A DNA stretch of 64,000 nt from Myxococcota bacterium (GTDB taxonomy: Bacteria > Myxococcota_A > UBA9160 > JAFDDA01): NCBI GenBank assembly GCA_965228475.1, contig OZ245817.1, positions 4,864,001 to 4,928,000 on the forward strand, written 5' to 3'. This document shows positions 1 through 64,000 of this stretch, one piece after another; position 1 is the stretch's first letter, and each line of letters opens with the position of its first letter. Below the pieces are notes generated by a model that was not told the DNA's origin, ran no database searches, and worked only from the letters and a program-made list of their open reading frames with translations. Both the position numbers and the translations under genes were made by a program.

Positions 1-440
1 ATGCGCCCGAGCCGCGCGATGGAAGCGAGCACCTCGTCGAAACGCACCGGGTTGAACCCCTCGACGGCGATGCCGAGCTCCGCGAGGCGCCCGTGGAAGT
101 CGCGCTGCTCGGCGCTCGGCACGAGCAGCACGAGATCCGGCGCGAGCGCCGCGAGAGATTCGAGGTTCGGCGTGTAGAGCCCGCCCACCGAAGGCAGCTC
201 CGCGAGCACCGGATTCTGCTTCTTCGACCAGTCGTCGACGCCGACCAGCCGTTCACCCGCGCCGAGCGCCAGCACGATCGCCGTGAGCGAAGGGTTCAGC
301 GAGACCACCCGGCGGGCCCCTTCGGACGTGCCGTCGGCCCATGCCGCTGGAATCCCGAGCGCGCCGATGGCCAGGCCGCAGAGTGCCGCCAGGAGCGCTC
401 GTCTTCGAACGCGGATCATCGGAAGGGGCCGGGGGTCCAT
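1..440 (-). CDS. ABC transporter periplasmic binding protein, BtuF/helical-backbone metal receptor family (3' end outside window)
   Basis: Manual minus-strand translation from ATG at 440: signal peptide then RRVVSLNPSLTAIVLALGAGERLVGVDDWS...SVGGLYTPNLESLAALAPDLV. Confidence 0.8.
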   Translation of the reverse strand, partial: MDPRPLPMIRVRRRALLAALCGLAIGALGIPAAWADGTSEGARRVVSLNPSLTAIVLALGAGERLVGVDDWSKKQNPVLAELPSVGGLYTPNLESLAALAPDLVLLVPSAEQRDFHGRLAELGIAVEGFNPVRFDEVLASIARLGR

Positions 441-490
441 GGCGCGGGATGATACCCGCCCCCAGCGACCCCCGGCCCGGTGACCGCCGG

Positions 491-805
491 CTAGCGGACT
501 TTCGCGGTGGTCTTCCCGCTCACGGCCAGGAAGGGCCGAAGCCGCTCGAGCAGGGCATCCCCGATGCCCTTCACCGCGACCAGCTCGTCCACCTTGCGGA
601 ACCCTCCGCGGGCGGTGCGTTCGCTCACGATGGCGCGGGCCCGGGCCTCACCGACCCCCGGCAGCAGCTGCAGCTCCTGGGCGCTCGCCGTGTTCACGTT
701 CACCACGCCCGAGAGCGTCGCGGCGCTCGCACCCGGAACGACGAGGGCGAGAGCCAGTGCGCACACGGCCAGGAGGCCGCGCAGCCCGTTCATTCGATCG
801 ATCAT
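491..805 (-). CDS. ComEA-family helix-hairpin-helix DNA-binding protein
   Basis: Signal peptide, VNVNTASAQELQLLPGVG...FRKVDELVAVKGIG HhH motifs; start chosen at MIDRM. Confidence 0.85.
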   Translation of the reverse strand: MIDRMNGLRGLLAVCALALALVVPGASAATLSGVVNVNTASAQELQLLPGVGEARARAIVSERTARGGFRKVDELVAVKGIGDALLERLRPFLAVSGKTTAKVR

Positions 806-869
806 GTGGAGGATCTCCCCGGGACCAGACGGGGAAGGAAGGGTTCCGGCCGGCGCTTGCCGGCGGCGG

Positions 870-1922
870 TCAGTTCTCCCGGCCGACGGCGTAGTCCGCC
901 GCGGCGAGCAGCGCGCGCTTGCCCGAGCCGTCGGGGAAGGGCTCGATGCTCGCGATCGCACTCTTCGCCAGATCGCGCGCACGGCGCACGGTGTCTTCGA
1001 CGCCGCGGTACTGCTCGACCAGCCCGATCACCGGCGAGAGGTCCACGCCTTCGATCGCGTCTTCGCGCTCCTCCGGCACCGCTTCGCCGTGGGCCGCGGC
1101 CTTGGCGAGCGCCTTCAGTACGTTCACGATCTCACCGCGCTCGGCCGGCGTGCTGCGCTTGAGCGTCATCAGCAGCGGCAGCGTGACCTTGCCTTCCCGC
1201 AGATCGTCGTAGGCGCGCTTTCCGAGTTCTTCATCGCTGCCCGAGTAGTCGAGCGCGTCGTCCCGAAGCTGGAAGGCCAGGCCGACGCCGCGGCCGAACT
1301 CCGAGAGCCGGCGCCGCTCGCCGCGCGTCACCGAGCCGAGGATGGAGCCCGCCTCGGCGGCGGCCGAGAGCAGGGCGGCGCTCTTGCGCTCGATCACGTC
1401 GAAGTAGACGCCCTCGGTCACCTCCGGGTCGAAGCCGCGCGCGAGCTGGAGCAGCTCGCCCTCGGCCATGCGCCGGATCGTGTCCGAGAAGAGCCATTGG
1501 ATCTCGGGGTCGCCGTCTTCGACGATCATCGAAGACGCGCGTGCATAGAGATAGTCGCCGACGAGCACGGCGCGGCGGTTGCCGTACACGGCGTGGGCCG
1601 CCGGGCGGCCGCGGCGCAGCTCCGAGAGATCGACCACGTCGTCGTGCAGGAGGGTCGCGGTGTGGAGGAGTTCGACGCTCGCCGCGATCTGCACCCGGCG
1701 CGGGCCGTCGTAGCCGCACATCTCGGCGGCGAAGAAGAGCAGGGCCGGGCGGATCCGCTTGCCGCCGGAGGACAGGACGTGCTCGCCGACGAGGGCGACC
1801 GCCTCGCTCTGGGCAGCGAGCTGCTCGCGCATGGCACGTTCGACCTGCTCGAGGCCCGGCGCAATCCGGTCGAGGGCTTCGGCGATCGGGGCGGCGAGGC
1901 CGCTCGCGGGGGTTCCCGACAT
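870..1922 (-). CDS. Polyprenyl diphosphate synthase (IspB-like)
   Basis: GGKRIRP, LLHDDVVD..RRG (FARM) and FQLRDD (SARM) motifs. Confidence 0.9.
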   Translation of the reverse strand: MSGTPASGLAAPIAEALDRIAPGLEQVERAMREQLAAQSEAVALVGEHVLSSGGKRIRPALLFFAAEMCGYDGPRRVQIAASVELLHTATLLHDDVVDLSELRRGRPAAHAVYGNRRAVLVGDYLYARASSMIVEDGDPEIQWLFSDTIRRMAEGELLQLARGFDPEVTEGVYFDVIERKSAALLSAAAEAGSILGSVTRGERRRLSEFGRGVGLAFQLRDDALDYSGSDEELGKRAYDDLREGKVTLPLLMTLKRSTPAERGEIVNVLKALAKAAAHGEAVPEEREDAIEGVDLSPVIGLVEQYRGVEDTVRRARDLAKSAIASIEPFPDGSGKRALLAAADYAVGREN

Positions 1923-2139
1923 CTCGGTCAACCTAGCCCGCCCTTGCCCGAGCGTCAAAGGCCCGATCCGCAAAAACGTTCGCAAAATCAGACGGTTAAC
2001 CCGGATCTACCCCCCTCGAGACCGGCCGGGCCCGCGCCGCACCGTCACCCGGCGCGCGCCGGGCGGTTGACGGTCGACCCCGGGTCGCCGTAGCCTCGCG
2101 CGATCCCAAACGAATTCCCGAGTCCCCCAGGAGACCCCC

Positions 2140-3243
2140 GTGCTCGAACGCTACTCCCAGCTCGCCGAACGCGCCCTGCGCGACGAGCCGGTCCGCGAGG
2201 CCGACGCCCACTGGATCCTCGACGGCGACGACGTCGCCCTCCTCCCCCTGCTCCACGCGGCCTTCGTCCCGCGCGAGCATCACCACGGCCGCCGGGTGAA
2301 GGTCCACGTCCTGAACAACATCCAGAACGGCCTCTGCCCCGAGGACTGCGGCTACTGCTCGCAATCGCGCGACTCCGACGCCGCCATCCGCAAGTACCCG
2401 CTCAAGTCCGACGCCGAGATCCTCGCCGAGGCCGAGGCCGCCGCCGCCTCGGGCGCGAGCCGCTACTGCATGGTCGCCTCGGGCCGCGGGCCGACCCTCG
2501 AACGCACGCGCAAGCTCGCGGACCTCGTGCGGGAGATCAAAGGCCGCTGGCCGATCGAAGTCTGCATCTCGGCCGGGCTCCTCGAAGAAGAGCACGCCCG
2601 CATCCTCGCCGACGCCGGCCTCGACCGCTTCAACCACAACCTGAACACGAGCGAATCCCACTACGGCGAGATCTGCTCGACCCATACCTACGGGGATCGC
2701 GTGCGCACGCTCCAGGCCGTGAAGAAGTGCGGCATCGAGCCGTGCAGCGGCCTGATCATGGGGATGGGCGAGACGAGCGACGACCTCGTCGAGGTGGCCT
2801 TCCGCCTGCGCGAGCTCGAGGTGCCCTCGATCCCGGTGAACTTCCTGATCCCCATCGACGGGAACCCCGTGCGCCGCGACGGCACGCTCTCGCCCGAGCG
2901 CTGCCTGCGCGCACTGGCGCTGATGCGGCTCGTGAACCCGCGCGCGGAGATCCGCGCCGCCGGCGGGCGCGAAGGGCATCTGCGCTCGCTCGGTGCGCTG
3001 CTGCTCTGGCCCGCGAACTCGCTCTTCGTCGAGGGCTATCTGACGACGCGCGGCGACGCCGTCGCCGAGACCTACGAGATGATCCGCGACGCCGGCTTCG
3101 AGGTCGAAGGCAACGCGGACTTCACGGGCGAGCTCCCGGAGCGCCCGGCGGCCACGCCCGGCGAGTTCCGCCTGACGGGCGGCGCCGGCGAGATCCTGAA
3201 GCCCGAGATCGCCCGCCCTGCGGGCCGCGGCGTCGGGGAGTAG
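2140..3243 (+). CDS. bioB: Biotin synthase (radical SAM)
   Basis: CPEDCGYC motif, FNHNLNT, AGGRE; first gene of the bio cluster. Confidence 0.95.
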   Translation: MLERYSQLAERALRDEPVREADAHWILDGDDVALLPLLHAAFVPREHHHGRRVKVHVLNNIQNGLCPEDCGYCSQSRDSDAAIRKYPLKSDAEILAEAEAAAASGASRYCMVASGRGPTLERTRKLADLVREIKGRWPIEVCISAGLLEEEHARILADAGLDRFNHNLNTSESHYGEICSTHTYGDRVRTLQAVKKCGIEPCSGLIMGMGETSDDLVEVAFRLRELEVPSIPVNFLIPIDGNPVRRDGTLSPERCLRALALMRLVNPRAEIRAAGGREGHLRSLGALLLWPANSLFVEGYLTTRGDAVAETYEMIRDAGFEVEGNADFTGELPERPAATPGEFRLTGGAGEILKPEIARPAGRGVGE

Positions 3244-5085
<1,842 letters not shown>

Positions 5086-5094
5086 CTCGAAACC

Positions 5095-5136
5095 CTAGGG
5101 CTCCTCACACTCGTCCTAGAGCTCCTCACACTCGTC
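5095..5136. repeat. 21-bp tandem duplication (1 mismatch) of the 3' end of the adjacent gene
   Basis: ctagggctcctcacactcgtc / ctagagctcctcacactcgtc. Confidence 0.9.
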
Positions 5137-7458
5137 GAGCGGCATCGAGCCGATCCAGTCCGTCATCAGCGCGACACCCTCGTCGTGCACGATCGCCTTG
5201 GCGAGCTCGGGCATCTCGATCGGCGGCACCGCCGAGTCCATGCGGAAGACCAGGATCGATTCGGCCGGGTTCCCCGGAACGATGTCGAAGGTGAAACCGC
5301 CCGAGCCGGGGCCGGCCGCGATCGGGTGCTTGCAGATGCCGAGGTTGAAGTTCTCGGGCTGGGCGGCCTGCAGCCAGAGGCTCGTGAAGCCCGCCCGGCC
5401 GACCGGACTGTGGCAGTGCGCGCAGTTCGACTCGAGGTAGGCGCGCGCGCGCTCGGCCAGGGTGCCGTCGGTCGGATCGTCCCAGACCGGGAGCCGCGGC
5501 TCGTTCTCCGGCACCACCGCCACGTCGAGGATGCCGAGATCGTGCCAGGTCACGAGCTGATTCGTCGTGCCCGTGGCGTCGCCCGGGTCGGGCCGGTTCA
5601 ACAGGCGCGCCTTCGGGCCGATTACGTCCATCGGATCGTTGAAGCCGGTGTGGCAGCCCGCGCACTGGTTCGCGTCCGGCACTTCGTAGACGATCGACGC
5701 TTCGCTCCCGTCCGTGCGCAGCAGGTCGACCGCGACGGCCGCGCCTTCGGGCGTGAAGGCCGCCTCGGTCTCGTCCTCGTTCCAGAGGTAGACGAGCGCC
5801 TTCCAGCCCGCTTCGCGGTGGATCAGCAGGCGCGTCTCGACGATCTGCTCGCCGCCGCCCGGAAGATCGAACGTGAACGTCTTGGTGATGATCGTGCCGA
5901 CCGGGAAGTCGAACACGTCGGCGGCGTTGTACGTCGCGGTCTCGCCCTCGGGTACGAAGGCGAAGCGGTACTTGTTCGCGTAGTCCGAGAAGAGCGGCGT
6001 CGTCAGGTCGTAGAGCACGCCGCGCTCGGTCGCGGGGCCGCGCGGGTCGTTCCCTGCGAAGAGGTTGTAGTCCGAGAGGTTCGGACAGTTGGCCTCGATC
6101 GCGCCCCAGTTGGGTCCGCTTCCCGGGTCCGCACCGCACAGCGCGGCCGTCTCCTCGGGCGAGAGCGGCTCCGAGCCCTCCGGCAGCGGCAGGCGGTCGC
6201 GCAGCACGATCGGCGCGATCGGCGGGTGTTCGCAGTCGAAGGGCGCTTCGTCGTAGCGGTCGACGCCCGGGAAGGCCGTTCCGAGCACGCCCCAGGGATG
6301 GTCCCCGTCCGCGCCCGCTTCGTTGTCGTGGAAGCAGACGCGCAGCGGGTCGGGGAGGAGCTCTTCGGGGCCGAGCCCGTAGTCGGGGTTCCGGATGCGG
6401 TCCCACCAGGCGTCCGGCAGGTCGTTCTGGAACTGGAAGGCGATGACCTGCCCGATCAGGTTCTGCGGAATCGCGCTGTTGTTGTTCATCCGGTTGTGGT
6501 GGACGTGGATGGTCTCGGGGAACACGTCGAAGGCCGGGTCGTAGGGGAGCAGCGTCAGCTCGAAGCTGATCAGCGCGATGCCCGAGGTCAGGTTGTCGTA
6601 GATGTCGTTCTCGAAGATCTCGACGTTGTCCATCGCCATCACGAGGATGCCGATGCCCGAGGGCACGAGCACGAGCAGCGGCGAGGAGCCGAAGTTCGGG
6701 CCGTTGTTGTCGTAGAGCCAGTTGTGGTGGACGCGCGCCGTGCCGCCGACGCGGTTGATGCCCGGGTCGTCGAAGACGAGGATGCCGGCCGTGTTCCCGG
6801 TGGCGATGTTGTGGTGGACGTCTGAGTTCGTGGTGTTCTCGATCTCGATGCCGGCGACGTTGCCCTCGAGGTAGTTGAACCGGACCACCGCGTTGTTCGA
6901 CTGGCCGACGTAGATGCCCGTGTCCTCGGCGCCCTTGATGTAGCAGTACTCGACGAGCACGTTCTCGCTGTTCACCGGGTACACGCCGTAGGGCCCGTTG
7001 TTCGGGTCCGCGAAGCTCTCCCACTCGACCCACACGCGGCGGATGGTCACGCCGTCGACCGCGTCCGCTTTCACGCCGTCACCCGGCGGGTTCATGATGC
7101 GCAGGTCGTGGATCAGGAACTCGTCGCCGAAGGCCGAGAAGGCCTGGGCTCCGGATGCGCCCGAGAAATCGAAGATCGTCTTGTCCATGCCCTGGCCGCG
7201 CACGGTCACGTGGCTCTCGGCGAAGGTCAGGCCCTGGGTCATGACGAAGGTGCCCTCGCCGAACTCGAGGATCGTTCCGGGCGTCGAGAGGTTCACCGCG
7301 CGCCGCACGCGCGTCTCGAAGGCCAGAGCGGACTCCCCGGGCGTCGGTGCGAGGAACACGAGGGTCGTCCCGGGCGGCCCGGGCTCGAGGCGGCAGTTCA
7401 GGGTGAGAAGGGCCGTCAGGATGGCGACGCAGTGCAGCAGGGTTCGGCGAGACTTCAC
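5116..7458 (-). CDS. Parallel beta-helix protein fused to an SO2930-like diheme c-type cytochrome
   Basis: N-half beta-helix (YGVYPV, GIYVGQS, NVAGIEIENT); C-half YDLTTPLFSDYANKYR, ETRLL and two CxxCH motifs (CAGCH, CAHCH). Confidence 0.8.
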   Translation of the reverse strand: MKSRRTLLHCVAILTALLTLNCRLEPGPPGTTLVFLAPTPGESALAFETRVRRAVNLSTPGTILEFGEGTFVMTQGLTFAESHVTVRGQGMDKTIFDFSGASGAQAFSAFGDEFLIHDLRIMNPPGDGVKADAVDGVTIRRVWVEWESFADPNNGPYGVYPVNSENVLVEYCYIKGAEDTGIYVGQSNNAVVRFNYLEGNVAGIEIENTTNSDVHHNIATGNTAGILVFDDPGINRVGGTARVHHNWLYDNNGPNFGSSPLLVLVPSGIGILVMAMDNVEIFENDIYDNLTSGIALISFELTLLPYDPAFDVFPETIHVHHNRMNNNSAIPQNLIGQVIAFQFQNDLPDAWWDRIRNPDYGLGPEELLPDPLRVCFHDNEAGADGDHPWGVLGTAFPGVDRYDEAPFDCEHPPIAPIVLRDRLPLPEGSEPLSPEETAALCGADPGSGPNWGAIEANCPNLSDYNLFAGNDPRGPATERGVLYDLTTPLFSDYANKYRFAFVPEGETATYNAADVFDFPVGTIITKTFTFDLPGGGEQIVETRLLIHREAGWKALVYLWNEDETEAAFTPEGAAVAVDLLRTDGSEASIVYEVPDANQCAGCHTGFNDPMDVIGPKARLLNRPDPGDATGTTNQLVTWHDLGILDVAVVPENEPRLPVWDDPTDGTLAERARAYLESNCAHCHSPVGRAGFTSLWLQAAQPENFNLGICKHPIAAGPGSGGFTFDIVPGNPAESILVFRMDSAVPPIEMPELAKAIVHDEGVALMTDWIGSMPLDECEEL

Positions 7459-8126
7459 GGAGCGTTCTCCAGGTAACGGCCCAGGTAGGCCTTGACCAAG
7501 GTCTTCATTTCATCGGCGATGGCGGGGAGCTTCACCGTGTGATCGTCGGCGGAGGGGTCGATGGCCCATCCTTGGATGCCGGTGGCCGCTTCGATGGTGG
7601 TGCGCGCCACGCACCAGCGCTTCTCCGGGTCGGGGAGCGCGGCAACGAGCTTCGGGTGCGCCGCCAGCGCGCGCGCCACCCGGGCACTCGACGCCGCGCC
7701 CTGGAGCCGGAACTCCGGCGAGAGCACGACGGTCCGGACGAGCACCTGGGTGGTGCGGTCGCGTTCGTGCTCGCTGAAGTTCGTGAGCACCATCTCGACG
7801 ATGCGGTCGACGGCCTCGTCCCAGGGCAGCGCGTAGCTGCTCTCGATCGCGGCGATGGTCTGCGCATCGAGCGCCTCGAGCCGGCGCTGCATGAGCTCGG
7901 CGAGCACGGCGAGGGCGTTCGGGAAGTACTGGTAGAGCGAACCGATCGGGACCCCCGCGCGCTCGGCGATGGCGCTCGCGGTGACCTCGTCGGCCGGGTG
8001 ATCCCCGAGCAGGGACTCCGCCGCCTCGAGCAGGCGCTCGACGCGCTTTCGCCCGCGCTCCTGGACCGGGAGGCGGCGGCGGGCGAGGCGGGAGGGTTCG
8101 GGCGCGGGCTGGGCGTGGGTCGGCAT
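7455..8126 (-). CDS. TetR/AcrR family transcriptional regulator
   Basis: IAERAGVPIGSLYQYFPN HTH. Confidence 0.9.
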   Translation of the reverse strand: MPTHAQPAPEPSRLARRRLPVQERGRKRVERLLEAAESLLGDHPADEVTASAIAERAGVPIGSLYQYFPNALAVLAELMQRRLEALDAQTIAAIESSYALPWDEAVDRIVEMVLTNFSEHERDRTTQVLVRTVVLSPEFRLQGAASSARVARALAAHPKLVAALPDPEKRWCVARTTIEAATGIQGWAIDPSADDHTVKLPAIADEMKTLVKAYLGRYLENAP

Positions 8127-8305
8127 GGAGTCCCGGAAAGTGAGGGAGGCTCATATTAAGCGCTCGGCCGGGATCGACTCAAGCCCGAATTTCGGCTCTT
8201 CCGGGTGGCTTCAGGGCGCCAGGAGCCCGAGAAGCCCCCGAAACGCGACCGGCCCCTCCCGCGGCGAGCGCGAGAGGGGCCGGTTTTCGGTGCTGCGTTC
8301 GGCGG

Positions 8306-9133
8306 CTAGGCCGAGCGGCGGCGGTGCAGCGCGGCGGCTGCGGCCAGGACGAGCAGGCCGAGGCTCGGCTCCGGCACCGCGGTGATGCCGGTCGGGTCCA
8401 GGAAGCTCATCTCGAGGCTGTCGAAGGCCGAGGCCAGGCTGTTGCGCGTGGCGCTGGCCGAGAGGTGCGACCAGACGAAGAAGCGGTCGCCGTCGCTGAC
8501 GTCGCACTGGACGGAGCCGTTCAGGATCTGGACGCCCGCGTTGGCCGTGACCGACATGTCGAAGACGTCACCGCACTGTTCAAGGCCGGGTTCGCCCGGG
8601 ACGATTTCGAACAGGAACGTCCCCGGGTCCGTCGAGTGCGGGAGATCGTCGCCGAGCACGAGCGCCACGGTGCCGCGGATGCGCGCGTCGAGGGCGCTCG
8701 ACCCAATCGGCGTCTCGGCGTTTCCGATCAGCGAGATGTTGAGAACGATCGTCGACGCGGGGCCCGAGTAGTCGAAGCCCCGGTAGCCGGTGGAACCCAC
8801 GCTGACACGGGCGTTCGGCTCCGCGTCGGCCAGGGCGCGCAGGTGCGGCAACCCGTCCGGGCCCGTGAAGTCGGCGCGGCCCTGACCGATGCCGTGACCG
8901 AACGTCGCCGTGTTGTCGAAATTCACGAGGGCGAGGGTCTCGTTCGGGCCGCCGTCGAAGGCGAAATCCGAGGTGCCGCCGCTGCCGCCACAGAAGCTCG
9001 GGCAGGGCGAAATGGAACCGACGCCGACCTCGGCGCCGATCGTGGCGGCGGAGGCAGCTCCGGCAAGGGGCAGGCTCAACAGGGCGGCCGCGAGGACCGC
9101 GCGCGAAATCCGTGACATACAACGATTCTCCAT
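8306..9133 (-). CDS. PEP-CTERM sorting domain protein
   Basis: Signal peptide; C-terminal VPEP + hydrophobic helix + RRR. Confidence 0.85.
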   Translation of the reverse strand: MENRCMSRISRAVLAAALLSLPLAGAASAATIGAEVGVGSISPCPSFCGGSGGTSDFAFDGGPNETLALVNFDNTATFGHGIGQGRADFTGPDGLPHLRALADAEPNARVSVGSTGYRGFDYSGPASTIVLNISLIGNAETPIGSSALDARIRGTVALVLGDDLPHSTDPGTFLFEIVPGEPGLEQCGDVFDMSVTANAGVQILNGSVQCDVSDGDRFFVWSHLSASATRNSLASAFDSLEMSFLDPTGITAVPEPSLGLLVLAAAAALHRRRSA

Positions 9134-9255
9134 CCCCGAGGGAAGGTGCGGGGTACGGAGGATGTGGCGGGATCGGGCCCTCAGGTGGCGGCCGGAACGC
9201 CCACTTTCGTCAGATTTTTCGGGTGTCTGGGGCGAGACGCCCCGGGGCCTCGCAG

Positions 9256-9963
9256 CTAGCCGCGAAGCGCCGCCGCGATCTCTTCCTGGATGGCCTCGGC
9301 GGCGGCGCGCGGGTCGCGCGCTTCCCGGATCGGCCGGCCGACGACCAGGTAGTCCGAGCCGTTCGCCAGGGCCTGGCTCGGAGAGACGACCCGCTTCTGG
9401 TCGTCGTCGTTGTGGACGGGGCGGATGCCCGGCGTGACGGCGAGCAGCTTCCCCTCGGTCTCCTGCTTGATGCGCTCGACCTCGAGGCCGGAGGAGACGA
9501 CGCCGTCGCAGCCGAGCTCGAGGGCGCGGCGGGCCCGCGAGAGCACGAGGGCCTCGATGTCACAGTCGAAGCCGAGGTCGGTGAGGTCGCCGCGGTCGAG
9601 GCTCGTGAGGGCCGTGACGGCCAGGACCTTGAGGCTCGGCCCCTTGGCGTTGGCGGCGGCGCGGAGCATCGCGTCGTTGCCGTGGACCGTTACGAAGTGC
9701 ACCCCGGCCCGGGCGACCTGGCGGACGGCCGCCGCGACGGTGGCGGGGATGTCGAAGAGCTTCAGGTCGAGGAAGATCTTCTTGCCGCGCGAGCGGAGCT
9801 CCTCGACGAGCCCGGTGTGGTCGCCGGCCAGGAAGAGCTCGAACCCCACCTTGTAGAAGACGACCGCCGGGCCGAGCTCGTCGACGAGATCGAAGGCCTC
9901 CTCGTGGCTCGGGACGTCGAGGGGGACGATCAGGCGTTCGCGCGGGTCGATCGGTTGGCTCAT
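9256..9963 (-). CDS. pyrF: Orotidine-5'-phosphate decarboxylase
   Basis: FLDLKLFDIPATV, VTPGIRP, VVGRPI. Confidence 0.95.
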   Translation of the reverse strand: MSQPIDPRERLIVPLDVPSHEEAFDLVDELGPAVVFYKVGFELFLAGDHTGLVEELRSRGKKIFLDLKLFDIPATVAAAVRQVARAGVHFVTVHGNDAMLRAAANAKGPSLKVLAVTALTSLDRGDLTDLGFDCDIEALVLSRARRALELGCDGVVSSGLEVERIKQETEGKLLAVTPGIRPVHNDDDQKRVVSPSQALANGSDYLVVGRPIREARDPRAAAEAIQEEIAAALRG

Positions 9964-9974
9964 CGCGCCCGATC

Positions 9975-11153
9975 TTAGCGCGCGTAGGCGCGCCGCCCGG
10001 CCAGCCAGGTCTCGGCGACGCTGCCGTCTTCGGCGAGCACCACGAAGTCCGCCCGGGCGCCCGGGCGGAGCGTCCCCCGCTCGTTCTCGACGCCGAGCAG
10101 CCGCGCCGGGCGGAGCGTCGCGGCCGCGATGGCCTCGAGGCGCGTCATGGCGCCGAAGCGGCTGGCGTTCGCCACGGCCTCGGCCATCGGGAGCCGGCTC
10201 CCGGCGAGCGTGCCGCCGGGAAGCCGCCAGACCGGCCCGTCCGCGGTCAACGTGCCTTCCCCGAGGAGGCCGCCTTCCTCGGGCGGCTCGATCCGGTCGG
10301 TGATCAAGACGAGCCCTTCTCCCTTGGCCCGGGCGGCGGCCCGGACGGCCGTCGGGTGGACGTGGACGCCGTCGCAGATGAGATCGCAGCTCACCTCCGA
10401 CGCCGCCAGCACCGCGCCGATCGCTCCCGGCGCCCGGTGGTGGAAGCTCCCCATGGCGTTGAAGAGGTGGGTGGCATGACGCACGCCGCGCTCGAACCCG
10501 GCCTCGGCCTGCTCGGCCGCGGCCTGGGTGTGTCCCATCGAGGCCACGACGCCGCGGCGGTCGAGCTCCTTGATCAACGCCTCGCTGCCCGGGAGCTCGG
10601 GAGCCAGCGTCACCATGCGAAGCTTGCCGCCGGCCGCGGCGAAGACGGCCTCCCCCTCCGCGGGCTCGAAGGGCCGGATCCCGGCGGGCGGCTGGGCGCC
10701 CGGCGCACCCGGACTGATCCAGGGCCCTTCGAGGTGGATCCCGAGGACCCCGGCGTGACCCTCGCCCTCGCGGAGCCGGTCCGCGGCCTCCGCCATGGCT
10801 TCGACGCGCGTCACGAGCTCGTCCGGGCCGAGCGCCACGGTGGTGGGCAGGAAGCCGGTCACCCCATGACGCAAGATTGACGCAGCGTCTTGACGCATTG
10901 ACGCTGCAGGTGCGTCAATCGCGTCAAAGATCAGGGCGCCGTGGAAGTGGACGTCGAGGAACCCCGGAGCGAGCGAGCGGCCGGCCAGGTCCACCACCTC
11001 GGCGCCTTCGACGACCTGGCCCGGCGGGAGGGCGGCCGTGATCCGCCCGCCCTCGACGAGCAGCGCGTGCCCCTCATGCGCCTCTCCCGCCTCCGGGTCG
11101 AGGAGGCGGCCCCCCTGGAAAAGCATCCGTTCCACGGCGCGGAACTTAGCCAT
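9975..11153 (-). CDS. nagA: N-acetylglucosamine-6-phosphate deacetylase
   Basis: PGFLDVHFHG, GIHLEGPW, TLAPE, THLFNAM, DGVHV, LAGS. Confidence 0.9.
   Translation of the reverse strand: MAKFRAVERMLFQGGRLLDPEAGEAHEGHALLVEGGRITAALPPGQVVEGAEVVDLAGRSLAPGFLDVHFHGALIFDAIDAPAASMRQDAASILRHGVTGFLPTTVALGPDELVTRVEAMAEAADRLREGEGHAGVLGIHLEGPWISPGAPGAQPPAGIRPFEPAEGEAVFAAAGGKLRMVTLAPELPGSEALIKELDRRGVVASMGHTQAAAEQAEAGFERGVRHATHLFNAMGSFHHRAPGAIGAVLAASEVSCDLICDGVHVHPTAVRAAARAKGEGLVLITDRIEPPEEGGLLGEGTLTADGPVWRLPGGTLAGSRLPMAEAVANASRFGAMTRLEAIAAATLRPARLLGVENERGTLRPGARADFVVLAEDGSVAETWLAGRRAYAR
10867..10927. repeat. Cluster of six TGACGC motifs inside nagA
   Basis: Forward copies at 10867, 10878, 10891, 10899; reverse copies (GCGTCA) at 10912, 10921. 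Confidence 0.85.
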
Positions 11154-11218
11154 TCTGCCTCGCGGGAACCCTCGGACTGCTCAAGTCCCGCGGTGGTGTA
11201 GCCGATATCCCACGAGTC

Positions 11219-11788
11219 ATGGCACGCCCCCTCGGTCACGACATCGAAGAGGATCTCCAGCTTCTCGAGGCGAAGCTGAAGATCGTGAAGTTCCAGTACG
11301 AGCAGTACTTCCTCGGGAACCGCCCACGCGAGCCCCAGATCGAGCGCGGCGAGGTCCAGAAGATCGTCGCCTACTGGTCGAACATGGCCATTCGCAACAC
11401 GGCCATGCGCTTCAAGTTCAACACGCTCTGCTCGCGCTTCTTCACCTTCCGGCGGCAGTGGGACGAGACCGTCCGCAAGATCGAGACGGGCACCTACGCG
11501 CCCCACAACTTCAAGGCGAATCTGAGAAGCGGAGGGCCGCCGAAGCCCCCGGCCGCTCCAGGCGCCGGCGCGGCTCCCGCCACGGACGACATCTTCGACG
11601 CCTACCTCGAGGCGCGGCGCTCCTGCGGTGAGGGCACCGAGGGGCTCACCAAGGCGAAGCTCGACCAGGTGCTGAAGAAGCAGGAAGACGCGATCCGCAG
11701 CAAGTACGAATGCCAGTCGGTGAAGTTCCGCGTCGTCGTCGAGAACGGCAAGACGAAATTGAAAGCGAGCCCGGTGAAGGCCGCCTGA
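11219..11788 (+). CDS. MXAN_5187 C-terminal-domain-like protein
   Basis: QYEQYFLG..PREP N-terminus and VKFRVVVENGKTKLKA C-terminus, recalled from this myxobacterial family. Confidence 0.7.
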   Translation: MARPLGHDIEEDLQLLEAKLKIVKFQYEQYFLGNRPREPQIERGEVQKIVAYWSNMAIRNTAMRFKFNTLCSRFFTFRRQWDETVRKIETGTYAPHNFKANLRSGGPPKPPAAPGAGAAPATDDIFDAYLEARRSCGEGTEGLTKAKLDQVLKKQEDAIRSKYECQSVKFRVVVENGKTKLKASPVKAA

Positions 11789-11860
11789 TCGAAACCCCCC
11801 GCGGCCGAGCGCCCATCCGCGAGGCGCCGGCGCGACAAGCTCCCCGGAGTCCCCCCCACC

Positions 11861-13084
11861 ATGAGGATTGCCCTCAGCGCCATCGGAACGCGCGGCGACG
11901 TGCAGCCCATGCTCGCGCTCGGGCTCGCCCTGCGCGCGCGCGGCCACGACGTCCGCATGTGCGCGCCGCCGGATTTTCGCGACCTCGTGTACGACGTCGG
12001 CCTGCCCTTCGTCGCCGTCGGCCACGACGTCCACGAGCTGCTCACCGTCCAGTGCCCGGACATCGCCCGCAACCCGCTCGCCCCGCTGCGCGTGATGGAC
12101 GACATCATCCGCCACCAGTTCGACGACCTGCGAAAGGGCTGCGAAGGCGCCGAGGTCCTGGTCGGAGCGGGCATCCAGACCGCCGGCCCCTCGATCGCCG
12201 AGCAGCTCGGAATCCCCTACTTCTACACGGCCTACTGCCCGGTCGTGCTGCGCTCGCGTGAGCACCCGGCGCCGGTGTTCCAGCGCCAGGACCGCCCGGG
12301 TTGGGTGAACCGGCTCTCCTGGTGGGCGTGCGAGCGCTTCTTCAACCTCGCCATGCGGCGCACGGTGAACCGCGAGCGGAAGAACCTCGGCCTCGGTCCC
12401 GTGCGCAGCGTCTACGAAGAAGCCTTCCTCTCGGGCAGGATGCTCCTCGCCACGGACCGCCTGCTGACCCCGGCGCCCCAGGACTCGGACCACGACGTCA
12501 CGACCACGGGCTTCTGGTTCTACGACGATCCGGCCGGCCTCGAGCCGCTCGACGCCGAGCTCGAAGCCTTCCTCGCCGACGGTGCGCCGCCGATCTTCGT
12601 CGGCTTCGGCAGCATGCCCGCCGAAGACGCGGAAGACGTCACCCGCAAGGTCATCGAAGCGGTCGTCGCCTCCGGACAGCGGGCCGTCCTGCAGCGCGGC
12701 TGGGCCGGCCTCGGCGAGGGCGCGCTCCCGCCCCAGGTCCGCCTCGTCGGGGCGGTGAACCACGGGAAGCTCTTCCCGCGCGTCGCTGCCATCGTCCACC
12801 ACGGCGGGGCCGGAACCACCGCGAGCGCCCTGCGCGCCGGGGTTCCGCAGGTCGTGGTGCCCCACGCCGTCGACCAGTTCTACTGGGCCGAGCGCGTGTT
12901 CAAGCTCGGCGTCGGCCCGCGCGCCATGGCCATGAAGGACCTCACGGCCTCGCGCCTCGCCCGCGCGATCCGGCTCGCCGCCCAGAGCGCGGGCATGCGC
13001 GACCGCGCCAGCGAAGTCGCCGCACTCATGGAACCGCGCAGCGGCGTCGAGAATGCGATCGCCGCGATCGAGGCCGAGCTCTAG
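11861..13084 (+). CDS. GT1/GT28-type glycosyltransferase
   Basis: GTRGDVQP, VGFGSM, HHGGAGTT, DQFYW. Confidence 0.9.
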   Translation: MRIALSAIGTRGDVQPMLALGLALRARGHDVRMCAPPDFRDLVYDVGLPFVAVGHDVHELLTVQCPDIARNPLAPLRVMDDIIRHQFDDLRKGCEGAEVLVGAGIQTAGPSIAEQLGIPYFYTAYCPVVLRSREHPAPVFQRQDRPGWVNRLSWWACERFFNLAMRRTVNRERKNLGLGPVRSVYEEAFLSGRMLLATDRLLTPAPQDSDHDVTTTGFWFYDDPAGLEPLDAELEAFLADGAPPIFVGFGSMPAEDAEDVTRKVIEAVVASGQRAVLQRGWAGLGEGALPPQVRLVGAVNHGKLFPRVAAIVHHGGAGTTASALRAGVPQVVVPHAVDQFYWAERVFKLGVGPRAMAMKDLTASRLARAIRLAAQSAGMRDRASEVAALMEPRSGVENAIAAIEAEL

Positions 13085-13107
13085 GCGGAGACGCCGGGGC
13101 GGGTTTC

Positions 13108-14217
13108 CTAGCGCGCGCCGTCGAGCAGGCCCTCGAAGCCGCTCGGTTCGTGCGGCCCGATGATCAGCTGCTCGAGCACGCCGATGCCCTCGCGATCCCC
13201 CATGCGGGCGCGCACGAGCTGCTGCACGTGGATGTGCCGCGGGTCGAGGGGGTCGAGCTTCTCGACGTCCCAGCGCTCGCCGCCGACCGCCTCCTCGCCG
13301 CGCCACATGCCGTGGCCCCAGTCCGTCGAGAAGTACCCGATGCCGAGCATCTGGAAGGTCAGGATCGGCTCGAGCGTGATCACGCGGTCTTCGTCGAGCC
13401 GGAAGGTCGCGGCACGCGAGCGCCGCGTGCCGGCTTCGAACTCGATGGAATGGCGCGGCTGCCGGAGGTGCTCGATCCGCGCCTCGCGGTCTTCGCTCGC
13501 GTCGACCTGGGAGGCCCAGGTCGGAACGACGGCGCCGTGTTCGTGCCAGCCGTGGCCCGTCTCGTCCTGGAAGGTCCCGACGAGCGTGCAGACGTCGTCG
13601 AACTGGATGGGCGCCCAGACCCAGTAGAGCTGGGGGCTCGGCGCCGGCGGGCCGACGCTCGGGCGCTCGCCGACCGGGCGCACGCCCCAGGAGCGATCGC
13701 GACAGCCGAGCACGGCATCGTCGTCGATCTCGATGCGTTCGCCGTCCACGACGAGCTCGCCGCTCCAGGTGCCGAACTGGGTGAACCGCGTCGAGTCCAT
13801 CACGCGCCGGCCGGCGACCTGCCGGATCACGCGCGGCTCCTCGATCGCCTCGGCCCGCGCGGTGAAGCGCAGCTCGCCGGCGATGCCGAACTCGTTGTCC
13901 GCGACGTGCAGCACGAGCACGCGCATCGGGTCTTCGACGTCGACGCGGATCGGGCCGACCGCCGTCTCCGTGCGCTCGACCGGTGCCATGCGCGACGCAC
14001 GCAGCACGAACTGCTGCCCGCCACGCACGACGCTCACGGACGCGTCCATCACCTGGCGATTCGGATAGACCCCGAGCGCAGCCGCGAAGAACAGCGAGCC
14101 GTCCCGCGTGTAGCCGTTGAAGAAGTAGCGGTCGTAGAAGTTCGGATCCGAGGTCGCCGCATGCGCGATCGGAACCGGTGTCTGGTGGATCGGATAGTCG
14201 TCGAGGCGGTTCAGCAC
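13108..14217 (-). CDS. Conserved hypothetical protein (beta-rich)
   Basis: Long ORF with host codon usage; DDYPIHQ, FYDRY, RDRSWGVR motifs. Confidence 0.7.
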   Translation of the reverse strand: MLNRLDDYPIHQTPVPIAHAATSDPNFYDRYFFNGYTRDGSLFFAAALGVYPNRQVMDASVSVVRGGQQFVLRASRMAPVERTETAVGPIRVDVEDPMRVLVLHVADNEFGIAGELRFTARAEAIEEPRVIRQVAGRRVMDSTRFTQFGTWSGELVVDGERIEIDDDAVLGCRDRSWGVRPVGERPSVGPPAPSPQLYWVWAPIQFDDVCTLVGTFQDETGHGWHEHGAVVPTWASQVDASEDREARIEHLRQPRHSIEFEAGTRRSRAATFRLDEDRVITLEPILTFQMLGIGYFSTDWGHGMWRGEEAVGGERWDVEKLDPLDPRHIHVQQLVRARMGDREGIGVLEQLIIGPHEPSGFEGLLDGAR

Positions 14218-14258
14218 GCGCCAAGCTTCGCAGGCCCACCCGGCCCCTTCAAGCCGCT

Positions 14259-17200
14259 TCAGCGCTGGGCGACTTCGAGCGCCGATTCTCGCAGCCGGGT
14301 GAACGCCAGGCCGAGCACCTCGGCGTGGGCGAAGCTCTCCCGTGCCAGTTCGAGCGCCCGAGGCTCGTCGCCCGTTCCGAGGGCCAGCGAGGCCTCGGTA
14401 GCGAGGGTCGAGGCACGCCAGATCGGTGACCGCAGCCCCTCGCCCACACGAGCCGCCTGCTCGAGATGGCCGTGCATGGCGTCCCAGTCTTCGCGGCAGT
14501 GATCGAGGAGCGCAAGGAAGAGCGCAACCGGCCCGTGAACGTAGTGGCCGTGCGCCAGGATCGCGACATGCTCGGACCGTGGCGCGAGGTGCATGGAAAG
14601 CGGCTCGGCCCGCTTTCGATCTTCCAGGATCGAACAGGCTTCGGCGAGCAGGCAGAGGGTGAATACCCAGCTCTCCCGGCCGACGATGCCCTCGAAAGCG
14701 TCACTCCCGAGCGCAGCGAAGCGGGCCTCGGCCCGTCGCGTTTGCCCGCCTTCGAGCAACGCGAGGACCTCCGCGCCGCGCACGGCCGGGAAGTCCGGAA
14801 GCGAATCGACGATCTGGTCGAGCGCGGGAAGCAGCTCGGCGAGACGGCCCTGCTGGTAGCGCGTCGTGGCGATCATCCCGATCTGTCCGGCCGCCGCGAA
14901 CCGGGGGCCTTCTTCGTCCCCGAAGGCTTCCTGGGTGAGGCGCTCGGCCTCGTCGAGTTCACCGTCGAGAAGGCGGAGCCCCGCCGCCAGCGAGGGGGGG
15001 ACGTACCGGAAGTAGCGGGACCCGGTCTTCTGGATCAGCCGCGCGATGTTGTCGCGTTCGGACTCGGCTTCGTCCCGGCGAGCGAGCTCCATCAAGGCGC
15101 CGAAGCGCTGGAGGGCTGCGAACAGTTCGAACGAAGGCGCACGGCCGGAACGAGCGAGGGCGACCGCTTCATCGAGGCCGCGCAGGCGCTCCCCGGGCAG
15201 CACCTCTCGCCGCAGGCGCGAGACCGCGACCTTCGCCGAGAGCGCCATCGACTGCCAGGCCTTCGGCCCGACCCGAGCGGCCTCGGCACATTGCTCGGCG
15301 AGTTCGCGCGCACGCTCGAGCTCCCCGGCCTGGCTCTCGTGGAGCGCGAGATGCGCGGTCAACCAGACGCGGACCGCGCCGGCGTCCTGCTCGAGTCCGC
15401 CCAACGCCTCGTGGAGGCGCTCCACTCGATCCGGATCACTGCTGATCGCCCCGAGCTCGGTGCTCCCCATGACCGCGACCGCGAACAGGGTCGGACTCCC
15501 CGCCGCACGCGCGACCTTCGCCGCTTCGTCGAGGATCGCGTGGCCTTCCCGGTGCCGCCCCGCACCCTGCAGTGCGAACCCCTCCCCGACGAGGAGCTCG
15601 GCGGCGAGAGCCGCTGGCGACTCCTCGACCCACGCGAGCAACTCGAGAGCTTGCCGGAAGTAGGCAGCCGCCTCGTCGAAGGCGTAGGCCTCCCGAGCCA
15701 GTTCGCCCGCCCGCTTGGCGAACTCCACCGCCCGCATGCCTTCCACCAAAGGGGCCGCTTCTCCGAAGTGGTAGGCAAGCGTGGTCATGACGGTATCGAG
15801 CCGCGCGGTGTTGAGGTCGTGAATGGCCTCGCCGAGGCGTAGATGTCGTTCGACGCGGTCGCCCTCGACCAGCTCGCTCGCGATCACCTCCCGCTGGAGA
15901 TCGTGGCAGAACCGGTAGGAGAACTCGCCTTCGCCTCGCTCGATGACGCGAGCGCGCACCGCCTCTCCGAACGAAGCCACGAGTCCCTTCCTCTCCTGCC
16001 GGGAAGCGCGGGCGACCCAGGCGACGGGGAAGTCGCGGCCGATCAATGCGCCATAGGACAGGGCTTCCCGGCAACCGGAGGAGAGCTCCTCGAGGCGCTG
16101 TCGAAGCGCGGCGTGGAGCCCGGCCGGCGTCTCGTCGAGCAGGGAATCGAGCCGCGCCTCGCCGCCCGGCCCCTCCGCGGCAGCATCTCCCAGTTGGGAG
16201 ACGAAGTAGGGATTGCCACCGGTCCGGTCGGCCAACCGTCCGATGAACTCCTGCGATGGGTGAAGACCCGAGCGTGCCTCGAAGAGCTTCGCAACGCTGG
16301 GCCCGTCGAGCGGTTCCAGGAGGATGCGGCGGAGCTGGCTGCTGCGTGATGCCTCGGCAGCGACGTCGCCGATGGCCTGGAACGTCGCATCGCCCGGAGA
16401 GGAGACGCGAGCCGTTGCGACGATCAGGACGCGCGAGGCGCCGATGGCCGAGACCACGTGGGCCAGCCCGCGCAGCGAAGAGCGGTCCGCCCACTGAAGG
16501 TCTTCGAGCACCAACACTCGGACCTCCTCACGAGCTGCGCGGAGAACGAGCTGCGCGAGCGCCTCCTGGAACCGGAACCGGGCGTCTTCGGGCAGGCCCT
16601 CTTCCGGCCTCGCGTCGGGCGTCAGCGGAAGATCGGGGAGGACACGGGCCAGCTCGCGCGCTTCTGCGCCGAGCGAACGCTCGATGCGCTCGGGGCCCTC
16701 CGCCTCGAAGAGCCCCCGAAGGATCTGCCTCCAGAGCCACAACGAGGGCGCTCCCGCCTCGCGGTGGGCTCGGGCCCAGTGCACGAAGGCCCCCGCATCC
16801 TCCGCCTCTGCGGCGATGGCCTGCGCGAGCCGGGTCTTGCCGATGCCGGGCTCGCCTTCGACGAGCACCAGGCCGCCGCGACCGGCCAGCGCGGCCGCGA
16901 ACGCCGACGAGAGTTGGACCCGCTCGGACTCGCGGCCGATGAGCCGATCCGGGTTCGACCCGCGCGGGCTCGGGCCGGGCGGAGAGGCAGCGGGCTCCCG
17001 TCGAGGGTCCTCGAAAGTCTCCGCGACGAAGCGGAGGCCCGCGCCCCGCAGGGTCTGGATCGATCCGTCCGGCTGGCCCTCCTCTCCGAGCGCCTTGCGA
17101 ACCTTGAAGACCGCGCGCGAGAGCGCGTGGTCGCTGATGACGATGCCGGGCCAGAGCGTTTCGAACAGCTCTTCGCGGCGAACGACCCGGTCGCGATGCC

Positions 17201-17339
17201 GCGCCAGGAAGAGCAGCAGGCCGAAGGGCTTGGGTTCGAGAGGGATCGGCTCCCCGCCGTCCCGGAGCTCGAAGAGCGCCTCGTCGAGTTCGAAGCGCCC
17301 ACCCGGCCCGAAGCGGAGATGGATCGGATCGTCACGCAT
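14259..17339 (-). CDS. Winged-helix + AAA ATPase + TPR-like transcriptional regulator (STAND-like)
   Basis: N-terminal OmpR-type wHTH, GEPGIGKT Walker A, LEDLQWAD Walker B, GGNP motif, helical C-terminus. Confidence 0.85.
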   Translation of the reverse strand: MRDDPIHLRFGPGGRFELDEALFELRDGGEPIPLEPKPFGLLLFLARHRDRVVRREELFETLWPGIVISDHALSRAVFKVRKALGEEGQPDGSIQTLRGAGLRFVAETFEDPRREPAASPPGPSPRGSNPDRLIGRESERVQLSSAFAAALAGRGGLVLVEGEPGIGKTRLAQAIAAEAEDAGAFVHWARAHREAGAPSLWLWRQILRGLFEAEGPERIERSLGAEARELARVLPDLPLTPDARPEEGLPEDARFRFQEALAQLVLRAAREEVRVLVLEDLQWADRSSLRGLAHVVSAIGASRVLIVATARVSSPGDATFQAIGDVAAEASRSSQLRRILLEPLDGPSVAKLFEARSGLHPSQEFIGRLADRTGGNPYFVSQLGDAAAEGPGGEARLDSLLDETPAGLHAALRQRLEELSSGCREALSYGALIGRDFPVAWVARASRQERKGLVASFGEAVRARVIERGEGEFSYRFCHDLQREVIASELVEGDRVERHLRLGEAIHDLNTARLDTVMTTLAYHFGEAAPLVEGMRAVEFAKRAGELAREAYAFDEAAAYFRQALELLAWVEESPAALAAELLVGEGFALQGAGRHREGHAILDEAAKVARAAGSPTLFAVAVMGSTELGAISSDPDRVERLHEALGGLEQDAGAVRVWLTAHLALHESQAGELERARELAEQCAEAARVGPKAWQSMALSAKVAVSRLRREVLPGERLRGLDEAVALARSGRAPSFELFAALQRFGALMELARRDEAESERDNIARLIQKTGSRYFRYVPPSLAAGLRLLDGELDEAERLTQEAFGDEEGPRFAAAGQIGMIATTRYQQGRLAELLPALDQIVDSLPDFPAVRGAEVLALLEGGQTRRAEARFAALGSDAFEGIVGRESWVFTLCLLAEACSILEDRKRAEPLSMHLAPRSEHVAILAHGHYVHGPVALFLALLDHCREDWDAMHGHLEQAARVGEGLRSPIWRASTLATEASLALGTGDEPRALELARESFAHAEVLGLAFTRLRESALEVAQR

Positions 17340-17394
17340 CCGGGAGACCTCGGGGTGGCGGCCGTGTTCCGCCGGCAAGACCTGCAAGCCTACC

Positions 17395-17592
17395 TCAGGG
17401 CTCTTCGTCTCGTGTGGGATCGCGCCGGGCTGCGGAACCCCCGGCAGGGCCGACGGGTGTACCCATCAGCGCTCCACCGGCGAGCTGCTGCAGGAGCTGC
17501 AACACGATCGTTTCGTGGAGCGGGTCGGCGCTCTCGGGACGCGGCGCGTCCCGCTCGGCGTCCCTCTCGTACTCGCTGTCGCGGCGCTTCAT
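17395..17592 (-). CDS. Possible small hypothetical protein
   Basis: ATG preceded by GGAG; 65 aa; no recognised motif. Confidence 0.3.
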   Translation of the reverse strand: MKRRDSEYERDAERDAPRPESADPLHETIVLQLLQQLAGGALMGTPVGPAGGSAARRDPTRDEEP

Positions 17593-17686
17593 CTGGACGT
17601 CTCCGATGGGAACCCGGTGGCGAAAGAAGCCCGGGCACGCGCTCCGGGAAGCGATCTCCCCGGAGCACGTGCCTCGGACCGGCGGC

Positions 17687-18460
17687 TCAGGACCGGCGGC
17701 GGCCCGTGAGCGCCAGGCCCAGCAGTCCGGAACCCAGCAGGAGCATCGTTCCCGGCTCGGGAACGAACGCCAGCGCGGCGATCCCGTTGGCGGAGCTGCC
17801 ATCGATGAGGGTGTGTGCGCCCGTGAGCTTGTCGATCTCGAAGAACCGGTCGGGGATGAGGAGGCCGCCGTTCAGGCCACCGTAGAGGCGGCCGGTCGTC
17901 GGATCGATCGCCATGCCTTCGGTCCCGTAGGTGCCCGTCCCGATGTGCGTCAACGCGCCCGTGACGGTGTCGATCGTGTAGAGATCGTCGAGGTCGGCCG
18001 CGTACATGGTGTCCGTCGAAGCGTCGTAGGCGAGGGCCCTGATGTTGATGGACGTCACGGCGATGTTCGTCATCGCGCCGGTCGTCGGGTCGTCGATCCG
18101 GAAGAAGCGATTGCCGCTCGAGTTGCCGCCGTAGAGAACGCCGCCAGCACCATAGGAGAGCGCGTTGATGTCGAACGTCGGCGTGGAATCGATGTTCGTC
18201 ATCTCGCCGGTGTTGAGATCGATACTGAAGTAGCGCGAGTGGTTTCCGGCATAGGCAATCCCGCTGGTTCCGTCCGCGGCCATGCCGCGGATGTCGTACT
18301 GGGTACTGCCGCCGATCTGCGTCTGCGGGTCGCCGTCGGTGAGATCATCGATCGTGAAGAGCGGGTTGCCGGAGGTGTTGCCACCGTAGAGAATCGGTGC
18401 AGCCTGGGCGCTGCCGGCCAACAGGAGCGGCAGAGCCACCAACAGGGTTCGAAGCTTCAT
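17687..18460 (-). CDS. PEP-CTERM protein with propeller-like repeats
   Basis: Signal peptide, repeated IDxxTGxxT units, VPEP-TM-RRR. Confidence 0.85.
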   Translation of the reverse strand: MKLRTLLVALPLLLAGSAQAAPILYGGNTSGNPLFTIDDLTDGDPQTQIGGSTQYDIRGMAADGTSGIAYAGNHSRYFSIDLNTGEMTNIDSTPTFDINALSYGAGGVLYGGNSSGNRFFRIDDPTTGAMTNIAVTSINIRALAYDASTDTMYAADLDDLYTIDTVTGALTHIGTGTYGTEGMAIDPTTGRLYGGLNGGLLIPDRFFEIDKLTGAHTLIDGSSANGIAALAFVPEPGTMLLLGSGLLGLALTGRRRS

Positions 18461-18691
18461 CGTGCAATCCTTCCCAAGATTGGAGAGCCGTTCGGATGCC
18501 GGAACGTCCGGCGGCCGGAAGCCGGGGTTCCCGGCCTTGGCTCATCGCCCGGGGAGGTTGCGTTGGCAGGACCGTGAGGTCGGCCAGGCCCCTTCCCGGG
18601 ACGCCGGCGACCTTCCCATTTGTGCGGGTTCCTTGCCTGACGGCTGGCAGACCTTTACGTCCCGGCGCACCAAACCGGAGGTCAGGGCGGG

Positions 18692-19762
18692 CTACCGGGG
18701 CGGGCGGATGCCTCTCGACCGGGGCTCTTCGGCGGGCTTCATCGTGCCCGGCGTCCCGTCCGCGGCGTCGCCGCGGTCTCCGGCGTCGAGCTTCGGCGTC
18801 ACCGGGCCCGATCCGGTGGGGGCGAGGACGCCGGGATTCCCGGATTTCATCGTGCCGCCATGCCCTCGCGCGGCGCGGCTCGGGTCGAGCATCTGACGCA
18901 CGGGCGGGGCGTCGGGGTGTGCCTGCGTCCCGAGCTTCGCCCCGTGACAGCGGAGGAAGCCGTTCTCGTTGCTGATGTCCAGCGAGCAGGTCGCGAACTG
19001 ATTCAGCGAGGCTTCGTTCCACTGATTCGTCGTTCGCTTGCAGGTCGCCTCGAGGAGCGTCCCCGTCGTGGTCGGATTGTGGCAGCTCGCCGTGTACGAT
19101 CCCGCGGGCGGAATCGTCGTGCCGCGGCCGCACGAGAGGTTTCCGAAGACGTTCGAGACCGGCGTCCGGCAGGTGGTGAAGTCGAAGTTTCGATTCCACA
19201 GCCGGAGGGACCCGGCGCCGACCAGACACCCCGCGTGAAGCCCCGAGGCCGTGACGTAGGTGTTGACGCAGCTCTGGCGGTAGGAGCCCGGTGGCAGACC
19301 CGCCGGATCGTACTCGCAGACCAGCGCGCCGCCCTCGTTGTGGATGGGACCGACGCACCGATCGGTGGCGTAGAGATGCGTCGGCCTCCAGAACCCGTCG
19401 CGGTCCCGGCACTCGGCGGTCAGGGTCGTCCCCGATTGCTGGATTCCTCGGCACGTCCGGGTGTAGGACCCCTGGGGCGGCGGGTCCTTGGGGCAGGCGA
19501 GCGTTCCGTTCTGGTTCGAGATGTCACCGCCGCACTCGCCGACGTGATGGAGGTCCGACTTCTTGAAGGAGCCGTCGGTCCGCCGACAGTCGGCGACGAG
19601 AATGCGGTTGTAGTAGAGGTCGTCGCCGAGTGGCCGGAATTGGATGAAGGCGTTCCGGCAGGTTTGCTGGTACGAACCCGACGGGACGCCGTAGTCCTGG
19701 GCCGAGGCGACCCCGGCGAGGAGCAGGGCTGCCAGGAGGAAGACGGATGCGGGGCGGTTCAT
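18692..19762 (-). CDS. Secreted CVNH (cyanovirin-N-like) repeat protein
   Basis: Signal peptide; four PxGSYxxxC...C...I(S/H)NxxGxLxC repeats. Confidence 0.7.
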   Translation of the reverse strand: MNRPASVFLLAALLLAGVASAQDYGVPSGSYQQTCRNAFIQFRPLGDDLYYNRILVADCRRTDGSFKKSDLHHVGECGGDISNQNGTLACPKDPPPQGSYTRTCRGIQQSGTTLTAECRDRDGFWRPTHLYATDRCVGPIHNEGGALVCEYDPAGLPPGSYRQSCVNTYVTASGLHAGCLVGAGSLRLWNRNFDFTTCRTPVSNVFGNLSCGRGTTIPPAGSYTASCHNPTTTGTLLEATCKRTTNQWNEASLNQFATCSLDISNENGFLRCHGAKLGTQAHPDAPPVRQMLDPSRAARGHGGTMKSGNPGVLAPTGSGPVTPKLDAGDRGDAADGTPGTMKPAEEPRSRGIRPPR

Positions 19763-19830
19763 GAAGGCCTCCGGAGACCTTCATTAGAACACGGGGCGCG
19801 GCGGAAATTCAGCCAGCGCCGGGAGCCCTC

Positions 19831-20243
19831 CTAGTGACCCTTGCCGGCCACCTGGATGCGGATGATGGCCCGGTGGAGGGCCTCTTCCTGGAGCGCGAAG
19901 GAGGAGGCCTCTTCCTTGTTCGTGCCGAGCTTGTCGAGCTCGCCCTGGGCGCGGTCGCGGGCGGCTTCGGCGCGGGCGACGTCGATGGACTCGGCGAGCT
20001 CGCAGGAATCCACGAGCGCCACGACCTGCCCGCCCCCGACGTCGGCGAAGCCGCCGCCGATCGCTGCAAAGCGCGTCTGCCCGCCCTGCTGGATGGAGAG
20101 CGCGCCGATCTTGAGCGGCGTCAGGAAGCGCTCGTGCCCCTCGAGGACGCCGAACTCGCCTTCGGTCCCCGGGAAGACGACGCGGTCCACGGTCTCGCTG
20201 AAGACCTCGCCCTCGGGCGTCACGATGGTCAGTTCGAGCGCCA

Positions 20244-20244
<1 letters not shown>
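19831..20244 (-). CDS. atpC: ATP synthase F1 epsilon
   Basis: IVTPE, PGTEGEFGVL, GGFA; operon position. Confidence 0.95.
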
Positions 20245-22659
<2,415 letters not shown>

Positions 22660-22662
22660 CGG

Positions 22663-24207
<1,545 letters not shown>

Positions 24208-24335
24208 GTGAATTCAGTCCTTCTTCAATCCCGTTTGACTTCGTTCGCCTTGGGCTCACTGCGCGCGCTTCGCGCTTGCTTCGGGGGCGGCTCGACGGCT
24301 TGCCGGGGGCGCCCTCCGGGGTGACTTCGCGGCGA

Positions 24336-24884
24336 TCAGTCCCTCGTCAGGTTTTGGCGGAGTTGTTGGAGTTGCGTTCGGAGACTTCCGTCGAAGACGA
24401 GGTCGCCGACCTGGGCGACGACGCCTCCGATGAGATCCGGGTCGACCTCGACGGTCGCGCTGACTTCGCGGCCGGTGCGCGCGGAGAGCACGCGCACGAG
24501 GCGGTCGCGCGTCGCATCGTCGAGCGGCTTCGCCGAGGTGATGCGGGCTTCGGTCCGCCCTTCGGCCTCGGCGGCGAGGCGGTCGTACTCTTCGCGGATG
24601 CCGGCGAAGTCGACGAGCCGCCGCTGGTCCACGAGGAAGCCGCAGAAGCGCTGGAGCGTTTCGCCCGAGCCGAGCTTGTCGGCGACGGCGCGCAGCACCG
24701 AGCGGCGCTCTTCGACCGGGTGCAGCGGGCGGAAGAGCGCCTGGTGCAGCTCTTCGTTGCCGCTGAGGAGATCGTCGAGCGCACCGAGTTCGGCGCCGGT
24801 CTGGGCGACGGTGCCGTCCTCGCTCGCGATCCCGAAGAGCGCCTTCGCGTAGCGCCGCCCGGCGGCGGCGGAGTTCGCGGCCAT
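24336..24884 (-). CDS. atpH: ATP synthase F1 delta
   Basis: RRYAKALF, VDPDLIGG, DGSL. Confidence 0.95.
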   Translation of the reverse strand: MAANSAAAGRRYAKALFGIASEDGTVAQTGAELGALDDLLSGNEELHQALFRPLHPVEERRSVLRAVADKLGSGETLQRFCGFLVDQRRLVDFAGIREEYDRLAAEAEGRTEARITSAKPLDDATRDRLVRVLSARTGREVSATVEVDPDLIGGVVAQVGDLVFDGSLRTQLQQLRQNLTRD

Positions 24885-25438
24885 CAGTGAGCCCCTCCCG
24901 ACCGCTCGACCCGCGAGACGAACTCGTCGATGAGCCGCTGCTGGTCGCTGTCGGTCACGTTCTGCTGCAGGAGTTCGGAGGCGAGCTCGGTGGCGAGGGT
25001 CGCGGCCTCGGCGCGCAGCTCCCCGCGTGCGCGGGCGACTTCCTGGTCGACGGCGGCCTCCGCGTCGGCGCGGATGCGCTCGGCCGAGGTCTCGGCGTCG
25101 GCGAGGATGCGCGCGCTCTCGGTCTCGGCGCGCTCGCGGGCGACGCGCTTGATCTCTTCCACTTCGGCGTCGAGCCCGTCGGCCTTGGCCTGCCACTCGG
25201 CGAGGCGCGCCTCGGCATCCGTGAGCACGCCCGAGGCGGCGTCGAGGTCCGACTTCACCTGGCTGTGGCGGTCCGCGAAGAACTGCCGCACCGGCTTGCC
25301 GGCGAAGTAGACGATCACGCCGATCAGGATGAGCAGGTTCACACCCTGAAGGAACAGGGTCATCGCCGAGACGCCTTCGGCGGCGTGCGCCGTACCGCCG
25401 GCGAAGAGGCCGGCTGCCGTCAGGAGAACGCGCTTCAC
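24884..25438 (-). CDS. atpF: ATP synthase F0 subunit b
   Basis: TM helix then coiled coil; GTG start overlapping the upstream stop. Confidence 0.9.
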   Translation of the reverse strand: MKRVLLTAAGLFAGGTAHAAEGVSAMTLFLQGVNLLILIGVIVYFAGKPVRQFFADRHSQVKSDLDAASGVLTDAEARLAEWQAKADGLDAEVEEIKRVARERAETESARILADAETSAERIRADAEAAVDQEVARARGELRAEAATLATELASELLQQNVTDSDQQRLIDEFVSRVERSGGAH

Positions 25439-25974
25439 GAGAGGCTCCTCCCGAGCATCTTCTCCGCCGCGTCCCGGGCGAGCTGCTCGGCCTGGGCGCG
25501 CAGGCTTCCGCGGGCCTGCTCGAGGGCGGACTGGACTTCGCCGCGCGCCTGTTCGAGGCGCCCCTCGGCGGTCGCACGCTCCTGGCCGACACGGTCGGCC
25601 TGGGCGCCCTTGGCCTCGTCGAGCTTGCTGCGGCGTTCGGTTTCGGCGGCGTCGCGTGCAGCGGCGACCCGCTCCTCGTAGCTCGCGAGGACCTCGTCCG
25701 CGCGCTTGCCCACGTCGCCGGCCTTCGCGCGGGCGCCGGCGATGCGCTCGTCGCGCTCCTCGAGCACGCGCAGCATCGGCTGGATCAGCAGACGGTTCAC
25801 CGGGACGATCATCAGGGCGAAGAGCACGATCAGCGGGATCATCGTGGCCGGGTTCGGAATGATCTCGAGCCCGCCGCCGGCGGCCTGGGCGGTGGCCGGG
25901 GCGAGCAGCGCAGCGGCCGAAGCGAGCGCGGCCAGGGGGCTCGAAGCGCGACCGGTCGTGAGGGCGGACGCCAC
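25435..25974 (-). CDS. ATP synthase F0 subunit b' (start uncertain)
   Basis: TM helix then QPMLRVLEERDERI coiled coil. Confidence 0.85.
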   Translation of the reverse strand: MASALTTGRASSPLAALASAAALLAPATAQAAGGGLEIIPNPATMIPLIVLFALMIVPVNRLLIQPMLRVLEERDERIAGARAKAGDVGKRADEVLASYEERVAAARDAAETERRSKLDEAKGAQADRVGQERATAEGRLEQARGEVQSALEQARGSLRAQAEQLARDAAEKMLGRSLS

Positions 25975-26388
25975 CGGCGTGTGGGGCGGGCGGGTGGTGT
26001 CGGCTGCTCTCAAGGTCTCGCTTCTCCAAGCCTCGGGAAGTCCGGAGCCCTCGCGCCGGCGCCTGCGTGGCACCGATCCTTGGCTGGCGTCCGGGGTGAC
26101 GTCCCATTTGCATTTTCGACCCGGTCGACCCGGCACTTCCCGTCGGCGAAGCCGAGGACCGCAACCGAAGGACCGCAACGCGGCAGCTGGAAGACCAGGG
26201 ATCGGAAACCGGCGGCTTTCGAGCCAGCCGGAAGCGGCGGAATATTCGCAGAATCGCGCCTGTTTTCAAGGTATGGCGGACGCTTCTCCGCGCCTCTCGG
26301 GGGCGGCCGGGCCCGTTTTCGGGCGTTCGCCGCGGGCCGGGGTCGGCGGGCGCGAAGGGCCTTCGGGGCGGCCTCGCCCCGGCGCGTC

Positions 26389-26796
26389 TCAGTCGGCCGG
26401 GGCGGTCTCCCGGGAGGCGGCAGACCCGCCGGTGCCGGCGTCCACCGCCGGGGGGCCGGGCTTCGTGACCTCGCAGTGCCCGTCGAGGGTCGAGCCATCC
26501 GCCAGGACGAGCTTCGGCGTCCGCACGTTGCCGCGGATGCTGCCCCCGGGGAGCAGAGTCAGCCGGATCGGCGCATCGACGTCCCCCTCGAGCGTTCCAC
26601 CGACCACCACCTCGTCCGCTTCGACGCGGGCCTCGACCCGAGCGCCCGGCGCCACCTCGAGCCGCCCGCGGGCCAGGATCCAGCCCTTCACCTCGCCCTC
26701 GACGCGAGCCTCGCCGCGGAAGGAGAGCGTGCCCTCGAAGCGGGCCCCCGGGCCGATCACGGGGGCCGGGGCCGTCGTCTGGGGTTGATCCGCCAC
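26389..26796 (-). CDS. Bactofilin (polymer-forming cytoskeletal protein)
   Basis: VIGPGARFEGTLSFRGEARVEGEVKG beta-helical repeats. Confidence 0.9.
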   Translation of the reverse strand: MADQPQTTAPAPVIGPGARFEGTLSFRGEARVEGEVKGWILARGRLEVAPGARVEARVEADEVVVGGTLEGDVDAPIRLTLLPGGSIRGNVRTPKLVLADGSTLDGHCEVTKPGPPAVDAGTGGSAASRETAPAD

Positions 26797-26803
26797 CGGG
26801 CTC

Positions 26804-27817
26804 CTATCCGTCGAGGATCGCGCTGGCGATCCGGCCGAGATCCTCGGCCCCGAAGAAGTCGATCTCGATGCGTCCGCGGCCCGGACCGCCGGCGATCTTC
26901 ACCTGGGTCTTCAGGCGGTCGCGCAGGAGGTCGAGGATGCGCTGCTGCTCGGGGTCGGAGACCTGGGCCGGAGCGCGTCGCTTCCGGCCGGCCGGCGCAC
27001 CCGCGACGGAACGCGCCAGGCGCTCGGTCTCGCGGACGGAGAGGCCGTCCTGGACGATGCGGGTGCGCAGGTGCCGGCGCCGCTCGGGGTTCGCGACGCC
27101 GAGCAGCGCCCGCGCATGGCCGAAGCTCATGCGGCCGGCCTCCACGTCCTCCTGCATGTCGCGCGAGAGTTCGAGCAGGCGCAGGTGGTTCGCGACCGAG
27201 GAGCGGTCGAGGCCGACGCGCTTGCCGACGTCCTCCTGGGTGGCGCCGGCTTCGGTCATGGCGTGGAAGGCCTGGGCGAGCTCGATCGCGTTCAGGTCCT
27301 GGCGCTGGACGTTCTCGACGAGCGCGACTTCGAGGAGCTCGCGATCGGCGACGTCGGCCACCACCGCGGGGATCGTCTCGCGGCCGGCCCGGCGCGACGC
27401 ACGCCAGCGGCGCTCGCCCACGACCAGCTCGAAGCGCTCGCCGCCCGGGTCTTCGCGTCCGGCCACGCGCCGCACGACGACGGGCTGGAGCAGGCCGTGC
27501 TGCTCGATCGAACGCGCGAGGTTCGCCACCTCGTCGTCGTCGAAGACGCGCCGCGGCTGCTGGGGGTTCGGAACGATGCGCGCGACGGGAAGCTCGACGG
27601 CGCCCGCGTTCGGCGACGCTGCGACGGCGTCGGGCGCGTCTTGCGCGCGCGACGCCGCGCTCGGCTTCGCTCCGTCGGCTCCTGTGGCGACGGGCGCGTC
27701 GGTGGCCTGTGCTTCGCCGGTGGAGTCGGCCTCCTGCGCAGCGGGTGTGCGCGGCTCCTGGCGTTGCGGGATGAGGGCGCCGAGCCCCCGGCCGAGGGCG
27801 TTGCGTCGAGCGGCCAT
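26804..27817 (-). CDS. parB: Chromosome partitioning protein ParB
   Basis: LGRGLGAL, PNPQQPRR, GERRWRA, ENVQRQDL. Confidence 0.95.
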   Translation of the reverse strand: MAARRNALGRGLGALIPQRQEPRTPAAQEADSTGEAQATDAPVATGADGAKPSAASRAQDAPDAVAASPNAGAVELPVARIVPNPQQPRRVFDDDEVANLARSIEQHGLLQPVVVRRVAGREDPGGERFELVVGERRWRASRRAGRETIPAVVADVADRELLEVALVENVQRQDLNAIELAQAFHAMTEAGATQEDVGKRVGLDRSSVANHLRLLELSRDMQEDVEAGRMSFGHARALLGVANPERRRHLRTRIVQDGLSVRETERLARSVAGAPAGRKRRAPAQVSDPEQQRILDLLRDRLKTQVKIAGGPGRGRIEIDFFGAEDLGRIASAILDG

Positions 27818-27821
27818 GGCA

Positions 27822-28805
27822 CTAGCTCTCCTCGCCGCGCGGGGCGGCGCTTTCGTCGCGCGCGGGGGCGCCTTCGTGGGGTGACACTTCACCGTGTACG
27901 TCGTGCGATCGGCCGACGTCGTCCCGCCGCGCGGAGCGTTCGAGCAGCTCCTTGGCGAGATTCAGGTAGGCCACGGCACCCGTCGAGCGGATGTCGTAGA
28001 GCAGCACGGGCTTGCCGTGGCTCGGCGCTTCCGAGAGACGCACGTTACGCGGGATCGACGTGCGGTAGACGGCGTCGCCGAAGTGGCCGCGCACCTCGCC
28101 CTCGACCTGACGTGCGAGGTTGTTGCGCCGATCGAGCAGGGTCAGCACGACGCCCTCGATCTCGAGGTTCGGATTGAAGGCCTCCTGCACGCGGCCGACC
28201 GTGTCCGTCAGGCGCGCGAGGCCTTCGAGCGCGTAGTACTCGCATTGCAGCGGGATGAGCACGCCGTTCGCGGCGGTCAGCGCGTTCAGCGTGAGCAGCC
28301 CGAGCGACGGCGGGCAGTCGAGGATGACGAACTCGTAGCTTCCGCGGACGTCGGCCAGGGCGCGCTCGAGCCGGCGCTCGCGATGCTCGCTCGAGACGAG
28401 CTCGATCTCGGCGCCGACGAGGTCCGGGCCGGCGGGCACGACCTGCAGGTGCGGCAGTTCGGTCGCGTGCACCGCGTCCTTCGTGACGCACGAACCCATG
28501 AGCGCGTCGTAGATGTGGAGCTCGGGGTCGCGGATGTCGAAGGCGCTCGAGGCGTTGCCCTGCGGGTCCATGTCGACGAGCAGGGTCGAGCGCTCGCAGG
28601 CCGCGAGCGAGGCGGCGAGGTTGACGGCGGTGGTGGTCTTGCCGACCCCGCCCTTCTGGTTCGCGATGGCCAGCACGCGCGCTGCGTGGCGGGCCCCGCC
28701 GGCGCGCGCCTCGCGCGCGTCATCGGGAGCCCCGCCGGCCGAGCCGCCGCCGGGCCCGGGCGCGCCGGCTCCGGACACGGCTGCGGGACCGGGATCGATC
28801 TCCAT
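27822..28805 (-). CDS. parA: Chromosome partitioning ATPase ParA (start uncertain)
   Basis: NQKGGVGKTTT, DPQGN, DCPPSLG, EAPSHG. Confidence 0.95.
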   Translation of the reverse strand: MEIDPGPAAVSGAGAPGPGGGSAGGAPDDAREARAGGARHAARVLAIANQKGGVGKTTTAVNLAASLAACERSTLLVDMDPQGNASSAFDIRDPELHIYDALMGSCVTKDAVHATELPHLQVVPAGPDLVGAEIELVSSEHRERRLERALADVRGSYEFVILDCPPSLGLLTLNALTAANGVLIPLQCEYYALEGLARLTDTVGRVQEAFNPNLEIEGVVLTLLDRRNNLARQVEGEVRGHFGDAVYRTSIPRNVRLSEAPSHGKPVLLYDIRSTGAVAYLNLAKELLERSARRDDVGRSHDVHGEVSPHEGAPARDESAAPRGEES

Positions 28806-28896
28806 GAACACCCCTCGCAGAATCCCCGGGGGGATTCAATCCGTCCTTCGAGCATAGCAGAGCCTGTGCAGGGAGCGGCGAAAAGACGCGTCCGGG

Positions 28897-29565
28897 CTAG
28901 ACCCGCTGGGCGAGCCAGAGGGTCCGCTTCGGTCCGTCGAGCGGAACCCGGTACTCGCGAACGCCTCGGGGCTCGACGCCGGGGAGCGGCGGAACCTCGG
29001 GCGGAGTCTGGCCCCCCGGAATCGCGATCCAGGCCCCCGGGCCGACCCAGGGCAGCAGCCAGGCCGCCGCCTGGCTCGGGTCGGCCATGGCCTGGGCGAT
29101 GGCGACGCCGTGGGGCGTTGCCGGGAGTTCCTCGGATCTGCCTCGGAGTGCCCTGGTGTTCTCGAGACCCAGGGTGCGGATCGCAGCGCGCTGAAAATGG
29201 GTGCGGCGCTCGCGGGCCTCCACGAGGGTCACGCTGCACGCGGGCCGGGCGAGGGCCAGCGGAAGGCCCGGGAAGCCCGCGCCGGAGCCCAGGTCGACCA
29301 GAGCCTCACAAGCCGGCAGCTTCGTCTCGAGGGCGAGCGCGTCAAGCACCAGGCGGCGGGCGATCGTCTCCGCGTCACGGTGGCCGGTCAGGCTCATGCG
29401 AGCAGCCCAGCGCTCGAGGAGCTCGCTCAGAACGGCGAGGGGCGGGGCGAGCTCCGTCGGTTGGGCCAACTCCTCCAGCCCCTCCGCGAGCAGACGGACC
29501 AGGCCGTCGGCGGGAGCCGCGGGGGTTCCGGAGACTGATTCTTTGGGCGGGCTAGGCGGCGTCAC
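28897..29565 (-). CDS. rsmG: 16S rRNA m7G527 methyltransferase (start uncertain)
   Basis: DLGSGAGFPG motif; directly upstream of parA. Confidence 0.9.
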   Translation of the reverse strand: MTPPSPPKESVSGTPAAPADGLVRLLAEGLEELAQPTELAPPLAVLSELLERWAARMSLTGHRDAETIARRLVLDALALETKLPACEALVDLGSGAGFPGLPLALARPACSVTLVEARERRTHFQRAAIRTLGLENTRALRGRSEELPATPHGVAIAQAMADPSQAAAWLLPWVGPGAWIAIPGGQTPPEVPPLPGVEPRGVREYRVPLDGPKRTLWLAQRV

Positions 29566-29568
29566 GCG

Positions 29569-29664
29569 TGTTCCACGTGGAACCGAACCTGGACCCAGGA
29601 CGGGTGCGGCGGGGCGAGGTGCCTGCGGCGGGCGTTCCACGTGGAACAGGTTCCACGTGGAACG
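29569..29664. promoter_or_regulatory. Three parS sites
   Basis: GTTCCACGTGGAAC palindromes at 29569-29584, 29633-29648, 29649-29664, upstream of rsmG-parAB. Confidence 0.95.
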
Positions 29665-29690
29665 CCGCCGTGGCAAGAGAGAAGCGGGAG

Positions 29691-30674
29691 CTAGTCGTCG
29701 CTCCGGGCCGCTTCGCCGGCCTTCGAGGCTTCTTCGTACTCGTCGGCGCCCTCGGGCACGACCACGACCTGGCGGTACTGGCCTTCGCCGATGCTCATGG
29801 TGGCGATGCCGTCTTCATCCCGGAGCGTGACGTGGATGATGCGGCGGTCCTTGCCGTTCATCGGGTCGAGGGCGACCGAACGGCCGCCGGAGGTCGCTCG
29901 ATCCGCCGCGCGGCGAGCGAGCTGCTCGAGGTACTCGTCGCGGCGGGTGCGGTCCCCGTCCACGTCGATGACGGCGCGCGGGCCCTCGCGTCCGCCCTTG
30001 ATCGAGACCTGGTTGGCCAGGAGCTGGATCGCATCTCCGACGCGCGTCTCGGCGGTCGAGAGCCGCATGGCGGCGTTCCCCGTGAGCTGGATGACGGCGA
30101 TGCCGTCCTCCTCGGCCTCGGAGATGGTGAAGCGGCCGAGTTTCATGCGCTCGACCACGCCCTGGACGAACTGTCCGAGGGCGCTCAGCTCGCCCTCGAC
30201 CGTCGCCTCGGAGGGCTCGTCGATCTCCATGGCCGGAGCCGCAGCGGCAGGCGCCCGGTCCGAATCCCGGTCGCGATCCCGATCTCGGTCGCGATCCCGG
30301 CCGCGGCCGCCCCGGTCGCCGCGATCCCGATCTCGGCCACGGCCGCCGCGATCGCCTCGATCCCGACCCCGGCCGCCCCGGTCGCGGCCCCCGCGCCCGC
30401 GGTCGCCATCGTCCCGGTCCCGGCGCGGGCCCCGGTCGCGATCCCGGCCACGGCCGCCGTCGCGGTCCCCGTCGTCGCGAGCGGAGCGCGCCGGCGCGCC
30501 GGGAGGCGAGGCCACGATCACGACGCGCGCACCCAGGCCGGAGACTTCCTCCGCCGCGGGCTCGGCGATCTTCAGTTCATTCTCTTCCAGGCCATAGAAG
30601 CGGGTCGCGGCAGCAACGGCTTCGGCGCGGTCGGCACCGACGAATTCTCGGGCTTCGGACTTCGGGTCGTACAC
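29691..30674 (-). CDS. Jag/KhpB RNA-binding protein (KH + R3H)
   Basis: PMNGKDRRIIH R3H motif, SIGEG; downstream of yidC. Confidence 0.9.
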   Translation of the reverse strand: MYDPKSEAREFVGADRAEAVAAATRFYGLEENELKIAEPAAEEVSGLGARVVIVASPPGAPARSARDDGDRDGGRGRDRDRGPRRDRDDGDRGRGGRDRGGRGRDRGDRGGRGRDRDRGDRGGRGRDRDRDRDRDRDSDRAPAAAAPAMEIDEPSEATVEGELSALGQFVQGVVERMKLGRFTISEAEEDGIAVIQLTGNAAMRLSTAETRVGDAIQLLANQVSIKGGREGPRAVIDVDGDRTRRDEYLEQLARRAADRATSGGRSVALDPMNGKDRRIIHVTLRDEDGIATMSIGEGQYRQVVVVPEGADEYEEASKAGEAARSDD

Positions 30675-30714
30675 GGAACGTTCCTCTCTCGGATGGCGGC
30701 TTGGCGGCGGGATT

Positions 30715-32448
30715 TCAGGCCGGCTCAGGCGTGCGGTTGATCCAGGCCTGGTGCGCGATGGCCAGCACGTTGCTGACCATCCAGTAGAGCACGAGGCCCG
30801 AAGGGAATTGATAGAAGAGCACGGTGAACATCACGGGCATGATCACCATCATCATCTGCTGCTGGGCCGGGTCCATGGACGTCTGCGGCGTCAGCTTCTG
30901 CTGCAGGAACATCGTCGCGCCCATCACCAGGGGCAGGACGCGCAGGGGCAGCTCGAGGCCCGGAATCACCAGCAGCGCCTCGGGGACCGAGAGGTCGTCG
31001 ATCCAGCCGAAGAAGGGCGCCTGGCGGAGCTCGATCTCGCTCTGGAGCGCGTAGAAGAGGCCGATGAAGACCGGGAACTGGAGCAGGAGCGGGAGGCAGC
31101 CGCCGAGCATGCCGAGCGGGTTCACGCCCGCCTCGCGGTAGGCGTTCATCGTCTCCTGGCTCATCTTCTCGCGGTCGTTCCCGTACTTCTCCTTGATCTC
31201 GTCGAGCTTCGGCTTCAGCGCCTGCATCTGCGTCGACATCTTCTTCATCGAGCGCATCTGCCGCGAGAGCAGCGGCGCCGTCACGATGCGCATGAGGATC
31301 GTGATCAGGATGATCACCACGCCGTAGTTCGGGATGTAGGCGTAGAACTGGTGGAGCAGCCAGGAGAAGAACCGCGCGAGCGGCGCGATCCAGCTCCAGC
31401 CGAGCTGCACGGAGCGGTCGAGCTGGGCCGCGGCCAGGGTGCCTTCCGCGAAGCGGTCCGTCTCCTTCGGACCGACGTAGACCCGGTACTCGAAGCGGTT
31501 GGCGACGCCGGGCGCGAGCTGGACCTTGCGCTGACCGATCGTCGTGACGGCGATCTCCCCGTCGAGCTGGGGCACGAAACGCGCCGAGGAGACCGAGGCC
31601 ACCTCGGGGATCATGGCCGCGAGGAAGTAGCGCGTCTGCGCGCCGGCCCAGTGGACGTTGCCGATCAGCTCGTCCTGCTCGCTGCCTCCCCCGCCGCAGC
31701 CCGGCGTGCCGCGGCCGGTGATCAGGAGCTGCTTCAAGTCCTCGTCGTGGAGCCCGACGAGGGAGAACTCCTCGAAGTCCGTGGTGTCCTGGCGGACGGC
31801 GGGCCAGACGGCCTCGTAGATCGGCTCGAGGGTGCGGTTCGTCCCGTTCTGGACCTCGAGCGCGAGGGTGAAGTCGTAGCGGCCCGGCTCGAAGCGGTAG
31901 GTCTTGGTGACGGTGACACCGCCCCGTGTATGGTGAAACTTTACGGTGTAGGGGTCCGGTTGCTCGACGGAGAACGGCGCGGAAGACCAGTCTCCGAGGC
32001 CGAGCTGTCCGAAGGGCGTCGCCAGCGCCGCGGGCAGCCCCGGCTGGTTCCGAACCAGCGCGACCTTCCGCGCGCCGGGCGCGTTCGAGTCGCGGTACTC
32101 CTTGAGCTCGTAGCGCGAGAGCGTCCCTCCGACGGACTGGAGATCCACCTCGACGAGATCCGTCGTCACCGTGACCGTGCGGGCCTCGGCGGGGCGGGCG
32201 CTCGGCGGCGCCGAGGGCGGAGCCGAACCGAAGGGCGCTTCCGTCTCCGTCGCCGCGGGAACCGGCGCCGGCTCCCAGGCCGGCAGCGCCCCGCCGGGCG
32301 GGGTCGCGGCCTCGGGCGCCTGCGCGGCCTCGAGCGGCGCGGACGCAGCCGGGTCCTCGACCAGGGGGTCGGGCTTCGGCTGCAGAGACATCCACAGCGT
32401 GATGACCATCATCGAAAGCGCGAAGGCGAGGAGGAAGTTCCGGTCCAA
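30715..32448 (-). CDS. yidC: Membrane protein insertase YidC
   Basis: YVGPK, NYGVVII, GCLPLLLQFPVF, GLVLYW. Confidence 0.97.
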   Translation of the reverse strand: MDRNFLLAFALSMMVITLWMSLQPKPDPLVEDPAASAPLEAAQAPEAATPPGGALPAWEPAPVPAATETEAPFGSAPPSAPPSARPAEARTVTVTTDLVEVDLQSVGGTLSRYELKEYRDSNAPGARKVALVRNQPGLPAALATPFGQLGLGDWSSAPFSVEQPDPYTVKFHHTRGGVTVTKTYRFEPGRYDFTLALEVQNGTNRTLEPIYEAVWPAVRQDTTDFEEFSLVGLHDEDLKQLLITGRGTPGCGGGGSEQDELIGNVHWAGAQTRYFLAAMIPEVASVSSARFVPQLDGEIAVTTIGQRKVQLAPGVANRFEYRVYVGPKETDRFAEGTLAAAQLDRSVQLGWSWIAPLARFFSWLLHQFYAYIPNYGVVIILITILMRIVTAPLLSRQMRSMKKMSTQMQALKPKLDEIKEKYGNDREKMSQETMNAYREAGVNPLGMLGGCLPLLLQFPVFIGLFYALQSEIELRQAPFFGWIDDLSVPEALLVIPGLELPLRVLPLVMGATMFLQQKLTPQTSMDPAQQQMMMVIMPVMFTVLFYQFPSGLVLYWMVSNVLAIAHQAWINRTPEPA

Positions 32449-32460
32449 AGTTCGCTCGGT

Positions 32461-32715
32461 TCAGGGGACGGGGTCGAGCCCGCCCTCATGGAAGGGGTGA
32501 CAGCGCGCGATTCGCCGGGCAGAGAGCCAGCCGCCCCGCACGGGGCCGTGGCGTTCCACGGCCTCGGCGGCGTAGCTCGAGCACGACGGGTAGAAGCGGC
32601 AGCTCGGCCCGAACAGCGGCGAGAGCGCGAGCTGCCAGAATCGGATGCCGAACAGGAGCAGCAGGGTAAGGCCCCGCTGGAGAAGGTTTTTTCGCTCCGG
32701 AGCCGGCGCGCTCAC
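32461..32715 (-). CDS. yidD: Membrane protein insertion efficiency factor
   Basis: [17 protein letters not shown]. Confidence 0.95.
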
Positions 32716-33110
32716 GAGATCTTCTCGAGCAGCTGGCCGCCGAGCGCGTCGAGGTCCGAGCGCAGAGCCGCGGAGTCCAGGCCGGCGGCCGAGGCGCGAG
32801 CGATCACGACCCAGTCGAGCCCGCCGGTCTCCCGGAGGCTTCCCTCGCGGAACCAGCTGCGAAGCCGCCGCTTCACGCGGTTGCGGACGACCGCGTTCCC
32901 GACCCGCTTGCTCACGGTCAGACCGATCCGCGCTGCTTCACCGAGTTCACCAAACGACGTTTCATCCCGAGGAGCCGCGAGCAGCACGAAATGACGCGAA
33001 GACGCACGGCGCCCCCGCTTCGAAACACGTCGGAAATCTCGACTGGCGCGGAGACGCCTCGCACGGCCGAAGTCCTGCGAGACGCCCGCTGCGGTGCCCG
33101 GGCCGGGCAC
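32712..33110 (-). CDS. rnpA: Ribonuclease P protein component
   Basis: [22 protein letters not shown]. Confidence 0.95.
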
Positions 33111-33112
33111 GG

Positions 33113-33262
33113 CTACTTCGAGGGTACGGTCGCCGCGAGCCGCTTTCGGCCCTTGGCCCGCCGCCGCTTGAGAATGGCGCGGCCTGCACGGGTCTTCATG
33201 CGCGCGCGGAAGCCGTGGGTTCGCTTCCGCCGAATTCGGCTCGGCTGATAGGTTCGCTTCAT
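33113..33262 (-). CDS. rpmH: 50S ribosomal protein L34
   Basis: Manual translation [42 protein letters not shown] (absent from the ORF track). Confidence 0.97.
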
Positions 33263-33651
33263 CGCTCGTCCGTCCTGAGGAGGGGGCCGCCCGAGGAGCA
33301 GGGAAGGATCGCAACTCCCGGGGCCACCGAAGGCGCGCGAGGGTAGCTAGCCGCCCCGATCCATGTCAACCGGGAGAGGCCAGTACAAACCCGTGTTTCA
33401 TCGCGGGATTTCCTCGGAGCAAAGCGGGCTTCGAAGCCCCCCAACGGGTTCTGACGGCCAAGGCCCATGGTAAGATCCACCCTGTTCCGGCGAGAGCCCG
33501 TCCCCCCTCCGCCGGGCAGATGGGGTGGTCTTGCGGACAGAGCGAAAGCATCGCCGTTTCCAACGGTTCGCTGCGTTTTGTCGCCGCTCGGACGGACCAC
33601 TACTCCCACTGACTTCCTTCATTGAAAAAGAAAGAACGGAGTAAGAGGGAG

Positions 33652-34776
33652 ATGAATCTTTCGATCAGCAAGCAGGAACTCCAGCGCGGTCTCGGTCGCA
33701 TCCAGTCGATCGTCGAGAAGCGCAATTCGATGCCGATCCTCTCGAACGTTCGCCTCGAAGCGGTGAAGGAGAAGTCCGGAGCCGCCTTGAAGCTCGCGGC
33801 GACGGACCTCGAGGTCGGCGTGCACAGTTCGCACGAAGCCCAGGTCAAGAAGGCCGGCGGTGTGACGGTCTCCGCGCGCAAGCTGCACGAGATCGTGCGC
33901 GAGCTTCCCGACGAGGACGTGAAGCTCGAGACCAGCGAGAACAACTACCTCGACATCGACTGCGCGCGTTCGCACTTCACGCTCGCGGGCACCGCGATCG
34001 AGGAGTACCCGACGCTGCCCGGTGCTTCGCCGAAGAAGATGATCCCGATGCAGGCGATCGTCCTCTCGCAGATGATCGACCGCACGATGTACGCGACCTG
34101 CGCGGACGAGACCCGTTACAACCTGAACGGCGTGTTCGTCGAGGTGCTCGCCGACGTCGGGAAGGTGCGGATGGTCGCGACGGACGGTCACCGTCTCGCC
34201 TGCGTCGATCGCGCCGTCGCGGAAGGCCTCGAAGACCTGCCGGCCGGCCTGATCATCCCGCGCAAGGGACTCGCCGAACTCAAGCGCCTCGTCGACGAAG
34301 AGGACGCGGACGAGGTCGAACTCGGCTTCGAGGGCAACAGCGGTCTCGTCCGCAAGGGCGACGTCACCCTCGCGATGCGGCTCATCGAGGGGGAGTTTCC
34401 GAACTATCGCCAGGTCCTCCCGAAGGAAGCCGGGCGTCGCCTCGCGGTGGCGGCCGAGCCTCTCGCCAAGGCGCTGCGCCGCGTGCACCTGCTCTCGAGT
34501 CAGCAGAGTCACGCGGTGAAGCTCGAGGTGAAGGAAGGCCAGATGGCGCTCTCGACGCGGAACCCGGATCTCGGCGAAGCGCGCGAGGAGATCGACGTCG
34601 ACTACGCCGGCGAGGAGGTCGAGATCGGCTTCAACGCGCGGTACCTGATGGACGCGGTCCAGGCGCTCGGCTCGAAGGAGATCATCCTCGGCCTCCAGGA
34701 CGGCCTCTCCCCCGTCGAGCTCCGCCCCGCGGACGACGACGAGTCGATCGCGGTCGTCATGCCGATGAGGCTCTAG
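33652..34776 (+). CDS. dnaN: DNA polymerase III beta clamp
   Basis: MPILSNV, ATDLE, ATDGHRL, GFNARYL, VMPMRL. Confidence 0.97.
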   Translation: MNLSISKQELQRGLGRIQSIVEKRNSMPILSNVRLEAVKEKSGAALKLAATDLEVGVHSSHEAQVKKAGGVTVSARKLHEIVRELPDEDVKLETSENNYLDIDCARSHFTLAGTAIEEYPTLPGASPKKMIPMQAIVLSQMIDRTMYATCADETRYNLNGVFVEVLADVGKVRMVATDGHRLACVDRAVAEGLEDLPAGLIIPRKGLAELKRLVDEEDADEVELGFEGNSGLVRKGDVTLAMRLIEGEFPNYRQVLPKEAGRRLAVAAEPLAKALRRVHLLSSQQSHAVKLEVKEGQMALSTRNPDLGEAREEIDVDYAGEEVEIGFNARYLMDAVQALGSKEIILGLQDGLSPVELRPADDDESIAVVMPMRL

Positions 34777-34828
34777 CCAGCCCAGAATGGGTTAAAAGAG
34801 CGCCATCTCGACATGATACTGTGTCGGG

Positions 34829-35890
34829 ATGTGGCGCTCTCTCGTGGTCATGCTCGTGCTGGTCGCATGGGTCCCGCACGTCTCGTCCGCCAGCGATGGA
34901 CGGATCGAGCTGAACCACGCCTGCGCCACCGGCGCCGGATGCCTCCCCGGAGATACCTCCGGCTACCCCATCACGATCGATCTTCCCGGTAGCTACGTCC
35001 TCACCGGGAATCTAATCGGTCCGGACCTCGACACGGACGTGGTCCAAGTCGGGGCTTCGGCCCGCGGCGTAAGCCTCCATCTGAACGGGTTCCGCATCTC
35101 CGGTCCGTTCCTCAGCTTCCGAACGGCGGGGCTCGGCAACGGGATCACGGTGGCGAGCCTCAGCGAAGTGCGGATCCACGGAGGCACGATCCGTGGCGTC
35201 GGTGGCTTCGGCATTCTCGGCGGGCCGGAGACCCGCGTGGATCGGGTGACGATCCAGGGAGTGGGACGGTCGGCCGTCGCGGGCAACGTCGGCTATGTCG
35301 GCCGAAGCTTCCTGCTCGACAGCCTCGAACTCGGGATCGATTTCCAGGGAACGAACGCCTCGACCGTCGTTGCGCAGACCGTCATGCGCGGAAACGACGC
35401 GGGCTCCTTCGACGTGCAGGGCGTCGTCGTGGAGCTCGGAGGCAACGCCTGCGACGATGGTCTTTGCGACCCTCAAGGACGCAAGAAGTTCTTCCTCACC
35501 CAAACACTCCACGCAGGCGACGAGGCACCCGAAGCGTGTGGTGCCGGCTACCACATGGCATCGCTGGTCGAGATCTTCAGCCCGTCGGGCTTCTTCTACG
35601 ACCGGCAGCGAGGCGTACGCTCCGCAGACAGCGGAGCGGGGCCTCCCAGCGGTCTCGACTTTCCGGAACGCGCGGCCTACGGCTGGATGCGAACGGGGTA
35701 CGTCGCGAACCCGGGCCTCGGCCCCGACAACTGCGAAGCGTATACGTCGAGTGAAGGCACCGGCCTTCTGATGGCCCTGCAAAGTCTCTGGGCGGTGGCG
35801 CCCGTCCCCGCATCGCCCTGGATCCAGATCACGGACGAGGCGGAGACGCTCTGCGAACGTCGACAGCTCGTCTGGTGCGTGCAGGACTGA
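34829..35890 (+). CDS. Secreted hypothetical protein, paralog 1 (beta-helix-like + Cys-rich C-terminal domain)
   Basis: Signal peptide; GCLPGDTSGYPITI..PGSYVLT; ends VWCVQD. Confidence 0.75.
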   Translation: MWRSLVVMLVLVAWVPHVSSASDGRIELNHACATGAGCLPGDTSGYPITIDLPGSYVLTGNLIGPDLDTDVVQVGASARGVSLHLNGFRISGPFLSFRTAGLGNGITVASLSEVRIHGGTIRGVGGFGILGGPETRVDRVTIQGVGRSAVAGNVGYVGRSFLLDSLELGIDFQGTNASTVVAQTVMRGNDAGSFDVQGVVVELGGNACDDGLCDPQGRKKFFLTQTLHAGDEAPEACGAGYHMASLVEIFSPSGFFYDRQRGVRSADSGAGPPSGLDFPERAAYGWMRTGYVANPGLGPDNCEAYTSSEGTGLLMALQSLWAVAPVPASPWIQITDEAETLCERRQLVWCVQD

Positions 35891-35902
35891 GGAGGTGAGC
35901 CG

Positions 35903-36976
35903 ATGAGAGTCGCGTCTCTGGCGCTGATCGCCTCGTTGACGGCCTTCGCGGTCCCCTCGAGCGGATCAGCGGAAACGGGCCGCTTCGAGATCCACGAGGC
36001 GTGCGCCACCGGCGCGGGCTGCTTCCCGGGAGATTCGGGTGGCTACCCGGTCACGATCCTGAACCCCGGAAGCTACGTCCTCACGAGCAACCTCTCGGCG
36101 CCCGATCTCCATACCGACGTGATCCAGGTGAACCTGTTCGGCCGAGGGGTCGACGTCGATCTCAACGGATTTCGCATCGGCGGGCCGCCGTTGGCCTACC
36201 GTAACCCGGGAACGGGGCACGGCGTTTCCGTCGCGCCGACGGCCGAAGCGAACGTCTCGAACGGAACCATCCGCGGGGTCGGCGGCTCGGGCGTGACCGG
36301 CGGGCCTGGAACCCGGGTCGAGAACGTGCTCATCGTCGGCGTGGGCCGGTCGGGCGTCGAAGGCTCCGTCGGCTACGTCGGCGACGCCACGCTGGCCGCG
36401 AACGTCGGCTATGGCCTCGATCTCGATGCTGGCGCGACCACGGCGATGGCCCGGACCGTGATACGTGGCAACAACCTCGGCTCCTTCGGCACCGATGGGG
36501 TCGTGGTCGAGCTCGGTGGCAACGGCTGTGAAGACTCGCGCTGCGACTCGATGGGCCGAAAGAAGTTCTACCTGACGACGGAGTTCTTCCGGGCCTTCGA
36601 GGCGCCGGGTGCCTGCGACGAGGGCTTCCACATGGCGTCGCTCTTCGAAATGATCGACCCCTCGGACCTCGTCTACGATGTCGGCCGCGGGACCGTCCAG
36701 GCGGACAGCGGCCTGGGGCCTCCTACCGGATCGCTCACGCTCAACCTGGGCTGGGTCCGGACCGGCTACTCCGCCAACCGGGTCGGGGACGACGGCCGTG
36801 GCAACTGTGAGGCGTACGCCGACCCGATGCCGGGCTTCTCGGACGTCGGAAGCGTCGTTTCGCTCCAGCCCTTCCTCGGTGCCGCCCGTGCGGTCTCCCC
36901 CTGGAGTACCTCGGGCGGCGGGCCCCCCGACGCCGAATGCTACGCGGACAATCGCGTCTGGTGCGTCCAGGACTAG
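35903..36976 (+). CDS. Secreted hypothetical protein, paralog 2
   Basis: Colinear similarity to the upstream gene; ends VWCVQD. Confidence 0.75.
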   Translation: MRVASLALIASLTAFAVPSSGSAETGRFEIHEACATGAGCFPGDSGGYPVTILNPGSYVLTSNLSAPDLHTDVIQVNLFGRGVDVDLNGFRIGGPPLAYRNPGTGHGVSVAPTAEANVSNGTIRGVGGSGVTGGPGTRVENVLIVGVGRSGVEGSVGYVGDATLAANVGYGLDLDAGATTAMARTVIRGNNLGSFGTDGVVVELGGNGCEDSRCDSMGRKKFYLTTEFFRAFEAPGACDEGFHMASLFEMIDPSDLVYDVGRGTVQADSGLGPPTGSLTLNLGWVRTGYSANRVGDDGRGNCEAYADPMPGFSDVGSVVSLQPFLGAARAVSPWSTSGGGPPDAECYADNRVWCVQD

Positions 36977-37071
36977 GCGGCATCCGAGAACGCCGGTAAA
37001 CAAGCAAAAATTCAATAACTCCCAGCCTTTACGCCAACTTCCGCTTGGATTACCCTCCCGGCCGGGCCTGA

Positions 37072-39558
<2,487 letters not shown>

Positions 39559-39580
39559 CGGCGGCGCAACCAAGGCGACC

Positions 39581-42154
<2,574 letters not shown>

Positions 42155-42243
42155 GCGAACCAGATTGAACGGACGCGAAGCCACCGCCGGCTGAGCGACC
42201 GGTAGAGGACGCCGCCGCCGATCGCGCGGCGGCGGGGGTTTGC

Positions 42244-43539
42244 ATGGCGCTTTCCCGATCGAAGAAACTCTTCAGCCGAGCGCGGCGCTCGATCCCCGGC
42301 GGGGTGAACAGCCCGGTGCGCGCCTACGGCTCCGTCGGCGGGACCCCTCCGTTCATCGAGCGCGGCAAGGGCGCCCGCCTCTGGGACGTCGACGGCAACG
42401 AGTACATCGACTTCGTCGGCTCCTGGGGGCCGCTGATCGTCGGCCACGCGAACCCGGGCATCCTGCGCGCGGTCCGCGAAGCCATGAAGAACGGCACGAG
42501 CTTCGGCGCGCCGACCGAACTCGAGGTGGAGCTCGCCGAGGCGATCTGCCGCGCCCTGCCCTCCGTCGACCGCGTCCGGATGGTGAGCTCCGGCACCGAA
42601 GCGGCGATGTCCGCGATCCGACTCGCCCGCGGCGCCACCGGCCGCGACCGCATCCTGAAGTTCGACGGCTGCTACCACGGCCACGTCGATTCGCTCCTGG
42701 TCGGCGCCGGGAGCGGCGTCGCCACGCTCGGCATCCCCGGCTCACCCGGCGTCCCCGCGGCCATGACCGAGCTCACGGTCCAGGCGCCCTTCAACGACCT
42801 CGAGGCCGTGGAGTCGGCCTTCCGCCGCTGGCCGGGCGAGATCGCGGCCGTCCTGGTCGAGCCGGTGGCCGGGAACATGGGCTGCATTCCCCCGGAGCCG
42901 GGCTTCCTCGCCGGGCTTCGCGCGCTCTGCACCGAGCACGGCGCCCTGCTCGTCTTCGACGAGGTGATGACCGGCTTCCGCGTGGCCTGGGGCGGTGCCC
43001 AGCGCCACTACCGGGTGAAGCCCGATCTGACCTGCCTCGGGAAGGTCGTCGGGGGCGGCATGCCCGCCGCGGCCTACGGCGGCCGCCGGGACCTGATGGC
43101 CCAGATCGCCCCGGACGGCCCCGTCTACCAGGCCGGGACCCTCTCCGGGAACCCGCTGGCGATGGCGGCGGGGCTCGAGACCCTGAACCAGCTCCAGGCC
43201 CCCGGGGCCTACAAGGCCCTGGCGGCCCACTCCCGGACCCTCGCCGAGGGGCTCGACGGCCTCGCCCGGGAGATCGGCGTCGAGTTCTCGACGGCCCACG
43301 TCGGCGGCATGTTCGGGTTCTTCTTCCACCCCGGCCCGGTGCGGAGCTTCGAGGACGCGAAGAAGGCCCACATCGGCCGCTTCCAGAAGTTCTTCGCCTC
43401 CATGCTCGAGCAGGGGGTCTACCTGGCCCCGTCCGCGTTCGAGGCCGGCTTCACCTCCCTGGCCCACCGCCCCCGCGACCTCTCCCGGACCCTCGAGGCC
43501 GCCGAAGTGGCCCTCCGGAAGGCCGCCCGTGTCCGCTGA
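42244..43539 (+). CDS. hemL: Glutamate-1-semialdehyde 2,1-aminomutase
   Basis: [33 protein letters not shown]. Confidence 0.97.
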
Positions 43540-43547
43540 CCCCGGCC

Positions 43548-43607
43548 CTCGGACCCGCCCGTGTGTGCCCGAATCTTGCTGGGGGGCTCGGACCCGCCCG
43601 TGTGTGC
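43548..43607. repeat. 21-bp direct repeat pair, intergenic
   Basis: ctcggacccgcccgtgtgtgc at 43548 and 43587. Confidence 0.85.
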
Positions 43608-43685
43608 AGAGCTTTCGTTGAGCGCGGCCCGGCGACGGGCTAGTGTCTCCGCGCCTGCAGCGCCCGCGGAGCGAGCGCCTGCGGC

Positions 43686-43979
43686 ATGAATCGCAACACC
43701 GAGAAACTCGACGGCGAGAGCGGTCGGAACGAACCCAACCCGCCGAGGCGATCGACGCGGCGGATGGGCCGGGCCTACCAGGCTGCTTTCGAAGCGGTCA
43801 TCGCGGTGGTGGTGGCGGGAGCCGCCGGCGGTTGGGCCGACCAGCGCTTCGGAACGGAACCGTTCCTGCTGCTGGCCGGCGTGATCTTGGGTTTCGGAAC
43901 CTTCGTCCTGCGGCTGGTGCGGCTCATGAACGAGCTGGCGCCGAAGTCCGAAGGTGAAGACGACGAAGCGAAGAAGTAG
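43686..43979 (+). CDS. AtpZ/AtpI family protein
   Basis: GGWADQRFGTEP with two TM helices, upstream of atpB. Confidence 0.85.
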   Translation: MNRNTEKLDGESGRNEPNPPRRSTRRMGRAYQAAFEAVIAVVVAGAAGGWADQRFGTEPFLLLAGVILGFGTFVLRLVRLMNELAPKSEGEDDEAKK

Positions 43980-43994
43980 GGGAACGAGCGAAGC

Positions 43995-44450
43995 GTGGGT
44001 CTCGACCGCACGGAACAGCTGAACTGGACGATCGCCGGCGGCGCGCTGGCGACCTCGGCCGCATTGGCTCCGGCGCCGTTCACCCTGAGCATGGCCCTCG
44101 GCGTCGCCCTCGAGGCGGTGAACTACCGCGCCCTGCGGCGCTCGACCGAGCTCTTCTTCAGCGGCCAGCTCCAGGGCTCGAAGGCGTGGAGCGCCGGGTT
44201 CGGCATGCGCTTCGCCTTCCTGGCCCTCGCCATGACCGTGGCGATCGGAGCCGGCGTGCACCCCGTCGGCCTGGTGATCGGCCTTTCGACGATCGTTCCG
44301 GCGGTCGTGATCGCCGCCCTCGGCAAACGACCGACCAACAACTACGCCGCCGTTCCGGGCCCGGGCCCCGACGACCCGAGCTGGGACGAGTGGAATGCGT
44401 GGACGGCCAGCGAGCGCACGCCCACGGACGACGAGGAAGAAGACCGTTGA
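43995..44450 (+). CDS. ATP synthase subunit I-like membrane protein
   Basis: Four hydrophobic helices; operon position. Confidence 0.75.
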   Translation: MGLDRTEQLNWTIAGGALATSAALAPAPFTLSMALGVALEAVNYRALRRSTELFFSGQLQGSKAWSAGFGMRFAFLALAMTVAIGAGVHPVGLVIGLSTIVPAVVIAALGKRPTNNYAAVPGPGPDDPSWDEWNAWTASERTPTDDEEEDR

Positions 44451-45142
44451 GCATCTACGACCCGCTCATTCACGCCGGCATTGCCCGCGTCTTCCAGGCT
44501 GCCCTGCTGGTTTCGCTCCTGATCGTGGGTCTCGGCTTCATCGTCCGGCGCCAGCTCGCCGCGGCCAACGGCGGCATCATCCCCGACGAGGGCGTCACGG
44601 TCCGCAACGTGGTCGAGCTGATCGTCGACGGCCTCGCCGGCCTCGCGCGCGAGAACATGGGCGAGGACTGGCGCCGCTGGTTCCCCCTCGTCGGCACGAT
44701 CTTCTTCTTCATCCTGATCTCGAACCTGCTCGGCCTCGTCCCCGCCGTCGGCGGCCCGACCGACAACGTGAACACCACCGCCGGATGGGCGCTCCTCTCG
44801 GTGCTCGTCTCCGAGTACGCGGGCCTGCGCAAGCACGGCATGAAGTACGTGGACCACTTCCTCGGGCCGCGCTTCGGCAAGAGCCACTTCCCGGCGCTCT
44901 TCTTCATCTTCATTCCGCTCGAGCTGATCGGCCACGTCGCGCGCGTCGTGACCCTGGCGATCCGGCTGCTTGCGAACATGTTCGCAGACCACACCCTGGT
45001 CATCATCTTCCTGGGGCTCGTGCCGATCGCCATCCCGGCGATCTTCCTCGGCCTCGGAGCCATGGTTTCCATTCTTCAGGCCTTCGTGTTCGCGTTGCTC
45101 ACGATGGTCTACATCGGCTTGAACATCGAAGACGCGCATTAG
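44447..45142 (+). CDS. atpB: ATP synthase F0 subunit a
   Basis: SNLLGLVP, LAIRLLANMFA, QAFVFALL; TTG start overlapping the upstream stop. Confidence 0.95.
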   Translation: MSIYDPLIHAGIARVFQAALLVSLLIVGLGFIVRRQLAAANGGIIPDEGVTVRNVVELIVDGLAGLARENMGEDWRRWFPLVGTIFFFILISNLLGLVPAVGGPTDNVNTTAGWALLSVLVSEYAGLRKHGMKYVDHFLGPRFGKSHFPALFFIFIPLELIGHVARVVTLAIRLLANMFADHTLVIIFLGLVPIAIPAIFLGLGAMVSILQAFVFALLTMVYIGLNIEDAH

Positions 45143-45186
45143 CTCGTCGGGTTCGGTCAAGACACAACAAGGAGAGACATTCCGTC

Positions 45187-45504
45187 ATGCGCAACCTCGC
45201 CAAGATCTTCGCCTGGGCCCTCGTGGGCGTTCTTCTTCCCGCCGTCGCTTCGGCTGCCGACCCGGCCGCCGCGGGTGATTCGAGCTGGGGCTATGCCCTC
45301 GGCGCCGGCCTCGCCATCGGCCTCGCCGGTCTCGGCTGCGGCATCGGCCAGGGCCTGACCGCGGGCAACACCACCGCCGGCATCGCCCGCAACCCCGGCG
45401 CCGCGGGCGACATGAACACGCCCTTCATCCTCGGGATGGTGCTCATCGAGTCCATCGCGATCTACGGTCTGCTGATCGGCCTGCTGCTGGTGTTCAAGTT
45501 CTAA
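45187..45504 (+). CDS. atpE: ATP synthase F0 subunit c
   Basis: GIGQG, ARNP, IESIAIY. Confidence 0.95.
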   Translation: MRNLAKIFAWALVGVLLPAVASAADPAAAGDSSWGYALGAGLAIGLAGLGCGIGQGLTAGNTTAGIARNPGAAGDMNTPFILGMVLIESIAIYGLLIGLLLVFKF

Positions 45505-45526
45505 GCTCCCGCACAAGCACCGACCG

Positions 45527-45568
45527 AAGACGCCTCCGTCGCTCCGCGCCGGGGGCGTCTTGCTTTTC
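45527..45568 (+). terminator. Probable intrinsic terminator after atpE
   Basis: aagacgcctcc...gggggcgtctt hairpin followed by gctttt. Confidence 0.6.
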
Positions 45569-45870
45569 CGCCCCTGCCGTTCCGAGGAGGTCCCGGGTGG
45601 AAGTCATCGGCGCGGCCTCACCCCGTTCGTAAATTCCGCACCGACAAACCAGACCCCCACCCGGGCGCCTCGGACCCACCGCACCCCCGGTCCCGTTAGA
45701 GGGGTGTTGGGCGGGCGACGCCAACGCGTCTTGCTCCGTCGAGAGAGCAACCCGCATGCCAGGCCTGGGGTCGGGAAGGGTTCGCCGGGAAGTCCGCCGA
45801 TCGCCTAGTGTTTCGCGTCGATCGCGCCCGGCCCGCTCGCCGCGGGAGGACGGCGCGGCACGGAGGGCGT

Positions 45871-46473
45871 GTGAATCCAGGGTTCCTGATCGCGTTGGAG
45901 GGGGTGGACGGCAGCGGGAAGAGCACCGCCGCCGCGGGCATCGCCCGCGGGCTGCGAAGCGACGGCCACGAGGTCGTCGAGACCCGCGAACCCACCGACG
46001 GCCCCTACGGCCGCCGCATCCGCGAGATGGCGCGCTCCGGCGAGACCGTCGCCCCCGAGGAGGAGCTCCGCTGGTTCCTCGAGGATCGAAGCGAACATGT
46101 TCGCAAAGTGATCCAACCCGCCGTGGATGAAGGGAAAGTCGTGATCACGGATCGCTACTTCCTCTCCACGGTGGCCTACCAGGGCGCGCGCGGCCTCGAC
46201 TGGCATGCGCTGCTCGAGGAGGCGGAGGCCCGTTTCCCCATCCCGGAACTCGCACTGATCTTCGAGATCGACCCGTTGGCGGGGCTCGCGCGCACGGCGG
46301 CGCGGGGGGGCGTCGCCGAACCGGCCTTCGAGGAGGCGACCTTCCTCTCCCGGGTGGCCGCGGTCTACGAAGCGATCGACCGGCCCTGGGTCGCCCGCAT
46401 CGATGCCTCGGCCGCGCCGGACGAGGTCGTCGAGGCGAGCCTCGCCGTCATCCGGGAGCGCTGTCCGAACTGA
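45871..46473 (+). CDS. tmk: Thymidylate kinase
   Basis: EGVDGSGKST, TREP, DRYFLS. Confidence 0.95.
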   Translation: MNPGFLIALEGVDGSGKSTAAAGIARGLRSDGHEVVETREPTDGPYGRRIREMARSGETVAPEEELRWFLEDRSEHVRKVIQPAVDEGKVVITDRYFLSTVAYQGARGLDWHALLEEAEARFPIPELALIFEIDPLAGLARTAARGGVAEPAFEEATFLSRVAAVYEAIDRPWVARIDASAAPDEVVEASLAVIRERCPN

Positions 46474-46479
46474 GAGCGC

Positions 46480-46893
46480 CTAGTAGTTGGCCGCGCGGCC
46501 GACGCCCTGGCGGGTCGCCGAGATCGGGATCCGCAGCGGGCGGCCGCCGAGGCTGCGTGCGACCTCGGGGCAGAAGCGCCAGGTCGAGATGGTCTCGAGG
46601 ATCTGCCGGCTCGGGATGCCGGCGGGGCTCGAGGATTCGATCCGCGGGCGCAGGACGTAGCCGTTCGAGTCGAGCGGAGCGCTGACCACCATGCGGAAGT
46701 TCGGGATGTCGCCGACCCAGTCGTCGATGCGCAGGGCATCGCCTTCGATCGGGTTGCGGAGCTCCGTGGGCGTCAGGGTCGGGCACTCGCTGACGTCGCG
46801 CTGCGGGAAGCCGTCGGAGACGCAGCCGAGGAGCGGGAGCAGAGCGAGCAGCGCGGGGAGCGCAAGGAAGTGGCAGAAGGGGCGGGAAGACAC
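46480..46893 (-). CDS. Hypothetical lipoprotein (start uncertain)
   Basis: Hydrophobic leader ending in an LLGC lipobox. Confidence 0.55.
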   Translation of the reverse strand: MSSRPFCHFLALPALLALLPLLGCVSDGFPQRDVSECPTLTPTELRNPIEGDALRIDDWVGDIPNFRMVVSAPLDSNGYVLRPRIESSSPAGIPSRQILETISTWRFCPEVARSLGGRPLRIPISATRQGVGRAANY

Positions 46894-46911
46894 AGCGAGA
46901 ACCTCCAAAAC

Positions 46912-46949
46912 CGGGCCGGGGGCAAAGCGGGCCGGGGGCAAAGCGGGCC
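46912..46949. repeat. 16-bp tandem repeat
   Basis: cgggccgggggcaaag x2 plus a partial third copy. Confidence 0.85.
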
Positions 46950-47039
46950 TGGGGCTACGGCGGGCCGAAACGTAGCGCAGCCCGCGTTTTCCCCGCCGCC
47001 CCGAGCTGACGGCACCGTACATTCGATGTACATACAGGC

Positions 47040-48587
47040 ATGGCCCTCACCCGCGGCGCCGAGCGGCAGGCCCTCGAGGCCTTCGCCGCGCTGACCGACG
47101 GCAATCCGTTCCTCGCCGGCCGGCCCGAAGCCGAACGGGCCGTACTCGGGCGGAGCTTCGTCGCGACCAGCGCGGTCTGGCACGCCGAGGCGACCCTCCA
47201 CGGCCTGAACCCGAACCTGCCGAAGCTCGCCGAGCGCGCTGAGGCGCTGGCCGAGACGCTCCGCGAGCGCCTCGCCTCGGGCACGCGCGCCGAGGCGGCC
47301 GAGCTACGGAACTACGAGGCGCTGGTCCGCTACGTCCTCTATGCCCGCTTCGAAGCGGAGTTCCTCCGCTTGATCCACCGCTCGGCGGAAGGCAAGAAGA
47401 CGACCGGGCGCATCGGCGTCTACGCGGAGTTCGCGCGGGCCTTCGAGCACTTCCTGGTCTTCGGCGGTGAGGCGATCGAGGGCAGCGGCGGCGCGGCGGA
47501 CGTCTTCGCCTGGGGCTACCAGATCCGCCGCGCCTTCCACCACACCTACCGGCAGATCCACGGAGGCTCGATGCCCGCGGCCCGTCTGCGGGCGGCCGTC
47601 TGGCAGAGCATCTTCACGCGCGACGTCACGCGCTACCGGCGCACCCTCGCCGGGCGCATGAACGACATCCCGACCCTCGTCACGGGGGCGTCCGGCACGG
47701 GCAAGGAGCTCGTCGCCCGGGCGATCGGGCTCTCGGGTTGGATCCCCTTCGACGAGGCGAGCGAGAGCTTCGTCGCCGAGTTCGGCGACGCCTTCCATGC
47801 GGTGAACCTCTCGGCGCTCTCGCCGACCTTGATCGAGTCCGAACTCTTCGGCCACCGGCGCGGCGCCTTCACGGGTGCGATCGAGGACCGGACGGGTTGG
47901 CTCGAGACCTGCCCCGAGCACGGCACGGTCTTCCTGGACGAGATCGGCGAGCTCGACGCCGGCATCCAGGTGAAGCTCCTGCGCGTGCTCCAGGCGCGGA
48001 CTTTCCAGCGCATCGGCGAGACCCGCGAGCGCGAATTCCGCGGCAAGATCGTCGCGGCGACGAATCGCGATCTGGCCCGAGAGCTCTCCGAGGGGCGTTT
48101 CCGGCCCGATTTCTACTGGCGCCTCTGTGCGGACCGCATCCACACACCGAACCTCGCGGCCCTGCTCTCGGACTCCCGCGAAGACCTCCGCAGCCTCGTC
48201 GACGTGCTCGCGCGGCGCATCGTCGGCGAAGAGGAAGTGCCGGCCCTCGCGGACGAAGTCGAGGCTTGGATCGACCGGAACCTCGGGGCCGGGTACCCGT
48301 GGCCCGGAAACGTACGGGAGCTCGAGCAGTGTGTCCGGAGCATCCTCGTGCGCGGCGAGTACGTTCCACCCGCGCACGCCGCGCCGCCCGGAGACCTCGA
48401 CGCCGCACTGCGCGCTTGCGAGCTCTCCTCGGAAGATCTCGCGCGGCGCCACGCCACCCACGTCTACGCCCGCACTGGAAGCTACGAGGAAGCCGCGCGC
48501 CGGCTCGGGATCGACCGGCGCACGGTGAAGGCGCGCATCGACCGCGCCCTCCTCGACTCCCTCGCAGCGACTCCGCGCGCCGACTAG
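47040..48587 (+). CDS. Sigma54-dependent enhancer-binding protein
   Basis: GASGTGKE, ESELFGH..GAFTGA, FLDEIGE, WPGNVREL, C-terminal HTH. Confidence 0.92.
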   Translation: MALTRGAERQALEAFAALTDGNPFLAGRPEAERAVLGRSFVATSAVWHAEATLHGLNPNLPKLAERAEALAETLRERLASGTRAEAAELRNYEALVRYVLYARFEAEFLRLIHRSAEGKKTTGRIGVYAEFARAFEHFLVFGGEAIEGSGGAADVFAWGYQIRRAFHHTYRQIHGGSMPAARLRAAVWQSIFTRDVTRYRRTLAGRMNDIPTLVTGASGTGKELVARAIGLSGWIPFDEASESFVAEFGDAFHAVNLSALSPTLIESELFGHRRGAFTGAIEDRTGWLETCPEHGTVFLDEIGELDAGIQVKLLRVLQARTFQRIGETREREFRGKIVAATNRDLARELSEGRFRPDFYWRLCADRIHTPNLAALLSDSREDLRSLVDVLARRIVGEEEVPALADEVEAWIDRNLGAGYPWPGNVRELEQCVRSILVRGEYVPPAHAAPPGDLDAALRACELSSEDLARRHATHVYARTGSYEEAARRLGIDRRTVKARIDRALLDSLAATPRAD

Positions 48588-49153
48588 CCGCGCGCCGTTT
48601 CGGACTGGAGATCGATGGCGTGCCAGAGGGTCGGCACGTCGCTCTTCCACTCGCGCAGCACGAGCGTGATGCCGATCTCTTCGATCGCTTCGTAGACGAG
48701 AGCCACCACGGCCAGGTGGAACGGCCAGGCCGGCCCGCCGGCGAAGAGCAGGAGCATGCCGATCCCCATCAGCACCGAAGTGCCCTTGGCCGCCCACGTG
48801 TGGTAGCTCGTCAGCCGCCCGAACTTCAGGAAGCCGGCGCCGATCGGCACCACGAACGCGGCGATTGCCACGAACAGGTAGCCGGCCTCGCGCTGCAGCA
48901 GATCCGGGAACAGCCACCAGGCGAACAGCGGGAGCGTCGCGTAGAGCAGGAGGTCGGCGCGGCTGTCGAGCTTGGCGCCGCGCTCGCTCTGGCAGCCGTA
49001 GCGCCGCGCGATGAAGCCGTCGGCGACGTCGGTCGCGAGCGTGAGGACCAGGCCGGTCAGGTAGACGCCCGTGGCGCCCGCCCAGGCCAGTCCGCCCAGC
49101 ACGGGCACGGCGAGGATGCGGAGCATCGAGAGCAGGTTGGGAATGCGTTCCAT
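48584..49153 (-). CDS. CDP-alcohol phosphatidyltransferase family protein
   Basis: IPNLLS..R, DVADGFIARR...GAKLDSRAD. Confidence 0.9.
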   Translation of the reverse strand: MERIPNLLSMLRILAVPVLGGLAWAGATGVYLTGLVLTLATDVADGFIARRYGCQSERGAKLDSRADLLLYATLPLFAWWLFPDLLQREAGYLFVAIAAFVVPIGAGFLKFGRLTSYHTWAAKGTSVLMGIGMLLLFAGGPAWPFHLAVVALVYEAIEEIGITLVLREWKSDVPTLWHAIDLQSETARG

Positions 49154-49187
49154 GGCAAGGGCTCCTTTCGGGTTCCACGGAGAACAT

Positions 49188-49203
49188 TGCCAGGGGCGTG
49201 CCA
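49188..49203 (-). promoter_or_regulatory. Sigma54 (-24/-12) promoter
   Basis: Minus-strand TGGCACG-cccc-TGGCA about 35 bp upstream of the ATG at 49153. Confidence 0.7.
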
Positions 49204-49326
49204 AGAGGCCTCTTCTCGAAAACATCAGTGAAATCAGTTGTTTGAGGGGTGCGCCTCCGATCCGTGGGCAACCGAAAGAATGGCAATCGATGTATGACAT
49301 GTACCTGGAATGTACTCAGCCGGTGT

Positions 49327-50403
49327 TCAGGCGGGGCGTTCTTCGAGCCCGAGCGTCTGCGCGACCTCGATCCCGCCGGCCTTCGCCATCGCTGCATCGA
49401 GGCGGATGCCCGTGCCGTCGGCCACGCGGTTGATGCCGTCGAAGGCGGCCACGACCGCCGCCGCGTGGGCCGCGCCTTCCGCGCCGACCGCTTCGGTGCA
49501 CGCCGCCCTCGCTCCCGCCAGATCCTCGCCGTCGACGAGGATCGCCCGGGCGAACCGGCGCAGGACGGCGCCGGCCGGCACCCCGCCGTCGGGGTCCTCC
49601 GCGGTGTCGTTCGCGACGCGCACGTCGAGCGCGCTGCCCTCGGCCAGCCCGCTCACCCGGAGCAGGTTCGCGTGCGAGACCGTTCAGTAGAAGCACTCGT
49701 TGATGGAAGAGGTGGACGCGGCGAGGAGCTCCACCTGCGGGCGCGAGAGGCTGCCCTTCGTTTCCCCGTGCGTGTGATACGCGGTCGAGAACACGCGGAA
49801 GAAGGTCTGCATCGCGTCGGGCACCGAGGTCAGGGCGCGGGCGACGTGGAAGACGAAGCCGGCGTCGGCGGCGATGCGCTGGTAGAGCATCCCGGTCATG
49901 CCTTCGGCCTGCTCCGGGTCGACCGTGGGCGCCCAGGCGCAGGAAGTCTCGAGGCCCCTCTGGCGCGCCCGGCTCGGACTCCCGGCGACGGCCGCCGGGA
50001 GCGCCCGTTCCGCGGCGCCGAGCGCCCGGTCGTGGGAGTCGATCATGGCGACCGTCGCCACGACGGCGACCAGCTCCACCGCGGCCTCGGGCTCGAGCCC
50101 GCTCGCCACGAGATCGTCGAACCAGCGCTGGGTGATCCGGCCGGGGTCCGTCGCGAGCCGGTGGACCGCATCGACCGCGGCGGCTTCGAGCACGGCGCCC
50201 GCAACGTGGCCGGCATCGACGGCGTAGGGGGAGAGCGCGGCCTTGCGTTCGGCGCAGCCCGTGCAGGCGTGGGCGGCCCGCGCCTCCTGCGCCATGGCCA
50301 GGCGCTCGGCCCCCGTCCACCAGGTGCCGGCGCGGCCGAGCTCGCGCCAGCTCTCTTCGACGGCGGCGGGAAGCGCGGCGAGCGGTTCGAGCGAACTCGA
50401 CAT
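49327..50403 (-). CDS. AhpD-like/CMD protein, probable selenoprotein (in-frame TGA at 49684-49686)
   Basis: Two track ORFs are in frame across TGA: NECFY*TVSHANLLR (CxxUxxxH); hairpin 17 nt downstream of the TGA. Confidence 0.75.
49648..49666 (-). other. SECIS-like hairpin
   Basis: cctgctc-cgggt-gagcggg with a G-containing apical loop. Confidence 0.6.
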
Positions 50404-50412
50404 GGCCCTACC

Positions 50413-53238
<2,826 letters not shown>

Positions 53239-53266
53239 GGCGGCCCGGCCCCGGGTGGCGGCGGCG

Positions 53267-54322
53267 CTAGGGGGCAAGGGGCGAGAGCCCGCGCTGACCC
53301 TCCAGCTGCGTCGGATCCGCGGCCTGCTCCGAGCCCAGCCGGGCCGCCTGGGAGAAGACGCCCTTGCGCTCGATGTAGGTTCGCCCGCGGAGCTCTTCCA
53401 TCCACTTCTCGTACTCGGTCTCGAGCCGCTCGTTGTAGATCTCGGTGTAGAGGTCCTGCTCGACGTCCGCGTAGTCCACGCGCTCGAAGCCGCGCCGCTC
53501 GACGACCTGGAAGAGGTTGCAGCCGAAGGGCATCTCGATCACTTCGGAGACGCCGCCGACGGGCAGGCCGCGCACCGCGTCCGCCATCCACGGCGCGATG
53601 TCCTCTTCGTGCACCCAGCCGACGTCGCCGCCGTTCTGGGGGTTCATGTCCGAGATTTCGCGCGCCACGGTGACGAAGTCCTCCCCGCCCTGGATGCGCA
53701 CGAGGCCGGCGCGCGTGCTCCCGCAGGCCTCCTCCATGCTGCGCGGGCCGTCCTTGCCGCCCGCGCGGACCAGGTGCCGCAGGTGCATCTCGTCGCCGCC
53801 GCTGCGCTGGCTCGCGTAGCGCCGGGCGTAGAGCTCCTTCACTTCCTTTTCTTCGATCTGGACCTTCGACCGCACCATCCCGTTCAGGATCTTCGTGCGC
53901 TGGATCTCGCCGCGGATCTTCTCGCGGTACTCCTCGAAGTCGACGTCGTGACTCTCGAGGCTCTCCTTGAGCTGATCCATCGTGATGCCGTTCTCGGTGG
54001 CGATGCTCTCGATGGCGGCGTCGATCTCGGCGTCGCTCGCCTCGAGCTCCATGTTCCGCACCACCTGCTCGACGAGCCGCCGCTCGATCAGCCGCTCGAG
54101 CATGTCCGAGCGGATCATGTCGATGTCGCGGTCCGTCGCGCCGGCGGCGCGCATCTTCTCTTCCATCGGGTCGGTGACGCGCGTGACCTCGGAGATCAGC
54201 ACGACGTCGGAGCCGACCTGCGCGGCGATCCCGTCGATCAGCTCCTCGGTCGCGGCGCCCGCGGGCGGTGCGGCGAGCGCGGCGGCGGTGAAGAGCGCGA
54301 GTGCGGAAAGCGGACGCAGCAT
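53267..54322 (-). CDS. SurA-like peptidyl-prolyl isomerase/chaperone
   Basis: Signal peptide, IDGIAAQV, parvulin GGDVGW. Confidence 0.85.
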
Positions 54323-54401
54323 GAGACCTCCGAGGTTCGGACACCGCACGGTGACCCTCGGGTTCGGACCGATCGCGAGGGGGCGGGGGTGCGCCGGGAT
54401 C

Positions 54402-55895
54402 TTAACTTGGCTCGGGGATCGGGTCTCGGGCCGTGTCGAGGGGGGGCTCGGCCTCGAGGCGGGCGCGCGCGCGGGCGAGGCGGGTTCGCCGCGCCTTCGG
54501 TTCCAAGGGATGGAAGGGCTCCATGCGGCGCGCGGCGCGGCCTTCGCCGCGGGGCTTCGCCGGGCCCGCTGCGCCCGGGGTCTTCTCCGCGCGGGCGAGG
54601 ACGTCGCGGCAGGTCCGCCAGAGGGTCGCCCGATCGGCCTTGCCGGGGCGAAGCTCGAGCGGCGGCTCCGGGCCCACGGCCAGGGCGTCCGGCCCCGCCG
54701 GCTCGCAGCCGGCGATGGGGAGCCCCTGCCCGATCCGCGCCACCGGCCGGCCGCTCGCGGCAAGCTCCGGGCAGCGCCGGGAGAGGTAGCGGGCACCCGC
54801 CAGGTAGTGGCCGTTGGTGACGACCCTCCGGCCCGCGGCGTCCCGGGCCCCGAAGGAGAGCTGGCGGTAGCGCTTGGGCTCGCCGCAGAAATCCATCCCG
54901 GCCAGGACGAAGCGGGCGGCGCCGAGCTCGGCGGCCAGGGCGAGCATGGTTTCCGAGACGGTCGTGACGGGCTCCGCGAGCACGGGCAGGCCCGCGCGCT
55001 GCCACGCCACCTGGTGGAGGTGGGGCGTCTCCAGGTGGAAGAGCACGGTCTTCCCGGGCCAGCGGTCGAGCAGCGCGGGCCGGACCGAGGTGTCGGCGAG
55101 CAGCACGCCGAAGTCGCCCGCGAGACCCTCGACGAAGGTCTCGAACTCGTGAGGGTCCGGCGCCACCACGAAGTCGGCGGTGACGCCCGCTTCCTCGAGC
55201 GGACGAAGCGCCTGGAGCGCGGCGAAGACGACGCCCCCCTCGCGGCGGCGAAGGGCCGCGAGGGCCTCCGCGTCGAGGGAGGGCCCCGGGGAGATGCAGA
55301 GAGCCGTCCGTCCGGCGCAGCACCCGGCGAGCTCCGCAGCCGTTCGTAGGTAGGGGATGCGCTCGAGCGCATCGATCGCGCGTTCGCTCACGACGGCGTC
55401 GCGCACGCGGAGCGGCTCGCGGGCTCCGCCGCCGAGTTCCGAGCGCGCAGCTTCGACGAGCCGCGCCGCGATGACGCGCGCCTCGAACCGGCACAGCTCG
55501 GTGTAGCCCGGGTGCAGCAGCAGCCGGCTCCCGCGCCGCCGCCCGGGGCACGCTTCGAGCCAGCGGTCGAGCGCTTCGAGATCCGAGACGACCGGCACCG
55601 GGGACGGCACGCGCTGCGCGCCGAGCTCGCCGGTGATCTCGGGGAACGGATCGAAGGCCACGGCGTCCGCGCCGACCGCCGCGAGGGCTTCGGGCACGTA
55701 GCCGAGCCCCAACCCGAGGAGCACCAGGCCGCCGCCGCCCGCAAGCTCGCCGGCCGCCCCCCGAGCGAAGCCCTCCGCCTCCCGCCGCGGCGCATAGCGG
55801 CTGTGGACGAAGCGCTCGCCGATCCGGAGCGTCGGCTCCCCGTCCCGGGAAGCCTCCGTCGCCCACTCGATCCCGGGCACCGCCGCTTGACTCAA
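54402..55895 (-). CDS. DUF115 / MAF_flag10-like protein
   Basis: [26 protein letters not shown] motifs; TTG start with RBS. Confidence 0.7.
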
Positions 55896-56092
55896 TCCGG
55901 GCCCCTCCCTGCCCCTCACTTCGGTGCAACTCGCCGGCAGGTTGAGCCGGAGAGGGGCGCCTGGAGCGCCCTCTCCACGGCACCGCAAGAATTGGACCTC
56001 GATCGGCGGCCAAAATGGGAAGTAGGTACTTGATGCAATGGCGCACCAGTCCACCGGACCGCAGTCTTCGCTGTTAGTTCGGCGTGAGCGGC

Positions 56093-56464
56093 CTAGTCCG
56101 TCAGGTTCTTGGAGCGGATCTCGTGAGCGTGAACTCCGGACTCAATCTCGTTGATGAGCTTGAGCACCGCCTCGGTGGCGTCGCCCGCCTGTTGACGCAT
56201 GTGGATCCCTAGGTGGCCGATCAGCTCAACGGCTCGTTGCGCGAACTCGTGGAGCGTTGAGAGGTCGGCGATCTGCCGCTCCCGCAGCTCGTCGGTCAGG
56301 GCGTAGAGATTCGACGCGGTGGAGGCCGCGCCGAGCACGTCCGTGACCCAGGCGTTCGTGCTCTTGCCGGAGCGCGCCGCCGCAACCGAGACGGCCCGGT
56401 GAACCTCGGGACTCATCCGAATGCCCATCATCACCCGTTCGGTTTTCTCGGGGGTTGTAGTCAA
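56093..56464 (-). CDS. Arc/HicB-like ribbon-helix-helix DNA-binding protein
   Basis: TTG start after GGAGGGAG; GIRMSPEVHRAVSVAAARSGKSTNAWV RHH pattern. Confidence 0.7.
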   Translation of the reverse strand: MTTTPEKTERVMMGIRMSPEVHRAVSVAAARSGKSTNAWVTDVLGAASTASNLYALTDELRERQIADLSTLHEFAQRAVELIGHLGIHMRQQAGDATEAVLKLINEIESGVHAHEIRSKNLTD

Positions 56465-56483
56465 AGCTCCCTCCCTGGCGATT

Positions 56484-56573
56484 TGGCGGAGAGGGTGGGA
56501 TTCGAACCCACGGGGGGTGTAGGCCCCCAGGCGATTTTGAGTCGCCCGCCTTAAGCCGCTCGGCCACCTCTCC
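56484..56573 (-). tRNA. tRNA with a tRNA-Ser body and CAA (Leu) anticodon
   Basis: GGAGAGG TG GCC-GAGCGGCTTAA-GGC G GGCGA-CTCAAAA-TCGCC T GGGGG-CCTACA-CCCCC C GTGGG-TTCGAAT-CCCAC CCTCTCC G CCA; all stems pair; G73 and encoded CCA. Confidence 0.92.
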
Positions 56574-56632
56574 GCCGTGATAGCGGAGTTAGCAACCAGG
56601 CATCTGATACGCAAGAAATCTCGCACCCGCCC

Positions 56633-56670
56633 AAAAAAAGCGGGGCACGGGTCCTACACCCCCGTGCCCC
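56633..56670 (-). terminator. Intrinsic terminator upstream of the tRNA
   Basis: Perfect 10-bp stem ggggcacggg/cccgtgcccc followed by 7 U on the minus strand. Confidence 0.85.
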
Positions 56671-56809
56671 TAGTTCGCGGTGGCCGAGCGGCCTAGTCCG
56701 CGTAACAGTCTTCCTCCGCTAGAGCGGATGGTCTTGGCGGCCCCTTTAGGGGGAGGTGTCCTTCACGACAACTCGCGTGTTACACCACCGCACTCGTGGG
56801 TCGCAAGTA
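56633..56809 (-). ncRNA. Putative structured sRNA/leader with anti-tRNA segments
   Basis: Nested stems 56677-83/56785-91 and 56702-07/56778-83 enclose three hairpins; bounded by a promoter-like element and a terminator. Confidence 0.55.
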
Positions 56810-56814
56810 TCCAG

Positions 56815-56842
56815 ATTCTAAGCAATTTCCGTGCCTTGACAA
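56815..56842 (-). promoter_or_regulatory. Sigma70-like promoter for the sRNA/tRNA unit
   Basis: TTGTCA-N16-TAGAAT on the minus strand, overlapped by an inverted repeat at 56831-56859. Confidence 0.55.
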
Positions 56843-56937
56843 GTCGTGTCAAAAGGCACTGGAAATCAACATCTTTCCAAGCGCGTTGGATGGCTGCGGC
56901 GGAACGAAAGTTCACTACTTGGGAACTATCTTCTTAT

Positions 56938-56966
56938 TTGCAATAAAGTAAAAGATACTGTATCGT
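56938..56966 (+). promoter_or_regulatory. Sigma70-like promoter for a probably leaderless transposase mRNA
   Basis: TTGCAA-N17-TATCGT, 7 nt before ATG 56974. Confidence 0.5.
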
Positions 56967-56973
56967 CTTGGGT

Positions 56974-57966
56974 ATGGCGAAGAAGCACCCCCGCAACCCG
57001 ATCCTCGACGCGCTCCGCGAGGCAAGCCAGGACGAGGCGAAGGCCGTCGAGCTGCTTGAGGCTCGCCGCTTCGGCGACACGCCCGGCTGCCCCCGTTGCG
57101 GGGACACCGACGTCTACAAGATGCGGGACCGAAAGACGGGCGAGCGCGAGAAGAACTACCGATGGCGCTGCCGCGGCTGCAAGAAGATGTTCACGGTTCG
57201 CACCGGGACGATATTCGAGGAGACGCGGCTGCCGCTGCGCGTGTGGGTCTACGCTTTCTGGAAAGCGTGCGCGTCGAAGAAGGGTATCAGCGCCCTACAG
57301 ATCAGCCGGGAGTGCGAGATCAGCTACAAGAGCGCGCTCTATCTCATGCACCGCATCCGATATGCCATGCTCGAAGATCCCAGTGGCCAGCCGAAGCTCT
57401 CCGGCACGGTCGAAGTTGACGAGACGTTCGTCGGCGGAAAGCCGCGCCACTCCGTCCGAACGAAGATCAACCCGGTCACCGGAATGAAGCACCAGTACCT
57501 CCCGGCCTCCGCGAAGCCTGGTGGTTCGCCGAAGGTTCCCGTCGTTGCTCTGGTCGAGCGTGGAGGCCGTGTCCGTGCGCGTCAGATTGAGCGGGTGGAT
57601 CGCGAGTCTCTAGGCGGTGCCGTCCACGAGCTGGTCGAGTCTGGCGCAACGATCCATACCGATGAGAACCCGAGCTACCGCCACCTCGGCGCGCGCTACT
57701 CGCACGACTCCGTGAACCACACGCGGAAGGAGTACGTTCGTGGCGATGTGACTACCAACACGGTGGAAGGTTTCTTCTCCCTGCTCAAGCGTGGCGTCTA
57801 CGGGACGTTCCACTCCGTGAGCAAGCATCATCTTCATCGCTATCTGGCCGAGTTTGAGTTTCGGTACAACCACCGAGAACTCGACGACGGGGCGCGGACC
57901 CTCGCCGCTATCGACGGGGGAGAAGGGAAGCGCCTTTTGTATGAGCGATCTCCGACAACGGTCTAG
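56974..57966 (+). CDS. IS1595-family DDE transposase
   Basis: Zn ribbon CPRC...CRGC, RTGTIFE, EVDETFVGG, HTDE, VNH, TNTVEGFFSLLKRG, YLAEFEFRYN. Confidence 0.95.
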   Translation: MAKKHPRNPILDALREASQDEAKAVELLEARRFGDTPGCPRCGDTDVYKMRDRKTGEREKNYRWRCRGCKKMFTVRTGTIFEETRLPLRVWVYAFWKACASKKGISALQISRECEISYKSALYLMHRIRYAMLEDPSGQPKLSGTVEVDETFVGGKPRHSVRTKINPVTGMKHQYLPASAKPGGSPKVPVVALVERGGRVRARQIERVDRESLGGAVHELVESGATIHTDENPSYRHLGARYSHDSVNHTRKEYVRGDVTTNTVEGFFSLLKRGVYGTFHSVSKHHLHRYLAEFEFRYNHRELDDGARTLAAIDGGEGKRLLYERSPTTV

Positions 57967-57990
57967 TGGCGTACAGCTCCAACTTAAGCT

Positions 57991-58458
57991 CTAGCCCTGG
58001 ATCGTCACGCTGTGCTGCTTGATCTCAATGAAGAGTCTTCGGTCCTTCGCAGTCAGCCTGCGGTTGTGCTCCAGCTCGATCAGCTCAAGAGAGTGCTTGA
58101 CGCGGGCAAGCTCGCTCGCCTTGGTCTCGTTGCATTCGAGCGAGACCACGCCGAGGTTGCGCATTTTTGTGCGGCTACCCTTCGGCAGCCGTCGACTCGT
58201 CACCTCCTTGAAGTCCTTGTAGTTTCGTGTGACCAGAACCGCTCCGAGGTCATTCCCCGCCATCGCGATGACCTCGTCGGGTGACTGAAGGAGAAGGAGA
58301 TCGGAAACGTGGACGGTCTCGTGGTGCGCCGCCTTCAGTTCGTCGGCAACCCACAGGGGGACGTTCTCATCAATAAGGAAACGGATCCGTGGCTTGAGGC
58401 TCGGGTCAGCCGGCCTTGCGTCGTCGTGAGCGTTCGTCTCGGATCGCTGCCTTGACAT
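57991..58458 (-). CDS. DUF5615-family PIN-like toxin (start uncertain)
   Basis: FLIDENV, PDEVI, LVTRNYKDF acidic PIN motifs; downstream of a DUF433 gene. Confidence 0.8.
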   Translation of the reverse strand: MSRQRSETNAHDDARPADPSLKPRIRFLIDENVPLWVADELKAAHHETVHVSDLLLLQSPDEVIAMAGNDLGAVLVTRNYKDFKEVTSRRLPKGSRTKMRNLGVVSLECNETKASELARVKHSLELIELEHNRRLTAKDRRLFIEIKQHSVTIQG

Positions 58459-59047
58459 CCTTCTCAGTCAGTGTCGGGAAGCCGTCTACGATCTCTTCAA
58501 CGGTCATCCCAGAGCTGAAGTACCGCCAGATCAAACTGCTGGGAATCCGTGTTCCTGCAATCACTTGACGCCCGTTGAGGACATTCCTCCGTTTCGAGAG
58601 TTTCCCGATATCGGAGTCCTTCCGTGACCGCTTGCGCTTCAGAAGCCGCACGGTGTCGCTCCGCACTTCCTCAAGGTCGATCACCAGGATCGGGGTTTGC
58701 CTGTGAGGTTTCGTTGAGACGACTTCGTCAGTCCTAGGATCTCGGTACAGAAGCTCCTTCCCGGACAGAAAGAACTTGATGCTGGCCCACGGGTTGGGGT
58801 GATCTTCGTGAAACTCCTCATGGAGCGCACGATCTACCTTCCGAAGCTCTTGGAGGGGCACCCGCGTCCTGATCGGCGCGATGGCGCGAAGACCCACCAG
58901 GTCCCGGAACGAGTACACCCTTCGGTCGTCAACCAGGTACTCAGGGGAGAAGAAGTCAGTCTTGTCCCAGTATCGGAGTTGACGCTTGCTCAGTCCCGTC
59001 AGCTCCGCGACTTGGTCCTCGCCGAAGTAGGCGATCGAGTCAGTCAT
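58406..59047 (-). CDS. MerR-HTH + DUF433 antitoxin
   Basis: VAELTGLSKRQLRYWD HTH; C-terminal GRQVIAGTRIP...GMTVEEIVDGFPTLTEKDVKAA. Confidence 0.85.
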   Translation of the reverse strand: MTDSIAYFGEDQVAELTGLSKRQLRYWDKTDFFSPEYLVDDRRVYSFRDLVGLRAIAPIRTRVPLQELRKVDRALHEEFHEDHPNPWASIKFFLSGKELLYRDPRTDEVVSTKPHRQTPILVIDLEEVRSDTVRLLKRKRSRKDSDIGKLSKRRNVLNGRQVIAGTRIPSSLIWRYFSSGMTVEEIVDGFPTLTEKDVKAAIRDERSRRRKAG

Positions 59048-59222
59048 CCGAGCACACCCCTATTGTTGCGTCCGAGCGGTTCGCTACCGTTCGGACGTCG
59101 GATGTGCCGACAGAGATTCCTCCTAAGACCTCGCCGGGCCAGGGCGGGGTCTTTGGTTTTCTGGGCCACGGCGGAAACCGGCCCTTCGGGTAGTCTCACC
59201 CCCCACACGCTATATTCCCGCT

Positions 59223-59372
59223 GTGGCTGATCCGGTCAAGCGCCCCGGCCCCGAGCCGGAGACATTGAAGGTCGAAATCGACCCCGAAGAGGGGTTGGCT
59301 CGCCTCTTGCGCGCCCAGCCGAAGCCGCCTCCGAAGGCGAAGAAAAAGCCCTCGAAGCGCCGGAAGTCCTAG
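59223..59372 (+). CDS. Small basic protein, 49 aa (IS passenger)
   Basis: GTG 6 nt after TATATT; MADPVKRPGPEPETLKVEIDPEEGLARLLRAQPKPPPKAKKKPSKRRKS. Confidence 0.55.
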   Translation: MADPVKRPGPEPETLKVEIDPEEGLARLLRAQPKPPPKAKKKPSKRRKS

Positions 59373-59515
59373 TCCTGGCCCTCTAGGGCCGCAGCGATCC
59401 TCTCCAGCGCCTCAGCGATCCGCCCAAATACCTGAACGATATTCGGATCTTCTCCGATCTTGGGAACGCGGTTGAAGGCATCGTTGACAGCCTGTGCGAG
59501 TGAGTCCTTGCTCAT
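59369..59515 (-). CDS. Small hypothetical protein, 48 aa (IS passenger)
   Basis: MSKDSLAQAVNDAFNRVPKIGEDPNIVQVFGRIAEALERIAAALEGQD; stop overlaps the convergent ORF stop at CTAG. Confidence 0.45.
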   Translation of the reverse strand: MSKDSLAQAVNDAFNRVPKIGEDPNIVQVFGRIAEALERIAAALEGQD

Positions 59516-59670
59516 GGGTCACCAGGCTAACCGCAGGGCTCCGAACGCACAACGAACCGATAGACCGGCTACTTAGGCGATTCCAATGCAATTCCGCGGC
59601 ATTGCATTGGATCCATACTTCCGGCCAAAATGGAGCTTTCCGGGACGGATTGGTGCCCTAGGCTCTCGCC

Positions 59671-61158
59671 ATGCTCGAGTTCAGCTTCCAGCCCGATCGC
59701 ACCCGCCGGGAGCCCGTCTATCGCCAGCTCGAGGGGTATCTCCGCGAGCTCGTCGAGAGCCGCCGGCTCGCCGCGGGGGAGCGCCTACCCGCGAGCCGCG
59801 AGCTGGCCGCGGCCCTCGGGCTCTCGCGCAACACGGTGAACCAGGCCTATCAGGCGCTGGTCGACGACGGTCTGCTCGCCTCCCACGTCGGCCAGGGGAC
59901 CTTCGTGCAGCGCCAGCCGGGGCCGGCCCTGCGGCCGGTCGGGCCCGCGGCGCGCGGCTTTGCCTGGGCCGGGCTGTTCGCGCGCCGCACCGCGGCGGTC
60001 GCGCTTCCGCCGGCCATCCTCGCCGCCGGCCGCATGCCGAACCCGCCCTTCGACTTCCGCCCGGGCCACGTCGACCTCGCGACGATCCCGAAGACGGAGC
60101 TCCGCCGCGCGATGTCGAAGGCGACGGAGCAGGTCGAGATGCTCGCGACCTGCCAGGACCCGCGCGGCTGGTTTCCGCTGCGCGAGCAGATCGCGCGCGC
60201 GCTCGTCGGGCGCGGCATCCGCTGCGGCCCGGACGACGTCGCGGTGGTGAGCGGTGCGCAGCAGGCCCTCGATCTCACCGCGCGCGTGCTCCTCGACCCC
60301 GGCGACACCGTCGTGATGGAGCAGCCGGGCTACTTCGGCGCCGCGCTGGCCTTCGGCGCGAGCGAAGCGCACCTGGTCGGTGTCGGCGTGGACGAGCACG
60401 GGCTTCGCACGGACGAGCTCGCCCGCATCCTGCGCGCGCGCCGCGTGAAGCTCGTCTACACGACGCCGGCCGTGCAGAGCCCGACGGGCGTCGTGCTCTC
60501 CGACGAACGCCGCCGCGCGCTCCTCGACCTCGCCGACGAGTACCAGGTGCCCGTGGTCGAGGACGACTACGACAGCGAGCTGCGCTACGGCACGCCGCCG
60601 ACGCCGGCCCTGAAGACCCAGGACGAAGCGGGCCAGGTGATCTACGCCGGCACCTTCTCGAAGGCGCTCTTCGCCGGCATCCGCGTCGGCTACGTCGTGG
60701 CGGCGCAGCCCTTCCTGCTCCAGCTGATGGCGACGCGCCTGGCCGCGGACTTCCGCACGGACCTGCTCGCCCAGGCCGCCATGGCCGAGCTGCTCGAGAG
60801 CGGCGGCCTCGAGCGCCACGTGCGGCGCGTGCGCCGCCTCTACTCCGCGCGCCGCGCCGCGATGCTCGACGCCCTGCGCGCGCACATGCCCGAGGGCACC
60901 CACGTCACCGAACCCGCCGGCGGCAACACGGTCTGGGTGCGGCTTCCGTCGGGCATCGACGGGGCCGCCTTCCACGCCGCGGCCCTGGCCGCCGGGATCG
61001 AGTACGGACGCGGCGATCTCTTCCGCCTCGACGGGGCGAGCATCGACCACGCCCATCTTTCCTTCGCCCAGATGGGGCCGCGCAAGATCCAGGAAGGCGT
61101 CGCGCGCCTGGCCGATCTCGCCCGCTCCGAACTCCGCCGCGCCCGCGAAACCGCCTAG
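59671..61158 (+). CDS. MocR/GabR-type GntR regulator with PLP-dependent aminotransferase domain
   Basis: LPASRELAAALGLSRNTV, SGAQQAL, EDDYDSE, GTFSK. Confidence 0.92.
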   Translation: MLEFSFQPDRTRREPVYRQLEGYLRELVESRRLAAGERLPASRELAAALGLSRNTVNQAYQALVDDGLLASHVGQGTFVQRQPGPALRPVGPAARGFAWAGLFARRTAAVALPPAILAAGRMPNPPFDFRPGHVDLATIPKTELRRAMSKATEQVEMLATCQDPRGWFPLREQIARALVGRGIRCGPDDVAVVSGAQQALDLTARVLLDPGDTVVMEQPGYFGAALAFGASEAHLVGVGVDEHGLRTDELARILRARRVKLVYTTPAVQSPTGVVLSDERRRALLDLADEYQVPVVEDDYDSELRYGTPPTPALKTQDEAGQVIYAGTFSKALFAGIRVGYVVAAQPFLLQLMATRLAADFRTDLLAQAAMAELLESGGLERHVRRVRRLYSARRAAMLDALRAHMPEGTHVTEPAGGNTVWVRLPSGIDGAAFHAAALAAGIEYGRGDLFRLDGASIDHAHLSFAQMGPRKIQEGVARLADLARSELRRARETA

Positions 61159-61171
61159 AAGCGAGACCTCG

Positions 61172-61612
61172 ATGAACGCGAAACGAGACGCCTGGTTCTA
61201 CGGATTGCTCCTGCTCGCGGCAGGGAGCCTCGGCAACGCCGTCTGGATGCTGGTCGACCCCCTGCGCTGGTACCACGACCTGCCCGCGGGCGTCCCGGAC
61301 TTCGGCGAGTTCAACCCGCACTTCGTGCGCGACATCGGCTGCGCGTTCCTGACGGTCGGGGTGGCCTTCCTGTGGGCCGCCTTCGCGCCGCGCCACCGCT
61401 ACCCGCTCGTCGCGATCGCCGCGGTCTTCCTCGTCGCGCACGCCGTCCTGCACGTCCACGACACGGCGCGCGGCATCGTCGATGCCCACCACTGGTGGCT
61501 CGACCTCCCCGGCGTCTACTTCCCGGCGGCCTTGACCGCCTGGCTCGTGTTCCGATTGAAGCGCCTCGAAGGAGAAGACCATGCGCATCCCGCCCGTCGA
61601 GAAGCCGCGTAG
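61172..61612 (+). CDS. Hypothetical membrane protein
   Basis: Four TM segments; FNPHFVRDIG. Confidence 0.7.
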   Translation: MNAKRDAWFYGLLLLAAGSLGNAVWMLVDPLRWYHDLPAGVPDFGEFNPHFVRDIGCAFLTVGVAFLWAAFAPRHRYPLVAIAAVFLVAHAVLHVHDTARGIVDAHHWWLDLPGVYFPAALTAWLVFRLKRLEGEDHAHPARREAA

Positions 61613-62141
61613 CCTGCTGGCTCGCATCGCCTACGCCGTGACCCGCCGCCAGTTCGGCAAGGTCCCGTCCGCCTTCCAGGTGGTCTACGGGAACGCGCCG
61701 AACCTGCTCTGGCCGACCTACCAGATCGGCCAGACCCTCGAGAAGCGGCTCACCCTCGCGGACGAGCTCGTGCTGCTCGTGACGACGCAGTCCTCGCTCC
61801 TGAACGGCTGCGGCTTCTGCGCGGACTTCCACAAGGCCCAGGCCATCCAGGCGAAGATGGGGATGGAGCGCTTCAACGACCTGCTCGAGTTCCGCACGAG
61901 CCCGCACTTCAGTGACGCGGAGCGCGCGGCCCTGGCCTTCACCGAGGAGGTCACGCGCGAGCGCAAGGTCGCCGATGCGACCTTCGAAGCGCTGCGCCCG
62001 CACTTCTCGAACCAGCAGATCGTCGAGCTCACCTGGCTGAACGCCATCGGGAACTTCTTCAACCTGGAAGCGGTGGCCCTCCAGCTCGAGAGCGACGGCC
62101 TCGCGGAGCTGGCGGCGCGCCGCGCAGGCGCCGCCGCCTAG
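61581..62141 (+). CDS. Carboxymuconolactone decarboxylase/AhpD family protein
   Basis: NGCGFCADFH, FSDAERAAL, IVEL. Confidence 0.85.
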   Translation: MRIPPVEKPRSLLARIAYAVTRRQFGKVPSAFQVVYGNAPNLLWPTYQIGQTLEKRLTLADELVLLVTTQSSLLNGCGFCADFHKAQAIQAKMGMERFNDLLEFRTSPHFSDAERAALAFTEEVTRERKVADATFEALRPHFSNQQIVELTWLNAIGNFFNLEAVALQLESDGLAELAARRAGAAA

Positions 62142-62180
62142 CCGGGACCTCGCGCGCGGCAGGGCGGCTAAGCTCGCCCG

Positions 62181-62852
62181 ATGCCGAGCAAGACGCGGAT
62201 GCTGCTTTCCTGGAGCAGCGGCAAGGACAGCGCCTGGGCCCTGCACCGCCTGCGGGATCACGCGGAGTACGAGCTGGTCGGCCTGGTGACGACGGTGAAC
62301 GCCGAAGCCGAACGGGTCGCCATGCATGCGGTCCGGGAGACGCTGCTCGCGCGCCAGGCGGAGGCGGTGGGGCTCCCGGTCTGGCGCGTTCCGATCCCGA
62401 GCCCGTGCAGCAACGCCGAGTACGACGCGGCCATGACGCAACTCTTGACGCGGGCCCGGGCCGAAGGCGTCGAGGCCATGGCCTTCGGCGATCTCTTCCT
62501 CGAGGACATCCGGGCGTACCGCGAGACGCAGCTCGAGGGGACGGGCATCGCGCCGGTCTTCCCCCTCTGGGGCGAGGACACCGGCGAGCTGGCCCGAGAG
62601 ATGGTGGCGGCCGGACTCCGCGCCCATCTCACCTGCGTCGACCCGAATCAGCTCGACCCGGCCTTCGCCGGGCGCGTCTACGACGGCCGGCTGCTCGAGG
62701 ATCTGCCCGAAGCGGTCGACCCCTGCGGCGAGCGGGGCGAGTTCCACACCTTCGCCTTCGCCGGGCCGATGTTCGAGCGGGAGGTCGCCGTCCGCCCGGG
62801 CGAGGTCGTCGAGCGCGACGGCTTCTTCTTCGCGGATCTCGCCCCCGCCTGA
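62181..62852 (+). CDS. PP-loop ATP-binding protein (diphthine-ammonia ligase-like)
   Basis: SWSSGKDS, FGDLFL, DPCGERGEFHT. Confidence 0.85.
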   Translation: MPSKTRMLLSWSSGKDSAWALHRLRDHAEYELVGLVTTVNAEAERVAMHAVRETLLARQAEAVGLPVWRVPIPSPCSNAEYDAAMTQLLTRARAEGVEAMAFGDLFLEDIRAYRETQLEGTGIAPVFPLWGEDTGELAREMVAAGLRAHLTCVDPNQLDPAFAGRVYDGRLLEDLPEAVDPCGERGEFHTFAFAGPMFEREVAVRPGEVVERDGFFFADLAPA

Positions 62853-63114
62853 GGGGCCTTCGGGAGCTCTCAGGGAACTCCCGGTTTTTCGCTCCGAACG
62901 GGCGTTTTCGTGCGCTCGGGGAGCGTTTTCGATCACTCGGACACGGGTTTCCGCCTTTTTGTCGAACACGCCTTGCGCGATCCGAGACCTCTGCTATATT
63001 TACCAAATCGTCATCGCAAAAACCGACCCGCTCTTCCGGCGGGTTTTTCAAGACCTCAAATTTTCGCTTTTTGTTCGCGTGCCATGGGCTGCCGGGCGTG
63101 ATTCATTCCCTGCC

Positions 63115-63303
63115 ATGAAGGTCACGATCGACTTCGATCTCTGTCAGGGCCACGGCGTATGCATGGGCGAAGCGCCCGAGGTCTTCCAAGTCAACGACGA
63201 CGGCGAGGTGACGATTCTCCAGGAGAATCCCGACGCCGGCCTCGAGAAGAAGACGCGCAACGCCGCGCGCTTCTGCCCGACGGGCGCGATCTCGGTCGAG
63301 TAG
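63115..63303 (+). CDS. Ferredoxin ([3Fe-4S] type)
   Basis: CQGHGVC...APEVF...CPTGAI. Confidence 0.9.
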   Translation: MKVTIDFDLCQGHGVCMGEAPEVFQVNDDGEVTILQENPDAGLEKKTRNAARFCPTGAISVE

Positions 63304-63347
63304 CGCGCCGACTCAGTCGCTCATTCGCTAGTCGGGTTGGGCCAGGC

Positions 63348-64000
63348 TCAGTCGCGTTCGATCGAGGCGAGGTAGTCCTCGAGCGTCTTCCCCGGCTCGT
63401 GCTCGAAGGGTTCGTCCGCCCGGACGTCGAGCCCCACCATCCGGTCCACGCGGAAGTTCCGGAAGTCGTCGCGCAGCTCGCACCAGGCCGACAGCGTCCA
63501 GTTGTATCCCCAGTAGAAGAGGCCGAGGGGCCGGACGGTTCGTTCGGAGCGTTCCTCGTCGCGCCTCGTGTAGTCGAAGCGGACGCGGTGCCGCTCGAGG
63601 ATGGCTGCGCGCAGGGCCGGGAGGTTCGCGGCGAAGGCGCGCGGCTCGCCCCGGAAGTTCGGTGCGAAGAGCGTCACGTCGGCGAGGCGGGAGCGGAGGC
63701 GTTCCGGGAGGACGGCCTCGATCTTCACGACGGCGGAGTCCGCGGCGCGCGCGAGCTCCGCGTCGGACCAGCTCTTGACGAGCCGTGCGCCCAGGACGAG
63801 CGCTTCGATTTCGGCGTGGCTGAACATCAGCGGGGGCAGGTCGAAGCTCTTCGGGAGCGCGTAGCCGACGCCCGCCTCGCCCTCGATCGGGACGCCCGAG
63901 GAGACGAGATCCCGCACGTCGCGGTAGATCGTCCGTTCGGAGACCTCGAGGGTCTCCGCCAGATGCTGGGCGGTCGTGACCCGGCGCGTCCGAAGGATCT
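63348..64000 (-). CDS. YafY-like HTH-WYL transcriptional regulator (5' end outside window)
   Basis: LEVSERTIYRDV, GEAGVGY, AWCELRDDFRNFRVDR. Confidence 0.9.
   Translation of the reverse strand, partial: ILRTRRVTTAQHLAETLEVSERTIYRDVRDLVSSGVPIEGEAGVGYALPKSFDLPPLMFSHAEIEALVLGARLVKSWSDAELARAADSAVVKIEAVLPERLRSRLADVTLFAPNFRGEPRAFAANLPALRAAILERHRVRFDYTRRDEERSERTVRPLGLFYWGYNWTLSAWCELRDDFRNFRVDRMVGLDVRADEPFEHEPGKTLEDYLASIERD

Follow-up and report, generated by a model that had tools for sequence, protein, structure and literature searches.

The 64-kb window (the whole stretch of DNA that was analysed) contains a single tRNA gene, located by ARAGORN at 56484-56573 on the minus strand and 90 nt long with the anticodon CAA. 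It lies between the ends of a 3.6-kb transposon of the IS1595 family (56017-59623), the features of which are given below by position.

56009-56016, no strand: left copy of the target-site duplication (GCCAAAAT), probably of 8 bp by homology with the L132 element; identity perfect over 12 bases, 56007-56018
56017-56044, plus: left terminal inverted repeat, pairing with 59596-59622 at 20/27 (blastn-short)
56040-56925, minus: cargo cassette of ~885 bp that separates the left end from the transposase gene; absent from the closest element
56072-56100, plus: direct repeat, copy 1, overlapping the stop codon of the RHH gene; core 56086-56100
56093-56464, minus: RHH protein gene, 123 aa (Pfam HicB, RHH part of the model only, E = 4.4e-08)
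56484-56573, minus: tRNA gene with a serine-type body and anticodon CAA (ARAGORN, Rfam, fold, Ser/Leu models)
56642-56662, minus: terminator-like hairpin with a T run behind it, located ~60 nt before the tRNA gene (consensus scan)
56670-56700, plus: direct repeat, copy 2, including a 17-nt stretch complementary to the D-arm region of the tRNA (repeats D11 and I9; 16/17)
56815-56842, minus: sigma-70-like promoter match, 10/12, ~240 nt upstream of the tRNA on the same strand (consensus match only)
56968-57966, plus: IS1595-family transposase, 332 aa (Pfam DDE_Tnp_IS1595, E = 1.1e-42; Zn_ribbon_IS1595, E = 7.8e-09)
57991-58458, minus: DUF5615/PIN-like protein, passenger gene (Pfam)
58406-59047, minus: MerR-HTH and DUF433 protein, passenger gene (Pfam)
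59223-59372, plus: tiny protein (49 aa), conserved in related elements close to their right end (homology)
59596-59623, minus: right terminal inverted repeat, pairing with the left end; 59612-59623 matches the L132 right end at 12/12
59624-59631, no strand: right copy of the target-site duplication (12-mer repeat, gapped short search, L132 alignment)

The tRNA is of type II and scores 56.3 bits with the Rfam tRNA model (gathering score 29). Its fold (-43.5 kcal/mol, a stability equalled by six of 200 shuffled sequences) is a cloverleaf of 7/5 geometry whose variable stem has 5 bp, with all stem pairs and conserved tertiary bases intact and the CCA encoded in the gene. The acceptor stem reads G1-C72, G2-C71, A3-U70 and G4-C69 and is followed by G73, and the variable region of 18 nt comprises the 5-bp stem with one U on its 5' side and one C on its 3' side. 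The anticodon (window positions 56539-56537) lies in a loop, CUCAAAA, that exactly matches the loop of the host tRNA-Leu(CAA). The preliminary description, made from the sequence alone, had proposed an intact 90-nt cloverleaf with encoded CCA, and ARAGORN, Rfam and the fold agree; its reading of the first three acceptor pairs, of G73, of the loop as CU-CAA-AA and of a serine-like variable arm (one U before the stem and one C after it) is likewise correct.

The anticodon CAA is not a serine anticodon (NGA or GCU), but the body of the molecule is that of a tRNA-Ser. The tRNA has its first 27 and last 30 bases, as well as the D arm, in common with the host tRNA-Ser(GGA), the differences being confined to the anticodon arm and the variable arm; identity is 74-80% to four host Ser tRNAs and 46-65% to five host Leu tRNAs. 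The type II tRNAs beneath the best BLAST matches in relatives are tRNA-Ser in 15 of 15 cases. Every bacterial serine determinant given in Table 1 of PMC9976931 (G73, C72, G2-C71, R4-Y69, C11-G24, G30-C40 and a large variable region) is found in the tRNA, including C11-G24 and G30-C40. Order-specific models built from 14 Ser tRNAs and from 14 Leu(CAA) tRNAs of relatives score it at 101 and 69.4 bits, respectively; as controls, true Leu(CAA) genes scored with the Ser model reached 47.5-70.2, and the Leu model gave true Ser genes 49.0-61.8. Isotype scoring of the kind called for earlier puts Ser ahead and, with the complete determinants and the shared arms, upholds the serine identity originally claimed.

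A true additional leucine tRNA, one that LeuRS accepts in spite of its features, would account for the CAA anticodon and for the label tRNA-Leu that ARAGORN gives the gene, but is very improbable: the Leu(CAA) model is biased towards the CAA loop, yet scores the tRNA 32 bits below the Ser model. The A73 of tRNA-Leu, present in 5/5 host Leu tRNAs and in 14/14 Leu(CAA) tRNAs of relatives, is replaced by G73; all five host Leu tRNAs have G1-C72/C2-G71 where this tRNA has G1-C72/G2-C71; and the 14 Leu(CAA) genes of relatives have a common invariant acceptor stem that is quite unlike the one found here. The D and variable arms are of serine type, and the D arm and loop (placement of G18G19, A20a) and the acceptor stem differ from those of every host and relative Leu tRNA. 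The host genome encodes one SerRS with an N-terminal tRNA-binding arm, which is the sole PF02403 match and lies far from the element; no second SerRS arm domain (PF02403) was found in the host genome, and a Pfam search of the element found no synthetase gene. The host retains normal tRNA-Leu(CAA) and tRNA-Leu(UAA).

An assembly or sequencing error at the middle anticodon base (56538) would have to be shared by two public contig sets: Logan contigs of run X1 cover 56484-61000 and those of run X2 cover 56484-59651, both with 0 differences to the window. Since these contigs, from two studies, repeat the tRNA exactly, CAA is taken as the true sequence and a slip has a negligible probability, although one of the two runs may be the source sample of the genome itself and contigs drop rare variants. 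The X3 contigs do not cover the anticodon and those of X6 are fragments only.

The ends of the transposon were defined by a gapped short-word search together with related elements, ungapped inverted-repeat windows (17/22 or 13/16 matches) having revealed no ends. The L132, L133 and L141 elements have ends homologous to both of these: 56018-56031 agrees with the left end of L132 at 13/14, and this end motif recurs on the left side of L133 and of L141. The two G215 copies were uninformative for end definition, being only 66% identical. The window contains exactly two copies of the flanking 12-mer, at 56007 and 59622, against a chance expectation of 0.12, and the left one aligns with the uninterrupted site of G002, which marks it as native intergenic sequence. 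The L132 element has a clean 8-bp duplication adjoining its homologous ends, which suggests that the 12-base repeat here is an 8-bp duplication plus two and two coincident bases. The target duplication and the homologous ends agree with the earlier proposal that the tRNA is cargo of the insertion sequence.

The transposase carries its zinc ribbon at the N-terminus. DNA homology to the element in G528 spans 59107-59342, and the 49-aa protein is 50% identical over 30 aa to the translation of L132:3897-4070 (pair E = 2e-08). Other RNA families gave sub-threshold matches only in the element, and no T-box was found. IS1595-family elements with passengers were reportedly described by Siguier, Gagnevin and Chandler in 2009 as 'transporter IS'. 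The element resembles these in having DDE_Tnp_IS1595 with a zinc ribbon, terminal inverted repeats, a target duplication (probably of 8 bp, as in those elements) and passengers between the ends, and differs from them in that the cargo includes a mismatched tRNA. In a literature search of titles and abstract openings, no mismatched tRNA was found as cargo of IS1595 or of insertion sequences.

Within the cassette, the tRNA and the RHH gene are accompanied by a promoter-like site and by a leader that includes a terminator-like hairpin. The closest element (G528, transposase 78% identical) occupies the same chromosomal site in another family without the cassette, its left end lying ~70 nt ahead of the transposase gene, and a copy in G471 has a different insert of ~600 bp at the cassette position. 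The two direct repeats share a 15-nt perfect core (56086-56100 and 56686-56700), the longer repeat being imperfect. When 56470-56815 is folded (z-score -4.8), the complementary stretch in copy 2 forms pairs with the 5' portion of the tRNA, and the loop of the terminator-like hairpin is complementary to the loop of the variable arm (inverted repeat I15, 14/15). The RHH gene starts 19 nt past the CCA end of the tRNA with a TTG codon and a strong Shine-Dalgarno sequence, and its 123-aa form is that of the database gene call P0001. An HMMER search of 1.8 billion representatives found 14 distant homologues of the RHH protein, a word-index search found only the protein itself, and 400 genomes of the phylum gave five weak N-terminal matches. 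A metagenome scan, built from six of the 15 sequences because the full 15-sequence alignment was too diverse, gave two loci. A conserved module of RHH gene and tRNA was considered but gained no support, a tRNA being adjacent at neither of the two metagenome loci and at none of the five weak phylum matches (a tiny sample). The earlier suggestion of an RNA toxin or anti-phage effector gained no support, PADLOC having found no significant defence family among the six element proteins and one weak MerR-type match (20.5 bits).

Mismatched tRNAs recur beside related transposases. Two of 32 places with related IS1595 transposases carry Leu-type tRNAs with the proline anticodon UGG, at two others there are small tRNA-like genes marked for alanine (G3-U70/A73), also with UGG in the anticodon loop, and the remaining 28 are without an odd tRNA. 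The preliminary description had proposed a search for non-Ser anticodons next to such transposases. Table 1 of PMC9976931 gives no determinant within the anticodon triplet for three bacterial systems, namely Ser, Leu and Ala. Ser-type CAA tRNAs themselves were found at at least seven unrelated genome loci and on one viral contig. A pattern combining CAA with G73 gave six matches in viral contigs, two of which are tRNAs, L140 leaning towards Ser and L136 towards Leu; in 400 other genomes of the phylum no match to this pattern, which recovers ~40% of true Leu(CAA) genes, was a tRNA.

The host has a GC content of 70.5%, and in 2948 long high-GC3 ORFs of the genome the leucine codons CTC and CTG account for 59.7% and 33.0%, respectively, and TTG for 2.45%, confirming that host genes mostly use CUC and CUG. 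The host uses TTG at conserved leucine positions. The element carries two TTG codons of its own, which the tRNA, judged from its sequence, would miscode too. Programmed recoding of the transposase was considered and rejected, because at the position of its sole internal TTG (residue 324) the homologues have L, L, R, M and T but never S, and because the CCR codons of L132 and L118 fall at conserved prolines.

These results suggest, with a probability of roughly 0.6, that the locus holds an intact gene for a serine-accepting tRNA that would read UUG, as part of an 885-bp cassette in a 3.6-kb IS1595 transposon; we infer serine insertion at UUG from the features of the sequence. In the proposed mechanism, a cassette transcript would cover both the tRNA and, from 19 nt downstream, the RHH gene, and the single SerRS of the host, blind to the anticodon, would load the tRNA with serine, while LeuRS would refuse it because of G73. 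Having the same acceptor and T arms as the host tRNA-Ser(GGA), the charged tRNA would be delivered by EF-Tu in the same way, and in competition on the ribosome with tRNA-Leu(CAA) and tRNA-Leu(UAA) a fraction of UUG codons would be read as serine. The rarity of UUG in a host of 70.5% GC would keep the damage tolerable, and the RHH protein and the hairpin-containing leader may hold expression low or conditional.

The gene could instead be a neutral or decaying passenger, a tRNA-Ser(CGA) after one G35A change that is silent or barely expressed and, with UUG rare, has no selected function. A single transition separates CAA from the serine anticodon CGA, the loops being otherwise similar; a search of 40 relatives found no orthologue with CAA, the best matches being ordinary Ser tRNAs of at most 82% identity; and the closest element does without the cassette. 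A consensus scan found no promoter directly upstream of the tRNA, the sole match being 240 nt away with the terminator-like hairpin in between. In addition, tRNAs of this Ser-type CAA kind at the Acidobacteria loci L061 and L067 look like products of decay, since their acceptor stems are broken. In the present tRNA, however, the stem pairs, the conserved tertiary bases and the CCA are all intact, and none of the tRNAs examined was a Ser(CGA) sharing its anticodon stem or variable arm. The mismatched tRNAs on related IS1595 elements are always of anticodon-blind body types, and the recurrence of Ser-type CAA tRNAs at unrelated genome loci and on a viral contig likewise argues against a neutral passenger, which is possible but rather unlikely.

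A role outside decoding is improbable, whether as a decoy, antitoxin or regulator, for example for the PIN-like nuclease or an enzyme that targets tRNAs, or as an RNA that acts in cis on the cassette. The element does encode the PIN-like DUF5615 protein, the related L132 element a NYN nuclease, and the leader contains stretches complementary to the D arm and variable loop of the tRNA; for allo-tRNA(UAU), many species were suggested to be unused in translation (Mukai et al., PMC5389517). Against this, the molecule shares its body with a working host tRNA-Ser and its loop with the host Leu(CAA), so that nothing bars it from translation once it is made, and there is no evidence tying it to the nucleases.

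A serine-accepting tRNA that reads UUG would have a published precedent, by analogy, in the allo-tRNAs. Those that combine serine identity with Leu anticodons insert Ser at Leu codons in Escherichia coli and are toxic, and allo-tRNAs often adjoin toxin-antitoxin genes, one overlapping a transposon-related ORF, according to Mukai et al. (2017; PMC5389517). As described there, they are natural bacterial tRNAs of serine identity with non-serine anticodons, including those for UUA, UUG, CUA and CUG, but their 12-bp acceptor branch is split 8/4 or 9/3 rather than in the canonical 7/5 way found here. The present tRNA further differs from them in having three arms identical to those of a host isoacceptor and in lying inside the defined ends of an IS1595-family transposon. 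The tRNA-Ser(CAG) of the CUG-Ser yeasts likewise has a serine body with a leucine anticodon, and could evolve because SerRS ignores the anticodon, but it is eukaryotic and chromosomal and took over its codon as a change of the genetic code (PMC11415595). The present host keeps tRNA-Leu(CAA), tRNA-Leu(UAA) and TTG at conserved leucines, and therefore at most ambiguous decoding, arising from a mobile element, would be expected. The tRNAProX of Streptomyces and Kitasatospora is a bacterial tRNA of hybrid identity that mistranslates sense codons, as described in PMC11415595, and it requires a dedicated synthetase paralogue (ProRSx), whereas none was found or needed here. A literature search for 'tRNASerCAA' and its variants returned only one paper, on in vitro codes, and the 'isotype mismatch' counts in the tRNAscan-SE 2.0 paper compare versions of the program and not bodies with anticodons.

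A wider reading would make this IS1595 clade a vehicle for deliberately mismatched tRNAs on anticodon-blind bodies (Ser here, Leu and Ala-like in relatives) and the cassette a toxin-antitoxin or stress module that switches Ser-for-Leu at UUG conditionally, which is doubtful. So pictured, the cassette would be self-contained, consisting of a promoter, a leader with a tRNA-complementary hairpin, the tRNA as its active product and an RHH repressor gene. If it did act in this way, miscoding at UUG could stabilize the element or harm UUG-rich invaders.

Natural tRNAs that break the codon table are few, and the bacterial cases described are the odd-shaped allo-tRNAs and the tRNAProX family with its own synthetase. 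The candidate presented here is a canonical serine tRNA that requires no special enzyme and is mobile on a defined transposon. Its few components (a tRNA, a small repressor-like gene and a rare codon) make this a compact system open to direct testing. If such tRNAs are active, miscoding could spread horizontally as a small cassette, which would matter for how the genetic code changes, for what mistranslation costs and offers, and for the annotation of tRNA genes, since ARAGORN labels this serine-type tRNA as tRNA-Leu.

ARAGORN calls just one tRNA gene in the whole 64-kb window. It lies on the minus strand at 56484-56573 and has the anticodon CAA, and the Rfam tRNA model scores it at 56.3 bits against a gathering score of 29. 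Folded alone, it forms a standard cloverleaf with acceptor, T and variable stems of 7, 5 and 5 bp (-43.5 kcal/mol, matched by six of 200 shuffles). It encodes G73 and the CCA end, and its anticodon loop, CUCAAAA, is the same as that of the host tRNA-Leu(CAA). The gene is intact, and ARAGORN, Rfam and the fold all agree with the coordinates and anatomy of the preliminary description. In Logan contigs of two public runs, each from a different study, the anticodon is covered without a difference, one of these runs possibly being the source sample, and a third run covers the gene only partly; as far as contigs, which hide rare variants, can tell, the CAA anticodon is not an artefact.

The host genome is one contig of 5.0 Mb and 70.5% GC, in which unfiltered ARAGORN output, with some obvious false positives among its entries, lists four tRNA-Ser genes (TGA, GCT, GGA and CGA) and five ordinary tRNA-Leu genes (TAA, TAG, CAA, GAG and CAG), the latter all beginning with GC and all carrying A73. 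Bases 1-27 and the final 30 bases of the focal tRNA are identical to those of the host tRNA-Ser(GGA), and its overall identity is 74-80% to the four host tRNA-Ser, 71% to tRNA-Tyr and 46-65% to the five tRNA-Leu. Its best BLAST matches in 40 related genomes (at most 82%) all fall on tRNA-Ser genes; ARAGORN found 15 Ser genes, five Arg genes and no CAA tRNA at 11 loci fetched from under these matches. Table 1 of a 2023 review (PMC9976931) gives the bacterial serine determinants as G73, C72, G2-C71, R4-Y69, C11-G24, a large variable region and G30-C40, and every one is present in the focal tRNA; the same source names A73 as the key determinant for leucine, with G73 acting as an antideterminant towards LeuRS and TyrRS. 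The isotype scoring proposed in the preliminary description was performed with two self-built covariance models in place of tRNAscan-SE scores, trained on 14 Ser and 14 Leu(CAA) tRNAs from relatives. The Ser model gives the focal tRNA 101 bits and the Leu model 69.4, despite the latter having been trained on CAA loops. As controls, each model was run on genuine genes of the opposite isotype: four Leu(CAA) genes reach 47.5-70.2 bits with the Ser model, and five Ser genes 49.0-61.8 with the Leu model. The host has a single SerRS with a tRNA-binding arm. The serine identity first proposed is thus upheld by the determinants, the tRNA-Ser(GGA) body and the model scores: a serine tRNA body carries the loop of the host tRNA-Leu(CAA) and, judged by its sequence, the molecule is a tRNA-Ser in every respect tested except the anticodon.

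The DNA holding the gene has a GC content of 60.5%, compared with 71-73% in the flanks. The whole stretch is absent from a genome of the same genus (G001), and in one of the same family (G002) the genes flanking the insertion are only ~220 bp apart. Ungapped repeat scans of the locus revealed no element ends; these emerged with a gapped search as a perfect 12-base direct repeat in native sequence at 56007-56018 and 59622-59633, adjoined by inverted repeats with 20 of 27 positions paired. No other copy of the 12-mer exists in the window, where 0.12 occurrences are expected by chance. An element in another genome (locus L132 of G215; transposase 57% identical) has a clean 8-bp target duplication and matches the ends at 13 of 14 positions on the left and 12 of 12 on the right, and the elements at loci L133 and L141 are bounded by the same end motifs. 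By this end homology the element spans the coordinates below, and its target duplication is probably 8 bp long, the remaining 2+2 bases of the 12-base repeat being coincidental.

Features of the focal element (window coordinates)
56017-59623: IS1595-family element, 3607 bp, extent by end homology with related elements
56009-56016 and 59624-59631: probable 8-bp target duplication, by homology with L132
56484-56573, minus strand: focal tRNA
56093-56464, minus strand: ribbon-helix-helix (RHH) protein gene
59223-59372, plus strand: 49-aa protein, kept in the L132 and G528 elements
Further cargo besides the RHH gene: a PIN-like DUF5615 gene and a MerR-DUF433 gene

The sole transposase inside these ends is a DDE_Tnp_IS1595 protein with a zinc ribbon, and the element is present once in the genome. 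Because of the terminal repeats, the target duplication and the end homology with L132, L133 and L141, the earlier placement of the tRNA inside the IS ends is supported, and the tRNA is transposon cargo. Near the right end, related elements encode tiny proteins of 49-57 aa (here 59223-59372, plus strand; L132:3897-4070, plus strand) that are proline- and glutamate-rich with a basic tail and match no Pfam family. A 30-bp near-perfect palindrome at 59582-59611, just within the right end and upstream of a GntR-aminotransferase (PdxR-like) gene, has related half-sites near the left end (about 56031-56040) and may be an operator that the element has copied or captured. Elsewhere in the host genome lies a second, distant IS1595-family transposase (L148, G000:C1:3273360-3274283; 41% identity), with no tRNA found within 1.5 kb. 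Also outside the window, ARAGORN calls an 80-nt `tRNA-Thr(CGT)' (G000:C1:1040397-1040476) that shares an identical 3' half with the normal tRNA-Thr(CGT) at 1153046-1153121; it resembles the duplicated attachment site that an integrated element leaves behind.

The closest transposase (78% identity) belongs to a genome of the same order but a different family (G528), within a 2.5-kb element (L154, G528:C6:17000-29000, about 5063-7605 of the reverse complement; also L141). This element occupies the orthologous chromosomal site, upstream of the GntR-aminotransferase gene and beside homologous target sequence. It lacks the tRNA-RHH cassette: its left end lies ~70 nt before the transposase gene, and therefore the 885 bp at about 56040-56925 are an extra cassette here. 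A copy in a further genome (G471; 79% identity over the available part) carries a different insert of ~600 bp at this position. Element and flanks have diverged from G528 about equally (transposase gene 75% identical, flanking genes 69-75%), which means either a site-specific element or an old insertion passed on by descent, with several losses. The latter needs these losses since G001 and G002 lack the element, and a GC content ~10 points below that of the host fits poorly with long residence.

Read along the minus strand, the cassette has first a promoter-like site (10 of 12 positions; no other was found nearby), next a leader that contains a terminator-like hairpin, then the tRNA and finally the RHH gene, which encodes 123 aa, has a strong ribosome-binding site and starts 19 bases past the tRNA. 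No promoter match was found directly upstream of the tRNA. Since no terminator-like site was found between the two genes, they are likely to be co-transcribed. Within the terminator-like hairpin, leader positions 56649-56663 are complementary to the tRNA variable arm (14 of 15), and a 17-nt stretch in 56676-56695 is complementary to the D-arm region (16 of 17); in the fold of 56470-56815 the latter pairs with the 5' part of the tRNA (z-score -4.8, no shuffle as good). This leader could inhibit itself or act as an attenuator, or it could be left over from the rearrangement of tRNA genes. The RHH gene and the tRNA are bracketed by a 27-31-nt imperfect direct repeat with a 15-nt perfect core (56072-56100 and 56670-56700); the repeat is similar to a type II tRNA in its 5' half and could mark how the unit was acquired. 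No tRNA was found beside RHH homologues at seven loci elsewhere.

Transposase homologues were collected from 30 of 400 other genomes of the phylum (E <= 1e-20) and 10 of 224 other genomes of the class (E <= 1e-35), giving 32 distinct places.

Mismatched tRNA and tRNA-like genes near related transposases
L132:3112-3200, minus strand: Leu-type tRNA with UGG, beside a transposase of 57% identity
L118:1343-1435, plus strand: Leu-type tRNA with UGG, beside a transposase of 42% identity
L142:271-340, minus strand: Ala-marked tRNA-like gene near a related transposase
L114:232-301, minus strand: Ala-marked tRNA-like gene near a related transposase

The first two are type II tRNAs, 89 and 93 nt long, that combine a leucine-type body and A73 with the proline anticodon UGG, scoring 64.0 and 61.1 bits on the Leu model versus 44.2 and 43.7 on the Ser model; that of L132 lies inside its own element's ends. 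Both have a Leu-type D arm, and position 33 in L132 is C instead of U. The other two represent a conserved gene of ~70 nt with the alanine marks G2-C71, G3-U70, G4-C69 and A73 and a UGG-containing loop, called by neither ARAGORN nor Rfam and reaching just 21.7 and 17.2 bits with the Ser model; they have a 9-bp anticodon stem, the loop CUUGGAA and no CCA. One further place has an ordinary-looking tRNA-Arg and the remaining 27 no tRNA. The table in PMC9976931 places no determinant within the anticodon triplet for the bacterial Ser, Leu and Ala systems. On the question raised earlier, whether non-serine anticodons recur beside IS1595 transposases, the 32 places give two Leu-type tRNAs and two Ala-marked genes, with 28 showing no mismatch.

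A pattern for type II tRNAs with a CAA loop and G73-CCA matched at least 80 loci in 185,579 species genomes, most of the matches listed being tRNA fragments or chance. Among those listed, ARAGORN calls a CAA tRNA at ten loci and a stem check retains ten; on the Ser and Leu models, which are order-specific and hence rough for other genomes and viral contigs, serine is favoured by at least 20 bits in seven (L023, L067, L061, L068, L016, L021 and L084) and four are ambiguous, while of two viral contigs one (L140) comes out on the Ser side by 17 bits and the other (L136) tends towards Leu. Four Dehalococcoidia genomes have such tRNAs, one with two copies on one chromosome (L016 and L084, leaning towards serine; L043, L075 and L093 are ambiguous). 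Some of the listed loci neighbour a relaxase, a Mu-type transposase or a DDE_Tnp_1 transposase; at the 11 that were scanned, no IS1595 transposase lies within 2.5 kb. In the phylum, two of 400 other genomes matched the pattern, neither match being a tRNA. With A73 in place of G73 the pattern recovers the normal Leu(CAA) gene of just 16 out of 41 genomes, which puts its sensitivity at ~40%. No orthologue of the focal tRNA was found among the 40 relatives by BLAST or the 400 phylum genomes at this sensitivity.

Self-recoding of the element's own transposase was considered and rejected, as the one internal TTG corresponds to leucine or to variable residues in homologues, never to serine; the CCR codons of the proline-anticodon elements (L132 and L118) fall at conserved prolines. 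The toxin or anti-phage role first suggested is without support here, since PADLOC returned no real match to a defence family for the element's six proteins. The original interpretation is thus partly supported, in its serine identity and cargo status and not in its toxin or defence role. In its proposed way of working the focal tRNA would resemble allo-tRNAs and the yeast tRNA-Ser(CAG), but it lacks the 8/4 or 9/3 geometry that defines an allo-tRNA and is therefore not one; nor is it a tRNAProX-type pair, since it has no dedicated synthetase. Literature outside subscription journals and supplements yielded neither a natural tRNA-Ser(CAA) of canonical structure nor any account of IS1595 elements that carry mismatched tRNAs.

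From established tRNA biology, SerRS would be expected to charge the focal tRNA and LeuRS would not, EF-Tu would handle it like tRNA-Ser(GGA), and it would compete at UUG with tRNA-Leu(CAA) and tRNA-Leu(UAA), so that some UUG codons would become serine. The RHH protein and the leader might, speculatively, restrain its expression. According to PMC5389517, allo-tRNAs of serine identity with leucine anticodons insert serine at CUC and UUA in Escherichia coli and cause growth arrest. In 2948 long high-GC3 host ORFs, TTG accounts for 2.49 of every 1000 codons and for 2.45% of those for leucine, and 1578 of these ORFs contain at least one internal TTG. If miscoding occurs, many host proteins would thus be exposed, each at few sites.

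Follow-up and report, generated by a model that had tools for sequence, protein, structure and literature searches.

A putative non-coding leader carrying inverted copies of two parts of the serine-type tRNA(CAA) that it precedes

Natural tRNAs that would insert the wrong amino acid are emerging from genome sequences, frequently on mobile DNA, and they pose the problem of how a cell tolerates or controls them. The window analyzed here, 64,000 nucleotides of contig OZ245817.1 (assembly GCA_965228475.1) from a Myxococcota bacterium, contains one such candidate, and an earlier note, made from the letters alone, had drawn attention to a stretch of 177 nt upstream of it (56633-56809), in which two segments are antisense to this tRNA. 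The locus thereby raises the question of whether a tRNA can be preceded by an RNA that restrains it, or whether the inverted copies are a record of how the gene was put together. The observation itself is real and unusual. Judging from the order of its sequence signals, the flagged stretch is the leader of a small foreign module, and the reading that we tentatively prefer, at somewhat less than an even chance, is that the leader acts in cis, insulating a mis-sense tRNA and possibly locking the 5' end of the tRNA.

ARAGORN and Rfam both report a single tRNA in the window and name it Leu(CAA). It lies on the minus strand, and searches with ARAGORN and the Rfam tRNA model found neither a tRNA gene nor a pseudogene on the plus strand.

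56484 to 56573, minus strand: tRNA called by ARAGORN and Rfam, serine-type in its body, with anticodon CAA for the Leu codon UUG.

This odd tRNA has the acceptor strand GGAGAGG, G73, a long variable arm and an encoded CCA, and both the Rfam alignment and ARAGORN give it the ordinary 7/5 arrangement with a 7-bp acceptor and a 5-bp T stem. It agrees with the tRNA-Ser(GGA) of the same genome at every one of its first 27 and last 30 nt. Its nearest relatives among the tRNAs of the genome are the four serine tRNAs, which agree with it at 68-73 of 90 positions; the true tRNA-Leu(CAA) agrees at 59. According to PMC11028032, the anticodon is not among the features that seryl-tRNA synthetase reads, and a tRNA with a serine body is therefore predicted to insert serine at UUG. 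How toxic this would be is uncertain, since UUG makes up only 2.2% of the Leu codons, or about 2.2 per 1000 codons, in 1201 long open frames with high GC3. Contigs from three public runs, which belong to two studies, show tRNA and leader without any difference, but they possibly come from the sample behind the assembly and hence may not be independent.

Two segments of the upstream stretch are inverted copies of parts of this tRNA.

56679 to 56695, minus strand: anti-D segment, its RNA complementary to tRNA positions 6-22, 14 nt exact and 16/17 overall.
56649 to 56666, minus strand: anti-V segment, complementary to the variable arm of the tRNA, in the loop and 5' arm of a terminator.

The core of the anti-D segment, 56679-56692 (GGTGGCCGAGCGGC), is the exact reverse complement over 14 nt of 56555-56568 (tRNA positions 6-19), with the coordinates and the sequence that the earlier note had given for an inverted copy of the acceptor/D region, and the match can be extended with one mismatch to 17 nt (56679-56695 against 56552-56568). 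The core of the anti-V segment, 56653-56663 (CCTACACCCCC), repeats 56513-56523 (tRNA positions 51-61) in inverted form, exactly over its 11 nt. It can be extended with one mismatch to 15 nt (56649-56663 against 56513-56527, 14/15), and it gains a further GTG past a 1-nt gap, just as had been read from the letters. Its position within the terminator was likewise described correctly, the match extending over the loop and by 3 nt into the 5' arm. In 2000 dinucleotide-preserving shuffles of the 297-nt upstream region, a match of at least 14 nt in either orientation never occurred (0/2000), nor did a second match of at least 11 nt (0/2000). Among the 59 ARAGORN tRNA calls of the whole genome, two have an inverted copy of at least 11 nt within 350 nt upstream, namely the odd tRNA and call no. 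39 (12 nt), which is doubtful; among the credible tRNA calls of the genome, the odd tRNA stands alone in having such upstream copies. Both anti-tRNA segments are real and far above chance. Moreover, both lie on the strand that would be co-transcribed with the tRNA. The order along this RNA is anti-D, anti-V, D, V, which does not match one inverted duplication, and on this point too the earlier note was right.

The surroundings of the two segments have the anatomy of a transcribed leader, with the following elements.

56815 to 56842, minus strand: promoter-like site, TTGTCA (56842-56837), 16-nt spacer and TAGAAT (56820-56815).
56826 to 56864, no strand assigned: palindrome over the -35 box, core TTGACA-5-TGTCAA, outer arms GTGCCTT/AAGGCAC.
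56701 to 56808, minus strand: 5' domain of the leader, non-coding and hairpin-forming; it folds and holds no gene-like open frame.
56633 to 56670, minus strand: intrinsic terminator, stem 56670-56661/56651-56642, loop 56660-56652 (GGUGUAGGA), U7 at 56639-56633.
56574 to 56632, minus strand: spacer with a weak promoter-like site, TTGCGT (56614-56609), 17 nt and TAACTC (56591-56586).

The minus-strand promoter that had been proposed, TTGTCA-16-TAGAAT, matches at 10 of 12 positions, where shuffles contain on average 0.2 such sites, and it predicts a start near 56808. By eye, it resembles the TTGAC(A/G)-17-TAnnnT sites before the tRNA genes of this genome. The palindrome, whose 12-nt arms are 83% complementary, is a candidate operator, and the promoter is probably strong and regulated. 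The claim of a strong minus-strand terminator was borne out by a fully complementary 10-bp stem with a 9-nt loop and a U7 tract, located 59 nt ahead of the tRNA. From the promoter-like site to this terminator runs a non-coding unit of about 175 nt on the strand of the tRNA, which is the flagged stretch; as in leaders with intrinsic terminators, a GC-rich hairpin with a U tract is found between a promoter-like site and a downstream gene on the same strand. No coding remnant was seen in the six frames of the leader, and an 88-aa open frame on the plus strand has no Pfam match. The site next to the tRNA is the poorer one: its -10-like box, TAACTC, ends in C, whereas by eye the -10 boxes of the other tRNA genes end in T. 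It was found by eye in comparison with the upstream regions of the other tRNA genes, and the promoter scan did not report it. The module thus reads, in order, promoter with palindrome, 175-nt non-coding leader, intrinsic terminator, tRNA and a gene for a ribbon-helix-helix (RHH) regulator.

The leader folds with a minimum energy of -79.0 kcal/mol. The closing stems that had been proposed for it (56677-83/56785-91 and 56702-07/56778-83) are feasible, at -75.8 kcal/mol when enforced, but they do not belong to the minimum-energy fold. The z-scores are about equal on both strands (-2.9 and -2.8), so the structured character of the leader is not strand-specific evidence. The stem of the terminator is predicted with pair probabilities of 0.97-1.0 and its loop with an unpaired probability of at least 0.95. 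When the terminator was forbidden, the best fold reached -65.7 kcal/mol, 13.3 kcal/mol worse, and a search of the leader for a competing antiterminator fold found none. From these predictions, the terminator looks constitutive. The suggestion that the leader gates read-through into the tRNA therefore divides into two parts: the anatomy (promoter match, 175-nt non-coding stretch, terminator, poor promoter of the tRNA) fits, but a conditional attenuator is unsupported, as there is no antiterminator.

The cis-acting leader that we prefer would work as follows. Transcripts from the strong upstream promoter would mostly end at the constitutive terminator, and the tRNA would thus be insulated from them; its expression would then rely on leak-through or on its own poor promoter. 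In the RNA that reads through, the anti-D segment would pair with the 5' acceptor/D region of the tRNA, rival the cloverleaf and delay 5' maturation. The net outcome would be that a potentially mistranslating tRNA, with serine at UUG, is held at a low level. In the predicted fold of the read-through transcript (minimum free energy -160.9 kcal/mol, z -4.66), 17 consecutive nt of the tRNA are paired to the leader and the acceptor stem is lost, whereas the tRNA with the 59-nt proximal leader alone folds as a cloverleaf. The anti-D segment is transcribed about 110 nt ahead of its target, and within the leader it is mostly base-paired in a local hairpin. When 48 tRNAs of the genome were folded with 236 nt of upstream sequence, the odd tRNA ranked first in the length of the leader-tRNA helix (17) and showed the largest energy gain (-16.8 kcal/mol), although tRNA-Cys (-16.0) and tRNA-Sec (-14.7) gain almost as much. 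Predicted folds that lack the acceptor stem are frequent in this GC-rich genome and were also obtained for 22 of the 47 other tRNAs. Unrestricted duplex folding of the upstream region against the tRNA was uninformative; in windowed duplex folding, only the anti-D segment stands out, at -42.8 kcal/mol against -32.9 for shuffles (sd 3.0).

The same complementarity might instead serve in trans, as the earlier note had also considered. The terminated RNA of about 175 nt would then be an RNA antitoxin that attaches to the odd tRNA, nascent or mature, and prevents seryl-tRNA synthetase from charging it or keeps it from being used; the first contact would be a kissing one, of the terminator loop with the loop of the variable arm, and tRNA and leader would form an RNA-RNA toxin-antitoxin pair. 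Sequence signals for a discrete RNA are present, and the two exact complementary stretches (14 and 11 nt), never equalled in the shuffles, would be part of it. The terminator loop, predicted to be single-stranded, holds the exact complement of the 6-nt variable-arm loop CCUACA together with flanking positions. The anti-V match is specific to the odd tRNA, at 14/15 against 11/15 for the next best tRNA of the genome. The neighborhood is rich in toxin-antitoxin-like genes, and tRNAs of serine identity with foreign anticodons have been published from the vicinity of such genes, as part of PMC5389517 describes. On the other side, the anti-D segment matches the normal tRNA-Ser(GGA) at 16/17, equal to the odd tRNA, and tRNA-Ser(UGA) and tRNA-Ser(GCU) at 14/17, so that pairing through it would be unspecific. 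Moreover, the D region is not free in the folded tRNA, the anti-D segment is itself paired, and a single antiparallel duplex would require the two segments in the opposite order. The kissing potential of the terminator loop is not independent evidence, because a hairpin copied in inverted form always has a loop complementary to that of the original. Finally, with UUG so rare among the Leu codons (2.2%), the toxicity of the tRNA is uncertain. The contact of the terminator loop with the variable-arm loop is the only plausible and specific one in trans, and we regard an RNA antitoxin as improbable.

What, then, does the region tell about the origin of the two segments? The odd tRNA lies in a low-GC islet of about 3.7 kb (about 55,900-59,650; GC 0.55-0.65 against about 0.75 in the flanks). 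A genome of the same family lacks the islet, and its flanking genes are about 220 nt apart. Directly downstream of the tRNA, on the same strand, is the gene of the RHH protein.

56093 to 56440, minus strand: gene of a 115-aa protein with an N-terminal ribbon-helix-helix DNA-binding motif of the HicB-family C-terminal type (PF05534, E 9.3e-08, residues 7-36).

A search of 5.8 billion proteins found no relative of this protein besides itself. Divergent from the leader, the islet carries an IS1595 transposase, for which no terminal inverted repeats were found, and it also holds a DUF5615/PIN-like gene and a DUF433-MerR gene, both toxin-antitoxin-like. The only Pfam matches of six open frames were to the RHH/HicB motif, the IS1595 transposase, DUF5615/PIN-like, DUF433 with MerR, an MptE-like protein and a GntR-aminotransferase. 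The anti-D segment itself proved to be part of a direct repeat.

56075 to 56100, no strand assigned: direct repeat copy A, composed of TAGTTCG, GCGT and GAGCGGCCTAGTCCG, covering the stop codon of the RHH gene.
56671 to 56700, no strand assigned: direct repeat copy B, composed of TAGTTCG, CGGTGGCC and GAGCGGCCTAGTCCG, containing the anti-D segment.

The 15-mer GAGCGGCCTAGTCCG occurs at 56086-56100 and at 56686-56700 and nowhere else in the 5.0-Mb genome. The alignment of the whole repeat (26-30 nt) scores 31, against a shuffle mean of 18.5 (sd 2.4, maximum 30, n=300). Terminator, tRNA and RHH gene are enclosed between the two copies, whose only difference is a clustered middle tract; it is precisely this tract that extends the tRNA match, from 7 nt to 14. 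The location of the anti-D segment inside this repeat, together with the variable tract that extends its match, points to local rearrangement or copying as its origin. A longer homology between the leader and the 3' end of the RHH gene, as would be left by a tandem duplication, was also considered and is insignificant (score 50-56 against a shuffle maximum of 55-56). An invertible switch operating through the 17-nt inverted pair found no support either, as the contigs of the three runs contain no strand-changing joint.

Direct repeats on either side of a gene unit, here with one copy similar to the tRNA D arm, might also be attachment-type sites, in which case the stretch would be the recombination site of a mobile cassette of 600 bp comprising terminator, tRNA and RHH gene, and the similarity to the tRNA would stem from the choice of the site and not from RNA pairing. 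The perfect 15-nt and 7-nt repeats do bracket this unit exactly, and one of them supplies the stop codon of the RHH gene. An integrase or recombinase, however, is absent from the open frames listed across 53000-60500, and the genome contains no further copy of the repeat or the cassette. The matches of the 15-mer in viral contigs share no flanking sequence, and the copy of the variable arm would be left unexplained. A cassette site is the least probable of the explanations considered here; both it and the RNA antitoxin are less likely than a cis-acting leader or the scar discussed below.

Homologues of the leader could have shown what is conserved in it, and none was found in any of the collections searched. 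The leader is single-copy in its own genome. Among 40 relatives, the matches span at most 39 nt with E values of at least 6.7e-4, many of them to the D-arm-like stretch, and none of 192 other genomes of the order (0/192) holds a homologue. The searches of plasmids, phages and viral contigs gave none; in the viral contigs, the 15-mer had 10 matches and an 18-mer one, with unshared flanks, and these were taken as chance. An exact match of 22 nt to 56657-56678 in one relative (G004) was rejected as chance, as it lies in apparently coding DNA with dissimilar flanks. No known RNA family of Rfam matches the leader.

Other loci with a serine-type tRNA(CAA) were sought by a pattern combining the serine D arm with the CAA anticodon. 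It was absent from 400 other genomes of the phylum, had 0 matches in viral contigs and occurred at 12 metagenome loci. A scan of genome contigs gave at least 119 matches, mostly archaeal tRNA-Leu(CAA), with few bacterial genomes among the matches listed; the anticodon loop is CTCAAGA in 112 of the 119 matches listed. Intact or near-intact Ser-like tRNA(CAA) genes among the matches listed are those at L030, L034, L087, L136 and L146. The tRNA(CAA) at L034 (genome G530) is likewise of serine type but unrelated to the one studied here; 4 nt upstream of it, its positions 2-13 recur as a perfect inverted copy of 12 nt. This locus also carries a fragment of an IS1595-type transposase at the same divergent position as in the window, and 24 other genomes from the order of G530 lack the tRNA. 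Six other tRNAs of G530, at the five loci fetched, have inverted copies of at most 8 nt, and at 79 other loci of the matches listed, for the most part archaeal tRNA-Leu(CAA), the longest copy has 11 nt and occurs once. An upstream inverted-copy element was sought and not found at the four other Ser-like loci (L030, L087, L136 and L146), though at L136 the tRNA is followed by an RHH gene and at L146 a PIN-RHH pair lies upstream. An upstream inverted copy is thus present at two of six Ser-type tRNA(CAA) loci, which is suggestive, though the count is small. A duplication scar would likewise be expected mainly at newly made tRNA copies.

Such a scar is the main rival of the cis-acting leader and, in our judgement, nearly as likely. 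The inverted copies would then be functionless by-products of the assembly of the islet and its extra tRNA gene, formed by partial inverted duplication or by template switching between nearby imperfect inverted repeats, and the promoter and terminator would remain from a truncated earlier unit. The anti-D segment sits in a direct repeat whose 15-nt core occurs just twice in the genome and whose clustered difference is the very tract that extends the tRNA match. Other observations point the same way: the islet is missing from the same-family genome and carries a transposase, the leader has no homologues, and the order of the segments suits no single functional duplex. At L034, just 4 nt separate the inverted copy from the tRNA, as at the junction of a palindromic duplication. 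Against a scar, neither copy has lost its perfect stretch, of 14 and 11 nt, their different symmetry centers require two events, and one of them has been incorporated into a well-formed terminator. The longer tandem-duplication alignment that a scar could have left is insignificant, as reported above. In addition, an inverted copy of the tRNA 5' end recurs at the unrelated L034, but not at the 79 other loci among the matches listed nor at the ordinary tRNAs of the two genomes.

The anti-tRNA segments are most likely products of local copying that involved the tRNA gene and the DNA upstream of it, and a neutral origin fits, since the anti-D segment lies in a direct repeat and the region shows rearrangement. 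The points that speak against the cis-acting leader are its single locus, the frequent loss of the acceptor stem in the folds of other tRNAs, the anti-D segment that is sequestered and made well ahead of its target, the lack of an antiterminator, the equal folding of both strands, the position of the anti-D segment in the direct repeat and the four other Ser-like loci that show no such element. A more ambitious version of the cis-acting leader would make it a dedicated safety catch, in which the terminator limits transcription, the anti-D segment locks the precursor and the released 175-nt RNA kisses the variable-arm loop, which seryl-tRNA synthetase needs. Serine at UUG would then be freed only when the leader is unmade or degraded, and the 12-nt 5' lock of L034 would be a convergent version. 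This fuller version appears unlikely, though a shade less so than the antitoxin.

If termination and base pairing do restrain the tRNA that they precede, this would be a first example of a built-in RNA brake on a mis-sense tRNA, and the safety catch, if true, would represent RNA-on-RNA control of a new kind, directed at a tRNA and located on a mobile islet. If the stretch is only a scar, it still records the assembly of an extra tRNA, with direct repeats around a tRNA-regulator unit and inverted tRNA copies alongside. The literature on CAA serine tRNAs, on terminators upstream of suppressor tRNAs and on RNA toxins, in the portions available to us, describes no leader antisense to its own tRNA.

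Several known systems share single features with this locus. Quasi-palindromes are known to give rise to template-switch mutations, and the clustered change in one repeat copy, which lengthens a short inverted repeat with nearby sequence, resembles them; unlike a simple template switch, the two inverted pairs have different centers and need two events, and two repeat copies give no direction of change. Transcription attenuators likewise combine a promoter, a non-coding leader and a GC-rich hairpin with a U tract ahead of a downstream gene on the same strand. The leader described here, however, has no antiterminator fold, leader peptide or ligand-type element, the gene downstream of it is a tRNA, and its terminator hairpin itself repeats a portion of this tRNA in inverted form. 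T-box leaders are leader RNAs that bind tRNA via the anticodon and the 3' end, and the present leader is similarly complementary to a specific tRNA. Its complementarity is, however, to the D and variable arms and not to the anticodon or the NCCA end, and the regulated gene would be the tRNA itself; Rfam gave no T-box match at the gathering score or at E values up to 10.

Plasmid antisense RNAs pair through loop-loop kissing. An RNA-RNA toxin-antitoxin system has been described in CreTA, as set out in part of PMC8501985. Like these antisense RNAs, type I systems and CreTA, the leader would be a short RNA with its own predicted promoter and terminator and with an exposed hairpin loop complementary to an exposed loop of a neighbor-encoded and possibly harmful RNA. 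It differs from antisense RNAs and CreTA in that the putative target is a tRNA and not an mRNA, and in that one of its two segments is not target-specific. The nearest relatives of the tRNA itself are the allo-tRNAs, which are of serine identity, carry non-serine anticodons and lie near toxin-antitoxin genes and transposons (Mukai et al., PMC5389517, in the part available to us); the word "antisense" does not occur in the main text of that paper. The odd tRNA, with its 7/5 arrangement, differs from allo-tRNAs that have a 12-bp branch as 8/4 or 9/3. It resembles them in combining a serine-type body with an anticodon for a Leu codon, and in its place beside toxin-antitoxin-like genes and a transposase.

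The tRNA at 56484-56573 (minus strand) is called as Leu(CAA), yet its body is that of a serine tRNA. It shares its first 27 nt and its last 30 nt exactly with the tRNA-Ser(GGA) of the genome. A normal tRNA-Leu(CAA) is also present in the same genome, in which UUG accounts for 2.2% of the leucine codons. The odd tRNA may insert serine where UUG is read. The three bases GGC lying 5' of this tRNA pair with G73-C74-C75, which extends the acceptor helix of the precursor to 10 bp (56485-56494 with 56567-56576). Cleavage of the precursor by RNase P could be affected by this long helix.

The tRNA lies among the following features, where the leader is the non-coding minus-strand unit of ~175 nt upstream of it:

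56093-56440, minus strand: RHH protein gene, 115 aa
56826-56864: palindrome TTGACA-5-TGTCAA with outer arms GTGCCTT/AAGGCAC, overlapping the leader promoter at its -35 box
56075-56100 and 56671-56700: a pair of 26-30-nt direct repeats, 600 bp apart
57991-59047, minus strand: two overlapping genes beside the transposase, one DUF433 with a MerR-type HTH, the other DUF5615/PIN-like

The only motif of the RHH protein is a short HicB-type one (residues 7-36), and a search of 5.8 billion proteins returned no relative besides the protein itself. No partner toxin gene adjoins the RHH gene, and the slot upstream of it is filled by the tRNA. The palindrome at 56826-56864 may serve the RHH protein as an operator. 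The two direct repeats enclose the terminator, the tRNA and the RHH gene, and their 15-nt core occurs only twice in the whole genome.

These elements belong to an islet (~55,900-59,650) with a low GC content (0.55-0.65 vs 0.75 in the flanks). The islet is absent from a genome of the same family, in which the flanking MptE-like and GntR-aminotransferase genes are ~220 nt apart. Within the islet, the gene pair beside the transposase looks like a toxin-antitoxin pair. The left edge carries a hairpin (55946-55975, GGAGAGGGGCGCC...GGCGCCCCTCTCC) whose arms (GGAGAGG / CCTCTCC) recur in the acceptor stem of the tRNA; although statistics do not support the similarity, the hairpin may be the ghost of a tRNA copy. 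At the right edge, a near-perfect 30-nt palindrome (59582-59611, TCCAATGCAATTCCG / CGGCATTGCATTGGA) is located directly upstream of the GntR-family gene.

Serine-type tRNAs(CAA) were also seen at other loci. At L136, around position 1269-1548 of a locus on a 391-kb metagenome contig, there is a Ser-like tRNA(CAA) that ARAGORN does not call and whose variable arm is very long. An RHH gene lies ~175 nt downstream of this tRNA, and its start region is complementary to a 14-nt stretch at the 5' end of the tRNA (one mismatch). A Rhodospirillaceae MAG carries a Ser-type tRNA(CAA) (L034) that is unrelated to the tRNA of the window. Upstream of it are a tRNA-Pro and part of an IS1595-type transposase, and its 5' leader pairs with the tRNA's own positions 2-13 in a perfect 12-bp hairpin (1527-1554 of that locus), the 4-nt loop of which holds the RNase P site.
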